From positions 32,001 to 96,000 of the forward strand of contig CAVXEP010000031.1 of assembly GCA_963760795.1 (NCBI GenBank): a stretch of 64,000 nucleotides of DNA. The letters are read 5' to 3'. The position numbers and the translations under genes are program-made. The stretch is from an uncultured delta proteobacterium. GTDB taxonomy: Bacteria > Desulfobacterota > Binatia > UBA9968. Shown here piece after piece: positions 1 through 64,000 of the stretch (within the stretch, counting starts at the first letter, position 1; every line of letters begins with the position of its first letter). The notes beneath the pieces are model-generated. The model saw only the letters and a program-made list of their open reading frames with translations. It had not been told where the DNA came from and did not search any database.

Positions 1-1054
1 TCCGAGTTCGGCATGGGCTCGCATAGTTACAACGAAGTGTACGGGACCACCCTCAATCCCTACGATTTGACCAAGAGCGCCGGTGGATCGAGCGGCGGCG
101 CCGGTGCAGCATTGGCGGCGGGTCTGCTGCCGCTAGCCAGCGGCAGCGACCTCGGCGGTTCGCTGCGCAATCCGGCTAACTTCAACAACATCGTCGCGCT
201 GCGCCCGAGTGTCGGACTGGTGCCGTCCGCGCCTGTGGCGCTGCCGTTTCTGGGCTTTACCGTCAAAGGTCCGATGGCGCGATCGGTGGCGGACACGGCA
301 TTCTTGTTAAGCGTCATGGCCGGTGCCGATCCACGCGATCCAGCTTGTTATCCGTCCGACCCGCGAATGTTTGCCGAACCATTGGAGTCGCGACTTCAAA
401 GACGTTCGAATTGCTTGGAGCCCGGATCTCGGCGGCTTGCCGCTCGACCAGCGGGTGCGCGCGGTAATGGCCTCTCAGCGTCAGACATTCGTCGATCTAG
501 GTTGTGCCGTGGAAGACGCCGTGCCGGATCTTGACCGGCGCCGATGAAGTATTTTTGACGCTGCGGGCCTGGCATTACTGGCACACGCTTGGACCGCTGC
601 TTGAACGACATCGAGACCGGATGAAAGCGGAAGCTGTGTGGCAGATTGAATTGGGGCGCAATCTTGACTGGCGACGATATCGCGCGAGTGATGCAGCAAC
701 ATGGTGAGCTCATGCAACGCATGCGCCGCTTTCATGAAAAATATGATTTTCTTATCTGCGCTGTGAACCAGGTGCCGCCCTTCGACGCAACGCTCGACTG
801 GCCCCACGAGATCGACGGCGTGAAGATGGCAACCTATCTCGATTGGATGAAGTCTGCGTACTGGATTACGCTCGACATTCTGTCCGGCGATTTCCGTCCC
901 CGCCGGATTTACTCCGGAAGGTTTGCCCGTGGGCATCCAGATTGTCGGGCGCTACCGCGACGATTTCGGCGTGTTGCAGATTGCCCATGCGTTCGAACAG
1001 GCGACACAGTTTGGCAAAGGCAGACCGGCTATCGATAGCTCTGGAGGAATGTAG
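1..1054 (+). CDS. amidase-signature family enzyme, 5' end outside window, split by several frameshifts
   Basis: GGSSGG and GSDLGGSLRNPA motifs in 13..534. The reading continues through 323..547, 504..707 and 646..~880, then GLPVGIQIVG...AFEQA to TAG at 1052-1054. Confidence 0.85.
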
Positions 1055-1055
1055 G

Positions 1056-2006
1056 ATGATCTATTTCAGCATCATGTTGGTTTTAGGCATTCTCGCAACT
1101 TCAGCTCAGGCGGTGGACAAGATTCGCATCGGCATGCCGGCTGACGCGGGCCACTTCACGCTTTCGCTCGCGCAAAAGCGCGGTTTCCTGCGCGAAGAGG
1201 GCTTCGATGCCGAGATCATCACGATCACCGGGCCGGTGGCGAATGTCGCATTGGCAAGCGGCGACATTGACTATTACACCGGTTTTGGCTCAGCCCTGCG
1301 CGCAATGCTGCAGGGGCAGCTGCCGACCAGGATCGTGGCTTGCTTTCGGCCGGTGGCGCATTTCGTCTTGCTCAGCCGACCGGAGCTAAAAACCGTCAAA
1401 GATCTCAAGGGCAAAACCATTGGCGCAGCGCCGGGCAGCGCGCCTGATTTGGTCGCTCGCTTGATAATAAAACATTTTGGCATGGACCCGGACAAAGATC
1501 TCAAGTTTATCGCTAGTCCCGGCGGCGAGACCGCACTGATGAGGATGAGTCAGGGACAGCTCGATGCCCAGGTGATGCCGGTTCCTTGGGATTATCGCAG
1601 CAGGAAGTTGGGCTTGACCATCCTGGCGCGAGCCGAAGATCTATTTAGCTATCCGATCAGCGGCCTGATCGCTCATAGCCGCAAGATCAAGGAGCGGCCG
1701 GACGAGATTCGCCGGGCGATCAGGGCCGGCATCAAAGCCAACCGCTACATGCGCGCCAATCGCGACGGGACTATCGAGGTCATGATGAGCACCTACCGGC
1801 TCGACAAAGAGACCGCCACCGCGCTCTACGGCTCGCTGCTGAAGGGCTTTAACGACGACGGCAATCTGCCGGAGGACGGACTGCGCCGACTCATCGAGGA
1901 CACCAAGACGGTGACGAAAGTCGATCGCGAAGTCGTCTTGAACGACGTCGCCGATCTGTCAATCCTGCGCGAAGCCCAGCGAGAGCTGGGTATTAAGGCG
2001 AAATAA
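1056..2006 (+). CDS. ABC transporter substrate-binding protein, NitT/TauT/NMT1 type
   Basis: GGAGG RBS then ATG 1056, signal peptide (..SAQA-VDK), DLKGKTIG motif; the ORF-track start at 843 overlaps the amidase. Confidence 0.85.
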   Translation: MIYFSIMLVLGILATSAQAVDKIRIGMPADAGHFTLSLAQKRGFLREEGFDAEIITITGPVANVALASGDIDYYTGFGSALRAMLQGQLPTRIVACFRPVAHFVLLSRPELKTVKDLKGKTIGAAPGSAPDLVARLIIKHFGMDPDKDLKFIASPGGETALMRMSQGQLDAQVMPVPWDYRSRKLGLTILARAEDLFSYPISGLIAHSRKIKERPDEIRRAIRAGIKANRYMRANRDGTIEVMMSTYRLDKETATALYGSLLKGFNDDGNLPEDGLRRLIEDTKTVTKVDREVVLNDVADLSILREAQRELGIKAK

Positions 2007-2050
2007 GCCTGGCAAACAGTGACTCGCCAACTCACTAACGATTCATTCGC

Positions 2051-3055
2051 TTACCTCTGGTACAGCTTGGCCACAAAGCCGCTTTTTTCGATCTCGCGCA
2101 TAATCGTGCCGTCGATGAACTGTTCCGGTTTGGCCACCTTGGCGCGGGGATCTTTTTCCGCCATCCAGGTGAGCTGGGTTTGGATCGCCGCGGGCGAGGG
2201 ATGGGGAATCTGCGGATAGAGTTCCTTGTAGAGCTTGTAAACTTCTTCGAGCGTTTCGCGGTCATCTATCTTCAGATACTTGCTCAGCGCCCGGATTGAC
2301 GGCTCCGGGTTCTGTTTGACCATGTAGATACCTTCGACGATGGCGCGCATGTAGCGGGTGATCACCTCGGGTTGGGCTTTCAGATAGGCGCGGCTGGTGA
2401 TCACTTCGAGTTGCGGGAAGGGGATATCGTACTGGGTGGGGTCGACGAGGATGGTGAAGCCGGCTTTCTTGCCGATATTGAAAAATTCCGGCGTCAACAC
2501 CGTGCAGTCGACGCTGCGCTTGCTTAACGCCGATAGCCGCGTGCTCGTGCCGCCGGTTTGCAGCAGGGTGACATCCTTGTCGGGCGCCAATCCGTAGCGC
2601 TGCAGGATTAACCGCGCCGCGAGATCGGATGCGCTGCCAAAGCGTGACACCGCCAAGCGCTTGCCCTTGAGCTGGTCGATGGTCTTTATTTCTTTTTGCG
2701 CCAGCAGCGCGTAGGGCATGCGGCTTTCGATGCTCGAGATCGACACGATATCGCTGCCCGCCAGATTGCTACTGACTGCAACGGTGCCGCCGCCCATGGC
2801 GATTTGCGTCTCTCCGGCGGTGAGCGCCTGCACCGTGGTGACGCCGCTCTCGATCAAAACGACGTCGACGCTGAGCCCATGCTTCTCGAATATCTTGGCT
2901 TCCTTGGCGAGCCAGTAAGCCGCCATATTAGCCGTAAGCGCGCTGTAGGAAGTCTTGAGGCGGGTAACCTGGGCGTGGGCGTCCACCGAAGCCAGCACGC
3001 TCGCCAAAAGGATCAGGCCGATGGGTCTGATCCGCCGGATCCGGCTGATCTTCAT
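2051..3055 (-). CDS. ABC transporter substrate-binding protein, NitT/TauT type
   Basis: Signal peptide (AHA-Q), FEKHGL, LKGKRLAVSRFGSAS, C-terminal SGFVAKLY. Confidence 0.88.
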   Translation of the reverse strand: MKISRIRRIRPIGLILLASVLASVDAHAQVTRLKTSYSALTANMAAYWLAKEAKIFEKHGLSVDVVLIESGVTTVQALTAGETQIAMGGGTVAVSSNLAGSDIVSISSIESRMPYALLAQKEIKTIDQLKGKRLAVSRFGSASDLAARLILQRYGLAPDKDVTLLQTGGTSTRLSALSKRSVDCTVLTPEFFNIGKKAGFTILVDPTQYDIPFPQLEVITSRAYLKAQPEVITRYMRAIVEGIYMVKQNPEPSIRALSKYLKIDDRETLEEVYKLYKELYPQIPHPSPAAIQTQLTWMAEKDPRAKVAKPEQFIDGTIMREIEKSGFVAKLYQR

Positions 3056-3888
3056 GATGCCTCATCCTCGCTCATTAGAAATTCCGTCAGCGCGCGGTTA
3101 AACTCTTCAGTCTCTTCAATCTGCGGTTCATGGGCCGAATGTTTGAAGCGATAAACCTTGGAGCCGGGAACGATTTTTTGAAAATTGACATCCCAATCGC
3201 TCTGGTTGAGCGGATCATGTTCGCAGGACATGAGCAGCAGCGGGATGGTCAGCTGCGACAGTTGCTTGACAAACTCATCGGTGGTCGAGCGCACTTGATG
3301 CGCCGGGCTGCGCAAGCGCGCCGCTGAAAGCGTTTCCCAGGCGCCCGGCAGGATCGAGCTCTCGTAACGCTCGCGAATGTTGTCATCGCTCTGCCATTTT
3401 GCATCGTGATAGAGCAGCGCAATAAGCTTTTTCATGTTCTCCAATGACGGCGTATAGTTTTCCAGGTCGGCTTGAGAGTTGGTCTTGAACACGCTGGCGT
3501 TGCCGCAGATGGTGACCATCTTACGGATCTGCAGCGGCGCCGGTTGGCGCACGGATGCGCGCAAGACCAAGCCGCCGCCGGCGGAATTGCCGACGAAGAA
3601 CGCCTTGGCGATGCCCAATGATTCGAGAAAACGCTGGAGGTGCTTGATGCGCAGGCCGGCGGGATCGCTAAAGCTGTAAAGTTTGTCGGTTTGTCCCCAG
3701 CCCAAGGTGTCCGGTGCGACAACGTGAAAAGTCTTTGCCAGTGCGTCGATGTTATAGCGCCAGGTTATCTCTGCCGACGCGCCGTACTCGCCGCCATGAA
3801 GTAACACCAGATCGGGGCCGCTGCCGCCTTCGAGGAAATGAGTCTTGATGTCGCCGACGACAATGGTCCGGTGCTGATAAGCGGCCAT
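3052..3888 (-). CDS. alpha/beta hydrolase, similar to meta-cleavage-product hydrolases
   Basis: LLHGG oxyanion motif, GNSAGG nucleophile elbow, C-terminal AHEPQIE. Confidence 0.85.
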   Translation of the reverse strand: MAAYQHRTIVVGDIKTHFLEGGSGPDLVLLHGGEYGASAEITWRYNIDALAKTFHVVAPDTLGWGQTDKLYSFSDPAGLRIKHLQRFLESLGIAKAFFVGNSAGGGLVLRASVRQPAPLQIRKMVTICGNASVFKTNSQADLENYTPSLENMKKLIALLYHDAKWQSDDNIRERYESSILPGAWETLSAARLRSPAHQVRSTTDEFVKQLSQLTIPLLLMSCEHDPLNQSDWDVNFQKIVPGSKVYRFKHSAHEPQIEETEEFNRALTEFLMSEDEAS

Positions 3889-4010
3889 CGATCTAGTTCC
3901 TTAAATAATTGCCCGTGGGAGCCAAGCGTCGGCAGGGCAAACCCGGGGGTTGCGCGTACAATTCCGATTCCTCTTTGCGTTCTTTGCGGCCAACCGTCTC
4001 TTTCCCTAAA

Positions 4011-4781
4011 TTACAGAAAACAAACCCCGCCGTCGACGGCGACGGTCTGGCCGGTCATGAAATCGCTCAGCGGGGAAGCGAGAAACAGCATAGTGCCGAC
4101 GAGATCTTTCGGTAGCTGGACGCGCTTGAGTGCACGGTCGGACAATCTTGCGCCGCGCATTTTGAGAACTTCTTCGGTGGGGTTCTCTTCGGACAAGGTC
4201 GAGCCGGGGGCGATGGCGTTGACGTTGATGTTATCTTCGCCGACTTCGCGGGCTAAAGTGCGGGTGAAGCCGATGACGCCAGCCTTGGAAGTGACGTAGT
4301 GAATCCGCCCGGCGCTGCCATTGAGCGCCGTGCCGGAAGAGATATTGATGATCTTGCCCGACTTTTGTTGGCGCATGGTTGGCAGCACTGCACGAGAACA
4401 AAAAAATAAACCCTTGAGATTGACCGTCATCATGCGGTCCCACTCCGCCGGATCGATGGTGTCGATACCGCCGCGGTTCATCGGAATCGTCGAAAATATC
4501 GCCGCGTTGTTGACCAGCACGTCGATCCGGCTGAATTTATCCAACGTCAGTTTGGCCATATCTTTGGTCGACTGCTCGTTGGCGACGTCGACTTTCGCCG
4601 CCAGCGCTTTGCCATCGAATTGCTGGACCACCTCGCCGGCGACTTTTTCCGCCGCCGGCGCGTCGATGTCCGCGACTATTACCTTCGCCCCCGCTTCAGC
4701 GAAACCGTGACAATAAGCCCGGCCGATGCCGTGGCCGCCGCCGGTGACGATAACCACTTTGTCTTTTAGTCCTTGAATCAT
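4011..4781 (-). CDS. SDR family oxidoreductase
   Basis: TGGGHGIG, NNAA, YVTSK. Confidence 0.92.
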   Translation of the reverse strand: MIQGLKDKVVIVTGGGHGIGRAYCHGFAEAGAKVIVADIDAPAAEKVAGEVVQQFDGKALAAKVDVANEQSTKDMAKLTLDKFSRIDVLVNNAAIFSTIPMNRGGIDTIDPAEWDRMMTVNLKGLFFCSRAVLPTMRQQKSGKIINISSGTALNGSAGRIHYVTSKAGVIGFTRTLAREVGEDNINVNAIAPGSTLSEENPTEEVLKMRGARLSDRALKRVQLPKDLVGTMLFLASPLSDFMTGQTVAVDGGVCFL

Positions 4782-4905
4782 AAAATAGCTCCATTAATTT
4801 GCTTTGCCGTCAAAATAGCCTTAGATGTTTTTAACTGTCAAGGCGAGTTATTGCGTCTAACGAAAAAAGCGGGGATTATGCGTCAGCAAAAAGGCGGTCG
4901 TTTGA

Positions 4906-5628
4906 ATGAGAACGTGGTTCAGTCTTAAAGCGGTTGCGCTCGTGCTTAGCATTTTAGTCAATTGCGGCTTGGTTGGTGCCGCGGCGCAAACGCCCGTGAA
5001 TCCCGACACATTGCCGATGTTCGGCCAGCCGAAGGTAGTCCGATCGGACAGCCAGAAGCAAGCCGATGAAGCGTTTATGCGCGACAACACGCTGCGCTAT
5101 AAAACTCGTCAAGCCGCTAGCAGTGCTTTCGTTTCCCAAGGTTGGAGTGCGGTGCGAGCGAAGCAGCTCGATGCGGCGATGCTGCGCTTCAATCATGCCT
5201 GGCTGCTCAATCCCAAAAACTACAGCGCCTTCTGGGGCTTCGGTGCGGTATTGAGCGAGCGCGGCAAGTTGATGGAAGCGATCGAGCAGTTAGAGACGGC
5301 GCGGGAACTGATCGACGACCCGACGCAGAGACCGGCGTTGCTCGCCGATCTCGGCAATGTCCACTCTGAATACGCTGCTCGCCTCGGCACCGACAAGCAG
5401 TTGGAGCGGGCTCATCATTTCGTTGTGGCCAATAGCCGCTTTACCGAAAGCCTGGAGAACGATCCCAAGTTCGCCTCGGGTTGGCGCGAGTGGGCAATCT
5501 CGTTATACGAGCAGGAGCGCTACTCGGAAGCGTGGATCAAAGCCAAGCGTGCCCGCGAACTCAAGGCCGAGCCGTTTTCTCCGGAGTTTTTGAAAAAACT
5601 CTCGGCCAAGATGCCGGAACCTAAATAA
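4906..5628 (+). CDS. exported tetratricopeptide-repeat protein
   Basis: Signal peptide, RFNHAWLLNP..AFWGFG TPR-like helices. Confidence 0.7.
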   Translation: MRTWFSLKAVALVLSILVNCGLVGAAAQTPVNPDTLPMFGQPKVVRSDSQKQADEAFMRDNTLRYKTRQAASSAFVSQGWSAVRAKQLDAAMLRFNHAWLLNPKNYSAFWGFGAVLSERGKLMEAIEQLETARELIDDPTQRPALLADLGNVHSEYAARLGTDKQLERAHHFVVANSRFTESLENDPKFASGWREWAISLYEQERYSEAWIKAKRARELKAEPFSPEFLKKLSAKMPEPK

Positions 5629-5649
5629 CTCTAGCGAAGTAGCCATCGC

Positions 5650-6492
5650 ATGTCGCGCTTCACCATCGCGCAGACCATCGAGCAGCTTGATCCGGAGAAG
5701 GATAACCAACGGATTGTTTTTCTCTCATCGCGCTATGACTTTCCCTTCGATACCACTCGAGCGCTGGAGTTCGCCTTGTTTCGGACGTTTTGCGTGCCGA
5801 GCATATCCGCCTTGCTGGAGCGCACCGGCGAATTTGTGCAGCGGCCGCAAAAACGCTACGACGACACCGACATCATCGTCAGCGAGTTGATGGAATGGGG
5901 TTATGACGGCGAGCGGGGGCAGAGGGCGCTGCGCCGCTTGAATCAGCTCCACGGCAGGTTTGCCATTGCCAACGAGGATTTTCTTTACGTATTATCGACG
6001 TTTATTTATGAACCGATTCGTTGGAACCAGCGCTTCGGTTGGCGCGCCATGAGCGAGGTGGAACGACGCGGCTATTTTTATTTTTGGCGCGAAGTCGGCC
6101 AGCGCATGAATATAAAAGACATTCCGCTGGACTATGCCCGCTTTGAGCAGTTCAATCTAGACTACGAGGCGCGCCATTGCCGTTACAGCGAGGCGAATCA
6201 ACGTGTCGGAAGCGCGACCAGAGAATTGATGGTGAGTTGGTTTCCGCGATTCTTGGCGCCGCTGGTCAGATTGGCAATCTATTCATTGCTCGATCCCCGC
6301 GCGCTCGCCGCCTTTGGCTTTCCGCAGCCGGCCGGCGCGGTGCGTTGGTTAATGATCAGGGCGTTGAGGCTGCGCGGCTGGTTCGCTAGTTATTTTCCCG
6401 GACGCCTGCGTCCGCGCTTGAGAACTGAGATGGTTCATCGTAGCTACCCCGCCGGATACCGGATCGAAGATGTGGGTCCGCCGAGAAAGTAG
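5650..6492 (+). CDS. MpaB/DUF2236 family oxygenase-like protein
   Basis: KRYDDT, LNQLH, NEDFLYVLSTF motifs. Confidence 0.75.
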   Translation: MSRFTIAQTIEQLDPEKDNQRIVFLSSRYDFPFDTTRALEFALFRTFCVPSISALLERTGEFVQRPQKRYDDTDIIVSELMEWGYDGERGQRALRRLNQLHGRFAIANEDFLYVLSTFIYEPIRWNQRFGWRAMSEVERRGYFYFWREVGQRMNIKDIPLDYARFEQFNLDYEARHCRYSEANQRVGSATRELMVSWFPRFLAPLVRLAIYSLLDPRALAAFGFPQPAGAVRWLMIRALRLRGWFASYFPGRLRPRLRTEMVHRSYPAGYRIEDVGPPRK

Positions 6493-6500
6493 CGGCGCAC

Positions 6501-7400
6501 ATGTTGAAGCGGTGGGCCCGAGGGGAGACAAAGTCAATGGCCATGTTTCGACGGTTGGCATATCTCCACCGACCCGGCCGGCGTGGCGTGGTTCTCACTG
6601 TGGCGATATGGCTCTGGGCGATCGACTGTTCGGCGCAATCTAGCAGGGATAAGGAGCAACTATTGACGTTTTGGGCCGGTACTCTGCCGATCATTCTCGC
6701 GGCGCCCCATGGTGGCCGTGAGCCGATCCCTGGTATCGCCCCGCGCCGGGGTATCGGCGTGTCGCAATTCGTCGCTGAGCGCGACAGCAATACCGCCGAA
6801 CTGGCTGAAGCCGTCGCGCTTAAGCTGCGGGAACGATTGGGCGCAACGCCGTTTCTCGTCATCGCCCGTTTTGAACGCAAATTTATCGACGCCAACCGCG
6901 AGCCGGCGGCGGCCTATGAAATGCCCCAAGCCAAACTCCATTACGATGCCTACCACCGAGCTATTGGCGATGCGGTCGAGGCGATCCGCCAGAAGTGGGG
7001 CAGCGGTCTGTTGCTCGACATTCACGCCCAACGGGCGCAGGCGGACACGATTTTCCGCGGTACCGATAACGGCAGGAGTGTAAGCCAATTACAAAGGCAA
7101 TTTGGCCAAGCTGCACTGTCAGGACCGAATAGCGTTCTCGGCCATCTGGCTGCGAACGGTTATAAAATCCTGCCGAATTTGACCGGCCAAGATCGAGAGA
7201 CTCGTTACACCGGCGGTTATACGACCCGTACCTACGGCAGCCATCGAGGGACAAAGATCGACGCCATCCAGTTGGAACTGGGTAGCGATCTGCGCGCCAA
7301 GGCAAACCTGGAGCGCACCGCCAACGATTTTGCCCTTGCCGTCGCAGTGTTCGCCCGCGAGTATCTGCTCCGCAGCGACGGATTCGATCCACCACGTTGA
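6501..7400 (+). CDS. N-formylglutamate amidohydrolase-like protein, probably exported
   Basis: APHGG, DANR, LLDIH, GGYTT, AIQLE motifs; start uncertain. Confidence 0.7.
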   Translation: MLKRWARGETKSMAMFRRLAYLHRPGRRGVVLTVAIWLWAIDCSAQSSRDKEQLLTFWAGTLPIILAAPHGGREPIPGIAPRRGIGVSQFVAERDSNTAELAEAVALKLRERLGATPFLVIARFERKFIDANREPAAAYEMPQAKLHYDAYHRAIGDAVEAIRQKWGSGLLLDIHAQRAQADTIFRGTDNGRSVSQLQRQFGQAALSGPNSVLGHLAANGYKILPNLTGQDRETRYTGGYTTRTYGSHRGTKIDAIQLELGSDLRAKANLERTANDFALAVAVFAREYLLRSDGFDPPR

Positions 7401-7493
7401 GGCGGAAAAGCTGATTTACGCCGCAAGCCTCATCAGCGCCCGTTGGCTTAGCGATAGTTCGTGAAATCTGTCGATTCCGCCGAGTTGGCCACC

Positions 7494-8327
7494 CTACACC
7501 GCGATAGTTTGTCCACCGTCGACAACCAGAGCATGACCGGTAACGAAGGTTGCTTCATCGGAAACTAGGAAGAGCACGCCGTAGGCGATCTCTTCCGGGC
7601 GGCCCATGCGGAGCAGGGCTTTGTTGCTGGCGCTCATCCGCTTTCTTTGCTCGTCGGTGGTGCCTTCACCGAGCGTCGGTCTGGGCGGAAAACCTCTGAA
7701 GCGCGGCGTCTCGATGGCGCCGGGACAGACGCAGTTGACGCGTATCCCAAGCGGGCCGTAGTCGATGGCCATCTCACGGGTGAGATTGACGATCGCGGCT
7801 TTGGTGGCGCAGTAGCCGGGATATTCCGCCGAGGCGAGCAGACCAAAGGTCGACGCGGTTGTCACCATGTTGCCGCTGCCTTGTTTGATGAAAGCTGGCA
7901 TCACCGCCTTGGCGCCGCGGTACATGGCATTCAAGTTGGTGTTCAGGACAAAGTTCCATTCCTCGTCGGTATGCTCATGGATTTTTTTGCGAATGCCGGC
8001 ACCGGCATTGTTATAAAGGATATCGATCTTGCCAAAGGTATCGACCGCGGTCTTCACGGCGCGGTCCAAGTCTTCCTGCTTGGTGACATCGCAATGGGCA
8101 AACACCGCGTCTCCGCCTTCTTTCTCCTTGATCAAGGTGTCGATGCGCGGCGAAATGGTTTCTTGGATATCGCAGCATACGACTTTCGCGCCCTCGCGAG
8201 CGAACAGCCGTGAGGTGGCGCGGCCGATACCGCTGTTGGCTCCAGTAATAATCGCAACTTTACCTTTGAGCCGTCCCAGTCCGGGACGTAGCATATCGTG
8301 TTCGTCTTTGAGAATAATTTCCGCCAT
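7494..8327 (-). CDS. SDR family oxidoreductase
   Basis: TGANSGIG, NNAG, YCATK. Confidence 0.92.
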   Translation of the reverse strand: MAEIILKDEHDMLRPGLGRLKGKVAIITGANSGIGRATSRLFAREGAKVVCCDIQETISPRIDTLIKEKEGGDAVFAHCDVTKQEDLDRAVKTAVDTFGKIDILYNNAGAGIRKKIHEHTDEEWNFVLNTNLNAMYRGAKAVMPAFIKQGSGNMVTTASTFGLLASAEYPGYCATKAAIVNLTREMAIDYGPLGIRVNCVCPGAIETPRFRGFPPRPTLGEGTTDEQRKRMSASNKALLRMGRPEEIAYGVLFLVSDEATFVTGHALVVDGGQTIAV

Positions 8328-8422
8328 TGCTTGTGCCTCCTGGATTTTAATGTGAAGTTCTTCGCTTCACTTATCCCAGTGCGGCGCGGGATTTCAACCG
8401 TGGGGGGAACGAATCGATGATG

Positions 8423-8915
8423 GAGGATCGATGATTGAGGATGGACTTTCAGAGTAGTATAGGGACGATTGCGAGCTGGAGGGTTTATGGCAAGTATTCG
8501 AAGCTTCCGTGACTTGGACGTCTATACGCAAGCGCGCCAGCAGGCAAAGAACGTCTTTGTGATATCAAAGCGATTCCCAAGGGAAGAGAGATATTCTCTG
8601 ACCGACCAAATTCGGCGATCGTCTCGGGCTGTCAACGCGATGATCGCGGAAGCTTGGGCACGGCGAGTCTACCCAGCGGCGTTCGTGAACAAGATCGATG
8701 AAGCTCTGGGGGAGGCGATGGAAACCCAGGCATGGCTGGATCATGCTCTTGACTGCGGTTACCTCGATGGAAAAGAGCATGAAGCGCTTGACGACGCTTG
8801 GCAGCGCATTGGCGCGATGTTAAATCGGATGATCCAACGCGCAGATGATTTCTGTAAAACGGCCAGTCGTCAATAGCAATCCGGCCCCATTCTCTATCCT
8901 CAATCATCCATCCTC
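8423..8915. repeat. 20-bp inverted repeats flanking the four-helix-bundle gene
   Basis: 8423-8442 gaggatcgatgattgaggat and 8896-8915 atcctcaatcatccatcctc are complementary at 19/20 positions. Confidence 0.8.
8487..8876 (+). CDS. four helix bundle protein (23S rRNA intervening-sequence protein family)
   Basis: SFRDLDVY, FPREERYSLTDQIRRSSRAV..IAEAW signature. Confidence 0.9.
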   Translation: MASIRSFRDLDVYTQARQQAKNVFVISKRFPREERYSLTDQIRRSSRAVNAMIAEAWARRVYPAAFVNKIDEALGEAMETQAWLDHALDCGYLDGKEHEALDDAWQRIGAMLNRMIQRADDFCKTASRQ

Positions 8916-8927
8916 GACCCGCATCCC

Positions 8928-9914
8928 TCATCTACGGTACAGCTGCTTGATAAATCCCGACTTCTCCAGTTCAGCGACCAGGCTCATGTCGACAAAGGTT
9001 TTCGCGTCGGCGCTTGCCGCTTTGGGGTTTTTTAGCGCGAGGTCGTCGAGCATGGTTTTAACACCATCCGGCGTCGGGTAGGGGACTTCGGGAAAAGCAT
9101 TCGAATAGGCGATGTAGGCTCGCTCCAGTCCCTCGGCATCGCCGATGCCGAGATTTTTCTTGAATAGTCCCTTGGCGTATTCTTTCTCGGTTTTAATGAT
9201 GTGAATCGCTTCGACCATGGCGCGCGTGAGTTTCTGCATCAAGGGCCGTTTGGTTCGGACAATCGCTTCGCGCGTGAGGATGCCGTTCCACCAGAAGGGA
9301 ATTTTTAAGTCGGTGATATTGTATAGATTGCGAAAACCGAGCTTCTCGGCTTGGGTCAAAAAAGGTTCCGGCATGATCGTGAATTGCGTCAGCCCCTTAG
9401 CCAGCGCGGCGAACCGTTCAGCGCCGCCCCCGGCGGGAATGATCTGCACGTCCTTTTCGGGATCGATGCCGAGCTTGCGCAGGGCCAGGCGCAAGCCCAA
9501 GTCCGAGGTGCTGCCGAGTCGGTTCACGCCCCCGGTTTGGCCCTTCAGCTGTTCGATACGGGTGATTTTAGCGACGGAAACGATATGATCGACGAAGGTC
9601 GGCACGACACCGACGATCATCACCGCGTCGGCGCCGGCGAGACGCGAGCTGGTTAGAGTCGTGACCGAAATACTGGCGGCGTCGATTTCGTTCGCGAGAA
9701 GCGCTTGTAGCACCGTTGGGCTCGCGCTGATCGCGATAATCTCCGGCGTGACGCCTTGTTTCTGCATGAGCTTGCGGTCTTCGATCACCCAGATCGGGCT
9801 GTTGGTCGGACTGAAGCCGGCCCATGCCAAACGCAATTTCTCCTGGGCGACGGCAAACGGCGATTGCCCAGCCATGACCAGAATGACGGCGAGGGTATAG
9901 ATTATTTTTATCAT
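8928..9914 (-). CDS. ABC transporter substrate-binding protein, NitT/TauT type
   Basis: Start MIKIIY after an AGGA-like RBS, signal peptide, LKGQTGGVNRLGSTSD, SGFIKQLY. Confidence 0.85.
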   Translation of the reverse strand: MIKIIYTLAVILVMAGQSPFAVAQEKLRLAWAGFSPTNSPIWVIEDRKLMQKQGVTPEIIAISASPTVLQALLANEIDAASISVTTLTSSRLAGADAVMIVGVVPTFVDHIVSVAKITRIEQLKGQTGGVNRLGSTSDLGLRLALRKLGIDPEKDVQIIPAGGGAERFAALAKGLTQFTIMPEPFLTQAEKLGFRNLYNITDLKIPFWWNGILTREAIVRTKRPLMQKLTRAMVEAIHIIKTEKEYAKGLFKKNLGIGDAEGLERAYIAYSNAFPEVPYPTPDGVKTMLDDLALKNPKAASADAKTFVDMSLVAELEKSGFIKQLYRR

Positions 9915-10097
9915 CACAGCTTCCTCCTGAACGATTAGACGGCAGAAGTTATCCCTTACTCGCCTCGAGATCAACAAAAAGGTCCAGCCTAGGAATAATA
10001 CTAATCCCATAGGCCCGATCCCCGGGGAAGCCATTACGTTGACTCGATATATCAATTGGTATACCTAGGAGCGGGCTTCAAAAGGAGGCGCAAGTTT

Positions 10098-11069
10098 ATG
10101 GCCAATAAAGGAATTCTAATCACCGGCGGTTCCGGTCTGGTGGGCGCCTATGCGGTGCAGATGTTGCTGGAGCGCGGCGAGCGTCCGGTGATCTTCGATG
10201 TCGCCGTCAACGAGCGGCTGCTCGGCGCCGTCGGTGTCGACACCAGCAAGGTGACGATGATCCGCGGCGACATGGCCGACATGCCGGCGCTGATCTCGGC
10301 GCTCCGCGATAACGATTGCGATCAGATCATCCACTTAGCGGCCTTCCTGGGCGAGGAAGTGCAGCGCCGGCCCTATAGCGGCGTGCGGTTGAACTTCATG
10401 GGCACCATCAATGTCTTCGAAGCCGCGCGCTTGGAAAACGTCAAGCGCGTCGTATTCCCCAGTTCCGGCACCGTCTACCTCGGTTCATTAGGCGAAGGGG
10501 TCAAACAAATCGACGAAAATATCCCGATGAATCCGCCGTCAGTCTACGCCGCGACCAAAGCGAGCTGCGAGTTCATGGGCCGGGCGTATGCGAAGCGCTA
10601 CGGCTTCGAATTTATCTGCTTGCGTTATACCGGCGGACTCTACGGTCCGTCGCCGGCGGCGCTCAAAGCGACCCGCGAGATCGCCATCCAGCAAATGATC
10701 CGCGCCGCCGTCAAAGGCGAGGCGGCGAAAATCAATTGGCCCTACGGTCCGGCGGAGATTCTCTACGGCAAGGACGCCGCCAAGGGAACGGTACTGGCGG
10801 TCATGAAGGACAAGTTCAAGGATACGCTCTTTCACATCGGCAATGCCGATATGGTCAGCGGCGAGGATATCGTTCAGGCGATCCGCAAGAAATTCCCCGG
10901 CGCCAATATCGAGATCGTCAAAACTACCAATCCGATGCCCTATCCCGACTCGCGCTTGTCGAGCGACTTCTCCAGGGCCAAGGAGCAGCTGGGCTATGAG
11001 CCGGACTATCCGATCGACAAGGCGGTCGCGGATTACGGCGCGACTTTGAAGAAGCTCGAGAATCTTTAG
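10098..11069 (+). CDS. NAD-dependent epimerase/dehydratase (extended SDR)
   Basis: AGGAGG RBS, TGGSGLVG, HLAA, YAATK. Confidence 0.88.
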   Translation: MANKGILITGGSGLVGAYAVQMLLERGERPVIFDVAVNERLLGAVGVDTSKVTMIRGDMADMPALISALRDNDCDQIIHLAAFLGEEVQRRPYSGVRLNFMGTINVFEAARLENVKRVVFPSSGTVYLGSLGEGVKQIDENIPMNPPSVYAATKASCEFMGRAYAKRYGFEFICLRYTGGLYGPSPAALKATREIAIQQMIRAAVKGEAAKINWPYGPAEILYGKDAAKGTVLAVMKDKFKDTLFHIGNADMVSGEDIVQAIRKKFPGANIEIVKTTNPMPYPDSRLSSDFSRAKEQLGYEPDYPIDKAVADYGATLKKLENL

Positions 11070-11125
11070 TCGATCTGAAGCCCAGGTTCCCACCAGCGTC
11101 TAAGAAACGGAGTACGAATAACATC

Positions 11126-12208
11126 ATGCATCTGAGAAACGGACTGTTTCTGTTGCTGGCTGGGGTGGCTCTGATCGCGCCAAAGGTCTTCGCCGCTCAA
11201 CCGGCGCCAGCGAAGGCGGCCTTCGACGAAAAAGCGCTGGCTGACTTCTACCGCGGCAAGACTGTGCGCATCGTTGTCGGATTCTCCGCCGGCGGCGGTT
11301 ACGACCAATACTCCCGGCTCATCGCTCGCCACTTGTCGCGTCATATTCCAGGGAACCCGAATGTCTTGGTCGACAACATGGCCGGCGCCGGCAGCATGAT
11401 CGCGGCCAATCATATGTATAACGCCGCGCCCAAGGACGGCACGGTCATCGGCAATCTTTCCGGTCCCATCGTCTTAGAGCAGCTCTTCGGCAATCCGGCG
11501 GTGCAGTACGATATGGGCAAGTTCCGCTATCTTGCCGTGCCGGTAAGCGAGAGCTATCTGATGATCGCCCATAAGCGCACCGGCATTACCAAGTTTGACG
11601 ACGTCAGAGGCGAGAAGGGCAAACAGCTGACCGTGGGGGCGATCCCCGGCTCGACGGTCGAGCACGCTCCCATCATGGTCAGAGAAGTGCTCAACACCAA
11701 TCTCAAAGTCGTTTCCGGCTACAAAGGCACCGCCGACGTGCGCTTGGCCTTGGACAGCGGCGAGGTCGACGGGTTTTTCAACACTTGGACATCGTCGAAA
11801 GTGACCTCCATGGACAAAGTGAAGAGCGGCGAGTGGGTGGTCTTGGCGCAGCTTACGGAAACCCCGATGAAGGATTTGATCGTCCCCAATGTGCCGACGA
11901 TCCAGAAGATCACCCGCTCCGAGGAGCAGCGGTTGCTGCTCAAGTACGGCACCAGCACGCCCAACGACTTCGGCAAAGTTTATGTGATACCGGCCGGGGT
12001 GCCGGCGGACCGCGCCGCAGCTCTCGAAAGTGCCTTCGCCAAAGTGTTCAAAGACAAGGAACTGCTCGCCGACGCCGACAAAGGCCGCTTGGAGATCGAT
12101 CCGCTGATCGGCAGTACGATCACTAAACTGGTCACCGAGTTTCTCGCCATGCCCAGCGACCTGAAGAACAAGTTACAGACAGTTTTGAAGACTCCCGTTA
12201 AAAAATAA
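11126..12208 (+). CDS. tripartite tricarboxylate transporter substrate-binding protein (TctC/Bug-like)
   Basis: GFSAGGGYD..R, NMAGAGS, PKDG, GYKG...GEVD motifs; no TctAB genes nearby. Confidence 0.85.
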   Translation: MHLRNGLFLLLAGVALIAPKVFAAQPAPAKAAFDEKALADFYRGKTVRIVVGFSAGGGYDQYSRLIARHLSRHIPGNPNVLVDNMAGAGSMIAANHMYNAAPKDGTVIGNLSGPIVLEQLFGNPAVQYDMGKFRYLAVPVSESYLMIAHKRTGITKFDDVRGEKGKQLTVGAIPGSTVEHAPIMVREVLNTNLKVVSGYKGTADVRLALDSGEVDGFFNTWTSSKVTSMDKVKSGEWVVLAQLTETPMKDLIVPNVPTIQKITRSEEQRLLLKYGTSTPNDFGKVYVIPAGVPADRAAALESAFAKVFKDKELLADADKGRLEIDPLIGSTITKLVTEFLAMPSDLKNKLQTVLKTPVKK

Positions 12209-12254
12209 GATCGAGTGATTTTGGTAATTAGGATACCCAAACAGGAGGTTCCAA

Positions 12255-13268
12255 ATGTTGAGAAAAATTTCCCGGTTGTTGGCAATGTTAGTCATCCTGG
12301 TGAATTTCAGCTCGTCAATAGTGGCCGCACAGACCGAAACCATCGAAGAACTGTACAAAAAGGCGTTGAAAGAAGCGGGCGCACTTAACTGTTACTGTTC
12401 TCTCGCACAGATCAACGCCGAGAAGATTTACCCCGTATTCGAGAAGCGCTTTCCAGGCATCAAAATCAATCATGTCGATGCCACCTCCGACAAGCTGTCG
12501 GCTCGCGCGATCACGGAAGCGCGCGGCGGCAAAACATTGGCGGACGTGATTGAGTTCGGTTTGGAAGATATCAACAAAATTCATGAACAGGGGCTCTTGT
12601 TGGATCGGGCTCCGCCCGAAGCGGCGGCGTATCCGGCTACTTTGAAAGGAACATACTGGACCGCCAATAATTTGATTTTCTTCGTCGGCGCCTGGAATAC
12701 GGATAAGGTGAAGAAAGAAGAAGAGCCGAAGTTTCTGGACGATTTCGGCGATCCGCGCTGGAAAGGACGCTTGATCGCGGAACCGAGGGATTACGAAATC
12801 CTGATCGCATTGACGCACAAGCACAAGAGCATCGAAAAGGCGCGCGAAGTGCTCGCCAGGATTGCCGCCAACAACGTGGAATTTCATAAAGGCCATTCGC
12901 AGCTCGCGGAATTTCTCGTTGCCGGCCAAGCGGCGGCATGTTTCACCTGCTATTCGCATCATTATCCCGAACGCAAAAGAAAGGGCGCGCCGGTCGATTA
13001 CATGCTCAGCGAAGGTGCCGCCGGCATTATCGCCGTCGCCGTGATGAAAAACGCGCCGCATCCTAACACGGCGTGGCTGTTTAACCGTTGGGCAGCGTCG
13101 GAAGAGGGACAAAAGGTTTATTCGGAGGGAGGTCGCACTCCTGCTCATCCAAAGGTTGAGCCCACAGAAAAGATTCGGCCCAAGGTGATTTACCCCGTTG
13201 GTGTAGAGGATCTAAAACAATACTCCAAATACGAAAAAATTTGGAAAGAAGTGTTCAAATTACGCTAA
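12255..13268 (+). CDS. extracellular solute-binding protein, Fe3+/thiamine ABC type (copy 1)
   Basis: Signal peptide, WNT, DPRWKG, APHPN motifs. Confidence 0.88.
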   Translation: MLRKISRLLAMLVILVNFSSSIVAAQTETIEELYKKALKEAGALNCYCSLAQINAEKIYPVFEKRFPGIKINHVDATSDKLSARAITEARGGKTLADVIEFGLEDINKIHEQGLLLDRAPPEAAAYPATLKGTYWTANNLIFFVGAWNTDKVKKEEEPKFLDDFGDPRWKGRLIAEPRDYEILIALTHKHKSIEKAREVLARIAANNVEFHKGHSQLAEFLVAGQAAACFTCYSHHYPERKRKGAPVDYMLSEGAAGIIAVAVMKNAPHPNTAWLFNRWAASEEGQKVYSEGGRTPAHPKVEPTEKIRPKVIYPVGVEDLKQYSKYEKIWKEVFKLR

Positions 13269-13299
13269 TCCCAATGCCCGAAAATCCAATGGAGGTCCT

Positions 13300-14298
13300 A
13301 TGAAATTGTTTGGAATAACAGTACTGGCCTGGATATGTATGCTGGTTTCCAGCGCCGGCGCTCAGTCACTTGACGAGTTACACAAGTTGGCGCTCAAGGA
13401 GGGCGGCGTGGTGAATTTTTACGCCACCTTAGCGCAGCTCAATGCCGAGAAAATCTTGCCGGTGTTCGAGAAACGCTTTCCCGGCATCAAGGTGAACCAT
13501 GTCGACGCGACCGCTGACAAGCTGGCGGCGCGGGCGATCACCGAAGCGCGCGGCGGCCGGGTGTTTTCCGATGTTTTTCAAATGGCGCTTGAAAACGTCC
13601 TCCAGGTGATCGATCAGAAGCTGACGCTTGAGTGGCTCCCGCCTGAAGCCGCGGCTTATCCGGCCAATTTCAAGGGAACGAATTGGTTGGCCGCGGATAT
13701 GGTGATCATTACCGCCTCGTGGAATACCAGTTTGGTGAAGAAAGAGGACGAGCCCAAGCAGTTCGATGACTTCGCCGATGCCAAATGGAAGGGTAAGCTG
13801 ATTGCCGAAGCAAGGGACGTCGAATTGTTGATCGGGTTAGCTCGCCACAAATATAAGAACGACGAAAAAGCCGTTGATTTTATCCGTCGGCTGGCGGCCA
13901 ATAATATCGAATTTCACAAAGGTCATTCGGAGCTCGCTGAATTCCTCGTGGCCGGCCAAGCTGCCGCCTGCGTGACCTGCTACGCGCACCACTATCCACC
14001 GCGTATCAAAAAGGGCGCGCCGCTGGGTTATATGCTCACCGAAGGCATCGCCACGATCACCGCCAACGCCTTGGCTAAGGACGCTCCGCATCCCAACGCG
14101 GCACGGCTTTTTTACCGCTGGTCCGCCAGCGAGGAAGGGCAGAAAGCCTACGCGGCGGGAGGCCGTCTGCCGCCGCATCCGAAAGTGGAACCGGTGGAGA
14201 AGATTCGCCCGGCAGTTCTCTATCCGATCGGCACGGAAGAAATAAAGGAATGGCGCCGCTACGAAAAAGTCTGGAAGGAAGTGTTCAAAATACGCTAG
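13300..14298 (+). CDS. extracellular solute-binding protein, Fe3+/thiamine ABC type (copy 2)
   Basis: Colinear paralogue of copy 1, GGAGG RBS. Confidence 0.88.
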   Translation: MKLFGITVLAWICMLVSSAGAQSLDELHKLALKEGGVVNFYATLAQLNAEKILPVFEKRFPGIKVNHVDATADKLAARAITEARGGRVFSDVFQMALENVLQVIDQKLTLEWLPPEAAAYPANFKGTNWLAADMVIITASWNTSLVKKEDEPKQFDDFADAKWKGKLIAEARDVELLIGLARHKYKNDEKAVDFIRRLAANNIEFHKGHSELAEFLVAGQAAACVTCYAHHYPPRIKKGAPLGYMLTEGIATITANALAKDAPHPNAARLFYRWSASEEGQKAYAAGGRLPPHPKVEPVEKIRPAVLYPIGTEEIKEWRRYEKVWKEVFKIR

Positions 14299-14501
14299 AG
14301 CTTCGGTCCACTATCGCGTCGTAAATTGATTGCGCTTGCGAATCTACCTGCGGACGACCAACCCGGGTCGGCCTGCAGAGGTTTTGCCACATCGACAACA
14401 GCGTATGGGGATTGTTGACTCAAGAAAAGATTGTAGTATTAGGTTATCCCTGCGCTTAAAAAGCGCAGAATCACTTAATATTGACGTTAGAGGTAGTTTC
14501 A

Positions 14502-15524
14502 ATGGGTTTTATTCAAAATATTCGACAAGTCTACAAAGTTAGCGCGCTTGCTCTTATCGTGGCCCTGAATCCTGGTTTTGTGCTGGCTCAGAGTCTCGAT
14601 GACCTGCACAAATTGGCCGTCAAGGAAGGCGGGACGCTCAATTTCTATGCGACCTTGGCCCAGATCAATGCCGAAAAAATTATTCCGGTGTTCGAAAAAC
14701 GATTTCCTGGAATCAAGGTCAACCACGTCGATGCGACCTCGGATAAACTGGTTGCTCGTGCGGTCACCGAAGCGCGTGGCGGTAAGACTTTGGGCGATGT
14801 TTTGCAGGTGCCGCTGGAGAATGTGAGTCAGGCTCACGATCAAAAATTGCTGTTGGAAGTCACCCTTCCTGAATCGGCTGAATATCCGCAAGGAATGAAG
14901 GGAAGTTTTTGGTTGGCCTCGGATCTTCAATTTATCATTGCGGCCTGGAACACCGGCCTGGTGAAGAAAGAAGAAGAGCCCAAGCAGTATGAGGACTTTG
15001 CCGATCCCCGCTGGAAAAACCGCTTGATCGCGGAACCGCGCGATCTCGAAATGCTGATGGGCTTTGCAAAATACAAATATAAGAGTGACGAGAAGGCGAT
15101 CGACTTGTGGCGCAAGATCGCCGCCAACAACGTCGAATTTCATGCCGGTCATTCTCAGCTCGCTGAGTTGCTGGTCGCCGGTCAGGCGGCGGTTTGTTTG
15201 ACCTGTTACTCCCATCACTATCCCAGCCGGATCAAGAAGGGCGCGCCCGTCAACTACATGCTGAGCGAGGGCGTGGCTTCGATCAATGGCACCGCCGTTT
15301 TCAAGAACGCTCCCCATCCGAATACCGCGCTGTTGTATGCTCGCTGGGTGGCCAGCCAGGAGGGGCAAAAAGCGATGGCGCAAGGCGGGCGCACGCCAGC
15401 TCATCCCAAGGTCGAGCCGGTGGATAAGACTCGAACCGAGAAGATTTATCCCATCAGCGTTGCAGACATTAAAGAGTTCCCGCGATACGAGAAGATCTGG
15501 AAGGAGATTTTCAAACTGAGATAG
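14502..15524 (+). CDS. extracellular solute-binding protein, Fe3+/thiamine ABC type (copy 3)
   Basis: Colinear paralogue; GAGG RBS before ATG 14502. Confidence 0.88.
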   Translation: MGFIQNIRQVYKVSALALIVALNPGFVLAQSLDDLHKLAVKEGGTLNFYATLAQINAEKIIPVFEKRFPGIKVNHVDATSDKLVARAVTEARGGKTLGDVLQVPLENVSQAHDQKLLLEVTLPESAEYPQGMKGSFWLASDLQFIIAAWNTGLVKKEEEPKQYEDFADPRWKNRLIAEPRDLEMLMGFAKYKYKSDEKAIDLWRKIAANNVEFHAGHSQLAELLVAGQAAVCLTCYSHHYPSRIKKGAPVNYMLSEGVASINGTAVFKNAPHPNTALLYARWVASQEGQKAMAQGGRTPAHPKVEPVDKTRTEKIYPISVADIKEFPRYEKIWKEIFKLR

Positions 15525-15564
15525 CTCGGCGATATCTCACTGCGCCACTTTTCGAGGCTCATTT

Positions 15565-17289
15565 ATGGCGACTGCTGCAATTCCACGTACCGGAAAAATG
15601 AGTATGAGTTTGGATCCGGCGCTGCTGATCCCGGTGGTCGGCGCCGGCGTCCTGGTTTATCTAGCGGTTCTGCCGCTGCTGATGCTGTTTGTCGGCAGCT
15701 TCCAGGCGGAAGTGGCGCCGCGGGAGTTCGTCTACACGCTCAAGAACTACCATGCCGCCTACGCCAGCGAACACACCTACTCGACTTTTCTCAATTCATT
15801 GATCTTTGCCTCGGGTTCCGCCGGGCTCAGTTTCATGCTCGGCACCATGCTCGCCTGGCTCACCGAGCGGACCAATACGCCATTGCGAAATATTTTCGTG
15901 CCTATCGCCGTGGTGCCGTTGATTCTTCCCGGCGTTTTGGAATCGATCGCGTGGATTTTTCTGTTGAGTCCAAAGTTCGGTTACATGAACGTCTGGCTGA
16001 TGAATTTGTTCGGCCTGCAATCGGCGCCGTTCAACGTCTTTTCCTTGCCGGGCATGATCTGGGTCCATTCGGTGGGGCAGGTGCCATTGGCCTTCTTATT
16101 AATGGTCGCCGCGTTCAAATCAATGGACCCCTCCTTGGAAGAATCGGCGATGATGTCCGGCGCCAACACCTGGCAGACGTTTAGGCGGGTCACGTTAAGG
16201 CTGCTGATGCCGACAGCGGGCTCGGTGATGCTTATCCTGTTCGTGCGCACCCTGGAATCCTTCGAGACCCCGGCGTTGATCGGCATTCCGGCGCGCATCT
16301 ATGTTTATACCAGCGAGATTTACCTGGCGTTCAACGAGTATCCACCGGATTATGGGCGCGGCGGCGCGCTGGCAGTGGGCTTGCTGCTGCTAAGCGCGAT
16401 CGGCGTGTGGTTGTACACGCGCGCGACCAAAGAAGGAAAGAAATTCCAGACCGTCACCGGCAAAGCGTTTCGGCCGCGGCAGTTCGATCTCGGGGCCTGG
16501 CGCTGGGCCGGTTTCGCATTTCTTACAGGCTACTTTTTATTCGTCGTGCTGCTGCCGTTTTTAGTCTTGTTCTGGGCCTCCTTCCTGCCGTTCTTCGCGG
16601 CACCGAGTTGGGATGCCGTCAGCAAGCTCAGTCTCGACAACTATCGTTATCTCGGCGGTTTTCGACCCTTTTGGGATGCGATGCAAAACAGCATCATCCT
16701 CTCGACGTTGACCGCGACGGTGGCGATGGTGCTGACTTCGCTGGTCGCGTGGATCGTTTACAAGAGCCGGTTGCCGGGCTCGTGGATCCTCGATTTTCTC
16801 GCCTTCGTGCCGATTACGATCCCCGGTATCGTCATGGGCATGGCATTGATCCTGCTCTATGTCGCTTTTCCTATTCCGATTTACGGCACGATCTGGGTTT
16901 TGCTGATCGCCTATGTCACCCGCTTTATTCCGTACGGCATGCGCGCGGCCTCGGGGTCGATTTTGCAAATTCACAGCGAATTGGAGGAGGCCGCGGCGGC
17001 CTCCGGCGCTTCCTGGTGGGAATCGTTCAAACGGGTTACGTTGCCGCTCTTGCGGCCCGGCTTGGCGGCGGGTTGGATTTACATCTGCATCGTGTCGTTT
17101 CGGGAATTTTCCACGTCAGTGTTGCTCGCCACCGGCGAAAGCCGGGTGCTGTCAATTCTGCTCTTCACCATGTTCGAGCAAGGACAGGTCACCGTGGTCG
17201 CGGCCATCGGGGTTTTGATGATCGTTACCTTGCTTTCGATCGTGGGGATCTTCTACAAGCTCACCGGCAAAGTAGGCATCCAAACATAA
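15565..17289 (+). CDS. FbpB-like ABC permease with two fused transmembrane domains
   Basis: Two EAA loops (LEESAMMSGA, LEEAAAASGA), many hydrophobic segments. Confidence 0.92.
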   Translation: MATAAIPRTGKMSMSLDPALLIPVVGAGVLVYLAVLPLLMLFVGSFQAEVAPREFVYTLKNYHAAYASEHTYSTFLNSLIFASGSAGLSFMLGTMLAWLTERTNTPLRNIFVPIAVVPLILPGVLESIAWIFLLSPKFGYMNVWLMNLFGLQSAPFNVFSLPGMIWVHSVGQVPLAFLLMVAAFKSMDPSLEESAMMSGANTWQTFRRVTLRLLMPTAGSVMLILFVRTLESFETPALIGIPARIYVYTSEIYLAFNEYPPDYGRGGALAVGLLLLSAIGVWLYTRATKEGKKFQTVTGKAFRPRQFDLGAWRWAGFAFLTGYFLFVVLLPFLVLFWASFLPFFAAPSWDAVSKLSLDNYRYLGGFRPFWDAMQNSIILSTLTATVAMVLTSLVAWIVYKSRLPGSWILDFLAFVPITIPGIVMGMALILLYVAFPIPIYGTIWVLLIAYVTRFIPYGMRAASGSILQIHSELEEAAAASGASWWESFKRVTLPLLRPGLAAGWIYICIVSFREFSTSVLLATGESRVLSILLFTMFEQGQVTVVAAIGVLMIVTLLSIVGIFYKLTGKVGIQT

Positions 17290-17296
17290 GAGAAGG

Positions 17297-17378
17297 GTTC
17301 AAGTCGTTCAAACAGTTCAAGCCGTTTGAATGGAGCGCAGCGTTTTTGAATCGGAGCGAAGCGGTTGAACGGTTGAAC
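17297..17378. repeat. 9-bp-period GTTCAAnnn intergenic repeat with inverted TTGAAC arm
   Basis: gttcaagtc gttcaaaca gttcaagcc ... ggttgaacggttgaac; related copy at 21296-21334. Confidence 0.75.
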
Positions 17379-17389
17379 CAAGAGAAAAT

Positions 17390-18493
17390 ATGATCGAAAT
17401 AAAGTCTCTGGTTAAAATCTACGAAGACGGCGAGCACGCGGGTGTCAAGGCCGTCAACGACATATCGTTCACGGTCGAAGAAGGGCGTTTTTATACTTTG
17501 CTCGGACCCTCGGGCTGCGGCAAGACCACCACCTTGCGCTGCATCGCCGGTTTGGAAAAGGCCAATGGCGGCGAGATCCTGGTCGCCGGCAAAAAGGTTT
17601 TTTCGGCCACCGACGGCACGTTCGTGCCCGCCTACCGTCGCCCCATCGGTATGGTTTTTCAGAGCTACGCCATCTGGCCGCATATGACGGTATTCGAAAA
17701 CGTCGCGTTTCCTCTGCGCGTGGGAAAACAGAAAGTCAGTAACGCTGACGTGCAAAAGAAGGTTCGCACCGCTCTGGAGCAGGTGGAATTGGACGGCTAC
17801 GGAGATCGCATGGCCACGCAGCTCTCCGGCGGGCAGCAGCAGCGCCTCGCGCTGGCCCGCGCCTTGGTGCGCGAGCCGCTGGTGCTGCTCTTGGACGAGC
17901 CGCTCAGTAATCTCGATGCCAAACTGCGCGAGCGCATGCGCTTTGAGCTGCGCGAGTTGCAGCGCCGCCTGCGCATCACGACCCTCTACGTAACCCATGA
18001 CCAGATCGAAGCCTTGTCGATGTCCAATGTCATCGCGGTGATGAACTCCGGCGTCATCGTCCAGGAGGGCGGGCCGCGGGATATCTATCTGCAACCAAAA
18101 ACCAAATTCGTCGCCAACTTTATCGGTTCGACCAATCAGATGACCGGCCAGGTGACCAGACTGGAAGGAAACGGCACGGCGACGGTTCGCACCGACGACG
18201 GCGAGATCTCTTGCGGCATCCTCGATGGCTTGGCTGCGGGCAGCAAGGTGGTTGTCGTGGTGCGGCCTGAGAGCATTAACCTGCACCTGCAGCAGCCAAC
18301 CAACGGTTCGAACATTATCGCGGGTAAAATCGGCGCTGCCATGTTTTTGGGTGAATACGTCGACTGCACCATCGAGCTCGGCAAGAATGTTTTGCAAACT
18401 CATCAGCGCTACACCTTGCAAGTCCGCCGCGGCGATCCGGTCTGGGTCGAGTTGCCGGCGGGTGAGTGCATGGCGCTGCCCACCGATCGGTGA
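17390..18493 (+). CDS. ABC transporter ATP-binding protein, FbpC/PotA type with TOBE domain
   Basis: GPSGCGKT, LSGGQQQR, LLLDEP. Confidence 0.95.
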   Translation: MIEIKSLVKIYEDGEHAGVKAVNDISFTVEEGRFYTLLGPSGCGKTTTLRCIAGLEKANGGEILVAGKKVFSATDGTFVPAYRRPIGMVFQSYAIWPHMTVFENVAFPLRVGKQKVSNADVQKKVRTALEQVELDGYGDRMATQLSGGQQQRLALARALVREPLVLLLDEPLSNLDAKLRERMRFELRELQRRLRITTLYVTHDQIEALSMSNVIAVMNSGVIVQEGGPRDIYLQPKTKFVANFIGSTNQMTGQVTRLEGNGTATVRTDDGEISCGILDGLAAGSKVVVVVRPESINLHLQQPTNGSNIIAGKIGAAMFLGEYVDCTIELGKNVLQTHQRYTLQVRRGDPVWVELPAGECMALPTDR

Positions 18494-18609
18494 GCGTGAC
18501 TGGCAAACTTTCGAGATCTTTTGCCCTCTCTTGTACCGTTGCCCCTAAGCGTTAAATCCACTAGAAATATTCTTCGAGTCAAAGGACGACTCAGGAAGGT
18601 TGCCTATCG

Positions 18610-19602
18610 ATGCTTGCGAAATCGTTAACCGTCATCGCGCTCACGGCGTCAGTTTTTGCTGGAACAACCGCAATCCTGCCGGCGCAGGAAAAGCTCAAGG
18701 TCGTTTATAGCTCGGCGGATGCCACCAACTTCGTCTGGTACGCCGCCCAGGATGGCGGCTTCTACAGAAAACATGGACTGGAAGTCGAGCTGATCTTCGT
18801 GCCCAGTTCGACCACAGCGGTGTCGAGCATGATCGCCGGCGACATCCAGATCGGTAACAACTCCGGCGGCACCGTGGCCAGCGCGGTGGTCAGCGGCGCC
18901 AACCTGGTGCTCACCGGTTGCTATATCAACACGCTGCCCTATGAGCTGGTGGTGCATGAGTCGATCAAAACCGCCGACGATCTGCGCGGCAAAAGCGTCG
19001 GCATCAGCCGCGTCGGCAGCGCGTCGGACTCGGCGGCGCGGGTTTTGGTCAAAGGACTTGGATTGGAACCGGTAAAGGACGTGCCGATCTTGCAAGTCGG
19101 CGGCACCGCCGAGCGCGCGGCGGCGTTTCGCGGCGGACGGATCGTCGGTTTTCCGTCGCCTCCTGGCGTAATACACCTGGCTCAGGGCATGCCCCATCGT
19201 ATCCTCATCAGCACGGCGGATTTTCAGAAGCGCTACGAGTTTCCGTTCATCTGCTCATCGACAACCAAGACTTTTCTCAGCGCTAGGCGCGACACCGTGC
19301 GCCGGGTCACTATGGCGCTCATCGAAGCGACCCATTTTTTGAAAACGCGCAAAGAGGAGAGCAAAAGATTCATCGGCAAGTTTGCCCGCCAGAACAATCC
19401 GAGATATTTGGAAGATTCCTATAATGCCATGGCCAAGCTGCACGACCGCGTGCCCTTGGTCGGACGGGCCGGCGCCGAAGAGCAGCTTAAAGAGTCCCTC
19501 AGCCGCAAACCCGGCGCGACGATGAAATTTGAAGATTGGGTCGACGACAGCATTGTCCGCGACCTCGACAAGAGCGGCTTCATCGACAAGGTCTACAAGT
19601 GA
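18610..19602 (+). CDS. ABC transporter substrate-binding protein, NitT/TauT type
   Basis: Signal peptide, LRGKSVGISRVGSASD, SGFIDKVY. Confidence 0.88.
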   Translation: MLAKSLTVIALTASVFAGTTAILPAQEKLKVVYSSADATNFVWYAAQDGGFYRKHGLEVELIFVPSSTTAVSSMIAGDIQIGNNSGGTVASAVVSGANLVLTGCYINTLPYELVVHESIKTADDLRGKSVGISRVGSASDSAARVLVKGLGLEPVKDVPILQVGGTAERAAAFRGGRIVGFPSPPGVIHLAQGMPHRILISTADFQKRYEFPFICSSTTKTFLSARRDTVRRVTMALIEATHFLKTRKEESKRFIGKFARQNNPRYLEDSYNAMAKLHDRVPLVGRAGAEEQLKESLSRKPGATMKFEDWVDDSIVRDLDKSGFIDKVYK

Positions 19603-19616
19603 TTCGCGAGAAATTG

Positions 19617-19688
19617 AGGTCAGATGCCAGAAGTCAGAAATCAGATCATCAGACGGACCTCGACTTGGTCCTCTGACCTCTGATTTCT
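19617..19688. repeat. heptamer (AGGTCAG/AAGTCAG-like) tandem repeat with inverted arm
   Basis: gaggtcagatgccagaagtcagaaatcaga ... tctgacctctgatttct. Confidence 0.65.
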
Positions 19689-19708
19689 CGACCATCTGGT
19701 GAATCAAC

Positions 19709-20299
19709 ATGATCGTCGCTGTAGTCCTTTCCGCCGGCGAATCGAGCCGCATGGGCCGCGCCAAAGCGTTGTTGCCGATCGACGGGCAGACATTTATCGA
19801 GCGGATCGTCGGCGCGCTCAAGCAGGGCGGCATTGAGCGCATCGTCGTGGTTCTGGGTTTTGAGGCCGAAGAGCTGGGGCGGCAAATCGCCCATCTGCCG
19901 GTGGAGATACTCGTCAATCCCGACTATCGACTTGGACAGCTATCATCGCTTCAGGTTGCCCTGCGCCATTTAGAATCGGACAAGAGTTGCGCCGGTATGA
20001 TGGTTCATTTGGTCGATCATCCTTACATCGATCCTAAGCTCGTGCGCCTCATGCTCCAGCGCTTTGACGAGTCGACGCACTCGATCGTTGTCCCGCGCCA
20101 CCACGGCAAACGCGGCCACCCGGTGATTTTCTCGCGCAAGTTGTTCGATGAATTGCTGAGGGCGCCCATGGACCAGGGCGCCAAGGCGGTGGTCAATGCC
20201 CACCGCGACGACACCTTGGAGATTGACACGGAGGATGCCGGCATCACCCTCGATATCGATACGCCGGAGCTTTACCGGCAACATGTGAAAGGTGAGTAA
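19709..20299 (+). CDS. mocA: MocA-like nucleotidyltransferase (probable molybdenum cofactor cytidylyltransferase)
   Basis: LSAGESSRMG..K, DHP, GHPVIF, DIDTPE; MCD-dependent Mo-hydroxylase genes are present in the window. Confidence 0.7.
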   Translation: MIVAVVLSAGESSRMGRAKALLPIDGQTFIERIVGALKQGGIERIVVVLGFEAEELGRQIAHLPVEILVNPDYRLGQLSSLQVALRHLESDKSCAGMMVHLVDHPYIDPKLVRLMLQRFDESTHSIVVPRHHGKRGHPVIFSRKLFDELLRAPMDQGAKAVVNAHRDDTLEIDTEDAGITLDIDTPELYRQHVKGE

Positions 20300-21271
20300 A
20301 TGGCAAAACTGAAATTGACCCTGGCTTGTGGCGACTACGATTTTCTCCGTCCGCTCATCAACGGCGAGATTCAGCCACAGGGGATCGAGCTGAATGTGCT
20401 GACCATGGCTTCGCCGGAGCGCCATGGCCGCATGTTGAAACATGAAGAGTTCGATGTCTGTGAGCTATCGTTGGTGGGCTATCTGGTGTCCCGCGACAAG
20501 GGTTGCGGCTACAACGCCATCCCAGTGTTCCCACACCGCCGCTTCCGCCATCAGTACATGGTCAAGCGCACCGGTTGCGGCATCGAGAAACCATCTGACC
20601 TAAACGGTAAAAGAATTGCGCTCGATACTTTGCAAAATTCCGCCGGACTGTGGATGCGCGGTATCTTGCAGGATCATTACAACGTCGATTTGAAGACCAT
20701 CGAGTGGTGGTGCCAGGAGGCGGAAGACATTCCGTTCGAACCGGCCGCCTGGATGAACGTCAAGCGCGTGCCCCAAGGCAAAAACATCGACCAGATGCTT
20801 ATCGACGGCGAGCTCGAAGCGTCGCTCTATCCCGAAACCCTGCCGTCGATGCGCGCCGGCAATGCGAAAGTTGCGCTGCTTTTCCCCGACCCGAAGAAAG
20901 CCGAGATCGAGTATTATCAAAACGGCGGCCACTTCCCGATCATGCACACGGTGGTGGTGAAGAATCATATTCTCCAAAAACATCCCTGGGTCGGCATCAG
21001 CCTGGTGCAAGCCTTCGAGCGCGCCAAGCAGATCTGCTACAGCCGCAACAGCGACCCGCGCAGTTTCGCCCTGGTCTGGGTGCAAGATCTCATGCGCGAG
21101 CAAAAGGAGATCTTCGGCGCCGACCCCTGGCCGTACAATCTGGACGACAACCGCAAGGCGTTGGAAGCGGTGATCCGCTACGAGTTCGAGCAGGGTATGA
21201 TTAAGAAGAATGCGCAGGTCGAGGAATTGTTTTTTGCGCCGAGTTTGGAGCGGATCCAGCATTACGTGTGA
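20300..21271 (+). CDS. 4,5-dihydroxyphthalate decarboxylase-like protein (periplasmic-binding-protein fold, no signal peptide)
   Basis: LTLACGDYD, EFDVCELS, PVFPHRRFRH, FPIMHTVV, DPWPY motifs. Confidence 0.75.
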   Translation: MAKLKLTLACGDYDFLRPLINGEIQPQGIELNVLTMASPERHGRMLKHEEFDVCELSLVGYLVSRDKGCGYNAIPVFPHRRFRHQYMVKRTGCGIEKPSDLNGKRIALDTLQNSAGLWMRGILQDHYNVDLKTIEWWCQEAEDIPFEPAAWMNVKRVPQGKNIDQMLIDGELEASLYPETLPSMRAGNAKVALLFPDPKKAEIEYYQNGGHFPIMHTVVVKNHILQKHPWVGISLVQAFERAKQICYSRNSDPRSFALVWVQDLMREQKEIFGADPWPYNLDDNRKALEAVIRYEFEQGMIKKNAQVEELFFAPSLERIQHYV

Positions 21272-21295
21272 CCGCTTCGCGGTTTTTTTCGGGAG

Positions 21296-21334
21296 GTTCA
21301 AAACGTTCCAATCGTTCAAGCCGTTCCAAACGTT
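21296..21334. repeat. 9-bp-period GTTC(A/C)A repeat
   Basis: gttcaaaac gttccaatc gttcaagcc gttccaaac. Confidence 0.75.
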
Positions 21335-21511
21335 TTCGGACTTTCCTAGTCAGACGCACAGTCGCTGCGTGTCGGTCTTAGCTCTTGCCAGATCCTTGTT
21401 AGTTGTTGGGCGGCGTGCTAGAAATCCGTCAAATTGAATATTTGGCCGCTCGCGGGCCGAGCAACGCGACGATCTGTTTTGACAATTTAAAACAATAAGG
21501 GGAGTTTGATT

Positions 21512-22018
21512 ATGGCGATTAAAGTCGGCGATCATTTACCGGGTGGGACGCTTAATGAATTCATCGAAGTTGAGCGCGAGGGTTGCAGCATCGGCCCTAA
21601 CACCTTCAAGGTGGAGGATTTGGCCAAAGGAAAGAAGATCGTTATTTTCGGCTTACCCGGCGCTTTCACACCGACTTGTTCCGCCAAGCATGTGCCCAGT
21701 TATGTCGCCAATTTCGCTGCCTTGAAGGCCAAGGGCGTGGACGAGATCTGGTGCTTGTCGGTCAACGACGCCTTCGTCATGGGAGCATGGGGCAGAGATC
21801 AGCAGACCGCCGGCAAGGTCCGGATGATGGCCGATGGCAGCGCCGAATACGTCAAAAAACTCGGCCTCGAAAATGACATGACGGCGCGTGGCATGGGCGT
21901 TCGCTCCCAGCGTTTTTCCTTGCTGGCGGATGACGGCGTAGTGAAGTCGCTGAATATCGAGGGCCCCGGCAAATTCGAGGTCAGCGACGCCGGCACAATG
22001 TTAAAAGTTTTGGCTTAA
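21512..22018 (+). CDS. peroxiredoxin, Prx5 subfamily
   Basis: PGAFTPTCS..H, SVNDAFVM..W. Confidence 0.93.
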   Translation: MAIKVGDHLPGGTLNEFIEVEREGCSIGPNTFKVEDLAKGKKIVIFGLPGAFTPTCSAKHVPSYVANFAALKAKGVDEIWCLSVNDAFVMGAWGRDQQTAGKVRMMADGSAEYVKKLGLENDMTARGMGVRSQRFSLLADDGVVKSLNIEGPGKFEVSDAGTMLKVLA

Positions 22019-22143
22019 GCGCGCACCTAACGCTCGACCGCGGAGCGGCCCATCCGTTTCAGGAGTTCGACATCAGTACTCGATCATTTCTCGGTAGATC
22101 AAAACGTTCAAAATGTTTTCGGATGTGCGAGGTTTTGGCTTCC

Positions 22144-22227
22144 GTCATACCGGCGCTGGCTAGTATCGAGTATTTTCCGCGGCCAGAATTGAGCGCAAGC
22201 CTGGATGCCGGCCTACGCCGGCATGAC
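22144..22227. repeat. REP/RPE-like palindromic element
   Basis: gtcataccggcg...ctggatgccggcctacgccggcatgac; the 27-nt core recurs at 29328-29354. Confidence 0.75.
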
Positions 22228-22252
22228 AAGTGGTCGGTGTCTACAGTGCCCT

Positions 22253-23452
22253 TTAAGTGATCGGCCTTGCTTTTTCAACGGTGCCAATTGGCGTGGGAAA
22301 CACAAATTCCTCGTCGCTCGCATTGTCCAACCCATAGCGGACTAATTCGTTAACATCCAACTTCGCCTCGTCCGCCGTCACTTCATCCAATCTTGCCTTG
22401 GTCGCGGGATGTTTGGGGACGAACAGCTGGCAGCAGTCCTGGTCGGGGACTGACGAAATATCGAAGGTACCGATGCGGCGCGACTGGTCGACGATCTCTT
22501 GCTTATCCATGCCCACCAACGGGCGCAGGATCGGCATGGCTATCGCTTGTTGAATCACCGTCATGTTTTCTAACGTCTGCGATGCCACTTGGCCTAAGCT
22601 CTCGCCGGTGATGAGCGCTTTGGTTTTTTCTTTTCTGGCGATTTTCTCAGCGATGCGCAGCATCATGCGCCGGTACAGCACCACGCGCAGCGGACGCGCG
22701 ACCGCGGCGACGATCTGCCGTTGAATCTCGCCGAAGGGAACCATATAGAGCCGCGATTGAAACTGATGGCGCGTCAACAGCGTGACCAGGTCGCGCACTT
22801 TGTCCTGGGAAGTCCTGTCCTGGTAAGGCGCGCTGTGAAAGTGCACGAAGATCACCCGGCAGCCGCGCTGCATCATGCGGTACGCTGCCACCGGCGAGTC
22901 GAATCCGCCGGAGATCAGTGACATCAGCCTTCCGCTGGCGCCCACCGGCAGGCCGCCGGGGCCGAGCAGTTTGTTGAAACCGAAGAACGCATCCTTGGGC
23001 AAGACTTCGACGAAAACGGTGAACTCGGGGTTAGTCAGGTCGACTCGCGCGCCGGATTTCTCTTGCACCGCCGCGCCTAATTGGCGATTGATCTCCACGG
23101 AGTTTAGCGCAAAATTTTTGTCGCCACGCTGGGTGTCGATACGGAAGCTGGTGAATTGGCTGCCATTAATCCCGGTGAGGATTTGCCTGCGCAATTCGTC
23201 GATATCGCGCTCGGTGCGCCGGACTAAAGAGAAATTGGCAATACCGAACACACTGGAAATCCGTTTGATGATAATTTCGGGCGCGATTTCGTTCCTGAAG
23301 TTCAAAAGCAAGCGGGCATGGAGACTGCGGATTTCCTTGGCGCCCAAGTCTTTGACCGAGGCGAGGATGTTGCGCTTGAGCATCTCGGTGAAGTAAGCCC
23401 GGTTGCCCTTTTTGAGGGCGATTTCGTGATAGCGGATCAGAACGGAATCCAT
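22253..23452 (-). CDS. thiI: tRNA 4-thiouridine(8) synthase without rhodanese domain
   Basis: EIALKKGNR, THUMP domain, GGLPVG, SGGFDS PP-loop, TGESLGQVASQT, DCC. Confidence 0.95.
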   Translation of the reverse strand: MDSVLIRYHEIALKKGNRAYFTEMLKRNILASVKDLGAKEIRSLHARLLLNFRNEIAPEIIIKRISSVFGIANFSLVRRTERDIDELRRQILTGINGSQFTSFRIDTQRGDKNFALNSVEINRQLGAAVQEKSGARVDLTNPEFTVFVEVLPKDAFFGFNKLLGPGGLPVGASGRLMSLISGGFDSPVAAYRMMQRGCRVIFVHFHSAPYQDRTSQDKVRDLVTLLTRHQFQSRLYMVPFGEIQRQIVAAVARPLRVVLYRRMMLRIAEKIARKEKTKALITGESLGQVASQTLENMTVIQQAIAMPILRPLVGMDKQEIVDQSRRIGTFDISSVPDQDCCQLFVPKHPATKARLDEVTADEAKLDVNELVRYGLDNASDEEFVFPTPIGTVEKARPIT

Positions 23453-23537
23453 GCACGAGAACTAACAGATTCAAGCGGCTTTTGCATGCAACCGGCGCTA
23501 TGGTAGTATCCCCGACAACAATCAAGAGGAGTGAGCG

Positions 23538-23864
23538 ATGAGCAACTTCAAGAAGCTAGCCGATGCCATGAGTTTTTCAGCGGAGAAGATGAAAAAGAAT
23601 GGCGTCTTCGAGACCGAGCGATTCTTCTGCGACACCTACTGTTTCGAGCCAGGCCAAGAGCAGAAAGCGCACAGCCACACCCATGAAGACAAGATCTACT
23701 ACGTCCTCGAAGGGCGCGGATCCTTCACCGTCGGTGCTGAAGAACGAGAGTTGGGAGCAGGGGAGATCGCCTTGGCGCCCGCCGGCCAGAGCCACGGTGT
23801 CGCCAATCGCAGCCAGGCGCGCCTGGTGACCCTGGTCTTCGTGACGCCCAAACCGCACCATTAA
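23538..23864 (+). CDS. cupin domain protein
   Basis: PGQ..AHSH...EDKIYYVLEG, PAGQSHG. Confidence 0.85.
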   Translation: MSNFKKLADAMSFSAEKMKKNGVFETERFFCDTYCFEPGQEQKAHSHTHEDKIYYVLEGRGSFTVGAEERELGAGEIALAPAGQSHGVANRSQARLVTLVFVTPKPHH

Positions 23865-23890
23865 ATTCTAGCGAAACGAACCAAGAACTG

Positions 23891-24060
23891 GAAATTCGAA
23901 GCTCAAATCCGAGACTCGAAACAAATTCAAATGATGAAAACCTAAACATCTACAAATGCTCCAAACGGTAAGGATCTCATTTACTGTTTTGGATTTTCTG
24001 ATTGTGAATTTACTTTGGTTGCGGTTTGTTTCGGATTTAGATATTCGAAATTCGGATTTG
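23891..24060. repeat. long imperfect AT-rich intergenic inverted repeat
   Basis: gaaattcgaa..aaatccga..cgaaacaaa left arm and tttgtttcggattt..attcgaaattcggattt right arm. Confidence 0.65.
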
Positions 24061-24086
24061 CCTAAGTTAACCAAACACAAGAAACT

Positions 24087-24509
24087 ATGACACCTGAACA
24101 AGAAGCGGTGGCGCAAGCCAACCAGAGTTTTTATCGCGCCTTCGAAACTCTCAAGATCGAAGCCATGGAAGCAGTGTGGTCAAAAGACGCCGACATTCAA
24201 TGCGGTCATCCAGGCTGGCGCATTCTGCGCGGCTGGGGCCCGGTGATGGAGAGCTGGAAAAGGATTTTTGAAAATACCCCGGCAGTGCAGTTCACTTTGA
24301 CCGACGTGAAGATCGAAGTGCGCGGCGGGCTCGCCTGGGTGACGCTCTATGAAAACTTGAACAGTTCGATCGAAGGTCAGACTTTCTCCGCCGCCATTCT
24401 GACAATCAACATGTTTCAAAAGAGCGCGGACGGCTGGCACATGATCCTGCATCACGGCTCGTCAGTGTCGCAGCCGCCGGATCAGGACGAGAGTAATACG
24501 GTTCACTAG
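24087..24509 (+). CDS. NTF2/SnoaL-like protein
   Basis: ANQSFYRAF, HPGW..LRGW..V..SW, W.MILHHGS. Confidence 0.85.
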   Translation: MTPEQEAVAQANQSFYRAFETLKIEAMEAVWSKDADIQCGHPGWRILRGWGPVMESWKRIFENTPAVQFTLTDVKIEVRGGLAWVTLYENLNSSIEGQTFSAAILTINMFQKSADGWHMILHHGSSVSQPPDQDESNTVH

Positions 24510-24543
24510 AGTTCTCCGTCAGATTCGCCTTAGGCAATTAAAT

Positions 24544-24720
24544 ATGAAAGCTTGGGTCCGACGCACTGCGGGGATTCTCTTCATATTGGCGCTTTTGGTT
24601 GTATTCATGTTCTCGTATCCAAGTCTCTATGACCTGCTCGGCAAGGTCGCGACAATTTCATTGTGGTTCGTGCTGATCTTCGCATGCGAAATGTTTTGGA
24701 ATTATCTCATCGATGAATAG
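24544..24720 (+). CDS. small two-helix membrane protein, 58 aa, not in ORF track
   Basis: MKAWVRRTAGILFILALLVVFMFSYPSLYDLLGKVATISLWFVLIFACEMFWNYLIDE; fills the gap between two co-oriented genes. Confidence 0.55.
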   Translation: MKAWVRRTAGILFILALLVVFMFSYPSLYDLLGKVATISLWFVLIFACEMFWNYLIDE

Positions 24721-24737
24721 ATACGAGGCGAATCGAG

Positions 24738-25461
24738 TTGACATCCAAGCCTCTCGATAAAAAAGTTGCAGTTGTCACCGGTGCGGGCCGGGGCATTGGC
24801 CGCGCCATCGCCATCGCCCTGGGCAAAGCCGGCTGTACGGTCTACCTAACGGCGCGTACGGCGCCGGAACTGATTTCTGTACAGCAAGAGATCCTTGCGG
24901 CAAAAGGCCAAGCTCGAATCATCCAAGCCGACCTCACCCGCGACGATGATCTGCACTCGTTGGTTCAGGCCTGCGGCTCGGTAGATTTTCTCGTCAACAA
25001 TGCCGGCTGGGGCAAGCGCGCGTCGGTGCGTGCGCTCGCGCATCGACGACTGGGATCAAACATTCCGCGTCAATCTGCGCGCGCCGATGATCCTCGCCAA
25101 AGAGTTTTTGCCGGCGATGATCAAGAAAGGCGAGGGCGCGGTCGTCAATATCGGCTCGGTGTCGGGCAAAAGCGGCGAAGCCAATAGCGCCGCCTACTCA
25201 GCCTCGAAGTTCGGCCTGATCGGTTTTACCCAATCGCTCTTCGAAGAAGTCCGAGAGCATGGCATCAAAGTCGCGGTGATTTTGCCGGGTTTCGTCGACA
25301 CACCGATGATTCCGCCGGTGAAACATCTGGACCGCAGCAAGATGATTCAAGCCGACGACATCGCTCAAGCAGTGCTCTATGTGCTCAACGCGCCAGCGAC
25401 GGCTTGTCCCGTCGAGATTACAATTCGACCGCAGCGCACGCCTGGAGGTAACTCTAATTAG
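24738..25461 (+). CDS. SDR family oxidoreductase, one frameshift near 25030
   Basis: TGAGRGIG and NNAG in the first frame, YSASK in the second. Confidence 0.85.
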
Positions 25462-25712
25462 CCGGCGGATTGGTTAGTTAATTGAATCGAACGAAGCGTC
25501 TTACAGTTCAATCCTGAGGTCGGGACTAGGATGTCGGCTCGCCACAACTCCTGAACAATTCTTTAATCTAGAGGCGCAGATTAAACTGTTTTTTTATCAG
25601 TTATCTCTCCTGCTACCGAGCCGCTCGGACTCCCCTCAGGATTTGACAGCAAAAACCATAAACTGTAACCCTATAGGAAAGAAATTCTAAAGTTGTTTGT
25701 GGAGGAGATCCG

Positions 25713-26778
25713 ATGTCCATGATCGATGCCGATACTCATGTCGACGAGTGCGAAGAAACCTGGAAAAAGTTAGAGGGGACGCAATACGCCAAGTACATTC
25801 CGGTGACGACGACGATGCCGCCGGACGAGGCTACACGGGCCGGCTACAATCCGACCAACAGCCGCTGTTGGGTGGTCGAAGGGAGGCTGCAAAATCGGGC
25901 GATCCGCGATGATATCAACCATCCTCCCCGGGTATTTCGCGAGCTTCAGGACGTGGCGGGCCGGGTCGCGCACATGGACAAGATGGGCGTCGCCGTGCAG
26001 GTGATCTTCCCGACGTTTTTCATCCGTTACAATACCAGCAACGCCGAGGCGGAATTGGCGTTGACCACGACCTACAACCGTTGGATTGCCGAGAAATGCG
26101 CGGCGACCAATGGGCGGCTGCGCTGGGCGGCGGTGCTGCCGTTCCTTAGTCCCGACAAAGCCGTTGCCGAGGTGCGTTGGGCGAAAGAGCATGGCGCCTG
26201 CGGCATTTTCAAGCGCGGCTTCGACCTTGACCGGTATGTGACCGATCCGCACTTCTTTCCAGTTTATGAGGAGGCCAGCGCCCTCGACCTGCCGCTGTGC
26301 ATTCACACCGGCCATCCGCTCCCGGGCCATGAATGGGACCGCGGCTTTCCGATCATGTATTCCTGTTACGCCGTGGTCAGTTCCGGGGTCGCCAAGAAGT
26401 TTCCCAAACTAAGATTTGGTTTCATCGAGTCGGGAGCGTCCTGGATTCCCTATACCATCTCCCAGTTGGGCGCGGTGAAACGCCAATCGCTGCGCGGTCA
26501 AGGGGACGCGCTTGCCCAATCTTTATGAATTGGAACCCGAGATGTTCCGCGCCAACCGGTTGTTCGTCACCATCGACCCGATCGACGACATCGAGTCGAT
26601 TCTCAAGTTCGGCACGGAGGACAACCTGATGATCGGCACCGACTATAGCCACACCGACATCTCCGCCAACCTGAGCGCTTTGGACGAGGTGCGCGGCTGG
26701 GTCGACGAAGGCCGGATCAACAGCACCCAGGCGCACAAGATTCTCGAGAGCAACTCCAAGGAGTTCTACCGGCTGTAA
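25713..26778 (+). CDS. amidohydrolase_2 family metal-dependent hydrolase/decarboxylase, frameshift in a G run at 26502-26505
   Basis: DADTH, PLCIHTG, FGFIESG; the C-terminal GTDYSH lies in 26512..26778. Confidence 0.85.
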
Positions 26779-26803
26779 AGAATTCGGACTCCGAATCGGA
26801 TTG

Positions 26804-26958
26804 TTAGCCGCAAAGAACGCAAAGGGCACAAAAAAGAATTCGGAATATCTCCCGCAAAGGCGCCCAGGCCGCAAAGTTCAGAGCAGAAAGGGAAACCTAT
26901 CCTCTCGAACCTTTATCATTCTCCTCCGAACTTGGCGTCTTTGCGCCTTGGCGGGAGA
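26804..26958. repeat. 9-bp-period CGCAAAG/CTTTGCG palindromic element
   Basis: gccgcaaagaacgcaaagggcacaaa; tctcccgcaaaggcgc...ctttgcgccttggcgggaga; relatives at 3971-3990 and 45492-45576. Confidence 0.75.
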
Positions 26959-27082
26959 AAGATCGTAATCCAACGGTTCGACGTAGGCGCGGGTTTGAAT
27001 CCCACCCATACTTTTTTGTTGAACAACTTCCTAAAGAATTCCATGTTTGCGCCGATGGATGCTTAAAGGCATATCTGCGCGC

Positions 27083-27838
27083 ATGGCTAAAAACCTTCCC
27101 AACTACTACATTATTCTTCGAGTTCAGCACAACGCATCGGTGGATACGATCAAAGCGAGTTATCGCACGCTAATGGTGACGATGAAGATGCACCCGGATC
27201 TGGGCGGCGATCACGAAGTCGCGGCACAGATCAACGAAGCCTACGCGGTGCTCAAGGATGTGGCGAAACGGGCTAAATACGACCGCATGTATTTGCTGCA
27301 ACGGCTTCAGGCGGCACAGATGGCCGCACGCGAGCGGGAGCAAAGAACCGCAAACGCCGCCCGCCCGACTGCCGGATCGGCAAGACGGGAGAATCCTGCG
27401 CCGCATGACGGTGATCGGAAAGCCGGTCATTGTCCTTTCTGCGATTCCGTGCTGCCCAATCGGATCACATCGGCGAGCCGCTGTGAGCGCTGCCGAAGCC
27501 CATTATTTACGCCGCCAAAGGCGGGATCGTTCGGTCGTGAAATTTTTGGCCGGCGTGGCACACCGCGCATACCGAAGAGCCACTTCGCCACTGTCCACCC
27601 GAAGGGGCAGGCGCAAGCCATGACCGTCAAGATGCGCGACCTATCTTTGACCGGGATAAGTTTTTACTCGGAAATCGCCCTTGAGCGTGAACAGATTTTT
27701 AAGTTTCGCGATGCGTCCCTGGAAGCCCTCGCTGTGGTGGTGTCGAGCGGCAAGCGCGGCCAGTGGTATTCAGTACACGCGAGACTGCTAACGGTTTCCT
27801 TTCACCAGGTTGGTGTCTTTGTGTCGGCCAGTCGATAG
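27083..27838 (+). CDS. J-domain protein with zinc-ribbon-like segment and C-terminal PilZ-like domain
   Basis: NYY.IL..HPD.GG..INEAY..L.D...R..YD; CPFC..CERC; RGTPR...DLSLTG. Confidence 0.75.
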   Translation: MAKNLPNYYIILRVQHNASVDTIKASYRTLMVTMKMHPDLGGDHEVAAQINEAYAVLKDVAKRAKYDRMYLLQRLQAAQMAAREREQRTANAARPTAGSARRENPAPHDGDRKAGHCPFCDSVLPNRITSASRCERCRSPLFTPPKAGSFGREIFGRRGTPRIPKSHFATVHPKGQAQAMTVKMRDLSLTGISFYSEIALEREQIFKFRDASLEALAVVVSSGKRGQWYSVHARLLTVSFHQVGVFVSASR

Positions 27839-27885
27839 AGTTCAGCGCCAATAGTTCAATGAAAAATTCGCCGCGTTGATCGAGT

Positions 27886-27978
27886 GAATCTCCCCCTTTT
27901 GAAAAAGGGGCAAGGGGAATTTTCTCGAGGGTACAATCCCAAATCCCCTTAGTCCGCCTTTTTTCAAAGGGGAGATTC
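27886..27978. repeat. CCCCCTTTT-AAAGGGG palindromic REP-like element between convergent genes
   Basis: gaatctcccccttttgaaaaagggg ... ttttcaaaggggagattc nested inverted repeats. Confidence 0.7.
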
Positions 27979-28012
27979 CCAACATTTTACTAAACGTGGC
28001 TCAGAATTCTGG

Positions 28013-28690
28013 CTATGCACAAAGCTCAGCTAGTCGGGCCAGCCCCACTTCTTCGAGACTTTTCACGATCAGATTAGCCTCTCCGAGCAGTTCAGCTGCA
28101 TGGGAGTTGGTGACCGCCAGACACTTCATGCCGGCGCTACGGGCGCCTTTGATGCCTTCTTTGGAATCTTCGATGACGACGCATTCACTGGCTTGGATGG
28201 TGTCACTGTCCTGCGCATTCAACGCTGCCAGCGCTTGCAAAAAAATATCCGGTTCCGGCTTGCCCCGTTCGACGTCCTCGGCGCTGACGACGGCTTTGAA
28301 GTGATGGATTAAGTTTGCGGCAGTGAGGATGGTTTCGATCTCGTTGCGCAGGGCACCGGATGCCACGGCCAGCGGCAGACTTTGCGCCAAATCGGCGACC
28401 AGTTTCTTGACGCCAGGAAAGATCGCCACATGATTGCGGATCGCTTCCTGGTAGTAGACGGCTTTGCGCGCGATTAATTCCGCCAGCTTCTCTTGGCTCA
28501 AGGGCCGGTTGTGCTCGCGATAACCGAAGCTGAAGGCGCCACGGTCGTCGAAGCCCAGATAGCGGGCATAGTAGGCGTCATTAGTTAACTCAATGCCTTC
28601 TTCGGCAAGAACCTTTTGGAACAGTTCGAAGTGAATCGGCTCGTCGTCGACGATGATGCCATTGAAATCGAAAATGACCGCGCGCAGCAT
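28013..28690 (-). CDS. HAD family phosphatase (beta-PGM/CbbY-like)
   Basis: FDFNG, GKPEPDIF, VIEDS..G. Confidence 0.9.
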   Translation of the reverse strand: MLRAVIFDFNGIIVDDEPIHFELFQKVLAEEGIELTNDAYYARYLGFDDRGAFSFGYREHNRPLSQEKLAELIARKAVYYQEAIRNHVAIFPGVKKLVADLAQSLPLAVASGALRNEIETILTAANLIHHFKAVVSAEDVERGKPEPDIFLQALAALNAQDSDTIQASECVVIEDSKEGIKGARSAGMKCLAVTNSHAAELLGEANLIVKSLEEVGLARLAELCA

Positions 28691-28749
28691 GCCGTTAACT
28701 TACAGGATTCGTCTTTTGTTTCAACGCGATCTGCGCTAGATAGGAATCC

Positions 28750-29301
28750 ATGGCAGCAGATCATCATGAGGCGCACCACGCCGGCCATGGGCATGGCCAT
28801 ATCGAGTACCGGTTTTGTCCGAAGTGTGGCGGTGGGTTGGATAAGAAGATAGTCAAAGCGAGCGAGCCGAGACGGTTGGTTTGCCAAGCCTGTGCATTTA
28901 TTTTCTACCAGGATCCCAAAGTCGTCGCCGGCACGGTGTTCACGCTGAACGGCGGCATTGTCCTGCTCAAGCGTGGCGTCGAGCCGGCGCTGGGCAAGTG
29001 GGTGTTTCCCGGCGGTTACGTCGACCGCGGCGAGAGCGTGCAAGACGCGGCGGTGCGTGAGACCAAGGAAGAATGCTTGCTCGACGTCAAGCTCGGGCCG
29101 CTGCTTAATGTTTACTCCTATCCGCGGTCGCCCAATGTCATCGTCGTCTACACGGCGGAAGTGGTCGGCGGCACGCTGACGGCCGCCGATGAGTCGACCG
29201 ATGCCGCAATCTTTGCGCCCAAAGAAATGCCCTGGCATGAGCTCGCCTTCGACAGCACCAGGGACGCGCTTAACGACTACATTCGCGCTTATCTAAAGTA
29301 G
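28750..29301 (+). CDS. NUDIX hydrolase with N-terminal zinc ribbon
   Basis: FCPKCG..C..C, PGGYVDRGESVQDAAVRETKEE. Confidence 0.9.
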   Translation: MAADHHEAHHAGHGHGHIEYRFCPKCGGGLDKKIVKASEPRRLVCQACAFIFYQDPKVVAGTVFTLNGGIVLLKRGVEPALGKWVFPGGYVDRGESVQDAAVRETKEECLLDVKLGPLLNVYSYPRSPNVIVVYTAEVVGGTLTAADESTDAAIFAPKEMPWHELAFDSTRDALNDYIRAYLK

Positions 29302-29327
29302 CGGATCGTTTGAAAGTTTCTGAGGCT

Positions 29328-29354
29328 CTGGATGCCGGCCTGCGCCGGCATGAC
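29328..29354. repeat. REP/RPE-like palindrome, second copy
   Basis: ctggatgccggcctgcgccggcatgac, 26/27 identical to 22201-22227. Confidence 0.75.
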
Positions 29355-29404
29355 GGATTTGGGTTGATACATCACTGACATTTGGGTCAGTGGATTTGCT
29401 CGCC

Positions 29405-29446
29405 AAACAACAAAAGGCCCGCGAGCTTGAATCAAGCTGCGGGCCT
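29405..29446 (-). terminator. intrinsic terminator of the Rieske gene
   Basis: aggcccgc.agcttga-a-tcaagct.gcgggcct hairpin with a U-rich tail on the minus strand. Confidence 0.65.
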
Positions 29447-29468
29447 CACTGCTTTATTGCGGATCAGG

Positions 29469-29777
29469 CTAACCTAAATCGACCAGTACGTCATCGCCTT
29501 CGACTTGGACGTCATACTTTTCCGTGGGCAGGGCCGGTATCAATTCGTTTTCGCCGGTGGTGACGTTGTAGCGCCAGCCATGCCAGGGACAGATCACGGT
29601 GGTACCATCCAGCTCACCTTCGGCGAGCGGGCCGCCGCGGTGGCCGCAGACATCGTTGATCGCGTAGAACTTGCCGTCGACATTGAACACACCCACGGCT
29701 TTGCCGTCGATCTCTAAGCTTTTGCCGCAACCGCCTTTGACTTCATCGGTTTTGCAGACTTTTACGAAATTGGCCAT
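29469..29777 (-). CDS. Rieske [2Fe-2S] ferredoxin
   Basis: CGH...CPWHGW. Confidence 0.93.
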   Translation of the reverse strand: MANFVKVCKTDEVKGGCGKSLEIDGKAVGVFNVDGKFYAINDVCGHRGGPLAEGELDGTTVICPWHGWRYNVTTGENELIPALPTEKYDVQVEGDDVLVDLG

Positions 29778-29840
29778 TGCCGAAGTTCCTTTCTGAGCTG
29801 GAGCAAATTTCCGCCTAATATACGGAGTTGAGACATGGAT

Positions 29841-30932
29841 TCAAGGGCCGGGGTATGCGGCGGGGACGATCGGTCTTGTGGTTAGGGTCGCGGCGAATTC
29901 ACTGCCGCCATGGCTTACGGTCAACTTGGTGCCCGGCGTCCAGCAGTCTTTGTTGACGTAAGCCCAAGGCAATTGGCCGGTGCAGTGCGAAGGAGACGAC
30001 GGAGCTGGTGATCTGGCCGACCTCTTTGTTGCCGGCGCTGATCTTGTCGCCAGGGCTTGCCGGCGTGTCACCATCGAGCAAGAGCCCGCAGAGTTTCTTG
30101 TTGACATGGCCGCGCGAGCGGATGCGCTCGACCACTTCCTGGCCCAAATAACAGCCCTTGGTGAAACTCACGGCGTCATCCAAGGCAACTTCAAGTAGCA
30201 GATTATCTTCGGAGAAATCAATACCGTACCGAGGAATACCGGCTTCGATGCGCAAGATATTCTGTGCCTGTTCGCCGACCCAGGCGGCGCCCAGTTCGGT
30301 TAACCGTTGAGCAAAGCCCGCGAGCTGAGAAGTTTGCACGATCAGATCGAAGCCGTCATGGCCCGTACGATCGGCGCGCACGACGCAGACCGGAGTGGCG
30401 TCGAATTGCACCATGCCATGGTGATTAGGTTGCAGCCGGCAGCTCGGCGTTGGCAAACAGCTTGGTCAAGCATCACTTGCGCCCGTGGCCCCTGCAGCGA
30501 CAGCATTTTCCATTGCTCATTGGGATCGTGGATCTCCACGTCGTCGGCGACTAGATAGCGATTGAGATGGGTGAGAATCTTTTCTTTCAGCGGCTCCCAA
30601 AAGTCCAGGTAGAAAGAGTTCAGCGAACACAACACGCGCAGGTCGGCGACCACCTTGCCTTGTTGGGTAAGAATCGTGGCCTGCTGGCCGTCGAACATTT
30701 TTAGCGGTCGCAGATCGTTGGATAGCATGCCTTGCAGATAAGGCAGCCGGTCCTCGCCGGTGAATTGCAGCATGGCGCGATTGGCTAGGTCGAACAGGCC
30801 GGCGGATTCACGAACCGATTTGTATTCGCTCGCCGGATCGCCGAAATGGTCGGGCAATCGCCAGCCATCCCGTTCGATGAAAGTCGCCCCCTGGCGTTCG
30901 TGCAAATCCGCTAGTGTCGATCGCTTTGCCAT
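29841..30932 (-). CDS. GcvT/YgfZ family folate-binding aminomethyltransferase-like protein, two frameshifts (~30450, ~29965)
   Basis: GcvT-like N-terminus, LRIEAG, KGCYLGQE motif, IALGYV tail spread over three ORFs. Confidence 0.85.
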
Positions 30933-31051
30933 AGCTGGGAAAATATACCGTCATGCGTTGCCATTGACAATGCCAATGGCCGCTTCTCGATCATTGATAG
31001 ATAGTTCACCGGTGTGATAGACAGATAATATCTTAAGATGGAGGTGTCTTC

Positions 31052-31520
31052 ATGGCAGGACTTGAAGGGCAAAAAGCGCCGGCGTTCACCTTGGCGGGGA
31101 GCGACGGCAAACAACATTCGCTAGCTGAGTACGCTGGCAAAAACGTCATTCTGTGGTTTTATCCGAAAGACGATACACCTGGCTGAACCAAAGAAGCGTG
31201 CGGGTTCCGCGACGCTATCGATACCGTTACGCAAAGCCAATACCGTGGTTGTGGGTGTCAGCCCGGATGGCATCGATTCGCATAATCAGTTCATTAGCAA
31301 GTTTAACCTGCCGTTTATGCTGCTCGCCGACCAGCAGAAAGATACCATGAAGGCCTATGGCGCCTGGGGACCGCGCAAAAATGCCGCGGGCGAAGTCTCG
31401 GAAGGGACGATTCGCTCGACCGCTTTGATCGGCCCCGATGGCACGGTAAAGAAGCATTGGATTCCTGTCACTGATCCCGGCGCGCATCCGGCTGAAGTTT
31501 TGGAATTCCTCGGTAAGTAA
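31052..31520 (+). CDS. bcp: selenocysteine-containing BCP/PrxQ peroxiredoxin (Sec45), plus one extra-base frameshift near 31224
   Basis: GGAGG RBS and ATG 31052: MAGLEGQKAPAFTLAGSDGKQHSLAEYAGKNVILWFYPKDDTPG-TGA(31184-86)-TKEACGFRD; colinear with the Cys paralogue at 35154; C-terminus is ORF 31245..31520. Confidence 0.85.
31195..31216 (+). promoter_or_regulatory. putative bacterial SECIS hairpin
   Basis: AGCGT-GCGG-[GTT]-CCGC-g-ACGCT, G-initiated apical loop starting 18 nt after the UGA. Confidence 0.75.
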
Positions 31521-31536
31521 GTAATCGAAAACCGTA

Positions 31537-31582
31537 GCTGAGGGAGCGCTGCCGATTTTTCATGATGGCGCGCTCCCTCAGC
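31537..31582. repeat. 13-bp perfect inverted repeat (stem-loop without U tract)
   Basis: gctgagggagcgc ... gcgctccctcagc. Confidence 0.6.
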
Positions 31583-31602
31583 GGCGAACCTCTCGGCATT
31601 CC

Positions 31603-32515
31603 ATGGCGAAAATCAAAGCCGACCTCGATCTCCACAAATTAGAAATTTTCTACTGGGTCGCTGAACATAAGAGTTTTTCTCAGGCTGCCGAGCTGCTCTC
31701 ACTGCGCCAGCCCACTATCAGCGCGCATGTCCAAGAGCTCGAAAAAGCGGTTGGCGGCAAACTGCTCTACCGCATGCCGGGCAAGATCAGTCTGACGCCA
31801 TTGGGCCTCATGCTCGCCGAACGGGCGAAGAATCTGCTCGCCTTCAAACGCGAAACCGTTGCCGCTGTGGAGCAGTTTCACGGCACCCTCAGCGGCGAGC
31901 TTTGGGTCGGCGGCAGCAGTGTTCCCGGCGAATATCTCCTGCCGCAAAAGCTCGGCGAGTTCACCAAAAAATTCCCCCAGGTAAAACCGATCCTGCGCAT
32001 CGGCGATTCCGCCGGCGTGATCGCCGATCTGTTGGACGGCAAAGTTGAGATCGGCTTTGTCGGTTTTAACGACGATGACGACCGGCTCATTTTCGAAAAG
32101 ATCTGGGACGATGAAATGATCGTGGCCGTGCCCAAAGGCCATCCATGGAGTACGCGGAAGGCGATTGAAGTCGCGCGATTTGCGCAGTGAAAAATTCATC
32201 TCCCGCGAACACGGCTCGGGCACGCTGGACTCAATCGGGAAATTGCTCGCCAGGCGTAAACAGCCTGCCCGTGAGCTATTGAACATCACCATGGAACTCG
32301 GCAGCACGGCGGCCGTGAAAGAAGCTTTGATGGCCGGTTACGGTTTTTCGATTCTATCACGCATATCGATTCGCCATGAGCTCGACCAAGGCAGCATCGT
32401 CGAGGTGCCGATCCGCGGCGTGAAACTCGAACGGGGCTTTTACCAAGTTTTTCATAGCCGCCGGCCGTTCCATCCCATCGCCCAAGCGTTTCGCGATTTT
32501 CTCAAACGCCGATAA
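31603..32515 (+). CDS. LysR family regulator, CysL-like, frameshift near 32175
   Basis: SFSQAAELLSLRQPTISAHVQELE HTH, SSVPGEYLLP, FISREHGSGT, ELGSTAAVKEA. Confidence 0.88.
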
Positions 32516-32560
32516 CTGCGGCAGTTTTTTTCATCGAAATTTTTATCTCCGCGGTCTTAC

Positions 32561-32575
32561 ATAGCTAATTTCTAT
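32561..32575. promoter_or_regulatory. putative LysR recognition box
   Basis: ATAG-ctaattt-CTAT perfect dyad with T-N11-A spacing, 30 nt upstream of ATG 32606. Confidence 0.6.
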
Positions 32576-32605
32576 TTAGTATATAGCCTAAATGGAGGAC
32601 AAGTT

Positions 32606-33964
32606 ATGGCACTGCCGTTAAAGAGCCGCGGTCCGAGCGCTGCCGAGCAGTTGCGTGACAGGTTGGTCGATGCCTGGGCGCGTTCAGACAAGCTTTTCAA
32701 CATCGTTGGCACGGGCCAAAGTTTAACCAAGCCGATCGTTTGGCGTCATCCGTTTATTTTTTACATCGGTCACTTGCCGGCGTTTTCCTGGAACCAGGTT
32801 TGCGGCGGTATTCTGCAATGGCCGTCTTTCAACGCTTATTATGACGATCTGTTCTGCCGCGGTATCGATCCCGACGTCGACACCGGCGAATGCCACTGGC
32901 ACCCGGAGGTTCCGGAAGAATGGCCAAGTCTTGAGCAAACCGTCAGATATCGTGACCGGGTCCGGCGCGCGCTTTTAGAGTCTACCGAAGCGATTGCCTA
33001 TTGTCGTTCCAGCGATCTGTTGGCCCAAGGCGGGCGCGTCTTTGAGCTGATCTTGGAGCATGAATACATGCATCAAGAGACTTTGCTCTACATGATGCAG
33101 CAGATGGCGCCTGGCGATAAAGTCCGGCCGCGAGAATCTTTCCGTTACTCATTCGGGCGCGCCGCGAGGGTGGAAAGCATTCGCATACCGCGTGGCAAAG
33201 CCCGGCTGGGAGCGTGCTTCGAGGATCTCACTTTCGGTTGGGACAATGAGTTCTCTGATATCACGGTTGATGTCGCAGGCTTCGCGATGGACTCTTTGCC
33301 GGTTACCAATGGCGAATATCTCGAGTTTGTTCTTTCCGGTGGGTACGCGGCGCGCCGCTACTGGCGCGCGGATGATTGGCACTGGAAGGAACTGGAGAAG
33401 AAACAGCATCCGACCGGTTGGTGTAAGCAGGATCACACCTGGTCATACCGTGCCATGTTCGACCACTTACCGTTGGAACAAGTGGCTAGCTGGCCTGTCT
33501 ACGTAAGTCTGGCGGAAGCGCGCGCCTATGCAGCTTGGCGCGGCAAACGCTTGCCGACGGAAGCCGAATATCATCGCGCCGCTTATTACGGTCCGGACGA
33601 ACGGGAGTCGACTTATCCCTGGGGTGACGCGCAGCCGACAGCGCGGCACGGCAACTTCAATTTTACCGCCTGGTCGCCACAGCCGGTCGGCTCGCACCCC
33701 GCGGGTGCGAGCCGTTGGGGAGTTCAAGAGCTGGTCGGTAATGGTTGGGAGCTGACCGATACACCGTTCGCGCCGTTGCCGGGGTTCACGCCTTATATGA
33801 CGACCTATCCCGACTATTCCAAGGATTTCTTTGACGGCAAACATTTTGTCGTCAAAGGCGCCTCCTGGGCCACCGATGCGGGACTGCTGCGGCCAAGTTT
33901 TCGCAATTGGTATCAAGCACATTATCCCTACGTGTTCGCCAAGTTTCGCTGTGTCGCGGATTGA
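32606..33964 (+). CDS. non-heme iron sulfoxide synthase of the EgtB/Egt1/OvoA/SenA superfamily (DinB + FGE-sulfatase domains)
   Basis: FYIGH and EHEYMHQE iron ligands, RGIDPDVD, RLPTEAE, GNGWE, KGASW, FRNWY. Confidence 0.85.
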   Translation: MALPLKSRGPSAAEQLRDRLVDAWARSDKLFNIVGTGQSLTKPIVWRHPFIFYIGHLPAFSWNQVCGGILQWPSFNAYYDDLFCRGIDPDVDTGECHWHPEVPEEWPSLEQTVRYRDRVRRALLESTEAIAYCRSSDLLAQGGRVFELILEHEYMHQETLLYMMQQMAPGDKVRPRESFRYSFGRAARVESIRIPRGKARLGACFEDLTFGWDNEFSDITVDVAGFAMDSLPVTNGEYLEFVLSGGYAARRYWRADDWHWKELEKKQHPTGWCKQDHTWSYRAMFDHLPLEQVASWPVYVSLAEARAYAAWRGKRLPTEAEYHRAAYYGPDERESTYPWGDAQPTARHGNFNFTAWSPQPVGSHPAGASRWGVQELVGNGWELTDTPFAPLPGFTPYMTTYPDYSKDFFDGKHFVVKGASWATDAGLLRPSFRNWYQAHYPYVFAKFRCVAD

Positions 33965-33990
33965 CCCGTGCTCAATCGAAAGGATTAAAC

Positions 33991-34272
33991 ATGAAAGCTG
34001 TTTGGCAGAACACAGTCGTCGCCGAATCAAACGAAACCATCGTCGTCGAAGGCAATCATTACTTTCCGCCGGATTCGATCAAGAAGGATTGCTTCGCGCC
34101 GAGCGACACCCACAGCACTTGTCCCTGGAAAGGCTTGGCCAGTTACTATCACGTCAAGGTGGGCGAGCAAGTCAACCAAGATGCCGCTTGGTTCTATCCC
34201 GAACCGAAGGAGGCGGCCAAGTCGATCAAAGACTACGTCGCGTTCTGGCGGGGCGTGACGATCAGCGAGTAG
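33991..34272 (+). CDS. DUF427 family protein
   Basis: AAGGA RBS, VEGNHYFPP, CPWKGLASYY, AAWFYPEP. Confidence 0.9.
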   Translation: MKAVWQNTVVAESNETIVVEGNHYFPPDSIKKDCFAPSDTHSTCPWKGLASYYHVKVGEQVNQDAAWFYPEPKEAAKSIKDYVAFWRGVTISE

Positions 34273-34285
34273 CAATTCCGCCTTG

Positions 34286-35086
34286 ATGAACACTTTAAAG
34301 CTCGCTTCCTGCATGGCGGAGAACACCGAAGATTTCTGTCGAGCTATCGCCGAGTATCTCCAACGGAAGCTCAATGTCCCGACGGAGTATGTCACCGGGA
34401 TACCATGGCAGGAGCGTGAAGCGCTCTTCGATGGCGGCGAGATTCAAGTGCTTTGGCTCTGTGGATTACCCTACGTGCACAAGGCCGACCTTGCCGAGAG
34501 CAGCATGGAGTTGCTCGCCGTGCCGATACCGGTGGGAGAGCGCTATGGATCGAGACCCGTTTATTTTTCCGACGTGGTCGTGCGCCGGGACAGCACTTGC
34601 CGATCTTTCCGTGACCTGCGTGGCGCGACCTGGGCTTACAACGAGCCGCGCTCCCATTCCGGTTTTAACGTCGTGCGCGCGCATCTGTTCGATCTCGGCG
34701 AAGTCGATCATTTTTTTGCCGCGGCGGTGGAAGCCGGCGCCCATTCCAAGTCGTTGCAAATGATCTTATCGGGAGCCGTCGACGGCGCGGCCATCGACAG
34801 CACCGTGTTGGAGTGGCTCGGCGGCCAGCGGAATGATCTAGCGGATGAGATTCGCGTGATCGACACCATCGGGCCGAGTCCGATTCCGCCCTGGGTGATC
34901 TCGCGCCAGGTTGCGCCATCCCAACGGCAGGCGCTGCGCCAGTTGCTCGGCGAGATGCATCTCGATCCCGCTGGCCGCGAGGTCCTCTCGGATGGCCGAT
35001 GGTTGCGTTTTACCGCGGCCAATGATCACGATTACGATCCGATTCGGGCGATGGCGCTTAAGGCCGAGCGGGTTTCGTTAGTTTGA
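34286..35086 (+). CDS. PhnD/SsuA-like substrate-binding protein lacking a signal peptide
   Basis: WLCGLPY, YFSDVVVR, AYNEPRSHSG, GAH..S, DGAAIDS, DYDPIR. Confidence 0.8.
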   Translation: MNTLKLASCMAENTEDFCRAIAEYLQRKLNVPTEYVTGIPWQEREALFDGGEIQVLWLCGLPYVHKADLAESSMELLAVPIPVGERYGSRPVYFSDVVVRRDSTCRSFRDLRGATWAYNEPRSHSGFNVVRAHLFDLGEVDHFFAAAVEAGAHSKSLQMILSGAVDGAAIDSTVLEWLGGQRNDLADEIRVIDTIGPSPIPPWVISRQVAPSQRQALRQLLGEMHLDPAGREVLSDGRWLRFTAANDHDYDPIRAMALKAERVSLV

Positions 35087-35153
35087 TCGCCTGTGATAAA
35101 TGATTCGTCAGCTTATTGAATATCCCGTCGACAACCCTAGGAGGAGTTGACCC

Positions 35154-35621
35154 ATGGCTAGTTTAGAAGGTAAAAAGGCCCCGGCCTTTAGTCTGGAAGG
35201 CAACGATGGCAAGACGCATTCGCTAGAAGACTACAAAGGCAAAACCGTCGTGCTGTATTTTTATCCAAAGGACAACACGCCCGGTTGCACCAAGGAAGCC
35301 TGCGGGTTTCGCGATCTGAATGCGGCATTGAAAAAATCAAACGCCGTGGTCATGGGCGTCAGTAAGGATAGCCTCGACTCGCACAACAAGTTTGTCGAGA
35401 AGTTTAAATTGCCTTTTGTGCTGTTGTCCGATCCGAAGCTCGAGATGATGAAGAAGTACAGCGCTTACGGCAAAAAAATGATGTACGGCAAGGAAGTGCA
35501 GGGAACGATTCGTTCCACCGTCGTCATCGGTCCCAAGGGTGACGTGATCAAGCATTGGACTACGGTCAAGAAAGCTGAGGAACACCCGCAAGCAGTGCTC
35601 GACTATCTAAAAAATAGTTAG
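35154..35621 (+). CDS. bcp: BCP/PrxQ peroxiredoxin, cysteine form
   Basis: YFYPKDNTPGCTKEAC.FRD, AGGAGG RBS. Confidence 0.93.
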   Translation: MASLEGKKAPAFSLEGNDGKTHSLEDYKGKTVVLYFYPKDNTPGCTKEACGFRDLNAALKKSNAVVMGVSKDSLDSHNKFVEKFKLPFVLLSDPKLEMMKKYSAYGKKMMYGKEVQGTIRSTVVIGPKGDVIKHWTTVKKAEEHPQAVLDYLKNS

Positions 35622-35664
35622 CGCCGCGCTCTTAAACGGCAACGTTGTCGTTGGCTGTCAAGAA

Positions 35665-35692
35665 TTGACAACCGGCCTTTAAGGGGTATGAT
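35665..35692 (+). promoter_or_regulatory. sigma70-type promoter
   Basis: TTGACA-16 nt-TATGAT upstream of the transglutaminase-like gene. Confidence 0.6.
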
Positions 35693-35736
35693 CCACACCA
35701 CATTAAAACAAACTATCTATCGAACAGGGAGGACCT

Positions 35737-36835
35737 ATGGATCGCCGTGAATTTTTGAAACAGGGCTTGTCCGCCTCGGCGGGATTGGCCTTGGCCGGTA
35801 TGCCGAAATTCGCCGGTTGGGCGCACGCCGATGATCCGACCAAGTGGCGCACTTTCGAGGTGACGACGACTATCGAAGTGAAGGATCCGGTGGGCGGCGT
35901 GCGCACGTGGATACCCGTGCCGTTAACCAGCGCCACGGATTATTTTAAGCGCGAACCTGATACCTGGACGGGCAACTTCAAAGCCGCCCGCGCGGTGCAA
36001 TACGACAAGTACGGCACGGGCCTGGTTTTCGCTGAATGGGCTCCCAGCGAAAAGGCGCCGGCATTGGAAGTGAAGAGCCGCTTCATGACCCGCGACCGTC
36101 AGGTCGATGTGAACGGCAAGCCCAATGCCGCGATCAAAGAGAACCCGGCGGTGCTGACTTATTTTCGCCAACCGTCCAAGTTAATCCGCACTGACGGCAT
36201 CGTGGCGACGACCTCGAAGAGCATCGTGATGGGATTGAAAACCGATGTCGATAAGGCCAAAGCGATTTACGAATGGATTGTCGACAATACCTTCCGCGAT
36301 GCCAAGGTCAAGGGCTGCGGCATCGGTGATATTTCCACCATGCTAGAAAGCGGCTACTTGGGCGGTAAATGCGCCGATCTTAATGCCCTGTACGTCGGTC
36401 TCGCCCGCGCCGCGGGTTTGCCGGCCCGCGACGTCTACGGCGTGCGTGTCGCCGCCTCTTCGGAATTCAAGAGCCTGGGCCGGGCCGACGATATCACGGG
36501 GGCACAGCACTGCCGCGCTGAAGTTTATCTCAATCAGTATGGCTGGCTGCCGATAGATCCGGCTGACGTGCGTAAAGTTGTCCTCGAAGAGAACCTGCCG
36601 GCAGAGCCATTGCCGCTGACCGATCCCAAGGTGAAGCGCGCGCGCGAGAAACTTGTTTGGCGCCTGGGAAATGAACTGGCTGCCGTACAACTACGCCCAC
36701 GACGTCAAGCTGCCTAATTCCAAACTTTCGGAAGTCGCGTTTTTCATGTACCCGCAGTTGGAAACCGCCAATGGCCGGCGTGATAGTTTGGACCCGGCGA
36801 ATTTCAAATACACGATCAAGTCAAAAGAAGTCTAG
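35737..36835 (+). CDS. Tat-exported transglutaminase-like protein, frameshift near 36652
   Basis: MDRREFLK Tat motif, GGKCADL, QHCRAE, W.PIDPAD triad; the C-terminus FGAWEMNW lies in 36653..36835. Confidence 0.85.
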
Positions 36836-36860
36836 AGCGAAATTTTCGACGATGACCTAG

Positions 36861-36896
36861 ACAAGGCCGCCACAATTTGGCGGCCTTGTTATTTTT
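36861..36896 (+). terminator. intrinsic terminator
   Basis: acaaggccgcca-caatt-tggcggccttgt followed by tattttt. Confidence 0.8.
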
Positions 36897-36964
36897 GCCG
36901 GCTCATATTCGCGGAGGGTATCCAGGAGAGGGCGGACACGTGGATCCGCCGCTGCTTTTAGAAC

Positions 36965-37824
36965 CTACCTGCTCAGGGCCTCTTGAATTGCCCGGGCGAC
37001 GTAAACGTGGGTGAGATGGGCGCGGTACTCCGACGAGCCGTTGATATCTTCGATGACTTCGATATTGCGGGTTGACTCAGCGGCGGCTTCCTCGATCAAC
37101 TTCTGGTCGAGTTTTTTTCCAGTTAACATCTGTTCGGTGCGCTCGGGCCGGTAGGCTTTGTCAGCGACACCGGTGATGCCGATCGCCGCGCGGCTGCATG
37201 TGCCGGCGGCATCGATAGCCAAGCGCACGGCGACTCCGGTGACGGCGAAACCGGAAGAGCGTGGCGCGGCTTTTTGATAGGCAGTCTTGTCGTTGCCGGT
37301 TATCGGCACCTTGATTCCAGTGACGATCTCGTCCGGCTCCAGCACGCTCATCAATAAACCGAGAAAGAAGTCGTCGCACTTCACAAAGCGCTCGCCGCTG
37401 GGACCGAAGACGCGAATCTCGGCATCGAGGGCGATTACAGCCGCCGGCCAATCGCCGGCCGGATCGGCGTGGGCGATGCTGCCGCCGATGGTGCCGCGGT
37501 TACGCACCTGCACGTCGGCGATGGTGGTGGCGGTTTGCGGCAGCAGCGGACACTTGGCTTTGAGCAGGTCGGAATATTCAATCTGCTCGTGAGTGACCAG
37601 CGCGCCGATGATGAGATTGTTGCCGTCTTCGCTTATGGTATCCAAGCCGGGGATGCGGCCGATGTCGACGATGTAGGCAGGCTTTGACAAGCGCATTTTC
37701 ATCAGCGGCAGCAAGCTCTGCCCGCCGGAGAGAATTTTTACATCGTCTCGATGATCCGCGGAAGACCTTTAACCGCGTCGGCGAGAGATCGGGGCGCAAA
37801 GTATTCGAAGGAGCCGGGTATCAT
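36965..37824 (-). CDS. Mo-hydroxylase FAD-binding subunit (CoxM-like), frameshift near the 5' end (~37760)
   Basis: MIPGSFEYFAPRSL start at 37824, LSGGQSLLPLMK, QVRNRGTIGG...HADPAGD. Confidence 0.88.
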
Positions 37825-37826
37825 GA

Positions 37827-40253
37827 CTAGAAAGTCCTCCGCTCTTTTTCCGGATTGTGATTGATCAGACGCCACACCGCCTCGGGTGTGATCGGCAGGT
37901 CGCAAACTTTCGCGCCGTAGGGTTGCAAGGCATCCTCGACTGCACTGGCGATGGCGGCGGGCGAGGGGATCGCCGCGCCTTCGCCGGCGGCCTTTTGCCC
38001 AAGCGGCGTGAACGGCGAGGGCGAAGGCTGGTGGACGACTTCGACGCGCGGAGTTTCCGCGGTGGAGCATTTGCCGTAGTCGAGATAGGTGATGGTCAAC
38101 GGTTGGCCTTCCGGGCTGTACATGAAGCCTTCGCCCAGGGCGACGGCGATGCCATGAGCAGCTGAGCCGTAGACCTGGCCGTTGACGACATCGGGATTGA
38201 TCACCGTGCCGTTGTCGCCGACGATCAAATAGCGCAGCACATGCACCGAGCCGGTGTTTTTGTCGACTTCGACAATCGCCGCATGGGCGCCGGCGGAAAA
38301 GGTAAACTGCGCGCGTACTCTTCGGTCGGCGCCGGGCACGATGTTCGGTTTGGCATGGGGAAACATGTAGTAGAAGGTCGCCTCAAGCCCTGGTTCCATA
38401 TCGTCGGGGATCAGATGCTGGTTGTTGTAGGCGATGCGGCCCAACTCGGCGAAGGTGATTTGCTTCGCTGCCGCGCCGGGCACTTTCACTACGCTGTCTT
38501 CAATCGTCAGTTCGGACGCCTCGACTTTCAGATTAAACGCTGCGAGCTTGAGAACTTTCTCGCGCAGCTTGGTCGCCGCGCCGTGGATCGCGCCAATGTC
38601 GTAGAGATGGAAATTGTTGCCGCTATTGGCCGCGGCCACGCCCCAGGAGGACAGATCGCTATCGAAGGGGATACTGGTGCTGAATCTGTCCGGTGTCGAG
38701 CCGAGGATATCGGCGGCGACTTGCGCGGTGGTCGTTTCATGGGCCTGGCCGCAGTTTGGCGAACCTAAATGAAGCGACAGCGTGCCGTTCTTTTCCAGCT
38801 TGATTTTCGCGCCGTTGACGCCGCCGGAGCCGGGCGGTTCTTTCATCTCGGGAAAGATCGCCATATCGCGCGCCGCATTGCGTCCGCCGGGCTCGACACC
38901 GACGACGATGCCGATGCCGATCAGCTTGCCTTGTTCGCGCGCTTGCTTTTGCTCTGCGCGCAACTTGTCGTAGTCGATTTTCTCTAAAAGGGTTTTTAGC
39001 AGGCCGGGGTAATCGCCGCTATCGTAGACGTTGCCGCTGATGGTCGTGTACGGCATCTCGTTGGCCTGGATGAGATTTTTCCGGCGCACTTCTATGGGGC
39101 TCAAGTTGAGCGCCTGGGCGACCCGGTCCATCATCCGTTCCCAGATGAAACACATGCCCGGCTTGCCGATGCCGCGGTTGGGGATCACCGGACATTTGTT
39201 GGTTACCACCGCGTTGCCTTCCATGTAGATCGCCGGTGTCTTGTAGGTGTTCGACAGATTGTTGAGCTTGTTGGTGAAGTGAATCGTCAGCGTGCTGATG
39301 GAGCCGCCGACATCATCATATTCTTTAAATTTAAGACCCAACACCGTGCCATCGTTCTTCACCGCCGCTTCAGCTTCGATTTCCTGGGCGCAGGCATGGC
39401 CGCCGGCCATCATGTGTTCCGTCCGGTCCTCGATCCATTTCACCGGCCTGCCGGTTTTCATCGCCAACAGCGACACCAGCACGACGTACTTGCGGATTAA
39501 ATGAATCTTTTGGCCGAAGCCGCCGCCGACATCGGGGATGATCACGCGGATGTCTTGCAGCCCGAGGGCTTCGCGCAGGCCGTCGTAGATCACTTCCGGC
39601 ACCTGAGCGGTCACCCAGACGGTAAGCCGTTTGCTCGCCGCGTCGAAGGACGCGATGACGTTGAACGGTTCCAGCGGCGTCGAGCTGTAACGATGAATTT
39701 TTAATGTCTCGGTAACGACACGGTCGGCAGATTTAAACGCCGCGTCGATGTCGCCATATTGCAGCGAGCCGGTCCAAGCCAGGTTGCTGCCGAGCTCGTC
39801 GAACAATGCAGCCGACGAAGGTTTGATCGCTTCGTGGACATCGACGTTGGGGCGCAGCGGCTCGTAGTTGACTTGGATTAATTCGAGGGCATCTTCCGCC
39901 GTGCCGCGATCCCACGCCGCCACCGCGCCGATCGGCTCGCCGACGTAACGAACTTTGTCCACCGCGCCGGCGTACTCGTCAATTGGTCTTTTCAAACCAG
40001 CGGCGTAACGGCCGGGTTTGAATGGCTTGGTGAGTTTCTTGACATCATCGGGTGTGATCACCGCGAAGACGTTGGGATGGGTCAGCGCCTCGGACGGATC
40101 GACGGAAAGTATTTTTGCATGGGCGTGAGGACTGCGCAGGATCATCGCCTGGAGCATGCCCGGCATGGTGAAATCGTCGGTGAAAAGACCGCGGCCAGTG
40201 ACATGGCGCGGTCCTTCTTTGCTGCGCGAACGGTTGCCTACGAACTTAGCCAT
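37827..40253 (-). CDS. xanthine-oxidase family molybdopterin-binding large subunit
   Basis: RSPHAHA, VGGGFGQK, GQAHETT.AQ, GQVYG, KAAGE; active-site loop PNRGIG. Confidence 0.92.
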   Translation of the reverse strand: MAKFVGNRSRSKEGPRHVTGRGLFTDDFTMPGMLQAMILRSPHAHAKILSVDPSEALTHPNVFAVITPDDVKKLTKPFKPGRYAAGLKRPIDEYAGAVDKVRYVGEPIGAVAAWDRGTAEDALELIQVNYEPLRPNVDVHEAIKPSSAALFDELGSNLAWTGSLQYGDIDAAFKSADRVVTETLKIHRYSSTPLEPFNVIASFDAASKRLTVWVTAQVPEVIYDGLREALGLQDIRVIIPDVGGGFGQKIHLIRKYVVLVSLLAMKTGRPVKWIEDRTEHMMAGGHACAQEIEAEAAVKNDGTVLGLKFKEYDDVGGSISTLTIHFTNKLNNLSNTYKTPAIYMEGNAVVTNKCPVIPNRGIGKPGMCFIWERMMDRVAQALNLSPIEVRRKNLIQANEMPYTTISGNVYDSGDYPGLLKTLLEKIDYDKLRAEQKQAREQGKLIGIGIVVGVEPGGRNAARDMAIFPEMKEPPGSGGVNGAKIKLEKNGTLSLHLGSPNCGQAHETTTAQVAADILGSTPDRFSTSIPFDSDLSSWGVAAANSGNNFHLYDIGAIHGAATKLREKVLKLAAFNLKVEASELTIEDSVVKVPGAAAKQITFAELGRIAYNNQHLIPDDMEPGLEATFYYMFPHAKPNIVPGADRRVRAQFTFSAGAHAAIVEVDKNTGSVHVLRYLIVGDNGTVINPDVVNGQVYGSAAHGIAVALGEGFMYSPEGQPLTITYLDYGKCSTAETPRVEVVHQPSPSPFTPLGQKAAGEGAAIPSPAAIASAVEDALQPYGAKVCDLPITPEAVWRLINHNPEKERRTF

Positions 40254-40719
40254 TTTTCATTCCCTTTGCCGCTTCCTTGACCGCGTCGACGATCTGCACA
40301 TAGCCGGTGCACATGCACAGATTGCCGGCTAGAGCTTTGCGGATCTCGTCTTCCGATGGATCGGGGTTTTTCTGCAACAGCGCATGGCTAGTCATGACCA
40401 TTCCAGGCGTACAATAACCGCACTGAAACGCATAATTCTTGACGAACGCTTCCTGGACTGGATTAAGCTCGCCGTCCTTGGCCAAGCCTTCGATGGTGGT
40501 GATCTCCCGCCCGTCGGCTTGGACGGCGAAGTGCAGGCAAGATTTGACAACTTTGCCGTCCATCAAAATCGAACATGCGCCGCACTCGCCGATGACGCAG
40601 CCGACATGAGTGCCGGTGAGGCCGATGGTCTCGCGCAGAAAATGGGCAAGCAAGATGCGTGGCTCGACCTCATCTTCGTACCGCCGGCCATTGATAGTGA
40701 CACGTATGCTTCGTTTCAT
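40246..40719 (-). CDS. Mo-hydroxylase 2x[2Fe-2S] subunit (CoxS-like)
   Basis: GC..GECGAC, QCGYCTPG, NLCMCTGY. Confidence 0.93.
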   Translation of the reverse strand: MKRSIRVTINGRRYEDEVEPRILLAHFLRETIGLTGTHVGCVIGECGACSILMDGKVVKSCLHFAVQADGREITTIEGLAKDGELNPVQEAFVKNYAFQCGYCTPGMVMTSHALLQKNPDPSEDEIRKALAGNLCMCTGYVQIVDAVKEAAKGMKNG

Positions 40720-41039
40720 AAGGCCGGAGAATATCTGTAGAGATTCAGTGAATCAAGCTTGGCATCTCCCGTGTCTTTTCCAGCCATCCATTCGAACACG
40801 CGCGTAAGGCCGTCCGCGTCTTCGCCGGCTGCGTCGAAAAACCCGTTGTCATAAATCATCCAGTATGAAGCTGGCCCGAGACGATTTTGGCCGTTCCGTT
40901 AAGTCCACTCATGAACTAGCGAATACTAATTCACTACCCTTACGTGGACCCGGCGTGAGCGTTGGGATTTTGTTGTGCCAGCGTGGTATTGATAGAACCT
41001 TAGAGTTGATTCATGAACTTATAGTATGGAGGCACTACA

Positions 41040-41171
41040 ATGAACCAGAATGCTAAACGTAACTTGCAACGGCGTAAGCGCCAAGCGGCGCGGGTGTCTA
41101 ATCGAGAGTATTTTAAGCAAAAAAAGGAACTCACCAATACCGTGCCTGCCACAAAGGCCAAAGTGGCGTAA
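41040..41171 (+). CDS. small basic protein, 43 aa, not in ORF track
   Basis: GGAGG at 41028-32; MNQNAKRNLQRRKRQAARVSNREYFKQKKELTNTVPATKAKVA. Confidence 0.55.
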   Translation: MNQNAKRNLQRRKRQAARVSNREYFKQKKELTNTVPATKAKVA

Positions 41172-41295
41172 TTCTCCGTTTGCTCAGCGACGATCAGGCA
41201 AATCGGGCAACGCACCGGGCGGGACCTGCGCGAGCGTTGATCCAAGAATCAAGTCAGTGGCCTACCAAGGGAGCTTGGAGTGGGGTCAGCCATCT

Positions 41296-42225
41296 TCACG
41301 TTTTTGGGCGTTTGCTATGGCTATCGACCGTGCGGGTTGCTTGCCGGATCGATCGAAGATTAGCGGCAAAAGCAGCCACCGCAAGCACAGAGAACGCGCC
41401 ACCGATCATCAAAGTCCTGGGCGTGCCAACTGAGTGGGCAATGACACCGAACAATAGGCTGCCCAATGACTCGATACCGCGGCGTGCCATGACAAAGAGA
41501 CTCATGACCCTGTCACGCTTCTGGTCTTCGACGATGCTCTGGACGATGGTGTTGCTCGATGCCATCTGCATCATCAAGGAGACCCCTAGCGCCAGAGCGA
41601 TAATCAATGCCATCGCCAGCGATCGCGTGAACGACAAAGCTATCAGGCCGACGCCATAAATGGCGCCGGCGATCACAATAATCTCGGCCAGCCCTTTGAG
41701 ACGCCTGCGTGAGGCGAGAAATATTGCGCCGCCCAGAGCGCCGACGCCGGTGGCGGACATCAGGTAGCCGAAGACTCGAGGGCCTCCGCGCAAGATGTCT
41801 TCGGCAAATACCGGCATGAGCAGCGTGTAGGACGCGGCGATAAGACTGACCGCCGCGACCAGCATTAAGATTGATCTTATGGGCACCGAAGCGAAGGTAT
41901 ACGCGGCGCCTTCCAGGATCGCCGCCTTAAAATCAAGCGGACTGGCGGAATATGTCTTTTCCGGGATTTTCATCAGGAACAGCGCGCCCAAGACTGCCAG
42001 ATAACTCAAGCTATTGAGAGCAAAACAGGGCCCCTCTCCGACCACGGCGATGAGGATGCCGGCGACGGCGGGGCCTACAAGTAGTGCGCCGTTAAAAACG
42101 AAAGAGTTTAATGCGATGGCATTGGAAAGGTTCTCTCTTTCCTCGATGATATCGACAATGAAGGCTTGGCGCTTGGTAATATCGAAGGCGCTGACGACGC
42201 CAAGGAGTCCGCCGAGAACGAGCAC
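41296..42225 (-). pseudogene. MFS transporter lacking its N-terminal helices
   Basis: RQAF..D.....NAIALNS, GP..AG and C-terminal MFS motifs are present; only 309 aa, with no room for the N-terminus before 42325. Confidence 0.65.
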
Positions 42226-42324
42226 ATGCCGCCGGGCTCAGAGCACGCTCACTGGGTCGAATCCCCACAGCTTGCTGCGTGGTAGGCAAGACCCGGTGGT
42301 CGGGAAATTATTTGGTGAGAAAGC

Positions 42325-43185
42325 TCAACCGGCGCGCGCTATTGCTTCGTTCGCGGCGCGGGGGACCAAGACTTTCACAAGCTCGCGTTTGTACTCGGCA
42401 GAGCCACGATTGTCGTCGGTGGGATCGCATTCGCTGGCGGCGATTTCGCCCATTTCGCGCAATCGTTCATCATTGATGGCTTTGCCGCGCAAAATCGCTT
42501 CGGCTTTCTGAGCGTGAACTATCGTCGAGGAAACCGAATTGAGGCCGAGCCGCACATCCTCGCAGATGCCATCCATTGTTCGCACAGTGATCGCCACACC
42601 GACCGTGGCGAAATCTTCGACACTGCGCGGCGTGAATTTGATATGCGACCAGCCCTGGCGGGTCGCCGGCGGGACGTGGATTTCGGTTAACAGTTCGCCG
42701 GGCTCCATGGCGGTTTGATAGTAGTCGATGAAAAACTCGTCCAACCGCAGTGTGCGCCGCCCCTTGCTACTGGTTAGCGTCACCTCGGCATCGAGAGCGA
42801 TCAGGCTGGCACCTGGATCGGTCAGCGGATCGCCGGCGGCGAGGTTGCCACCGACGGTACCCATGTTGCGGATGCGCGGCTGAGCCACCTTACGAAAAGT
42901 TTCGTGGAGCAGCGGATAATGCTGCTGCACGGCTTTGGAAAGTTCGACGTCACGATGGCGCGCACCAGCGCCGATGCGCAGGCCGTCTTTGGCGTTGTAG
43001 CTGATTTTGTCAAACTTCGGCAGCCGCGCCAGGCTGATGACCACTTTTGGGGTGAGCAAACGCTGGCGCATCATGATGATCAACGAAGTGCCGCCGGCAA
43101 TGACCCGGCCGTCGTCGCCATGCTTTTCCATCAAAGCGAAGACTTTTTTCAGCGTCGTCGGTTCCTGGTAGTCGAAACGGATCAT
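42325..43185 (-). CDS. Mo-hydroxylase FAD-binding subunit
   Basis: IAGGTSL, RIRNMGTVGGN, D.RGSAEYK. Confidence 0.92.
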   Translation of the reverse strand: MIRFDYQEPTTLKKVFALMEKHGDDGRVIAGGTSLIIMMRQRLLTPKVVISLARLPKFDKISYNAKDGLRIGAGARHRDVELSKAVQQHYPLLHETFRKVAQPRIRNMGTVGGNLAAGDPLTDPGASLIALDAEVTLTSSKGRRTLRLDEFFIDYYQTAMEPGELLTEIHVPPATRQGWSHIKFTPRSVEDFATVGVAITVRTMDGICEDVRLGLNSVSSTIVHAQKAEAILRGKAINDERLREMGEIAASECDPTDDNRGSAEYKRELVKVLVPRAANEAIARAG

Positions 43186-45461
43186 GATTTTTTCTCCCGC
43201 AGGGCGCGGAGAATTTTCTCAGGCGTGATCGGCAGAGTTTTTACCCGCACGCCGACGGCGTCGAAGATGGCATTATTGATGACCGCCGCAGTGGGGTCCA
43301 TGTTCAGTTCGCCTAACCCTTTGGCGCCAAAGGGTCCTGTGGGTTCGTAGGAGTCGGCGAAGGCATGCTGTAACGGCGGCATGTCGCGCATGGAGGGAAT
43401 ACGGTAATCGGAAAAATTGGGATTGAGCGGCCGGCCTTCATCGATCTGCAAACCTTCGGTTAGCGCGTAGCCGATGCCTTGGGCCAAGCCGCCCTCGACC
43501 TGGCCTTCGGCGCCGATGGGATAGATCACAGTGCCGCAGTCGGAGGCAACGACCATTTGTAATACTTTAACCTGGCCGGTTTGCGGGTCGACATGGACTT
43601 GCGCCGCTTGCACGCCGTAATTGTAAGCGCCCGACTCGTTACCGAAGCGCGTGCTGTCCGGGAGCACGGAGTCGGCGTCGAAACTGCCGGAACCGACAAT
43701 CGGCGCGCCGTTATGGCGGAATAAGCGCGCGCGGGCGACATCGGAGACGGTCACCGCCTTGCCTTCGGCGCCTTTGACGAAAATCCTGCCGTCGCGTGAT
43801 ATCAAGTCGGCGGCGTTGGCCTCCAACATCTCGGCGGCTTGCTCGAAAAGTTGCTGTTTGACGTTGGTGGCGGCGTTCTTGACCGCGTTGCCACTGACAT
43901 AGGTCAAGCGGCTGGCGAAAGCGCCCAAACAGAATGTCGTCAGATCGGTGTCGGCGCGGGAGATTTCCACGTCCTCCACCGGCACGCCCAACTCTTCGGC
44001 GGCGATCTGGCACATTGCCGTGTGCACGCCCTGACCGCATTCGCCTTCGCCGCTCAGAATCAGCGCCTTGCCATCTTCGTTGATCTTGATGGTCGCCGAG
44101 CTGCCGTCGTAATCACCGAAATGGCGCTTGCCGCTGACGTGCACCGTGCAGGCCAAGCCCAAGCCCGTGTTTGGCGTTTTGTTGGCGCGCTTGGCTTTCC
44201 AGTCGATCATCTGCTCAGCCATGTCGAGACATTGCTTGAGCTCGCAGCTGGTGACGCGATTGCCATGGGGCGAGACGTAGCCGGCTTCTGCGGCGTTGAT
44301 TCGGGCTATCTCCAACGGATCGATGCCGAGCGCGTGGGCGCCCAAATCGATGGCTTGCTCCACCGCCCATTCCGCCGATGGATTGCCGAAGCCGCGGAAG
44401 GCGCCGGTGGGGATCTTGTTGGTATAGATCAGCTTGGCTTCGAGCTTGACGTCGGAGTACTTGTAGCAGGTGTCATGGCGCATCGCCGCGACGCCGGTGA
44501 TCGCCGGCGCCTTGGCCGAGTAGGCGCCGTTGTCGGCGATGACGTTCAATTCTTTGGCACGGATGCGACCGTCTTTTTTGAACCCCAACTTGACGTTGAT
44601 CTTCATGAATACCCGCGGCCGGCAACCGGCGAGAAACTCTTCCTCGCGCGTGTTAATGACGCGCACCGGCTTACCCGCCTTGCGCGCCAGCACGGCGCAG
44701 ACTAAAGCATTGTTATCGTCGCAGGACTTGCCGCCGAAACCGCCGCCCACGGCACTCTGAATAATCCGCACGTCGGTCTCGGGCACGCCGAGAGCCGTAG
44801 CGATGCGATAGCGCGCGTTGAACAACGTCTGGGTATTCATGTAGATCGTGTATTTGCCGCTGGGCGCATACTCGACCACGCTGCCGATGGTTTCGATGGC
44901 GCAGTGCCACTGCGGCATACTGGTGAAGGTGTCCTCGACGATGATGTCCGAGTCGGCGAAGGCTTGAGCGATGTTGCCCCGTTCCAAGTCCAAGTGCATG
45001 GCGATGTTGTTGGGCTTGTCGTCATGCACCAATGGCGCGCCGTCTTGCATCGCTTCCTCGGCGTCGAACACACCGGCCAAGGGCTCCCAATCCACTTCGA
45101 TCAAATCCAGCGCCTCCTCGGCGATGTCCGGATCGATGGCCGCCACCGCGGCGACCTCTTCGCCGACATAGCGGGTCTTGCCAACAGATAGAATATATTG
45201 GTCGGCGAAAAACGCGCCCCAGGGTTTTTTGAGAGTGTCTTCGGCGGTGACCACTGCGCGCACGCCGCGCAGCTTCTCGGCCTTGCTGGTGTCGATGGCG
45301 CGGATGCGCGCGTGGGGGTAGGGACTGCGCAAGATTCTGCCGGTAAGCATGCCGGGCAAATGAATGTCGGCGATGAACTTCGAATCGCCGGTGACTTTGT
45401 CGAAGCCCTCGACGCGCTGAACGCGCTTGCCAACGACGGAGAAGTTTTCTGATTTAGCCAT
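43182..45461 (-). CDS. xanthine-oxidase family molybdopterin-binding large subunit (4-hydroxybenzoyl-CoA reductase / nicotinate dehydrogenase-like)
   Basis: RSPYPHA, VGGGFGGK, GAFRGFG, GQVEGG, GAKGLGE. Confidence 0.92.
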   Translation of the reverse strand: MAKSENFSVVGKRVQRVEGFDKVTGDSKFIADIHLPGMLTGRILRSPYPHARIRAIDTSKAEKLRGVRAVVTAEDTLKKPWGAFFADQYILSVGKTRYVGEEVAAVAAIDPDIAEEALDLIEVDWEPLAGVFDAEEAMQDGAPLVHDDKPNNIAMHLDLERGNIAQAFADSDIIVEDTFTSMPQWHCAIETIGSVVEYAPSGKYTIYMNTQTLFNARYRIATALGVPETDVRIIQSAVGGGFGGKSCDDNNALVCAVLARKAGKPVRVINTREEEFLAGCRPRVFMKINVKLGFKKDGRIRAKELNVIADNGAYSAKAPAITGVAAMRHDTCYKYSDVKLEAKLIYTNKIPTGAFRGFGNPSAEWAVEQAIDLGAHALGIDPLEIARINAAEAGYVSPHGNRVTSCELKQCLDMAEQMIDWKAKRANKTPNTGLGLACTVHVSGKRHFGDYDGSSATIKINEDGKALILSGEGECGQGVHTAMCQIAAEELGVPVEDVEISRADTDLTTFCLGAFASRLTYVSGNAVKNAATNVKQQLFEQAAEMLEANAADLISRDGRIFVKGAEGKAVTVSDVARARLFRHNGAPIVGSGSFDADSVLPDSTRFGNESGAYNYGVQAAQVHVDPQTGQVKVLQMVVASDCGTVIYPIGAEGQVEGGLAQGIGYALTEGLQIDEGRPLNPNFSDYRIPSMRDMPPLQHAFADSYEPTGPFGAKGLGELNMDPTAAVINNAIFDAVGVRVKTLPITPEKILRALREKKS

Positions 45462-45491
45462 GATTGATGCGCTCGCGGTTTTCTCGGATTA

Positions 45492-45576
45492 TCTCGCGCC
45501 AAGGACGTCAAGGGCGCAAAGCAAAACTTATGGGTACCTTTCCGAAGTTGGTGTTCTTTGCGCACTTGGCGCGAGA
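45492..45576. repeat. palindromic element of the CGCAAAG/CTTTGCG family inside the operon
   Basis: tctcgcgccaag...gcgcaaag ... ctttgcgcacttggcgcgaga. Confidence 0.7.
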
Positions 45577-45596
45577 CATTATCGCGTCGAGATGAA

Positions 45597-46148
45597 TCAG
45601 CTCGTTTTCGCAACCGGTTTATAAACGTCCAAGCTCTGAATCTTCGCGGTCGTCTCGCGCTTGCGAAAAGCGTAGTCGGGATCGGTCTTGCCATCGACCA
45701 CCGCCATCACCGATTCGAGAATTTTATAATATCCCGTGCAGCGGCACAGGTTGCCCGACATCCATTCTTTGACTTCTTCTTCGCTGGGTTTAGCGTTTTC
45801 GTCGAGCAAGGCTTTGGCAGCCATGATCTGGCCCGGAGTGCAGATACCGCACTGGAAACCGCCGTATTCGATAAACGCCTGCTGGAGCGGATGGAGCTTG
45901 CCGTCCTTCGCCAAACCTTCGATGGTTTCGATCTTCTTGCCCTCGCAGCCGGCGGCTAGAGTCAGACACGAACTGACCAAGCGGCCATCGAGGATCACGC
46001 TGCACGCGCCGCACACACCGATGCTGCAACCTTCCTTGGTTCCAGTGAGATCCAGAGTGTCGCGCAGCACTTGCAGCAACAGCCGATTGGCTTCGACTTC
46101 AACTTCATAGTTTTGGCCGTTGACGGTGAGCGTCAATTGCTTTTTCAT
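45597..46148 (-). CDS. Mo-hydroxylase 2x[2Fe-2S] subunit
   Basis: GC..GVCGAC, QCGICTPG, NLCRCTGY; start could also be 46160. Confidence 0.92.
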   Translation of the reverse strand: MKKQLTLTVNGQNYEVEVEANRLLLQVLRDTLDLTGTKEGCSIGVCGACSVILDGRLVSSCLTLAAGCEGKKIETIEGLAKDGKLHPLQQAFIEYGGFQCGICTPGQIMAAKALLDENAKPSEEEVKEWMSGNLCRCTGYYKILESVMAVVDGKTDPDYAFRKRETTAKIQSLDVYKPVAKTS

Positions 46149-46557
46149 GTCGGCGAACATAGCCTGAGTCGGCGACGGTTTCAATGTTGCAAGTGTGCAA
46201 AAGCGGGGGAGGCGCGCGGCGGTGCTATCGGAAGTTCCACGCGCAGTTAGATTTCTCGATGAGTGCTCTGCCTAGTGATTGGGCAAGCTGCTCGCAAAAT
46301 CGGCACGCGATACTGCTAGATTTTTTCGATCCCATGGCGAACTTGCGTATATCCTAGGTATATCTATTCCGAATCGATGGTTCATTAAAAAATACGATAT
46401 TGGCCCGCAGCTTGCTCTCTATCCTTCCTGAAACTTTTTACTAGACTGGCGATTCAGGTATGATATAGCCGCTAATTAAGCGGGCTTAGCGTGCCATTAT
46501 CCTGATCGTCAAGATTTATCCTGAAACACAGTGCCGGGCGTGGACAAGGAGATCGAC

Positions 46558-47630
46558 ATGACGAACAAAAAGCTGCCGTGCTTAATCCTGGCGCTGATCG
46601 CGCTTGCCAGTCTCAATGTCCAGTCAACGAGCGTGCTCGCGCAAAGCACCCGCGCCACTGACCCGAGCTTCGAAAAGCTCGCCAAAGAGTTATATCCGAA
46701 AGCAAAAAAAGAAGGTTCGTTGGTGGTCTATACGATTTGGGATATCGAGCATATCCGCTCGATCCTGGCGGCTTATAACAAACGATTTCCGGACATCAAT
46801 ACTAGCTATTGGCAGGGCACTCGCTCCGAGATCATCGCCCGCACCTTGACCGAATTTCAAGGCGACCAGAAAAGCACGACGTGATTCTCAGCGAAGGCGC
46901 GCCGGTGGTGCTGCGCGCCGCGGGGGCGATCGAGCCGTACAACACCGTGCAAGCCGGCGCGCTGCTGTTGCACGACCCGACACTGCCGACGGTGAGCCTG
47001 CAGATCATGGCGCTTTCCTACAATACCAAAAAGCTTAAAGCCGAAGAGCTGCCGAAAAGCTGGGAGGATGTGATCAATCCCAAATATAAAGCGATGGTGG
47101 CGCTCGACGATCCACTGCGGGCTGGGCCGTTGAGCGGATTGCTCGCGGGAACGAAGGAGTACTGGAAAGACGATGCGCGCTGGGCCAAATTTATTCGCGG
47201 CCTCAAAGCGCTCAATGTCACGGTGCATAAAAGCACCAGCGCGATGTTTCGCCTATTGATTGCCGGCGAATATTCCATCGCTATGCCTTCGCTTCTGCAC
47301 GACGTGGTCGAAGAGAAAGAAAAGGGCAGTCCGGTAGACTACGTGAGAAGCGCTGCCCCGATTATTTCGGCGCAACAGTTGGGCATCTACGGCAAAGCGC
47401 CGCATATCAACGGCGCCAAACTATTCGCCGAGTGGATGATCGCGCCGGAGGGACAGATGGCGGTGGCGGCAGTGGGACGGGAAGTGTCGCGCAAAGGAAT
47501 GAAATCCAAAGCGTCGGTCGAGAGCGCGTGGGGCAGCAAGGTTAAACCGATCCCGCTCATCAATAGCGCGTATTCCGAAGACCCGCGCAAGTGGCTCGAT
47601 GCCAACGTCAAGCCCTTGTGGGAAAACTAA
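46558..47630 (+). CDS. extracellular solute-binding protein, Fe3+/thiamine ABC type, frameshift near 46878
   Basis: AAGGAG RBS, signal peptide, YNT...LPKSWED, APH.N.AKLF..W. Confidence 0.85.
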
Positions 47631-47720
47631 CAGTGAAATGCTGCATGCGAGCTGGGAGCCGTAAAAGTGTCGAACGAGTGCCATCCGGTGAGGCTTCGCA
47701 ATGCTTAAAGCAAAAGAGCG

Positions 47721-49007
47721 ATGATTAGTCAGCAGCAACAAGCGGAAGTCATCAAAAGGATCGACCGTGATGAGCTGGCCGCGCTCACTAAAGACCTCGT
47801 CGATATTCCAAGTCCGACCGGTTCGGAAAAAGCGCTCGGCGAGTTTATTCTCACCTGGTTAAGCCGCCACGGCATCAAATCCGTGCGTCAGGAGATCGGC
47901 CCCGAGCGCCTCAACGCCGTCGGGATTATCGAAGGCGGCGCCAACGGCGTTTCGCTCATGATCAACGGCCACATGGACACGAGTTACACTGGCACCGCGG
48001 AAGATGCGATGTTCTGCCGCACCCTGGAGCCCGATGACGATCTCAAAGGCGTGGTGCGCGACGGCAAAGTGTTCGGCCTCGGCGCTTCCAACATGAAGTC
48101 CGGACTCGCCGCCTTTATGATCGCCGGAAGGGCGATCCGTGAAAGCCGTGTGACGCTGAAAGGCGATCTGATTCTCGCCGCGGTGGCTGGCGAAATCTCA
48201 CGCACGCCGGTCGGTCCCTATCAGTCGGAAGCGTATCGCGGCGAGGGCACCGGGACCATTCACTTGTTGACCCATGGAATTCAGTCCGACTACGCCATCG
48301 TGGCAGACCGCTCGGGCCATTCCATCGTGTGGGCGCAAAACGGCGTGACGCAGTTCAAGGTCAGCACCTTTGGCGATCCGCACGCGGCGTGGGGCGTGAC
48401 CCGCGAAGAGAAAGCACCGGAAGCTTCGAGCGCCATTTTGAAAATGATCAAAGTCTTGCAGGCGATCGATGGCTGGGCCGCCGAGTTCGAACGCGCGCAC
48501 GTTTATTCCTCGCCGCATGGCCCGCTGGTGCCCAAGGTCAATATCGGCTCGATTCAAGGCGGCGCGCCGTTCCGGCCGAACTACTATCCCGGCGTTTGCT
48601 CGATTTACGTCGACGTGCGCACGCCGCCGGAATTGCGTCCGGTGCAGGTGCAGCGTGAGCTCAAGGCGGTGCTCGCCAAGCTCGGCATCGAATACGAGAT
48701 CGAAATGTATGCGTCGAAAATGGGTTACGAGGCAAAAAAAGTCGGCGCGGTCATCAAAGTTCTGGAAGACAATTATCTATCGCTATTCGGCAAAAAGACG
48801 CCGACTCCGACCGGGGTGCATGCGAGTATCTGGACCGACACGAATATTTACAATGAAATGGGCATTCCGGCGTGTAAATTCGGGTTGGGCGGCGGACGTT
48901 GGAAGTTTCGCTCGGAACAAATCGATATCGAGGATATCTACCAGGCGGCGCAGGTTTATGCATGCGCTGCGCTGGAGATCTGCAACTGGGATAAACCGCG
49001 AGCTTAA
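47721..49007 (+). CDS. M20 family (ArgE/DapE-like) metallo-hydrolase, divergent metal site
   Basis: PSPTGSE, NGHMDT, G.GASNMK.G, GEI, dimerisation domain NIGSIQGG. Confidence 0.8.
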   Translation: MISQQQQAEVIKRIDRDELAALTKDLVDIPSPTGSEKALGEFILTWLSRHGIKSVRQEIGPERLNAVGIIEGGANGVSLMINGHMDTSYTGTAEDAMFCRTLEPDDDLKGVVRDGKVFGLGASNMKSGLAAFMIAGRAIRESRVTLKGDLILAAVAGEISRTPVGPYQSEAYRGEGTGTIHLLTHGIQSDYAIVADRSGHSIVWAQNGVTQFKVSTFGDPHAAWGVTREEKAPEASSAILKMIKVLQAIDGWAAEFERAHVYSSPHGPLVPKVNIGSIQGGAPFRPNYYPGVCSIYVDVRTPPELRPVQVQRELKAVLAKLGIEYEIEMYASKMGYEAKKVGAVIKVLEDNYLSLFGKKTPTPTGVHASIWTDTNIYNEMGIPACKFGLGGGRWKFRSEQIDIEDIYQAAQVYACAALEICNWDKPRA

Positions 49008-49028
49008 TTTTAGTCCAGGGGTTTTTCC

Positions 49029-49199
49029 ATGGAAGAGCAGCTGCGAAAAATTAACCGCGAATACACTTTCAATCTCAGCGAAGCGGAAATTCAAACCATC
49101 ACGCGTCGGGCCGAGGAGTTCGAGCGCCTGTTTCGCTGTTTGTATGAGGTCGATCTGAGCGATACGCCGCCGTTGCTGAAACTCGACAAAAGGCCTTAG
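49029..49199 (+). CDS. small GatC/AtzG-like amidase partner, 56 aa, not in ORF track
   Basis: MEEQLRKINREYTFNLSEAEIQTITRRAEEFERLFRCLYEVDLSDTPPLLKLDKRP; stop lies 2 nt before the amidase ATG. Confidence 0.65.
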   Translation: MEEQLRKINREYTFNLSEAEIQTITRRAEEFERLFRCLYEVDLSDTPPLLKLDKRP

Positions 49200-49201
49200 C
49201 C

Positions 49202-50645
49202 ATGGCCGTCGATGCTGTCGCCGCAACCATTAGCGAACTGGCGCCGCTCCTACGCCGCAAGAAAATCTCTCCGGTGGAGCTGACCGGGCTCTATCTGGCA
49301 AGGGCGAAACGGCTCAATCCGCTCCTCAATGCCTACATTACTCTGAGCGAAGAGCAGGCTCTTGCCGATGCGGCTCGAGCCGAACGGGAAATCCACCAAA
49401 ACCTGTATCGCGGGCCGCTCCACGGTGTTCCGTTTTCAATCAAAGATAATCTTTCGACGCGGGGTGTTAGAACCACGGCGGGTTCGAAGATTCTCGCCGA
49501 TTGGGTTCCCGACTTCGATGCCACGGCGGTACAAAGGTTGAAAGATGCCGGCGCGATCCTGCTCGGCAAAACCAACATGCACGAATGGGCGCTCGGCGGC
49601 ACGACGATCAATCCGTTCTATGGCACGACACACAACCCCTGGAACGTCGACTACATTGCCGGCGGGTCGAGCGGCGGTTCCGCGGCCGCGGTGGCGGCAG
49701 ATCTGTGCCTCTGCTTCCATCGGCACGGACAGCGCGCAATCCGTGCGTAACCCCGCTTCCATGTGTGGCATCGTCGGACTGAAGCCAACCTACGGGCGAG
49801 TGAGTCAGTACGGCACGGTTGCCGGAACCGGCGCCTATTCGACGAATCATACAGGCTTGCTGACTCGGACCGTGGAAGATTGCGCGCTGGTGCTGCAGAC
49901 GATCGCGGGTCATGATCCCAAAGATTCGCTCAGCGCCAATGCGCCGGTGCCGAACTATTCGCTCGGCATTGGCAAGGTAGTCAACGGTATGAAGGTCGGT
50001 ATTCTGCGCGGCTACTTCGATGAATTCATCGCCAAAGAAGTTAGCGCGAGTATCTCCCAAGCCGTGGCGGCGTTGAACTCACTGGGCGTGCAAACCGAAG
50101 AAGTGACGACTCCGCATCTGGGTCTAATTCCAGCGATCAAAGTTTGTACCAGCCGGGTCGAAAATGCCGCCGCCCACGATCGGTATCTACGTACCAAGGC
50201 AAACGAATACAGCAAAGCGACGCTACACAGCTATATTGCCGCTTTACTGACGCCGGCGGCGACCTACGTGATGGCGCAACGGGCGCGGCGGATTGTCTGC
50301 GACGAGTTCGATGATCTGCTGAAGCGCGTGCAGTTGCTGATCTTGCCGACGATCGGTTTTCCCGTGCCGACGATCGATCAGTGCCAAGCTGGCTATGTGG
50401 AATTCGACGGCAAAAAAATACCGCGGCAAGATTGCCGCGGCGGACTCGAAAGCTTTTGCTGCATCCCGTTCAACGTCACAGGTTTGCCGGCGATCAGCTT
50501 GTGTTGCGGTTTTTCCCAGTCGGGATTGCCGCTGGGTTTGCAGATTATCACCGGCTCTTTTCAAGAGCCATTGCTATTCCAAGTGGCGCACGCTTACGAA
50601 CGGCTCACTGACTGGTACAGGCGCAGGCCGACTCTGCCAGCGTAA
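49202..50645 (+). CDS. amidase-signature enzyme (GatA/AtzE-like), frameshift near 49712
   Basis: GPLHGVPFSIKD, GKTNMHE, GGSSGGS, GTDSAQSVRNPA, GLKPTYG. Confidence 0.88.
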
Positions 50646-50650
50646 AATCA

Positions 50651-52309
50651 TCAGACCGATCGGCCCGAGTGGGTCTTGCCCCAGCGCGCGCGCATGGTTT
50701 TCATGGTGTCGCCCTCGCCGACTTCGACGCGGGTTTGGCGCAAGCGCTCCCAGACTTTTTCATGCTCGCTTTGCGCCGCCAGATCGGCTTCCTGGGACAG
50801 GTCGTCGGGCCAATAACCCATCAGATAGCCATGCCAGGGTTCCTGCGGTTCGAGATTGGGCAAACCCAACTCTTCCCACAGTTGTTTGGCCCGCACCATG
50901 AATTCCTTCTTAGGCAGCGACAGCGGCGGGAAGTCTGCCTTGCGCGTGGCGTCGATCAAAACAGACGACTCGGAATGGTCGTAACGGCTCGACGGGTGGG
51001 TACAGACCATACCGATGGGTGTGGCGCCAAACGGCCGGTCGGTAATAATTTTAAAATCCTTGTGCGGTTGCGAGCGGTGCGTGATCGCCCAAGTGACCGC
51101 CACCGGGTCTTTGATATTGATGTCCTCGTCGCAAGCGACGACCATCTTGCCGACCCGATCGCCGTAATCCAAGATCGCTTGCATCACTTGGCCCGGCTCT
51201 TCGTCGTTGCGCTTCTTAAGACTGACGGCGACGTAGGGGCGCAGATTCACCAGCGGCTCGATTAAATGCACATCGTGGACGCTGTCAAAGCCTTTCTTGA
51301 TCAAATAGCGCTTGATCAACGTCGACATGCCCATGGCCTTGATCTTTGAGCTTTCACTCGGCGTCACCTGGCTGATGATCGACACCCAAATGGGATTTTT
51401 CCGGTGCGTGACGCATTTCAATTCGAACATCAAGCTCAAAGTGCGCGGATCGATATAACCCATGGACTCTCCGTAGGGGCCTTCTTCCTCCATGTACTGG
51501 GTCGGGATAATGCCTTCCAAAACGATCTCCGAAGTGGCCGGCACCTCCAGGTCGACGGTCTTGCACTTGATCAATTCTACTGGCGCTCCCTGGAGACCGC
51601 CCGCCAGCGCCAACTCATCGACATCCGGCGGCACTTTCTGCGTCGCAGCGTAGGACACCACCGGGATCGTGCCGACGACGATGGCGACTTCTAACGGTTT
51701 GCCCATGCGCCGGCATTTCTCCCATTGGTTCGACAAATCTTGCGGCGTGCCGGTCATGAGGCCGGCGCAATCCGGTCCTTTGATCAGACCGCGGTAGTTG
51801 CCGACGTTGCGCTGGCCGGTCTCCGGATCCTTGGTGATCCAGTGACCGGCGGTGATGTACGGGCCGTTGTCGAATCCGGGCGTGGAGATTGGCACGGCGA
51901 ATTCGTTGATCCCGCCGTGGGCGAGCAGATCGGCGCCCATGTGTACTTCTTCCTGGGCCGGGCCGCTGTCGACCATGATCGGCGCGATCAAATTATCGAG
52001 CGCATGAATCCAGCGATCGGGAACTTCCTCCGGTTGGCATTTAAGTCCCAGCGAATAAATCGCCTCCGAGCCGGACAGGCCGCCGACTAAAACAGAGCAA
52101 TTGTACTTGTGGCCTTTGCCGTCGACGACATTGTCGAACAAGAAACCGCGCCGCTGCGCTTCGGCGATGCCGCCGCGATACTGCCAGCGCACCAGCGGCT
52201 GCAGCTCGTTGTCTTTGTTGATTTCTTTGGTGATGCGATAGAGCTTCTCGTGCTTTTCCAGTTCGCCGATAAATTCGCGCAGATCGTGATAGGGCTTGGC
52301 AAAATTCAT
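50651..52309 (-). CDS. UbiD family (prFMN-dependent) decarboxylase
   Basis: DLREFI, RNVGNYR, VPATSEIVLEG, EGPYGE.MGY, DEDI, IDAT. Confidence 0.9.
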   Translation of the reverse strand: MNFAKPYHDLREFIGELEKHEKLYRITKEINKDNELQPLVRWQYRGGIAEAQRRGFLFDNVVDGKGHKYNCSVLVGGLSGSEAIYSLGLKCQPEEVPDRWIHALDNLIAPIMVDSGPAQEEVHMGADLLAHGGINEFAVPISTPGFDNGPYITAGHWITKDPETGQRNVGNYRGLIKGPDCAGLMTGTPQDLSNQWEKCRRMGKPLEVAIVVGTIPVVSYAATQKVPPDVDELALAGGLQGAPVELIKCKTVDLEVPATSEIVLEGIIPTQYMEEEGPYGESMGYIDPRTLSLMFELKCVTHRKNPIWVSIISQVTPSESSKIKAMGMSTLIKRYLIKKGFDSVHDVHLIEPLVNLRPYVAVSLKKRNDEEPGQVMQAILDYGDRVGKMVVACDEDINIKDPVAVTWAITHRSQPHKDFKIITDRPFGATPIGMVCTHPSSRYDHSESSVLIDATRKADFPPLSLPKKEFMVRAKQLWEELGLPNLEPQEPWHGYLMGYWPDDLSQEADLAAQSEHEKVWERLRQTRVEVGEGDTMKTMRARWGKTHSGRSV

Positions 52310-52409
52310 AGAGTTTTGGTCTATGAGTTTTTTTCTGGTTAATCAAGGCCATTCGGGCCATTTTGCTTGCATATTTCCCGGCGAATCGTAAAATTGACCG
52401 TGCCTTCCG

Positions 52410-53813
52410 ATGTCACTGAAAATTTTCAACACACTGACCAACGCTAAAGAACTATTTACGCCGCTGACGCCCGGCCACGTGCGCATGTATGTCTGCGGCG
52501 TGACGGTGTACGACTCGGCGCATATCGGCCATGCACGCTCGTTTTTCACCTTCGACATCATCTATCGCTATTTGAAGTTCTCCGGCTTCGACGTTGCCTA
52601 CGTGCGCAACTTTACCGATGTCGACGACAAGATCATCAATAAGGCCAACGCTGAGAACGTGAGCTGCGACACCATCACCAGCCGCTACATCGAAGAGTTT
52701 GCCCAAGACGGGGAGAGCCTGGGTTGGCTGTGGCCGGCGCGGGAACCGCGCGCCACCGAGCATATGGCTGAGATCATCGCCATCATTGAAAAGCTTGCAG
52801 CCAAAGGACTCGCCTACAGGGTCGACGGCGACATGTATTACGCGGTTTCGGGCTTCGCCGATTACGGCAAGCTGTCGCGCAAAAAAATTGATGAACTCGA
52901 AGCCGGCGCGCGGGTGGAAGTAGACGAGCGCAAGCGCTCGCCTCTGGATTTTGCCTTGTGGAAATCGAGCAAGCCGGGCGAGCCGACTTGGGATAGCCCT
53001 TGGGGTCCCGGGCGGCCGGGCTGGCATATCGAATGTTCGGCCATGAGCACCAAATATTTGGGCCAGCCATTTGACATTCACGGCGGTGGTCGGGATTTGA
53101 TTTTTCCTCATCATGAGAACGAAATCGCCCAGTCCGAAGGCGCCTTCGGCCAAGCCTTGGCGCGCTATTGGATTCACGCCGGCTTTCTCAACATCAATCA
53201 AGAAAAGATGTCCAAGTCGCTGGGCAATTTTTTCACCGTTCGCGATATTCTTGGTGAATTCGATGCGGTGGCGTTGCGCCATTTTTTTCTCGGCAGCCAT
53301 TATCGTAATCCACTGGATTTCTCTAAAGATGGCTTGGCTGAGGCGAGCAAAGCGGCCGATCGAATCTTCGATACCATCGAGCGGTTGGGTAAATCGATCA
53401 ACACTAGCGCCCCGGCGACCGCCGATGGCGCGTTGATGGAATCGTTCCGTCAGGAGATGGATGATGATTTCAACACGCCGCGGGCGCTGGCCTTGATCTT
53501 CGACGAGGTGCGCGCGCTCAACAAACTGCTCGATCAGAAAAAGGCCAAGGGGATCGAGGCGCGCTATGAGGCGCTTCTCGCCATGTGCGATGTTTTAGGG
53601 CTGCTGCAGGAAGGTTATTTTGAGCGCAAGAAACAGCGCTGGTTAAAAAACGGCATCCTATCGGAAGGTGAGATCCTAGCGGCGATCGGCCAGCGCAACG
53701 AAGCACGCAAAGCCAAGAATTTTTCGGAAGCGGATCGAATTCGCGATGAGCTCAATCGGCATGGAGTCGCGATCGAGGACACGCCGGAGGGGACGATATG
53801 GAAAGTAAGATGA
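52410..53813 (+). CDS. cysS: cysteine--tRNA ligase
   Basis: YVCGVTVY, HIGH, GRPGWHIECSAM, KMSKS. Confidence 0.98.
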   Translation: MSLKIFNTLTNAKELFTPLTPGHVRMYVCGVTVYDSAHIGHARSFFTFDIIYRYLKFSGFDVAYVRNFTDVDDKIINKANAENVSCDTITSRYIEEFAQDGESLGWLWPAREPRATEHMAEIIAIIEKLAAKGLAYRVDGDMYYAVSGFADYGKLSRKKIDELEAGARVEVDERKRSPLDFALWKSSKPGEPTWDSPWGPGRPGWHIECSAMSTKYLGQPFDIHGGGRDLIFPHHENEIAQSEGAFGQALARYWIHAGFLNINQEKMSKSLGNFFTVRDILGEFDAVALRHFFLGSHYRNPLDFSKDGLAEASKAADRIFDTIERLGKSINTSAPATADGALMESFRQEMDDDFNTPRALALIFDEVRALNKLLDQKKAKGIEARYEALLAMCDVLGLLQEGYFERKKQRWLKNGILSEGEILAAIGQRNEARKAKNFSEADRIRDELNRHGVAIEDTPEGTIWKVR

Positions 53814-55612
53814 TGGGCGGGGCTGGTGGCGGATTCCTTATTGCCGTTGGGTTGTGGTCGGCGGCGGCTGGGAGTTGGTCGGTCCTGGCGCAGGAAACGG
53901 CCAGTGGCGGCCAAGCGGAGATTAATTTACGGCGGTCGGCGCAGAGCCGGCCTTACCAGGGGCGCGAAGTTGAAGGCGAGGAGCGCCAAATCGCCCCTGG
54001 GGATACTCTGTGGCGCATTTTGGTGCGCGACAAAGGTTTGCCCGGACAGCACTTTCATAGTTACATTGTGGTTATTCGCGGGCTGAATCCGCAAATCAAA
54101 GATCCTGAAATCCTCCGGGTCGGCGACAAGATTTTTATCCCGCTGCGGCCAGATCAAGTCGCTGGCGCACGCCCGGTGTCGGACCTATCGGCAGATCGCT
54201 CGAACAGCGGCCGGGGAACCACGACCAACTATCGAGTCAAAGCCGGCGAGCATCTCTACCAAATCCTGCGCGAACAGTTAAAGCCCACCGACGAGCTCAA
54301 ATTGGCGCAGTATTACGCTTTGGTCAAAGACTTGAATCCTGAACGCAAGAACTGGGATAGCATATCCGAAGGCGAAATCATTCGCTTACCGATGCTAGGC
54401 CAAGGGAATCAAGTCGCGGCAGCGCCGGCGCTCAAGTCTTTGCGGCCCGGTGAATCCACACCGGCGGAAAATCGTCCGACGTTGGAATCTCGGCCAACGA
54501 GTGAAACTAAACCGGCTGCCGCCACGCTCGATCGCCGTCAGGCGCTGCGCGCGCCGGCCAAGGAAAACATGGCGCTGTTCGCCAAAGTCGCTGAGGCGAT
54601 CGGCGGCGAAGTGCAAAATAGCGGTGAAGAAGTGATATCGATCATCGATGGCAACCTTCGTTTCGACAAGGCGAGCTATCCGGTGGTGTACAGTGCCGCA
54701 CTACGCCAGAAAGTGGTAATCGACCCGGACGGAAAAATTCCCGCGTCCCTGCGTAGCAAGCTGGCGGATCCAAGAGTCGGCACAGCGATCGTGCCGATGG
54801 CCAACGGCGTTTCGATCCAAAATGCGGTTAGCCAATTACTCGCTGGATTAGGCTATCAATCGCTGCCCACCGACCGGCCGGTAATCGTTCAAGAAGAAGG
54901 GGTTGCCTACGAGGCCACAGGTAGCTGGATGGCGCTGGCGCCGGCGCAGAGCAAACAGACCCAGGAAGTTTATGTCATCAGTTTGGCCGAAGAGGCTGGG
55001 GAAATTCCCGACTATCTAAAGAGCCAGTTGCAAAAAAACGGCTTGCATCTGCAAGATATCCTGGTGTCGGCTGCGCCGATCCAACCGGCGCAGCCGGCCA
55101 GAAGCGAGTCCAAGGATGTCTTGACCCAGGTCAAAACCTGGCCCCGTGATAAGCGCGAGATGGTCGATGCGCTGCTGTTTGCCTTCGGTGTGCCGTTCGG
55201 CGTGGCGGAAAGCATTTCCGTGCAGCTGCGCGACGGCCTGCGCCTCGATGCCCGCAGCGATCGCGTTTTTGACTTCTCCGGCAAAAAGACCGCGCTGTTT
55301 TTCCAACGTCCCGACAGCGAAGTCGTAAAGGCACTGCAAGAAACTCAAGGGGTGCGCGCTGTCGCCCTCGATCTGACCACCTTAAGTTCGCGGGAAGTGA
55401 TCACCCGTATTGTGAATCTTTTAGGTGACCAGACCGCCTATCGCGAGCATCGTTTCCCGGCGGCCCAGGGCGCGGCAAAAGATCGCTTGACGGTGACCGC
55501 TTGGGGATTTCATCTGCCGCAGCGCTCGATGTTTGTCACCGACCGGCAGATTCCGGCTGGATTACACCGCTTCTTTTTTGAAAAAGGGCTGGATATCGTC
55601 TATTTTCAATAA
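53798..55612 (+). CDS. exported protein with two LysM-like domains
   Basis: Signal peptide; GDTLWRI...LNP.I.DPEILRVGDKIFIP and VKAGEHLYQI...LNP...I.EGE.I.LP. Confidence 0.75.
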   Translation: MESKMMGGAGGGFLIAVGLWSAAAGSWSVLAQETASGGQAEINLRRSAQSRPYQGREVEGEERQIAPGDTLWRILVRDKGLPGQHFHSYIVVIRGLNPQIKDPEILRVGDKIFIPLRPDQVAGARPVSDLSADRSNSGRGTTTNYRVKAGEHLYQILREQLKPTDELKLAQYYALVKDLNPERKNWDSISEGEIIRLPMLGQGNQVAAAPALKSLRPGESTPAENRPTLESRPTSETKPAAATLDRRQALRAPAKENMALFAKVAEAIGGEVQNSGEEVISIIDGNLRFDKASYPVVYSAALRQKVVIDPDGKIPASLRSKLADPRVGTAIVPMANGVSIQNAVSQLLAGLGYQSLPTDRPVIVQEEGVAYEATGSWMALAPAQSKQTQEVYVISLAEEAGEIPDYLKSQLQKNGLHLQDILVSAAPIQPAQPARSESKDVLTQVKTWPRDKREMVDALLFAFGVPFGVAESISVQLRDGLRLDARSDRVFDFSGKKTALFFQRPDSEVVKALQETQGVRAVALDLTTLSSREVITRIVNLLGDQTAYREHRFPAAQGAAKDRLTVTAWGFHLPQRSMFVTDRQIPAGLHRFFFEKGLDIVYFQ

Positions 55613-55626
55613 TCAATGCCGCATGT

Positions 55627-55703
55627 GCGCCCGTAGCTCAACTGGACAGAGCATCAGACTTCGAATCTGAGGGTTGGCGGTTCAAATCCGTCCGGGCGCG
55701 CCA
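55627..55703 (+). tRNA. tRNA-Arg, anticodon TCG
   Basis: Acceptor gcgcccg/cgggcgc, anticodon arm tcaga-ctTCGaa-tctga, T loop gttcaaat, encoded CCA. Confidence 0.95.
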
Positions 55704-55747
55704 TTTAATTTAGCAACCTATTTTTCCAAACCTCATCGACTCCGTCT

Positions 55748-56245
55748 ATGCGTCGCTGCTGTTTCATCGTTGTCTTTCGGTTTAGCCTAGGCTCTGAGCA
55801 AGCTCTCGACGCGCAACCGCGCCACCTCTACAGCAGTGCCGCGGTATCCGGCATTCACCTGCCGGTGTGGCCCGCCAACGATATCGGACTGTCTCAAAAG
55901 TATGGTTTGAGCGTCGATGTGGTGGTCATCAGCGGCGGCACCGTTGGCATGCAATCGCTGCTCGGCGGCAGCACGGAGACATCATCGAGCTCTGCCGCCA
56001 TGGGTCCGATCAATAACGTGTTGGTCGGCGGTGACGCGGTTATCATTGGCGGCGTGCTCAACAAAAATCTGCTCAAGTTCGTCCCCCGCAAGGAAATCCG
56101 CGAAGTCGACCCGGAATGGCTGTCGCCGCAGGCGACTAATTTGGTTTCGGAACACAAAGTCGTGGTCGGCTTGCTGGCAACCTGTCGTCACGGACAGCAT
56201 CAAGTGGCCGATCCCGAAGGTAACTTTCTCGACGTGTCCGAGTAG
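55748..56245 (+). pseudogene. remnant of a NitT/TauT substrate-binding protein with an unrelated tail
   Basis: LPVW.A.D.GL.QKYGL.V..V.ISGG N-terminal motif, similarity lost after about 118 aa. Confidence 0.6.
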
Positions 56246-56263
56246 TCACAGCGCGGCATTTCG

Positions 56264-56704
56264 ATGCAACAGCCCACACGCAAACAAATTGACGTTGTCG
56301 CCGGGCTAGTCTTCGATGGCCAAAGACTGTTGGTTTGCCAACGCCACCACAAAGCTGCCTTTCCGCTCAAGTGGGAGTTTCCCGGCGGCAAAGTTGAAGC
56401 CGGGGAGTCGGCCACCGCCGCCTTGGCTCGCGAGCTTAAAGAAGAACTTGACATCGGCACCGGTGACTTAAAATTATTTCATCGCCACAACCACGCCTAT
56501 GCCGAGGGGCCGGATGTCTCGCTAAGCTTTTATCAGGTCCTGGATTACCAAGGAGTCATAAAAAATCTAGTATTCGAACAGATCGCCTGGTCGAGCCTGG
56601 CCGAATTAGCGAGTTTTGACTTTCTCGAAGGGGATTTGCCCCTGGTCAATCAATTGGCGAAAGGGGATTTGTCGGGCCAATTTATCGTCGCTGGCAAAAA
56701 ATAA
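56264..56704 (+). CDS. MutT/NudG-like NUDIX (d)NTP pyrophosphohydrolase
   Basis: WEFPGGKVEAGES...ALARELKEEL. Confidence 0.9.
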   Translation: MQQPTRKQIDVVAGLVFDGQRLLVCQRHHKAAFPLKWEFPGGKVEAGESATAALARELKEELDIGTGDLKLFHRHNHAYAEGPDVSLSFYQVLDYQGVIKNLVFEQIAWSSLAELASFDFLEGDLPLVNQLAKGDLSGQFIVAGKK

Positions 56705-56736
56705 CAGGTTCGTGACGGATTGCCGGCCCCATTAAT

Positions 56737-56765
56737 TTGACAGCCCGCCGTTGCGCAGCTATTCT
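56737..56765 (+). promoter_or_regulatory. sigma70-type promoter
   Basis: TTGACA-17 nt-TATTCT. Confidence 0.55.
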
Positions 56766-56794
56766 AGCGCAACTACGAACTTCTCCAGTATTTC

Positions 56795-57403
56795 ATGACA
56801 CGTATAATCATAACTCTTGCCGCCGTTTGTCTACTTGTTGCCGCGGCGCATCCCGCGCGCGCCGATGTCTACATGTTCAAGGACAAGCAGGGGGTTTTGA
56901 CCTTCACCAATGTGCCAAACCACACGGGTTACAGGCGAATACTTAAAGATAGTGGCGCCTCGCTCGGCGGCGGCGCTGTGACCGGCGCGGCCTTTGACGA
57001 CTTGATCAGCTCCGCGTCGGGTCGCTACAACGTCGATCCCGATTTAATTCGCGCCGTGATCAAGACCGAATCCGATTTCAACAGCAACGCGCGCTCGAAC
57101 AAGGGCGCCATGGGGTTGATGCAGCTCATGCCCGATACTGCGCGCTTGCATAATGTCAGCGATGCTTTCAATCCCAATGAAAACGTCGATGGCGGCGTGC
57201 GCCATCTACGACTGCTGCTGGAACGTTACCAAGGCAATCTCGAGTTGTCGCTCGCGGCGTACAATGCCGGAGCCGGCGCGGTGGAAAAGCATGGCGGCAT
57301 CCCCCCGTATAACGAGACCCGCGAGTATGTCCGCAAGGTCCTGCGCTTTTATGACGCGTTTCGCGGTACGAGTCTCAATTCTCTCCAGCAAGCCCGACAA
57401 TAG
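56795..57403 (+). CDS. lytic transglycosylase (SLT domain) with DUF4124-like N-terminus
   Basis: AVIKTES.FN, GAMGLMQLMP, AAYNAG, ETREYV. Confidence 0.92.
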   Translation: MTRIIITLAAVCLLVAAAHPARADVYMFKDKQGVLTFTNVPNHTGYRRILKDSGASLGGGAVTGAAFDDLISSASGRYNVDPDLIRAVIKTESDFNSNARSNKGAMGLMQLMPDTARLHNVSDAFNPNENVDGGVRHLRLLLERYQGNLELSLAAYNAGAGAVEKHGGIPPYNETREYVRKVLRFYDAFRGTSLNSLQQARQ

Positions 57404-57438
57404 CGCGTAGCTTTCTATAGTAGTTTCTTCGAGGTCCC

Positions 57439-58008
57439 ATGGTTTGGACACTACCGAACCTGCTAAGTCTATTTCGCATTCTGATTATCCCGCTATTGGT
57501 TTATTTGTTGAGCTTTCCTGACCGCCGCTCGTCGCTTTGGGCCGCCGCGCTCTTCCTGGTGGCCTCGATTACCGATTATTTCGACGGCTACTTCGCCCGG
57601 CGCAACAAGAGCGTCTCCGAGCTTGGCAAGATCCTCGATCCATTGGCGGATAAGCTGATGGTCGCCTCCGCCTTGATCATGCTTGCCGCCATGGACCGAA
57701 CCGGAGAGCCCAGCGTGCCAGCCTGGTTGGTCGTGGTGATCCTCGCCCGCGAGAGCGCGGTCACGGTGCTTCGCGGGATCGCGCTCGCCGACGGCATCGT
57801 CATGCAAGCCGAGACCCTGGGGAAATATAAGTTCATCATGCAGGCCTACGCCGTCGTCGGCCTGCTGGTGCATTATCAATACTGGGGTTTGGATTTCTTT
57901 GTCGCCGGGATGTATTTCCTGGTGCTTTCCGCCGTGATCGCCGCCTGGTCCGGCATCAACTATCACGTGAAGTTTTTTCGCCTGCGACTGGCCCGCAGCG
58001 CCCGCTAA
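57439..58008 (+). CDS. pgsA: CDP-diacylglycerol--glycerol-3-phosphate 3-phosphatidyltransferase
   Basis: PNLLSLFR, D..DG..AR......G..LDPLADK; followed by tRNA-Gly as in many bacteria. Confidence 0.93.
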   Translation: MVWTLPNLLSLFRILIIPLLVYLLSFPDRRSSLWAAALFLVASITDYFDGYFARRNKSVSELGKILDPLADKLMVASALIMLAAMDRTGEPSVPAWLVVVILARESAVTVLRGIALADGIVMQAETLGKYKFIMQAYAVVGLLVHYQYWGLDFFVAGMYFLVLSAVIAAWSGINYHVKFFRLRLARSAR

Positions 58009-58021
58009 ATCGCCAGCGAAA

Positions 58022-58050
58022 TTGACAAAACCCAGGCCATCATGTAGAAA
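58022..58050 (+). promoter_or_regulatory. sigma70-type promoter of tRNA-Gly
   Basis: TTGACA-17 nt-TAGAAA, 10 nt before the tRNA. Confidence 0.6.
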
Positions 58051-58060
58051 ATTACTCGAT

Positions 58061-58137
58061 GCGGGTGTAGCTCAGTTGGCTAGAGCGTATGCTTGCCAAG
58101 CATAAGGTCGTCGGTTCGACCCCGATCACCCGCTCCA
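58061..58137 (+). tRNA. tRNA-Gly, anticodon GCC
   Basis: gcgggtg/cacccgc acceptor, tatgc-ttGCCaa-gcata, gttcga, encoded CCA. Confidence 0.95.
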
Positions 58138-58140
58138 CTT

Positions 58141-58345
58141 TCAAGCCCTTGGGAAACCGGGGGCTTTTTTTTCTAGTGGGGTAGGGGAGGTATTCGCCTT
58201 GGAGCCACTTTGCACCGACTTTGCACTTTCCCGAACCTGCGACTCGACCAAATCTCGCACACTGTCGGCATCGCGCATGTACTTGGCGTAATGCTCTTCA
58301 ATAGTTTTTATGGAGTCGCCAATCTGCGCGCTTACAAATGGTGAG
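58141..58345 (-). pseudogene. C-terminal remnant of a tyrosine recombinase/integrase
   Basis: FVSAQIGDSIKTIEEHYAKY resembles the box II LGH...T..Y segment; directly abuts the tRNA 3' end. Confidence 0.6.
58143..58172 (+). terminator. intrinsic terminator after tRNA-Gly
   Basis: aagcccttgg-gaaa-ccgggggctt followed by a T run. Confidence 0.75.
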
Positions 58346-58636
58346 CGGGACGCATTCACTTCGAGAGACATCGCTTCTCTCCGATAGACATCAGCGCGCC
58401 CGTTTTTCTACATGGACTCCCACAGAATCGACCACCGGTTCCTACGACCTACTTATTCGTAGTCGCGAGAGAGGAGCGTTTTCAGGGCGACCCCATCCCT
58501 GCCCGGCAGTAAACCGTTGGAGGTTCTCCGGGCGCGCTTGCACCTCCCTTCACCGGCATTTTAGGAGCCTGCGCTCCGCATTCACTGTCACGGTTGCCCG
58601 TGGCACACATGCTGCGTTGCACCGCAACAACTGAGC

Positions 58637-58949
58637 ATGCCTGTGAAAATCACCACGACAGCAGCACTGATATGCGGGTCTTCATTTTTCCTGACGACAC
58701 ACGGCCAAGCCGAAGAGCATTACATTTACAAAGATCCGCAGGGCGGAGCTGGTGATCTCAAACCAAAAGTCGCCGGCCGGAAGCACCATTCTGCGCAAAC
58801 TCGATCTACCGGAATTCCGCGAAACTCAAATGCAACAGGTTCAAGAGAGCAGCAACAGGCAAGTTGGAAAGCTCACCCAAACAGGAACAAAAGAAATAAC
58901 CTCGTGGCTCGCCGTGAGGTCGATTCGTTCACTGAAGGAGCTTGAATGA
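58637..58949 (+). pseudogene. DUF4124-like small exported protein, frameshift near 58745
   Basis: Signal peptide then YIYKDPQG / LVISNQK.P motif split between two frames. Confidence 0.5.
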
Positions 58950-59092
58950 ATCTTTTCTATGCTTTGGCGATCATTGGTGCCGCGATTGTTTTCGCCGGAA
59001 ACAGCGCGGAAGGACATCCAAGGGAAGTTTACTATGCAATCGCGGCTGGCTTCTGGATTCTGACAGTCGTGCTTGCACAAACGCTGCTTTGA
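58946..59092 (+). CDS. small two-helix membrane protein, 48 aa, not in ORF track
   Basis: AAGGAG RBS; MNLFYALAIIGAAIVFAGNSAEGHPREVYYAIAAGFWILTVVLAQTLL. Confidence 0.55.
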   Translation: MNLFYALAIIGAAIVFAGNSAEGHPREVYYAIAAGFWILTVVLAQTLL

Positions 59093-59327
59093 AGAACGCC
59101 AAGGGCTCGAAATCGAGGTTAGACTTGTTAGGCAAGCGCATCCGGACAGATTAACGGTGTCAATCTGGAGTTCATCGAAGCGCCGACGTGTGCAAGCGCA
59201 CCATGATGGGATACATCAATCTGTTGTGTCGAGGTGTTATCCTCGCAGCCGTTGATAGCAACTCGACCATCCTCTGCCATACAGCGCCGATTTAGATTCA
59301 CTGAGCGATAGTGGGAGGAATTGATCC

Positions 59328-59504
59328 ATGCGCCGACTCGTAGAAATAATCGGCGGGGTATTCGTGGCACTGGGGATTATCTGTGTCCTTGGTGGATCCA
59401 TGGTATCGACGGTGAACCCCAACGCCGCTAACGTGTTGTGGACCGGCATCGTCACGATCTTGGTCGGCTGGCTGATATGTTACCTCGCCCATAGAAAGCC
59501 CTGA
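59328..59504 (+). CDS. small two-helix membrane protein, 58 aa, not in ORF track
   Basis: GGAGGA RBS; MRRLVEIIGGVFVALGIICVLGGSMVSTVNPNAANVLWTGIVTILVGWLICYLAHRKP. Confidence 0.6.
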   Translation: MRRLVEIIGGVFVALGIICVLGGSMVSTVNPNAANVLWTGIVTILVGWLICYLAHRKP

Positions 59505-59769
59505 TAAGTGCGACGAGTTGGGGAAGTTCAAAGCCTCGAAGCAAAACTCCCTACATAAACAAATTCTTCCCGACGCAAGAGAGAGCTGAACCTGAAAGCC
59601 CAACAGTCGCTAAAAAATGGATCGACGACGGCAAGCCCGGCGTCTTCTAATCCACTGCCGCGCCGAGATCCGGCGCCTAATGGAACAATCTAGGATTTGT
59701 GGATTGCCGGTCAGGCAAAACCCGGCCCCTTGTCATTACTTAGGAGTACGACATGAAGAGGAACGCCGA

Positions 59770-60084
59770 AAGTCAGCGGCGGACATGGAAGACAAGAACG
59801 AAAAACATATCGTGACCCCGGGACGGATCGTTCCGCTGCGAGAGCTATTGGGGCAAATGCTGCTGGAACTCAAGCGGCCTGCCGAGGCGCTCAAAGAGTT
59901 CGAGGCGTCGCAGATCCGCGAGCCAAACCGTTTTCATGGATTTGCCGGTGCCGCGCAGGCGGCGGCGCAAAGCGGAAACTCCGCCAAGGCCAAGCAGCAC
60001 TATACCCGGCTCGTTGAACTGGTTGGCAAAGGCGGGCCGCGACCGGAACTCGAGCAGGCAAAGACATTCCTAGCACAGCGATGA
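59770..60084 (+). pseudogene. C-terminal fragment of a TPR-containing protein
   Basis: AAD.ED..EKH.VTPG...P.RELLG.MLL....P.EAL..FE......PNRF; the upstream part of the ORF looks non-coding. Confidence 0.55.
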
Positions 60085-60617
60085 GTCGCACTACCGGAGC
60101 GTGCGAGCTTGGGAAATGGAGTCGAATGTTTGCGCGGCGGCGAGCGATTGTCACGCTTGCCGCCGTATTCGGGCTTGGCACGGGCTCGCCGTGTTTGTCG
60201 GACCCGGCGGAAACTACTCCTGAAGTTTCGGCGCAGGACCCTGATTACGTTAGCGGCAGGAAAGCCCTTGAGGCAAAAAACTGGCCCTCCGCTATTAAGT
60301 CATTTTCGTTGGCCGCAGAGCGCAACCCCCGTAACGCTGACATCCAGAATTACCTCGGATACTCTTACCGCAAATCAGGAAAGCTCGATCTCGCATTCAC
60401 GCACTATAATCAAGCTCTCGCGCTAAATCCTCGGCACCGGGGTGCGCATGAATACATCGGGGAGGCGTACCTCATCAAAGGTGACCTAAAGAGCGCGCAG
60501 AAGCACCTCGCTGCGCTGCGCGAGATCTGTTCACTACCGTGCGAAGAGCTCACGGATCTTGAGCGCGAGATCGCGAAGCACATCAAGAAACCAGCCGCGA
60601 GCCGTTCACGCCGATAA
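60081..60617 (+). CDS. exported tetratricopeptide-repeat protein
   Basis: NADIQNYLGYSYRK, ALALNPRHRGAHEYIGEAYL; start uncertain. Confidence 0.8.
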   Translation: MSRTTGACELGKWSRMFARRRAIVTLAAVFGLGTGSPCLSDPAETTPEVSAQDPDYVSGRKALEAKNWPSAIKSFSLAAERNPRNADIQNYLGYSYRKSGKLDLAFTHYNQALALNPRHRGAHEYIGEAYLIKGDLKSAQKHLAALREICSLPCEELTDLEREIAKHIKKPAASRSRR

Positions 60618-61110
60618 CATGGATGCAAATCCAGTCGGGATCCGTCACTTTCTCCGTATGGTATCCGGCGCTTTGTCACACGGTGCCGGCATAGGCACCA
60701 TCGGAAGAGGCGCGCCGAGGCCCCAGCGCTGCCTATTTTCCTACAGCTCCCGCGTGGTAAGATTTCCGCATGTGCCGCCGATACAAAGTTACCCCCGGTG
60801 AATTTTCTGATCTCAAACTACGCTTCAGAGGGTTATCCACGATATGAGTCCCGCCCTAATCAACAACAAGCACGGGAGAGAAAAACGCCTCAATAGCTGT
60901 TGCGATGATCATGTTTTTGTTCGGAGCGATGGCACCGCTCCATGCGGCCAGGGGCTTTACGACTGGAAATCAGCCGACATGAATTCTCAGCGAGGAGATA
61001 GAAGAACGTTTCCACCTTCCTCTTGCTCGATTGTTTTTTGGAAAGTGGCGGGCAGATTCTGCCAGTTATGGGCTGTGTTGGATTTCCATTCTTTCAAGCA
61101 AAGAAGATTG

Positions 61111-61638
61111 TTGGGATATAGAAGTCTGACCCGAGCGCTACGATTGGCTGTGTTAATTTTTGTCACTGGCTGCGCCACATTGCAGATAAGCGTCGGGGAG
61201 GACAAGCGTCTATTCGCTCCTCTCGTCGGTCCCACGGAAGGAATCGAACAAGCGCAAATACCGCGGGTAACCCGACGTCGATTCGTGAGAGTTGAGTTTG
61301 ATCTGTTATATGGCACGGATGATCCCTCTGAGCCCAAAGGAGCGAACAGAGGTCATTTCCTATTGAATCTATTCGACGATGCCACTTTCAAAGCCGTCCT
61401 CAATCGCCGCGAGGTGCGATCGGACAAGAGTTTTACATGGTTTGGCCGTGTGGAAGAGATTGAAGACAGCCAGATAACTCTGGTTGTCGAGGATAGCGTG
61501 TTGGTTGGAAACATCAGAGTACCCGACGCTTCTTACCAAGTTCGCTACATCGGTGAAGGTGTCCATGTCGTAAATCACATTGATCCCCGAACCTTTCCAC
61601 CCGAGTCGGCACCTGTTGTCGTTCCCAGTGGCCGGTAG
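61111..61638 (+). CDS. putative lipoprotein consisting only of a metalloprotease pro-domain homologue
   Basis: RALRLAVLIFVTG-C lipobox-like signal, colinear with the N-terminal domain of the downstream protease; TTG start is a guess. Confidence 0.6.
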   Translation: MGYRSLTRALRLAVLIFVTGCATLQISVGEDKRLFAPLVGPTEGIEQAQIPRVTRRRFVRVEFDLLYGTDDPSEPKGANRGHFLLNLFDDATFKAVLNRREVRSDKSFTWFGRVEEIEDSQITLVVEDSVLVGNIRVPDASYQVRYIGEGVHVVNHIDPRTFPPESAPVVVPSGR

Positions 61639-61729
61639 CGCTGCCAGCTCTGTTAAGTTCGGCGCAGTCGTTTATGGCTGAATCTGAAATACTACTTAAG
61701 AGGACCGATCAGTAAAGGAGTATACCTCG

Positions 61730-63772
61730 ATGCATATCTCCAAAATAGCGATGATTGCGATCGCGGGTGTTTTCAGTGTCTTGGGCGTCAGCATACCCGG
61801 CCATGCCCAGTGGCTGTTTACTGAATTGCCGAATGCCGTAAATGCAGTTGACCGAGACGCTGCTATCGATCCAACGATTATCCGCTCCCGCTTGGTTGAA
61901 ATTGACTGGGGGCTGATCAACAGCACACAAAGGGGCGCTCAGGCTCGCGTCGGCCAGGACGCCGGGATGTTATTAAATTTCTTCCAGGATATCGTGCTCA
62001 ACGCGGTTTCCGACCGCAGCGAAGTTCGGACCCGAGAAAATTTCACCTGGCATGGCCACATCGATGGCGTCCCAGATAGCCAAGTAATTTTAGTCGCGCT
62101 GGATGGCGTGTTGGTCGGTAATATTCGAGCCGCGGGGAGATATTTCCAGGTCCGGTACATCGGAAATGGTGTGCACGTGGTACGGGAAATCGATGAATTA
62201 AGTTTCCCACCCGAGGGCGAGCCCATTCCAATAAACCTAACGAGCCCCAGCGCGCTTAAAATACCTGAGCAACGAGCAGCCGACAGCGGTGCGAGATTTG
62301 ACGTGATGGTGCTCTACACTCCGGCCGCGCTGGCCGCCGGCGGTGGCACCGCCGCCATGACGGCATTGGCGAATTTAGCGGTAGCGGAAACCAATACCGC
62401 CTATTCCAGGAGCGGCGTGATCCCTCAGGTTCGCTTAGTTTACACTGGTGAGGTCAGCGATTATACGGAAGTAGGAGATTTCAATACGGACTTGAGTCGG
62501 TTGCGCAGTCCCTCGGATGGGTTCATGGATGACATTCATTCTTTACGCAATGCGGTCGGTGCCGATATGGTTTCGCTCATCATCGAAGGCAACGGATCCC
62601 TCTGCGGAATTGGTTACATCATGTTAACCGAGTCCGCCGGGTTTAACGAGAGCGCGTTTAGCGTAAGCGCGCGCAATTGTGCCACGGGAAACTATACCTT
62701 CGGCCATGAATTGGGCCACAACATGGGCCTTCGACATGACCGGATCGATGATCCGGCGAATGGTGTCTTCCCACATTCACACGGCTACGTCGACGTCATC
62801 AACAATTTTCGCGATATCATGGGCGTGGCATCTGGGTGCGGCGGATGCCCGCGAATACAAAATTTCTCGAATCCGAATGTTTTCTATAACGGATTTTCCA
62901 CCGGCGTGCCGCAGAGTGCGCCAAATTCAGCGGACGCGGCGGCGTCGCTCAACGCCACCGCATTCACAGTGGCCAATTGGAGACAGGAAGTTGCACAATC
63001 CACTGTGCTCGACACTATTCTTGATTCCGGGCCGGCAGTCGAAGGAGGTACGACCAACAGCACCACGGCGGTCTTTACTTTCACCTCAACTGTTCCGTCA
63101 GCCACGTTCAAGTGCAGTCTCGACACGGCGCCGTTCACCGTATGTACAAGCCCCAAAACCTATACTAGGCTACGGGCCGGCTCTCGTAACTTTAAAGTCC
63201 ATGCCATAGCAGGGGGTGTTAGCGATCCGACCCCTGCAAGCTTTGGCTGGATCATTGATACTATAGCGCCAAATACAACGATCACAGTCTTCCCTGCGTT
63301 GTTGACGAAAAATCCCATCGCAACGTTCGAGTTTATCTCGACCGAGTTGGGTGGTGGTTTTCAGTGCAGCTTGGACGCAAGCCCGTTCACGCCTTGCACC
63401 AGCCCTTTCATCTCCGGCGCCCTGGCTGATGGTAAACACAACTTTCAGGTAAAGGCCCTCGACTCCGTCGGCAATGCAGACAGGTCGGCGGCCAAGGCCA
63501 AGGCGTGGACAGTCGACACGACTCCGCCGATAACCACTATAATGGGAAAACCGGCGAATCCAACGACGTTCACGAGCGCGACGTTTAGGTTTAAGTCCGA
63601 GATAAAAAGCACATTCGTGTGCAAGCTGGACGACGGCGCGTTCGAAGCCTGCAAGAGTGGCAAGAGATACATCGGGCTTCTGCCTGGAGCTCATACTTTC
63701 CAGGTGCAGGCCACTGACGCAGCTACGAATGTCGAACAGATACCGGCAATTTACAGCTGGACACAGAATTGA
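61730..63772 (+). CDS. secreted M12/reprolysin-like zinc metalloprotease with three C-terminal Ig-like repeats
   Basis: AAGGAG RBS, signal peptide, HELGHNMGLRH, Met-turn DIM, repeated T.ATF.F.S....F.C.LD...F..C.S units. Confidence 0.88.
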   Translation: MHISKIAMIAIAGVFSVLGVSIPGHAQWLFTELPNAVNAVDRDAAIDPTIIRSRLVEIDWGLINSTQRGAQARVGQDAGMLLNFFQDIVLNAVSDRSEVRTRENFTWHGHIDGVPDSQVILVALDGVLVGNIRAAGRYFQVRYIGNGVHVVREIDELSFPPEGEPIPINLTSPSALKIPEQRAADSGARFDVMVLYTPAALAAGGGTAAMTALANLAVAETNTAYSRSGVIPQVRLVYTGEVSDYTEVGDFNTDLSRLRSPSDGFMDDIHSLRNAVGADMVSLIIEGNGSLCGIGYIMLTESAGFNESAFSVSARNCATGNYTFGHELGHNMGLRHDRIDDPANGVFPHSHGYVDVINNFRDIMGVASGCGGCPRIQNFSNPNVFYNGFSTGVPQSAPNSADAAASLNATAFTVANWRQEVAQSTVLDTILDSGPAVEGGTTNSTTAVFTFTSTVPSATFKCSLDTAPFTVCTSPKTYTRLRAGSRNFKVHAIAGGVSDPTPASFGWIIDTIAPNTTITVFPALLTKNPIATFEFISTELGGGFQCSLDASPFTPCTSPFISGALADGKHNFQVKALDSVGNADRSAAKAKAWTVDTTPPITTIMGKPANPTTFTSATFRFKSEIKSTFVCKLDDGAFEACKSGKRYIGLLPGAHTFQVQATDAATNVEQIPAIYSWTQN

Positions 63773-64000
63773 TTTGTTTTATAGGGAACTTTTCTCCGTT
63801 CCTGGGCTTCAGCCTTCGGGCGGTCGCATGGAACCTCAAGCTTAGGAGAATTACAGTCCTGCGATGACAAAATCCTCGTTCGGCCTTACAGGCTCAAGAC
63901 TAGTTAAATAAGCGGCTATGACGCCCAGCTCATGAAATGGGGCTTGGTGCCATTTTGGGCGCCCGATCCTTCCATCGGCAATTGGATGATCAATGCGCGT

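Follow-up and report, generated by a model that had tools for sequence, protein, structure and literature searches.

Gene Organization of the Locus

The window, a stretch of 64,000 nucleotides, carries a peroxiredoxin gene at 31052..31520 of the plus strand. The gene comprises 155 codons and a stop codon when an in-frame TGA is read as selenocysteine (Sec) and one extra base is discounted. It is referred to below as paralogue 1, and it is followed on the same strand by genes for a LysR-type regulator, a sulfoxide-synthase homologue and a second peroxiredoxin.

A ribosome-binding site, GGAGG, was read directly from the sequence at 31040..31044 of the plus strand, 7 nt 5' of the ATG at 31052, and the same ggagg-N7-ATG spacing recurred in the orthologues of the gene. 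Both of these start signals had been proposed in a first-pass annotation of this DNA and both were present. Frame 1 from the ATG encoded 44 residues up to FYPKDDTPG and was followed by TGA at codon 45 (31184..31186, plus strand) and then by TKEACGFRDAIDTV; the reading proposed earlier, in which FYPKDDTPG and TKEACGFRD are separated by TGA alone, was found unchanged. Past TKEACGFRDAIDTV frame 1 was lost, and the remainder of the product, RKANTVVVGVSPDG...EFLGK, was located in the +1 frame, which ended with the stop codon at 31518-31520.

The TGA lies at the peroxidatic position of a PxxxTxxU motif, P38-K-D-D-T42-P-G-U45, which is followed by T-K-E-A-C50. The TGC codon of Cys50 (31199..31201, plus strand), presumably the resolving cysteine of a U-x4-C arrangement, was situated in the 5' arm of the hairpin described below and was invariant in 24 of 24 Sec-form sequences of the clade. 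The second peroxiredoxin gene, paralogue 2, was located at 35154..35621 of the plus strand. It encodes 155 amino acids, contains the same EACGFRD peptide and has TGC at codon 45, so the earlier equation of the TGA with Cys45 of this paralogue held codon for codon.

A mechanical listing of open reading frames returned a 44-aa piece and a GTG-started 91-aa piece as the only products of the locus, which bore out the remark that the ORF track misses the N-terminal half of the gene. Gene callers would give the 44-aa and 91-aa fragments, or nothing, in place of a complete antioxidant enzyme.

Conservation of the TGA Codon

A DNA search of 40 relatives yielded an orthologue of paralogue 1 in 19 of the 24 other genomes of the genus. 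All 19 had TGA at codon 45, with the frame open on both sides (18 of 18 when the unpublished genome G004, locus L030, is left out). A stop codon was reached at 154-156 codons in 18 of the 19, and the frame of the remaining one, G018, shifted near codon 140. Among codons 56-153 of 23 Sec-form orthologues, variable sites numbered 44, 31 and 95 at codon positions 1, 2 and 3, respectively, and it was concluded from this distribution that the region 3' of the TGA is translated.

A wider search of 123 genomes of the order gave 29 full-length rows with at least 75% identity and exactly one TGA, and one further row of this identity, G466, had none. Conservation of the TGA in relatives, which had been named earlier as a check on the Sec reading, was therefore seen both in the genus and in these 29 rows. 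Eight further rows with 64-69% identity had no TGA, and three of those genomes carried TGA in paralogue 2. The table of this search includes the unpublished genomes G476 and G479, and no claim made here rests on them. In a sister genus, 26 of 28 genomes possessed a homologue of 43-49% identity containing a single TGA, and the position of this codon was checked in three of them. Among 400 genomes sampled from the phylum, 21 further ones had a homologue with one TGA. This codon stood after PxxxTxx in 18 of the 21; a regular expression for the PxxxTxx-TGA pattern gave no match in the other three (L105, L108 and L113). TGC or TGT aligned to codon 45 in the paralogue of the window and in 17 other Cys forms.

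Among the differences listed for near-identical environmental contigs, the TGA was unchanged.

A SECIS-Type Hairpin Directly 3' of the TGA

A hairpin with a folding energy of -13.0 kcal/mol was predicted at 31193..31219 of the plus strand, that is, at nt 10-36 when the U of the UGA is numbered 1. Its upper stem extends over 31195-31216 and includes a bulged G (31211); the apical loop, GUU, occupies 31204-31206 and lies 17 nt 3' of the UGA. The bulged G separates the upper 4 bp from the next 5 bp of the stem, and a bulged A separates these from 2 outer pairs. A 9-bp hairpin with a GUU loop had been described earlier; the hairpin and its loop stood, and the 9 bp were found to be interrupted by the bulged G and extended by two outer pairs.

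The published model of the bacterial SECIS element (PMC13188914, Fig. 2 legend) gives a loop of 3-9 nt, an upper stem of 4-16 bp, a G in the first two loop positions, a spacing of 16-37 nt from the UGA and a minimum free energy of -7.5 kcal/mol or lower. The hairpin agreed with the model in every constraint, having a GUU loop of 3 nt, an upper stem of 4 + 5 bp, a spacing of 17 nt and a minimum free energy of -13.0 kcal/mol. As a fold of a single sequence it was not exceptional (z = -1.0, with 30 of 200 shuffled sequences folding equally well), and the weight of the SECIS evidence therefore lies in the comparison of related sequences. An Rfam scan of 30900-31700 at E values up to 1 gave no match. 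The Rfam library is not known to include a model for bacterial SECIS elements, so the absence of a match says little.

The comparison covered 24 Sec-form members of the clade. Of 153 third codon positions, just 10 were invariant, and four of these ten fell one after another at the hairpin apex, in codons C50, G51, F52 and R53. The longest invariant run, 14 nt (nt 148-161 of the coding sequence), spanned the same apex, and no run elsewhere exceeded 5 nt. Standard pairs filled 262 of 264 pair cells. A compensatory change was recorded in G509, where pair 15-30 was A-U and not G-C as elsewhere; covariation in the main clade amounts to this one pair in one species, the hairpin being otherwise nearly invariant.

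Five Cys-form members of the clade kept the peptide and lost the stem. Only 41 of 55 cells paired in these sequences, pair 14-31 holding in none of the five and pair 15-30 in one. One of these five, G466, was nested within the Sec clade. The median folding energy of nt +10..+39 was -12.8 kcal/mol for Sec forms (n=38) versus -5.45 kcal/mol for Cys forms (n=18), a difference (Mann-Whitney p = 9e-9) that is descriptive only, since the sequences are related. The same interval of paralogue 2 in the window folded differently, with -8.7 kcal/mol versus -13.3 kcal/mol for the Sec gene. The earlier observation that the Cys paralogue encodes the same EACGFRD peptide with codons that disturb the stem was correct in this sense, the stem being weakened.

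At this position the Sec genes of the sister genus, like the Sec copies of paralogue 2, had hairpins of other designs. The loop was GUU on a perfect 9-bp stem, GGUUU on a stem of 7 bp and 8 nt long on a stem of 6-8 bp, and a further stem carried a GUA loop. Taken together, the fit to the published model, the conservation alongside Sec and the loss in Cys forms upheld the SECIS-like character that had been claimed for the element.

Sec-Decoding Machinery and Other Readings of the TGA

The presence of selA, selB, selC and selD had also been named as a check, and all four genes were detected in the genome. The tRNA-Sec match scored 76.7 bits (gathering score 47), and ARAGORN reported a tRNA-SeC with the anticodon TCA. 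The selA (531 bits), selB and selD genes were located together on one contig outside the window (G000:C11:1948-7292). The wing domain of SelB scored 76 bits within a 647-aa frame. The selD match of 378.6 bits contained one in-frame TGA near the N-terminus, in the context G-U-A-A-K, which we take to be the known Sec/Cys site of SelD. It follows that the genome has at least one further selenoprotein.

Could the TGA be a plain nonsense codon, with the hairpin a by-product of the coding of EACGFRD and the locus consisting of two small ORFs or a dead gene? The unremarkable single-sequence fold (z = -1.0) and the conservation of the EACGFRD peptide in Cys forms would both agree with such a reading. 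However, every orthologue retained the TGA, whereas wobble sites elsewhere varied almost throughout, the sequence 3' of it was under coding-type constraint, and the Cys forms used other codons for the same peptide and lost the stem. The genome also possesses the Sec machinery, and TGA homologues occur in 26 of 28 sister-genus genomes (position checked in 3) and in 18 checked genomes from other parts of the phylum. As far as sequences can tell, a plain stop codon was accordingly considered practically negligible as an explanation.

Nor does it seem at all probable that the UGA is read through without the Sec system, either by a near-cognate tRNA for Trp or Cys or under a reassigned code. The UGA stands exactly at the position of the redox Cys of the homologues, a SECIS-type hairpin accompanies TGA and vanishes with TGC or TGT, and tRNA-Sec, selA, selB and selD are all present. 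TGA ended 1425 of the 3691 stop-to-stop frames of at least 300 codons in the genome and was the commonest terminator of long frames; a reassigned genetic code was rejected for that reason.

The reading of the UGA as Sec was retained. It is proposed that SelB carrying Sec-tRNA(Sec) would recognize the hairpin at 31193-31219 and deliver Sec to the UGA at 31184-31186, after which the ribosome would continue to a protein of 155 residues.

Origin of the Frameshift

The second interruption of the gene is one extra base (+1 frameshift) at 31231..31232 of the plus strand, where the window reads ACG-C-AAA-GCC and its closest relatives read ACG-AAA-GCC. The base was private to this assembly and was absent in 19 of 19 orthologues. 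A programmed +1 frameshift at 31231/31232 was rejected, as no orthologue carries the extra base.

No sequencing run with the window's own reads was found, the best run sharing 0.36 of the sampled words. Contigs of four runs, which were 88-99% like the window and represent relatives and not the source, were aligned to the locus. All three environmental runs that bridged the site (X1, X19 and X4) omitted one base at 31231 or 31232, and run X2 had no contig across 31222-31232.

Six private 1-nt insertions were counted in the 3.47 kb of the window that aligned with seven relatives, and five of them fell inside coding sequence. Their sites were 29960, 30434 and 30460 in a GcvT-like gene, 31047 in the intergenic region, 31231/31232 in the peroxiredoxin gene and 32176 in the LysR gene. 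G019, an assembly of few contigs, had a private indel set of its own, and the private indels of six other assemblies were either intergenic or multiples of three. The genome of the window consists of 35 contigs and is 88.94% complete by marker genes.

Since the extra base and four other gene-breaking 1-nt insertions are all private to the window, the frameshift is in all likelihood an assembly error from an indel-prone assembly. The indel had been placed near 31224 and regarded as a probable assembly error; its position was corrected to 31231/31232, and its origin in the assembly gained support short of proof. Such an error would add a second false break to the Sec peroxiredoxin gene. As the assembly appears to be indel-prone, other split genes in this genome are to be distrusted as well.

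A different account would accept that the family is a selenoprotein family and take the copy of this strain as a fresh pseudogene, in which a real extra base truncates the product after about 77 residues. The frameshift is indeed present in the assembled sequence, the contigs aligned to it came from relatives and not from the source sample, and the function could be supplied by the Cys paralogue at 35154. On the other hand, the same 3.47 kb contains four more private insertions, three that break the GcvT-like gene and one that breaks the LysR gene, G019 shows its own private set while six other assemblies have none inside genes, and completeness is only 88.94% despite 35 contigs. The rest of the peroxiredoxin gene is also undamaged, with 93% DNA identity to G019 and an intact SECIS. 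A pseudogene was thus judged improbable, and the extra base would be a product of the assembly and not a feature of the gene.

Several related breaks were observed. The GcvT/YgfZ-like gene at 29844-30950 of the minus strand was split by three private insertions, and its relatives were intact, with 368 aa. Paralogue 1 of G018 (L032), in an assembly of few contigs, had a frame break near codon 140, and paralogue 2 of G019 (L035) had one after about residue 84; both were probably assembly errors too.

Family Assignment and Predicted Reaction

Family scoring was performed with the intact orthologue P0002, which was 99% identical to the product of the window where both could be read. The AhpC/TSA domain (PF00578) matched with 125.9 bits against a cut-off of 26. 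In the NCBIfam comparison, in which U was scored as C, the two best families were PrxQ (NF053650, 155.4 bits, cut-off 260) and Bcp (NF006960, 116 bits, cut-off 140), both scores lying below the equivalog cut-offs. The PrxU model (NF040737) gave 41.2 bits, below its cut-off of 270. The closest solved structures were those of bacterioferritin comigratory proteins (BCPs), led by 3drn (E = 9e-27) and including 5iiz. In atypical 2-Cys BCPs the resolving Cys follows the peroxidatic residue at a distance of five, and the spacing of U45 and C50 fits this arrangement.

From these matches, the gene at 31052-31520 very probably encodes a BCP/PrxQ-type thiol peroxidase with Sec as the peroxidatic residue. 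The hidden Sec BCP peroxiredoxin that the first-pass annotation had proposed was supported by the conserved TGA, the hairpin, the sel machinery and the combination of PF00578 with PxxxTxxU. By analogy with the family, the Sec45 selenolate would reduce the peroxide and be converted to a selenenic acid, which would condense with Cys50 to an intramolecular selenenylsulfide, and thioredoxin would then reduce this bond again.

Selenocysteine-containing peroxiredoxins of this kind are well documented. Among the families that the Sargasso Sea selenoproteome paper gives as already known is "Peroxiredoxin (Prx), COG1225, TXXU", with 43 genes (PMC1088965). In 2006 Zhang et al. counted 12 Sec-Prx genes and five Cys-to-Sec events; Syntrophobacter fumaroxidans is one of the Deltaproteobacteria for which they list a Sec peroxiredoxin (PMC1794560). 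A 2026 review places Prx (PF00578, TxxU) among the experimentally supported selenoproteins and cites PrxU of Eubacterium acidaminophilum, for which Sec has been shown experimentally (PMC13188914).

The gene described here shares with the TxxU family the domain, the Sec at the peroxidatic position of PxxxTxxU, the SECIS directly 3' of the UGA and the widespread Cys homologues. It also shares the enrichment in Deltaproteobacteria/Thermodesulfobacteriota and the repeated changes between Cys and Sec, of which five events are listed for Prx and at least three to four were found here. No essential difference from the family was noted, except that the present clade has tandem paralogues beside a LysR_Se regulator; a description of this arrangement was not found in the available portions of PMC1088965, PMC1794560 and PMC13188914. 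PrxU likewise has Sec at the peroxidatic site of a thioredoxin-dependent peroxiredoxin but belongs to a different subfamily, its profile having 233 positions versus the 155 aa of the present protein. The Cys-form BCP/PrxQ proteins of the E. coli Bcp type resemble the product in length (~155 aa) and in having peroxidatic and resolving residues five apart, and differ from it in having Cys where Sec is encoded here.

The main text of the BSepDB paper (PMC13326102) contained no mention of peroxiredoxin or Prx, of Thermodesulfobacteriota or of Syntrophobacter. A literature search for a selenoprotein BCP (bacterioferritin comigratory protein) gave no paper on a Sec-BCP among the titles listed. The gene is a member of a selenoprotein family that has been known since 2005 and is common in the order and the phylum, and it is ordinary for its lineage. 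It adds an uncultured soil and sediment genus of a Syntrophobacter-related order to a family that is well documented there.

Exchange of Selenocysteine and Cysteine between the Paralogues

What goes beyond a routine selenoprotein is that the neighboring paralogues swap Sec and Cys across genera, while the hairpin comes and goes with the TGA. A tree of 54 sequences required at least four Sec/Cys changes, three of them forced by well-supported branches; two frameshifted copies, the gene of the window and paralogue 2 of G019, were left out of it.

TGA was present at codon 45 of the paralogue 2 orthologues in 5 of 16 members of the genus and also in other genera (the orthologous loci were L036, L043, L046, L047, L049, L195, L197, L199, L205, L207 and L210). 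Three different hairpin solutions were found after the TGA among these orthologues. One genus had the states reversed, with Cys in paralogue 1 and Sec in paralogue 2. All combinations of paralogue 1 and paralogue 2 were observed, namely Sec+Sec, Sec+Cys, Cys+Sec and Cys+Cys.

The Neighboring Regulator and the Gene Cluster

A regulator of the LysR_Se type, which is associated with selenium metabolism (NF040786), is encoded at 31603..32515 of the plus strand and is split by the private base at 32176. Because the gene is split, its N-terminal piece scored 167 bits on NF040786. The intact orthologues, with frames of 302-315 aa, scored 267.8 (G013), 260.2 (G473), 260.3 (G466) and 267.5 (G520) bits, above the cut-off of 250. 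The LysR_Se gene adjoined paralogue 1 in every arrangement examined (four genera or species), whatever the Sec/Cys state.

The next gene, at 32606..33964 of the plus strand, encodes an OvoA/EgtB/SenA-like sulfoxide-synthase homologue with the Pfam domains DinB_2 and FGE-sulfatase. Its NCBIfam scores were 259 bits for OvoA, 221 bits for SenA and 221 bits for EgtB, all under the cut-offs. The same gene was also situated between the two peroxiredoxin genes in three other genera (L214, L215 and L216), again with a selenium-associated regulator nearby. SenA is the selenoneine synthase, and a role of the product in selenium or thiol-histidine chemistry is possible.

In Methanococcus, regulators of the LysR_Se/HrsM type are reported to repress selenoprotein isoenzymes of the Cys form in the presence of selenium (PMC5322559), which makes a selenium-dependent choice between the two peroxiredoxins a reasonable hypothesis. 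The cluster described here resembles that system in placing an NF040786-positive regulator beside a pair of genes for Sec and Cys isoenzymes. It differs in that the targets of HrsM in Methanococcus are hydrogenase operons, whereas the neighbors here are peroxiredoxins.

We tentatively proposed that the conserved cluster of LysR_Se, the two peroxiredoxin genes and the OvoA/EgtB/SenA-like gene between them might form a selenium-responsive isoenzyme switch, in which the regulator would sense the selenium status in the way presumed for HrsM of Methanococcus, although such a switch is rather unlikely. If it did exist, LysR_Se would set the balance of the Sec peroxiredoxin versus its Cys twin. The Sec/Cys swaps across genera would then represent different settings of one backup system, and the cluster would be the antioxidant equivalent, in bacteria, of the archaeal switch between Sec and Cys hydrogenases. 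The swapping of Sec and Cys together with the adjoining LysR_Se gene offers a testable lead on selenium-dependent isoenzyme choice in bacteria.

A perfect 13-bp inverted repeat was located at 31537..31582 of the plus strand, between the peroxiredoxin stop codon and the LysR start, with arms at 31537-31549 and 31570-31582 and a 20-nt spacer. The five closest relatives shared it, G013 with a compensatory exchange of G and C, and it was not followed by a T-run. The repeat may serve as a terminator or attenuator hairpin or as an operator.

On the minus strand, a Rieske [2Fe-2S] protein of 102 aa was encoded at 29469-29777, downstream of the GcvT-like gene, and was conserved in relatives.

Follow-up and report, generated by a model that had tools for sequence, protein, structure and literature searches.

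The 64,000-nucleotide stretch of DNA analysed here (the window) comes from an uncultured soil bacterium and carries what we read as an antioxidant module with a link to selenium, in which a LysR_Se regulator would control an operon of egtB, DUF427, PhnD-like and PrxQ genes; we give this reading as a whole about an even chance of being right. Control by LysR_Se is proposed because of the regulator family, a conserved operator and the association with an importer. Six genes, all on the + strand, make up the module: bcp1 (31052..31520), lysR_Se (31603..32515), egtB (32606..33964), the DUF427 gene (33991..34272), the PhnD-like gene (34283..35086) and bcp2 (35154..35621), the last operon gene in the window. 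The genes, their coordinates and the short gaps among the last four (26, 10 and 67 nt) were confirmed as given in the sequence-only reading, whose interpretation is, overall, partly supported. A synteny check across related genomes recovered the order bcp1(Sec)-lysR-egtB-DUF427-(PhnD-like)-bcp2 in 15/15 same-genus loci, including locus L045 from the unpublished genome G004, and chance is rejected as an explanation for this recurrence. Because the relatives carrying the module are akin to one another and syntenic beyond it, these counts overstate independence. A GcvT/YgfZ-like folate-binding protein gene (PF01571 and PF08669; 29899..30932, − strand) is divergent from the module and is split in the window into two pieces by frame breaks. 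Its intact orthologue L031 scored 77.5 against the TIGR03317 YgfZ domain cut-off of 49, and the gene is divergent from LysR_Se in 29/30 loci order-wide. In public records, the relatives go under the names delta proteobacterium, Candidatus Binatia or Syntrophobacter sp. SbD2.

The bcp1 gene encodes a selenocysteine (Sec) peroxiredoxin of the PrxQ/BCP subfamily (AhpC-TSA and PrxQ models). Its TGA at 31184-31186, in the context PKDDTPG-U-TKEAC, makes the peroxidatic residue a Sec, five residues ahead of the resolving Cys; the TGA and an ORF open past it were found in 15/15 relatives. The predicted SECIS-like hairpin (31193..31219, + strand) begins 7 nt 3′ of the UGA and has a G/U-rich apical loop. 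With a whole-window z-score of only −0.86 the fold by itself is weak evidence, but the hairpin nucleotides are invariant in 16/16 sequences, and the third codon positions of bcp1 vary in 129 of the 139 codons outside codons 45-58 and in none of codons 49-54. The genome encodes tRNA-Sec, SelB and SelD, and the SelD gene itself has a UGA. Known Sec peroxiredoxins (the Prx selenoprotein family, TxxU; PrxU of Eubacterium acidaminophilum) share with bcp1 the peroxidatic UGA in PxxxTxxU, a SECIS just 3′ of it and the AhpC/TSA fold, whereas the PrxQ/BCP membership of bcp1, the spacing of its resolving Cys and its pairing with a paralogue that switches between Sec and Cys from species to species set it apart. 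This paralogue, bcp2, forms a separate clade (SH-aLRT 99, quick tree). The Sec form of bcp1 and the Cys form of bcp2 were confirmed for the window itself. The fixed design of Sec upstream and Cys downstream, claimed earlier, fails among the relatives: the bcp1/bcp2 states at 22 of their loci were Sec/Cys in 10, Sec/Sec in 6, Cys/Sec in 4 and Cys/Cys in 2. As bcp2 is thus a Sec form in 10/22 loci and Sec-PrxQ is the only form in six, the pair fits poorly with a backup for selenium starvation. The bcp1/lysR intergenic region contains a conserved stem-loop (31538..31581, + strand) with a 12-bp perfect inverted repeat, for which RNAalifold on 11 sequences gave 9 pairs, 3 of them with compensatory changes; it has no U-tract and was rejected as a canonical terminator. 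A strong promoter-like site (11/12 matches) lies at 35665-35692, ahead of the gene that follows bcp2.

The regulator (HTH_1 and LysR_substrate) had been labelled CysL-like, which proved wrong. NF040786 (LysR_Se, the HrsM orthologue group) was the best model for the pieces of the window gene (167 and 77.7 bits), and 8/8 intact orthologues exceeded the cut-off of 250 of this selenium-associated model (250.5-267.8), with the next LysR model trailing by about 100 bits. The gene is single-copy in the genome. The parallel drawn earlier with HrsM of Methanococcus voltae and M. maripaludis (Sun & Klein 2004 via PMC5322559, PMC11097638) turned out stronger than claimed: Lin et al. 2015 place HrsM within the LysR_Se subfamily, and the analogy is therefore really orthology. 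Both systems have Sec and Cys versions of one enzyme per genome and a regulator gene adjoining its presumed targets, and a selenium-status logic is plausible. HrsM represses Cys isogenes under adequate selenium, and putative transporter transcripts of M. maripaludis go up on selenium depletion, according to PMC11097638. The module differs in being bacterial, in carrying antioxidant cargo (PrxQ and an ergothioneine synthase) instead of hydrogenases, in its newly proposed operator, in a Sec/Cys pairing that varies among relatives and in being known from sequence alone. For bacterial LysR_Se, the literature search turned up no expression or binding data. In Lin et al. 2015, LysR_Se is found next to selA/selB/selD in Sec-decoding organisms and is proposed as a regulator of Sec-decoding genes. 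The present organism likewise decodes Sec, but its order-wide LysR_Se layout is another one, upstream of a TIGR04553 transporter or PrxQ/egtB and divergent from the GcvT/YgfZ-like gene, not beside sel genes; selD and selB of the window genome lie on another contig.

The proposed selenium role of the regulator gains support from the order-wide finding that this regulator-operator pair stands ahead of a putative selenate ABC importer, which is the gene usually following lysR. All 16 binding-protein ORFs tested after lysR (16/16) scored 301-346 against the TIGR04553 cut-off of 250. In the same-genus loci L035, L037 and L040, TIGR04553 (335-344 bits) and PhnC lie downstream of bcp2; of these loci, only L035 had its two PhnE permease genes scored. 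The importer was not found in the window genome (best TIGR04553 match 138.7, below 250; assembly 89% complete). NF040786 and TIGR04553 each owe their selenium label to genomic context, and the two labels are thus not independent of one another.

Earlier, the LysR was also said to control the downstream operon, a claim favoured by a conserved putative operator ahead of egtB (32560..32586, + strand). It consists of three half-sites, ATAG-N7-CTAT-N7-ATAG, overlaps with the putative core promoter of egtB and stops some 20 nt short of the egtB start codon. Across 16 aligned intergenic regions it is an invariant block amid diverged flanks, and 24 distinct versions of the site occur in relatives. It lies downstream of lysR in 25/29 order-wide loci from three families and is kept regardless of which gene comes next (egtB, PrxQ, a permease or the TIGR04553 binding protein). 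Genome-wide, it is the sole outstanding match (34 bits versus 20 for the next best); a scan for a second convincing site found none, with 33 matches above 13 bits versus 19 in the shuffled control. If the TTGACA embedded in the site of other families is a −35 box, the operator would span about −50 to −25, the classic LTTR activator layout. In the genus, the operator overlaps a putative −10 box, which looks like a repressor layout, and the −35-like hexamer is degenerate (TTAGTA).

The egtB product (NHISS; DinB_2 and FGE-sulfatase) is predicted to be an ergothioneine-type sulfoxide synthase of the OvoA-like/type IV-like branch which couples hercynine with cysteine. Alignment against published determinants assigns the iron ligands to H56/H152/H156, the catalytic tyrosine to Y401 and a hercynine-type motif to Y404/N434/W435; in the papers describing these determinants, including the ovoselenol preprint, the motif positions are F/Y/A in OvoA and H/F/Y in AshA. 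Among solved structures, EgtB-IV matches best (213 bits), and egtD is adjacent in 10/12 loci of the nearest outgroup orthologues. The enzyme scored below every curated equivalog cut-off (EgtB 221 < 360, OvoA N-terminal 259 < 400, SenA 221 < 420) and was rejected as SenA. The absence of egtD, senB and selD from the window was confirmed; contigs C6 and C11 of this assembly carry them, and EgtD (297 > 290.9), SenA (482 > 420) and SenB (403 > 300) are all encoded on C6, while EgtC and EgtE gave no hit at cut-off. The earlier claim of an EgtB-like enzyme thus stands; that of an orphan or novel thio- or seleno-histidine enzyme does not, given the Y/N/W motif and the EgtD encoded elsewhere. Two-gene ergothioneine systems (cysteine-using type II or type IV EgtB with EgtD; PDB 8VIH, 6O6L) share the DinB and FGE fold, the 3-His site, the catalytic Tyr and the hercynine motif, and they too lack EgtA, EgtC and EgtE. 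They are egtB-egtD pairs, as are the nearest outgroup loci, whereas the window egtB scores below the TIGR03440 cut-off and stands inside a LysR_Se operon with peroxiredoxins, apart from an egtD that sits beside a true SenA/SenB cluster on the other contig. The selenoneine cluster, senA-senB-senC with egtD, was reportedly found by Kayrouz et al. 2022 and is described in the ovoselenol preprint; the window genome likewise encodes full-scoring SenA, SenB and EgtD. The same preprint remarks on a co-occurrence of egt and sen clusters above expectation.

DUF427 (PF04248, 113.6 bits) follows egtB in 21/31 loci with visible downstream DNA and is found beside egtB-egtD in Aquabacterium and Leptothrix; 5.7% of NHISS neighbourhoods contain it (Table 1, PMC13674229). 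It is a facultative yet recurrent companion of ergothioneine genes; its structure, PDB 3DJM, is labelled uncharacterised. The PhnD-like protein (PF12974, 140 bits), present in 19/31 loci, lacks a hydrophobic N-terminus, as had been noted, and the profile match starts at position 11. Its scores against PhnD (83.6 bits) and ABC_peri_selen (62.2 bits) are both well under the cut-offs. Its homologues are all 257-276 aa, and ATG at 34313 is the likelier start. It reads as a cytoplasmic PhnD/SsuA-fold binding protein and is a facultative operon member.

The genes are present or absent largely as a block. Among 31 genus genomes, egtB occurs in 24, of which 23 have LysR_Se (19 intact, 4 as split copies adjoining egtB); LysR_Se at cut-off is missing from all seven egtB-less genomes, and PrxQ from the five of them tested. 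The exceptions are G083, with egtB but no LysR_Se found, and G008, with a possibly split LysR_Se copy but no egtB. Sec decoding is kept in 4/5 same-genus genomes without the whole module, which does not support the earlier reading as it stood.

In the proposed mechanism, LysR_Se would bind the tripartite site in the egtB promoter, and selenium status would set operon expression through it. The favoured direction is that the operon is off with adequate selenium and on when selenium is short. Shortage would then turn on the import of selenium, whose importer close relatives still have in the operon, together with sulfur-based replacements: ergothioneine in place of selenoneine, and Cys-PrxQ in place of Sec-PrxQ. 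The opposite logic, activation of the operon by LysR_Se while selenium is available or entering the cell, is possible but rather unlikely. Importer, Sec-PrxQ synthesis, ergothioneine and peroxiredoxin would then rise together, for selenium use or for protection against the oxidative stress of selenite uptake. The activator-like operator position in other families, the degenerate hexamer in the genus, as expected of activator-dependent promoters, and the Sec form of the operon bcp2 in many loci, sensible only with selenium present, all agree with it, as does the proposal of Lin et al. 2015. Yet HrsM, the sole studied member, is a repressor under adequate selenium, shortage is what usually induces nutrient importers, and at least one Cys-PrxQ is kept in 16/22 relatives' loci and in the window. 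An ordinary oxidative-stress operon, whose LysR senses a non-selenium cue such as peroxide or thiol status, is unlikely. The selenium flavour would then be a by-product of a selenoprotein-rich lineage and of context-derived family names; the N-terminal LysR piece also matches OxyR (89 bits), Sec decoding persists without the module and the genome-wide scan showed no further operator sites near sel or sen genes. Against this stand the margin of NF040786 over other LysR models in intact orthologues, the regulator-operator pair ahead of the TIGR04553 transporter in three families and the Sec gene as immediate LysR neighbour in 15/15 same-genus loci.

It is highly improbable that the NHISS has some other product (a seleno-histidine derivative or a novel thiohistidine), perhaps by accepting selenocysteine or a different selenium donor, and that DUF427 and the PhnD-like protein serve this pathway as enzymes or carriers. 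Fungal Egt1 is able to accept selenocysteine, which was taken as support, and the sub-cut-off scores, the selenium-linked operon and the lack of a dedicated EgtE or EgtC point the same way; but the motif is of the same kind as in EgtB-I and EgtB-IV, the closest outgroups are classical egtB-egtD pairs, the genome already has full-scoring SenA/SenB, and DUF427 and PhnD-like genes are facultative. Decay of the module in the window strain is quite improbable as well. Single-base insertions, on which the sequence-only reading was silent, break the frames of bcp1 (~31231/2) and lysR (~32175). If they were real, the switch would be dead in this strain and a constitutive egtB-PrxQ(Cys) operon would be left, with which the missing importer and the position of both insertions outside long homopolymers agree. 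Both genes are, however, intact in 15/15 same-genus loci, and Logan contigs of X1, X3 and X5 (three independent short-read studies, near-identical strains, ~95-99% alike) lack exactly the two inserted bases, so the breaks are probably assembly errors. Like breaks occur within the same 7 kb at 29963 (a base missing from the X3 and X5 contigs) and 36655, in neighbouring housekeeping-type genes, and are scattered through egtB and coxL of few-contig relatives.

Under the preferred reading of a LysR_Se-controlled operon, EgtB would make the ergothioneine precursor from cysteine and from hercynine supplied by the EgtD encoded beside senA/senB, and a non-dedicated PLP enzyme would carry out the C-S lyase step. 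With EgtB in the module and EgtD and SenA/SenB elsewhere, selenoneine and ergothioneine could both be made from one hercynine pool. We propose that the sulfur branch of this pool stands under a selenium regulator, a link not found in the literature examined. If true, the choice of antioxidants made by the bacterium would appear to follow from its selenium supply.

The six genes listed by the sequence-only reading were all found, co-oriented on the + strand at 31052-35621. They are bcp1 (31052-31520, +), a PrxQ-type peroxiredoxin gene of the AhpC/TSA fold according to domain and PrxQ models; lysR (31603-32515, +), with HTH_1 and LysR_substrate domains; egtB (32606-33964, +), coding for a 452-aa protein (NHISS) with DinB_2 and FGE-sulfatase domains; a DUF427 gene (33991-34272, +) after a gap of 26 nt; a gene for a PhnD-fold protein (34283-35086, +) after 10 nt; and bcp2 (35154-35621, +), coding for a Cys-type PrxQ, after 67 nt. 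That reading missed the single inserted base which interrupts each of bcp1 (near 31231/2) and lysR (near 32175) in the window. These frame breaks are probably not real in the strain because both genes run in one frame in all 15 same-genus loci fetched (including L045, from the unpublished genome G004), because exactly one base is lacking at 31231/2 and at 32175 in Logan contigs of the DNA runs X1, X3 and X5 (three studies; 95-99% like the window), which are close relatives' DNA and not demonstrably that of the window's own strain, and because few-contig assemblies among the relatives carry comparable scattered breaks in egtB, coxL and coxM. A base at 29963 in the GcvT-like gene is likewise missing from the X3 and X5 contigs, and one at 36655 in the transglutaminase-like gene from those of X1 and X5. 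A true double inactivation of bcp1 and lysR in this strain keeps a small probability, since the compared contigs come from close relatives.

The label CysL-like, given to the regulator by the sequence-only reading, was wrong. The best NCBIfam model for the window lysR is NF040786, the LysR_Se model, to which the two pieces of the split gene match with 167 and 77.7 bits (cut-off 250 bits). When this selenium-associated model was applied to intact orthologues, as that reading had proposed, all eight reached the cut-off (250.5-267.8 bits), outscoring the next LysR model by about 100 bits; 19 genomes of the genus exceed the cut-off, and lysR_Se is the sole such gene in the window's own genome. The passages covered of Lin et al. 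2015 (PMC5322559) define the LysR_Se subfamily, report it solely from SelD-containing organisms and near selenium genes, describe a conserved proline in the effector domain as specific to it and count the archaeal HrsM as an orthologue. The window's genome decodes Sec, a Sec gene adjoins lysR in the locus studied here and, across the order, so does the TIGR04553 gene for a putative selenate ABC transporter binding protein. The analogy to HrsM of Methanococcus is thus better founded than was known when it was first drawn. In the covered passages of PMC11097638, HrsM is a repressor of the Cys isogenes of selenoenzymes under adequate selenium, and putative transporter transcripts of M. maripaludis rise on selenium depletion; selenophosphate is suggested as the effector of HrsM in the covered parts of both papers (PMC5322559, PMC11097638).

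Divergent from lysR_Se lies a GcvT/YgfZ-like gene for a folate-binding protein (29899-30932, −), followed by a Rieske gene, an arrangement found in 29 of 30 loci (L103-L132) from three families. The gene is placed where the target of an LTTR is classically found; no selenium link has been found for its protein so far. Its assignment as a DmdA-like methyl-selenide demethylase was rejected: the protein passed the YgfZ domain cut-off and missed that of DmdA (88.9 < 410).

The comparison across the order is the most informative result. NF040786 was exceeded in 49 of the 61 genomes sampled from the order. In 16 of 30 order-wide loci the gene after lysR_Se encodes a TIGR04553 protein, 14 times directly and twice after a PrxQ gene; all 16 ORFs tested scored 301-346 bits against a cut-off of 250, and PhnC comes next wherever DNA is visible. 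The other followers were similar-size unscored ORFs (5), PrxQ plus egtB (3), same-genus egtB (3), a permease (2) and a contig end (1). Of 29 loci, 25 have an element of the ATAG-N7-CTAT type, mostly CTAT-TTGACAT-ATAG, between lysR_Se and its downstream neighbour, regardless of which gene that is. In the same-genus relatives L035 (the window's closest), L037 and L040, the operon extends past bcp2 to a TIGR04553 gene (335-344 bits) and phnC; scoring of the two phnE genes covered L035 alone. From this order-wide linkage of regulator, operator and TIGR04553, the regulator and its operator look like an old unit whose ancestral cargo would be a selenium importer; PrxQ, egtB, DUF427 and the PhnD-like gene would thus have been inserted behind the same operator in the window's family. 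According to the covered passages of PMC11097638, no organism is known to have an importer dedicated to selenium. The window's genome, in an assembly 89% complete, yielded no TIGR04553 member (best score 138.7 bits < 250). In the window and most relatives, the gene after bcp2 is instead transglutaminase-like and has a promoter-like site of its own, which in the window is a strong one at 35665-35692.

The slot after bcp2 can thus hold alternatives, the transglutaminase-like gene (35737-36835 in the window, frame-broken near 36655) or TIGR04553-phnC (L035, 2168-5574). In two genomes from one genus of the family, a membrane protein of about 350 aa is encoded behind the LysR_Se operator (L104:2507-3547, L111:2495-3544); it matches the SO_0444 (56 bits) and SaoE (37 bits) permease models weakly and is possibly an alternative selenium-related transporter.

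Within the window, the putative operator could be delimited by comparison of relatives. The lysR-egtB spacer has diverged freely but for the block CATAG-N7-CTAT-N7-ATAG at 32560-32586, whose end is about 20 nt from the egtB start codon, and 24 distinct versions of the operator were collected. A genome scan with a 36-nt operator matrix returned the site itself as the only match. With the 22-nt core, 33 matches above 13 bits were obtained vs 19 in the shuffled genome, the site scoring 34 bits and the next best 20; no LysR_Se regulon could be derived from the genome-wide operator scan. The promoter consensus scan flagged neither a bcp1 nor an egtB promoter, and the consensus scan for terminators gave four matches vs a mean of 6.2 in shuffled sequences; scanning was useful only for the site at 35665-35692. 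Contigs from the RNA run X16 span, among other parts, the lysR-egtB gap (32421-32669) and the passage from DUF427 into the PhnD-like gene (34001-34338); they were not counted as evidence of expression, as RNA libraries may contain DNA and contigs do not show single transcripts.

The assignment of bcp1 as a selenoprotein gene draws on several features. PF00578 (AhpC/TSA) matches both pieces of the product (59.7 and 49.2 bits), and the best models are those of PrxQ. A TGA at 31184-31186 (codon 45) stands in place of the peroxidatic Cys in the context PKDDTPG-U-TKEAC, which has the PxxxTxxU pattern; the passages covered of PMC13188914 treat TxxU-type Sec-peroxiredoxins as an established family of selenoproteins. 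All 15 relatives have the UGA and, beyond it, an uninterrupted frame as far as the usual end of the gene; the extra base of the window copy lies 46 nt past the UGA. A SECIS-like hairpin with a G/U-rich loop is predicted at 31193-31219, its fold energy alone being unremarkable (z = −0.86). The 22 nt that begin 9 nt past the UGA are identical across all 16 sequences; third codon positions vary in 129 of the 139 codons outside 45-58 and in none of codons 49-54. This invariant block of synonymous sites is the footprint that would be expected of a SECIS element. An Rfam scan of the window found two tRNAs only and no SECIS family, which is uninformative, as a matching model may not exist. The window's genome encodes Sec-decoding machinery, with tRNA-Sec on contig C13 and both SelD (378.6 bits) and SelB (410.5 bits) on contig C11; its selD itself contains a UGA.

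The ancestral promoter-like TTGACAATGC box of lysR now stands upstream of bcp1, and bcp1 and lysR may therefore share one transcript. Between the stop codon of the Sec-PrxQ gene and lysR there is a conserved stem-loop (31538-31581), which has no U-tract and in which 3 of 9 pairs covary. Further candidate selenoproteins were noticed in relatives. A third peroxiredoxin gene, whose product is about 36-39% identical to that of bcp2, is flanked by the NUDIX and Rieske genes in relatives (L052:1424, L055:3228, L056:3245, L060:3036, L062:3222, L068:3632, L084:3408, L085:966, L087:3415, L089:3425) and is absent from the window; it probably encodes a further selenoprotein because it bears a TGA in the context FYPLDFTGG-U. 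A thioredoxin-fold gene at L084:13301 (−) and L087:13249 (−), with an in-frame TGA in VFYRGYW-U-TYC, possibly encodes a UxxC selenoprotein.

The gene order bcp1(Sec)-lysR-egtB-DUF427-(PhnD-like)-bcp2 is conserved in all 15 same-genus loci, which bears out the synteny that the sequence-only reading had wished to see checked. In 54 loci of species-representative genomes the wider synteny (HAD, NUDIX, Rieske, GcvT-like ... transglutaminase-like, coxM, coxL) held down to about 53% EgtB identity. Two arrangements occur: either Sec-bcp1 lies upstream of lysR, as in the window's genus, or a bcp1-type gene of the Cys form stands between lysR and egtB. The CoxM/CoxL-type molybdenum hydroxylase genes (36965-40253, −, in the window) lie beside the module in nearly all relatives.

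The genomes of the genus are kin, so that the following presence and absence counts are not independent events. The egtB gene is present in 24 of 31 (G004 included). Among these 24, 19 carry a LysR_Se that exceeds the cut-off, split copies lie beside egtB in four (the window's genome G000, G018, G019 and G020), and in G083 LysR_Se was not found by profile score. None of the seven egtB-less genomes has LysR_Se at the cut-off, G008 having two adjacent pieces (116 and 112 bits); in the five of them tested, the two PrxQ paralogues were found in none and SelB in four. The module therefore behaves as one dispensable block, on which neither the use of Sec nor the selenoneine genes depend. The co-occurrence with Sec traits suggested by the earlier reading holds in that a Sec gene adjoins in all 15 loci, but SelB persists in four of five module-less genomes.

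The same reading had described the module as bracketed by Sec and Cys versions of one peroxiredoxin. A quick PrxQ tree, with SH-aLRT support only, separates a bcp1 clade from a bcp2 clade (99 and 99), and within both clades Sec forms are nested among Cys forms; how many Sec/Cys transitions this implies depends on the midpoint root. Across the 22 relatives' loci in which both genes were readable (L053 was unreadable), the bcp1/bcp2 states were Sec/Cys in 10, Sec/Sec in 6, Cys/Sec in 4 and Cys/Cys in 2, and in 6 loci the operon contains only Sec-PrxQ. Sec/Cys is thus the commonest state, and that of the window, but it is not fixed.

NHISS combines DinB and FGE domains with the iron ligands H56, H152 and H156 and the catalytic Y401 (alignments to 8VIH, 4X8B and 8UX5). 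Its Y404, N434 and W435 align with Y401, N430 and F431 of OvsA-YNF and with RNW of EgtB-I and EgtB-IV. The last two positions of this motif are N-W in EgtB-I and in both EgtB-IV chains and Y-A in OvoA. The ovoselenol preprint, in the part covered, gives M401/Q430/A431 of OvsA vs the SenA-like Y/N/F as the positions that decide between hercynine and histidine, and the histidine-using AshA has H/F/Y there (PMC13674229, passages covered). Among relatives of solved structure, "sulfoxide synthase EgtB-IV" (8VIH) ranks first with 213 bits, above EgtB-I and OvoA. NHISS scored 221.1 bits with TIGR03440 (EgtB), below the cut-off of 360 of a model which may not cover the type IV branch. It was rejected as an OvoA: it reached 259 bits with TIGR04344 (OvoA N-terminal; cut-off 400), its motif is N-W and not Y-A, and it ends at residue 452 without a methyltransferase domain. 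It was also rejected as a SenA (NF041186, 221.4 bits < 420), the genome's true SenA and SenB being encoded on contig C6. Orthologues of 38-50% identity come from records labelled Acidobacteriota, Eisenbacteria, Thermoanaerobaculia, Terriglobia, Aquabacterium and Leptothrix. Directly adjoining the outgroup egtB is egtD in 10 of 12 loci; L095 lacks it, and L076, where the ORF calls gave no Pfam match even for NHISS, is uninformative and was not counted as a negative. The window's genome has a single EgtD (297.3 bits > 290.9), on C6, and neither EgtC nor EgtE at the cut-off; EgtD is present in 30 of the 31 genus genomes.

Because of the hercynine-type motif, the likeness to EgtB-IV, the pairing with egtD in the outgroups and the presence of EgtD, SenA and SenB in the genome, NHISS is best read as a cysteine-using ergothioneine EgtB of the OvoA-like/type IV branch in a predicted selenoneine-making cell, with one hercynine supply for both products. 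The novel thio- or seleno-histidine pathway assumed by the sequence-only reading is not needed to account for these data, and we consider it very improbable.

On C6, locus L047 (4427-17203) carries a full selenoneine-type cluster (EgtD 297.3, SenA 482 > 420 and SenB 402.7 > 300 bits), with a betaine-type ABC transporter (fused permease and binding protein, ProV-like ATPase) divergent from egtD and genes for an FGE-sulfatase-only protein and a GlcNAcase-like protein in between. Two egtB orthologues contain one in-frame TGA each (G004:C68:44387-45739, from the unpublished genome, and G011:C2:11023-11997).

Among the 31 loci in which the DNA downstream of egtB is visible, DUF427 comes after egtB in 21 and the PhnD-like gene is present in 19; both are facultative members of the operon. 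The position of DUF427 beside egtB/egtD was confirmed in Aquabacterium and Leptothrix loci, and Table 1 of PMC13674229, in the part covered, lists DUF427 (5.7%) and ABC_peri_selen (3.1%) among NHISS neighbours. A role of DUF427 as the missing C-S lyase or as a handler of sulfoxide or sulfenate (beta-tent fold, as MsrB) was considered but is speculative, as it has co-location only in its favour and 10 of 31 loci lack the gene. The PhnD-fold protein lacks a hydrophobic segment at its N-terminus, and its homologues all measure 257-276 aa. It was rejected as a TIGR04553 member (62.2 bits < 250, matching from profile position 20; no PhnC or PhnE gene between it and bcp2, which begins 67 nt further on); an ESM Atlas search gave PF12974 clusters only and no functional lead. 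We can only guess that DUF427 binds or handles ergothioneine or hercynine, and the PhnD-like protein an oxyanion.

What the sequence-only reading proposed is supported in part: the link to a selenium-family LysR and HrsM stood, but the CysL label, the novel histidine pathway and the fixed Sec/Cys pair did not. In the regulation that we propose, LysR_Se would bind the operator before egtB, its effector would report selenium status, and expression of the operon would respond to that status, with induction under selenium shortage. Taken as a whole, this statement seems to us about evenly balanced between right and wrong. Induction by shortage is favoured because HrsM works that way, because importers are normally induced by starvation and because a Cys-PrxQ gene stands behind the operator in 16 of the 22 relatives' loci and in the window. 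The Sec forms of bcp2 speak for the opposite sign, with the operon up when selenium is available, as does the placement of the operator vs the embedded TTGACA of other families, which resembles LTTR activation sites; we regard this reversal as rather unlikely. A selenium-independent regulator of the oxidative stress response is unlikely, although the selenium names of NF040786 and TIGR04553 both derive from genomic context.

Induction by shortage could extend to a bacterial counterpart of the archaeal HrsM that acts on two levels simultaneously, a possibility that we put forward tentatively. Through a single LysR_Se operator, shortage would then bring in the importer, Cys-PrxQ as the stand-in for the selenoprotein Sec-PrxQ, and ergothioneine as the stand-in for the selenometabolite selenoneine, drawn from a shared hercynine pool. 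Since lysR in the window's genus is placed behind the Sec-PrxQ gene and a conserved stem-loop, UGA read-through could feed selenium status back on lysR expression.

The literature passages covered describe no target, operator or signal of a bacterial LysR_Se. As far as the literature was searched, it is new that egtB and PrxQ stand behind a LysR_Se operator, and so are this operator and its order-wide link to TIGR04553; Sec-Prx, LysR_Se as a bioinformatic family, the cysteine-type EgtB and the excess co-occurrence of egt and sen were already known. A full-text search, with subscription papers outside its scope, found nothing joining ergothioneine or egtB with LysR and selenium. The titles listed for TIGR04553, selenate ABC transporter and LysR_Se show no such link either; the supplements of two Seyedsayamdost papers lay outside that search and may bear on it.

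With an operator of 27 nt, a defined operon as its target and a candidate importer, the locus and its relatives make the regulatory hypothesis concrete and testable. If true, it would provide a regulatory context for DUF427, a widespread companion of ergothioneine genes. The locus suggests that microbes balance selenoneine vs ergothioneine by selenium supply. Egt and sen clusters co-occur above expectation (ovoselenol preprint, part covered), and such selenium-dependent balancing, if true, would account for this excess.
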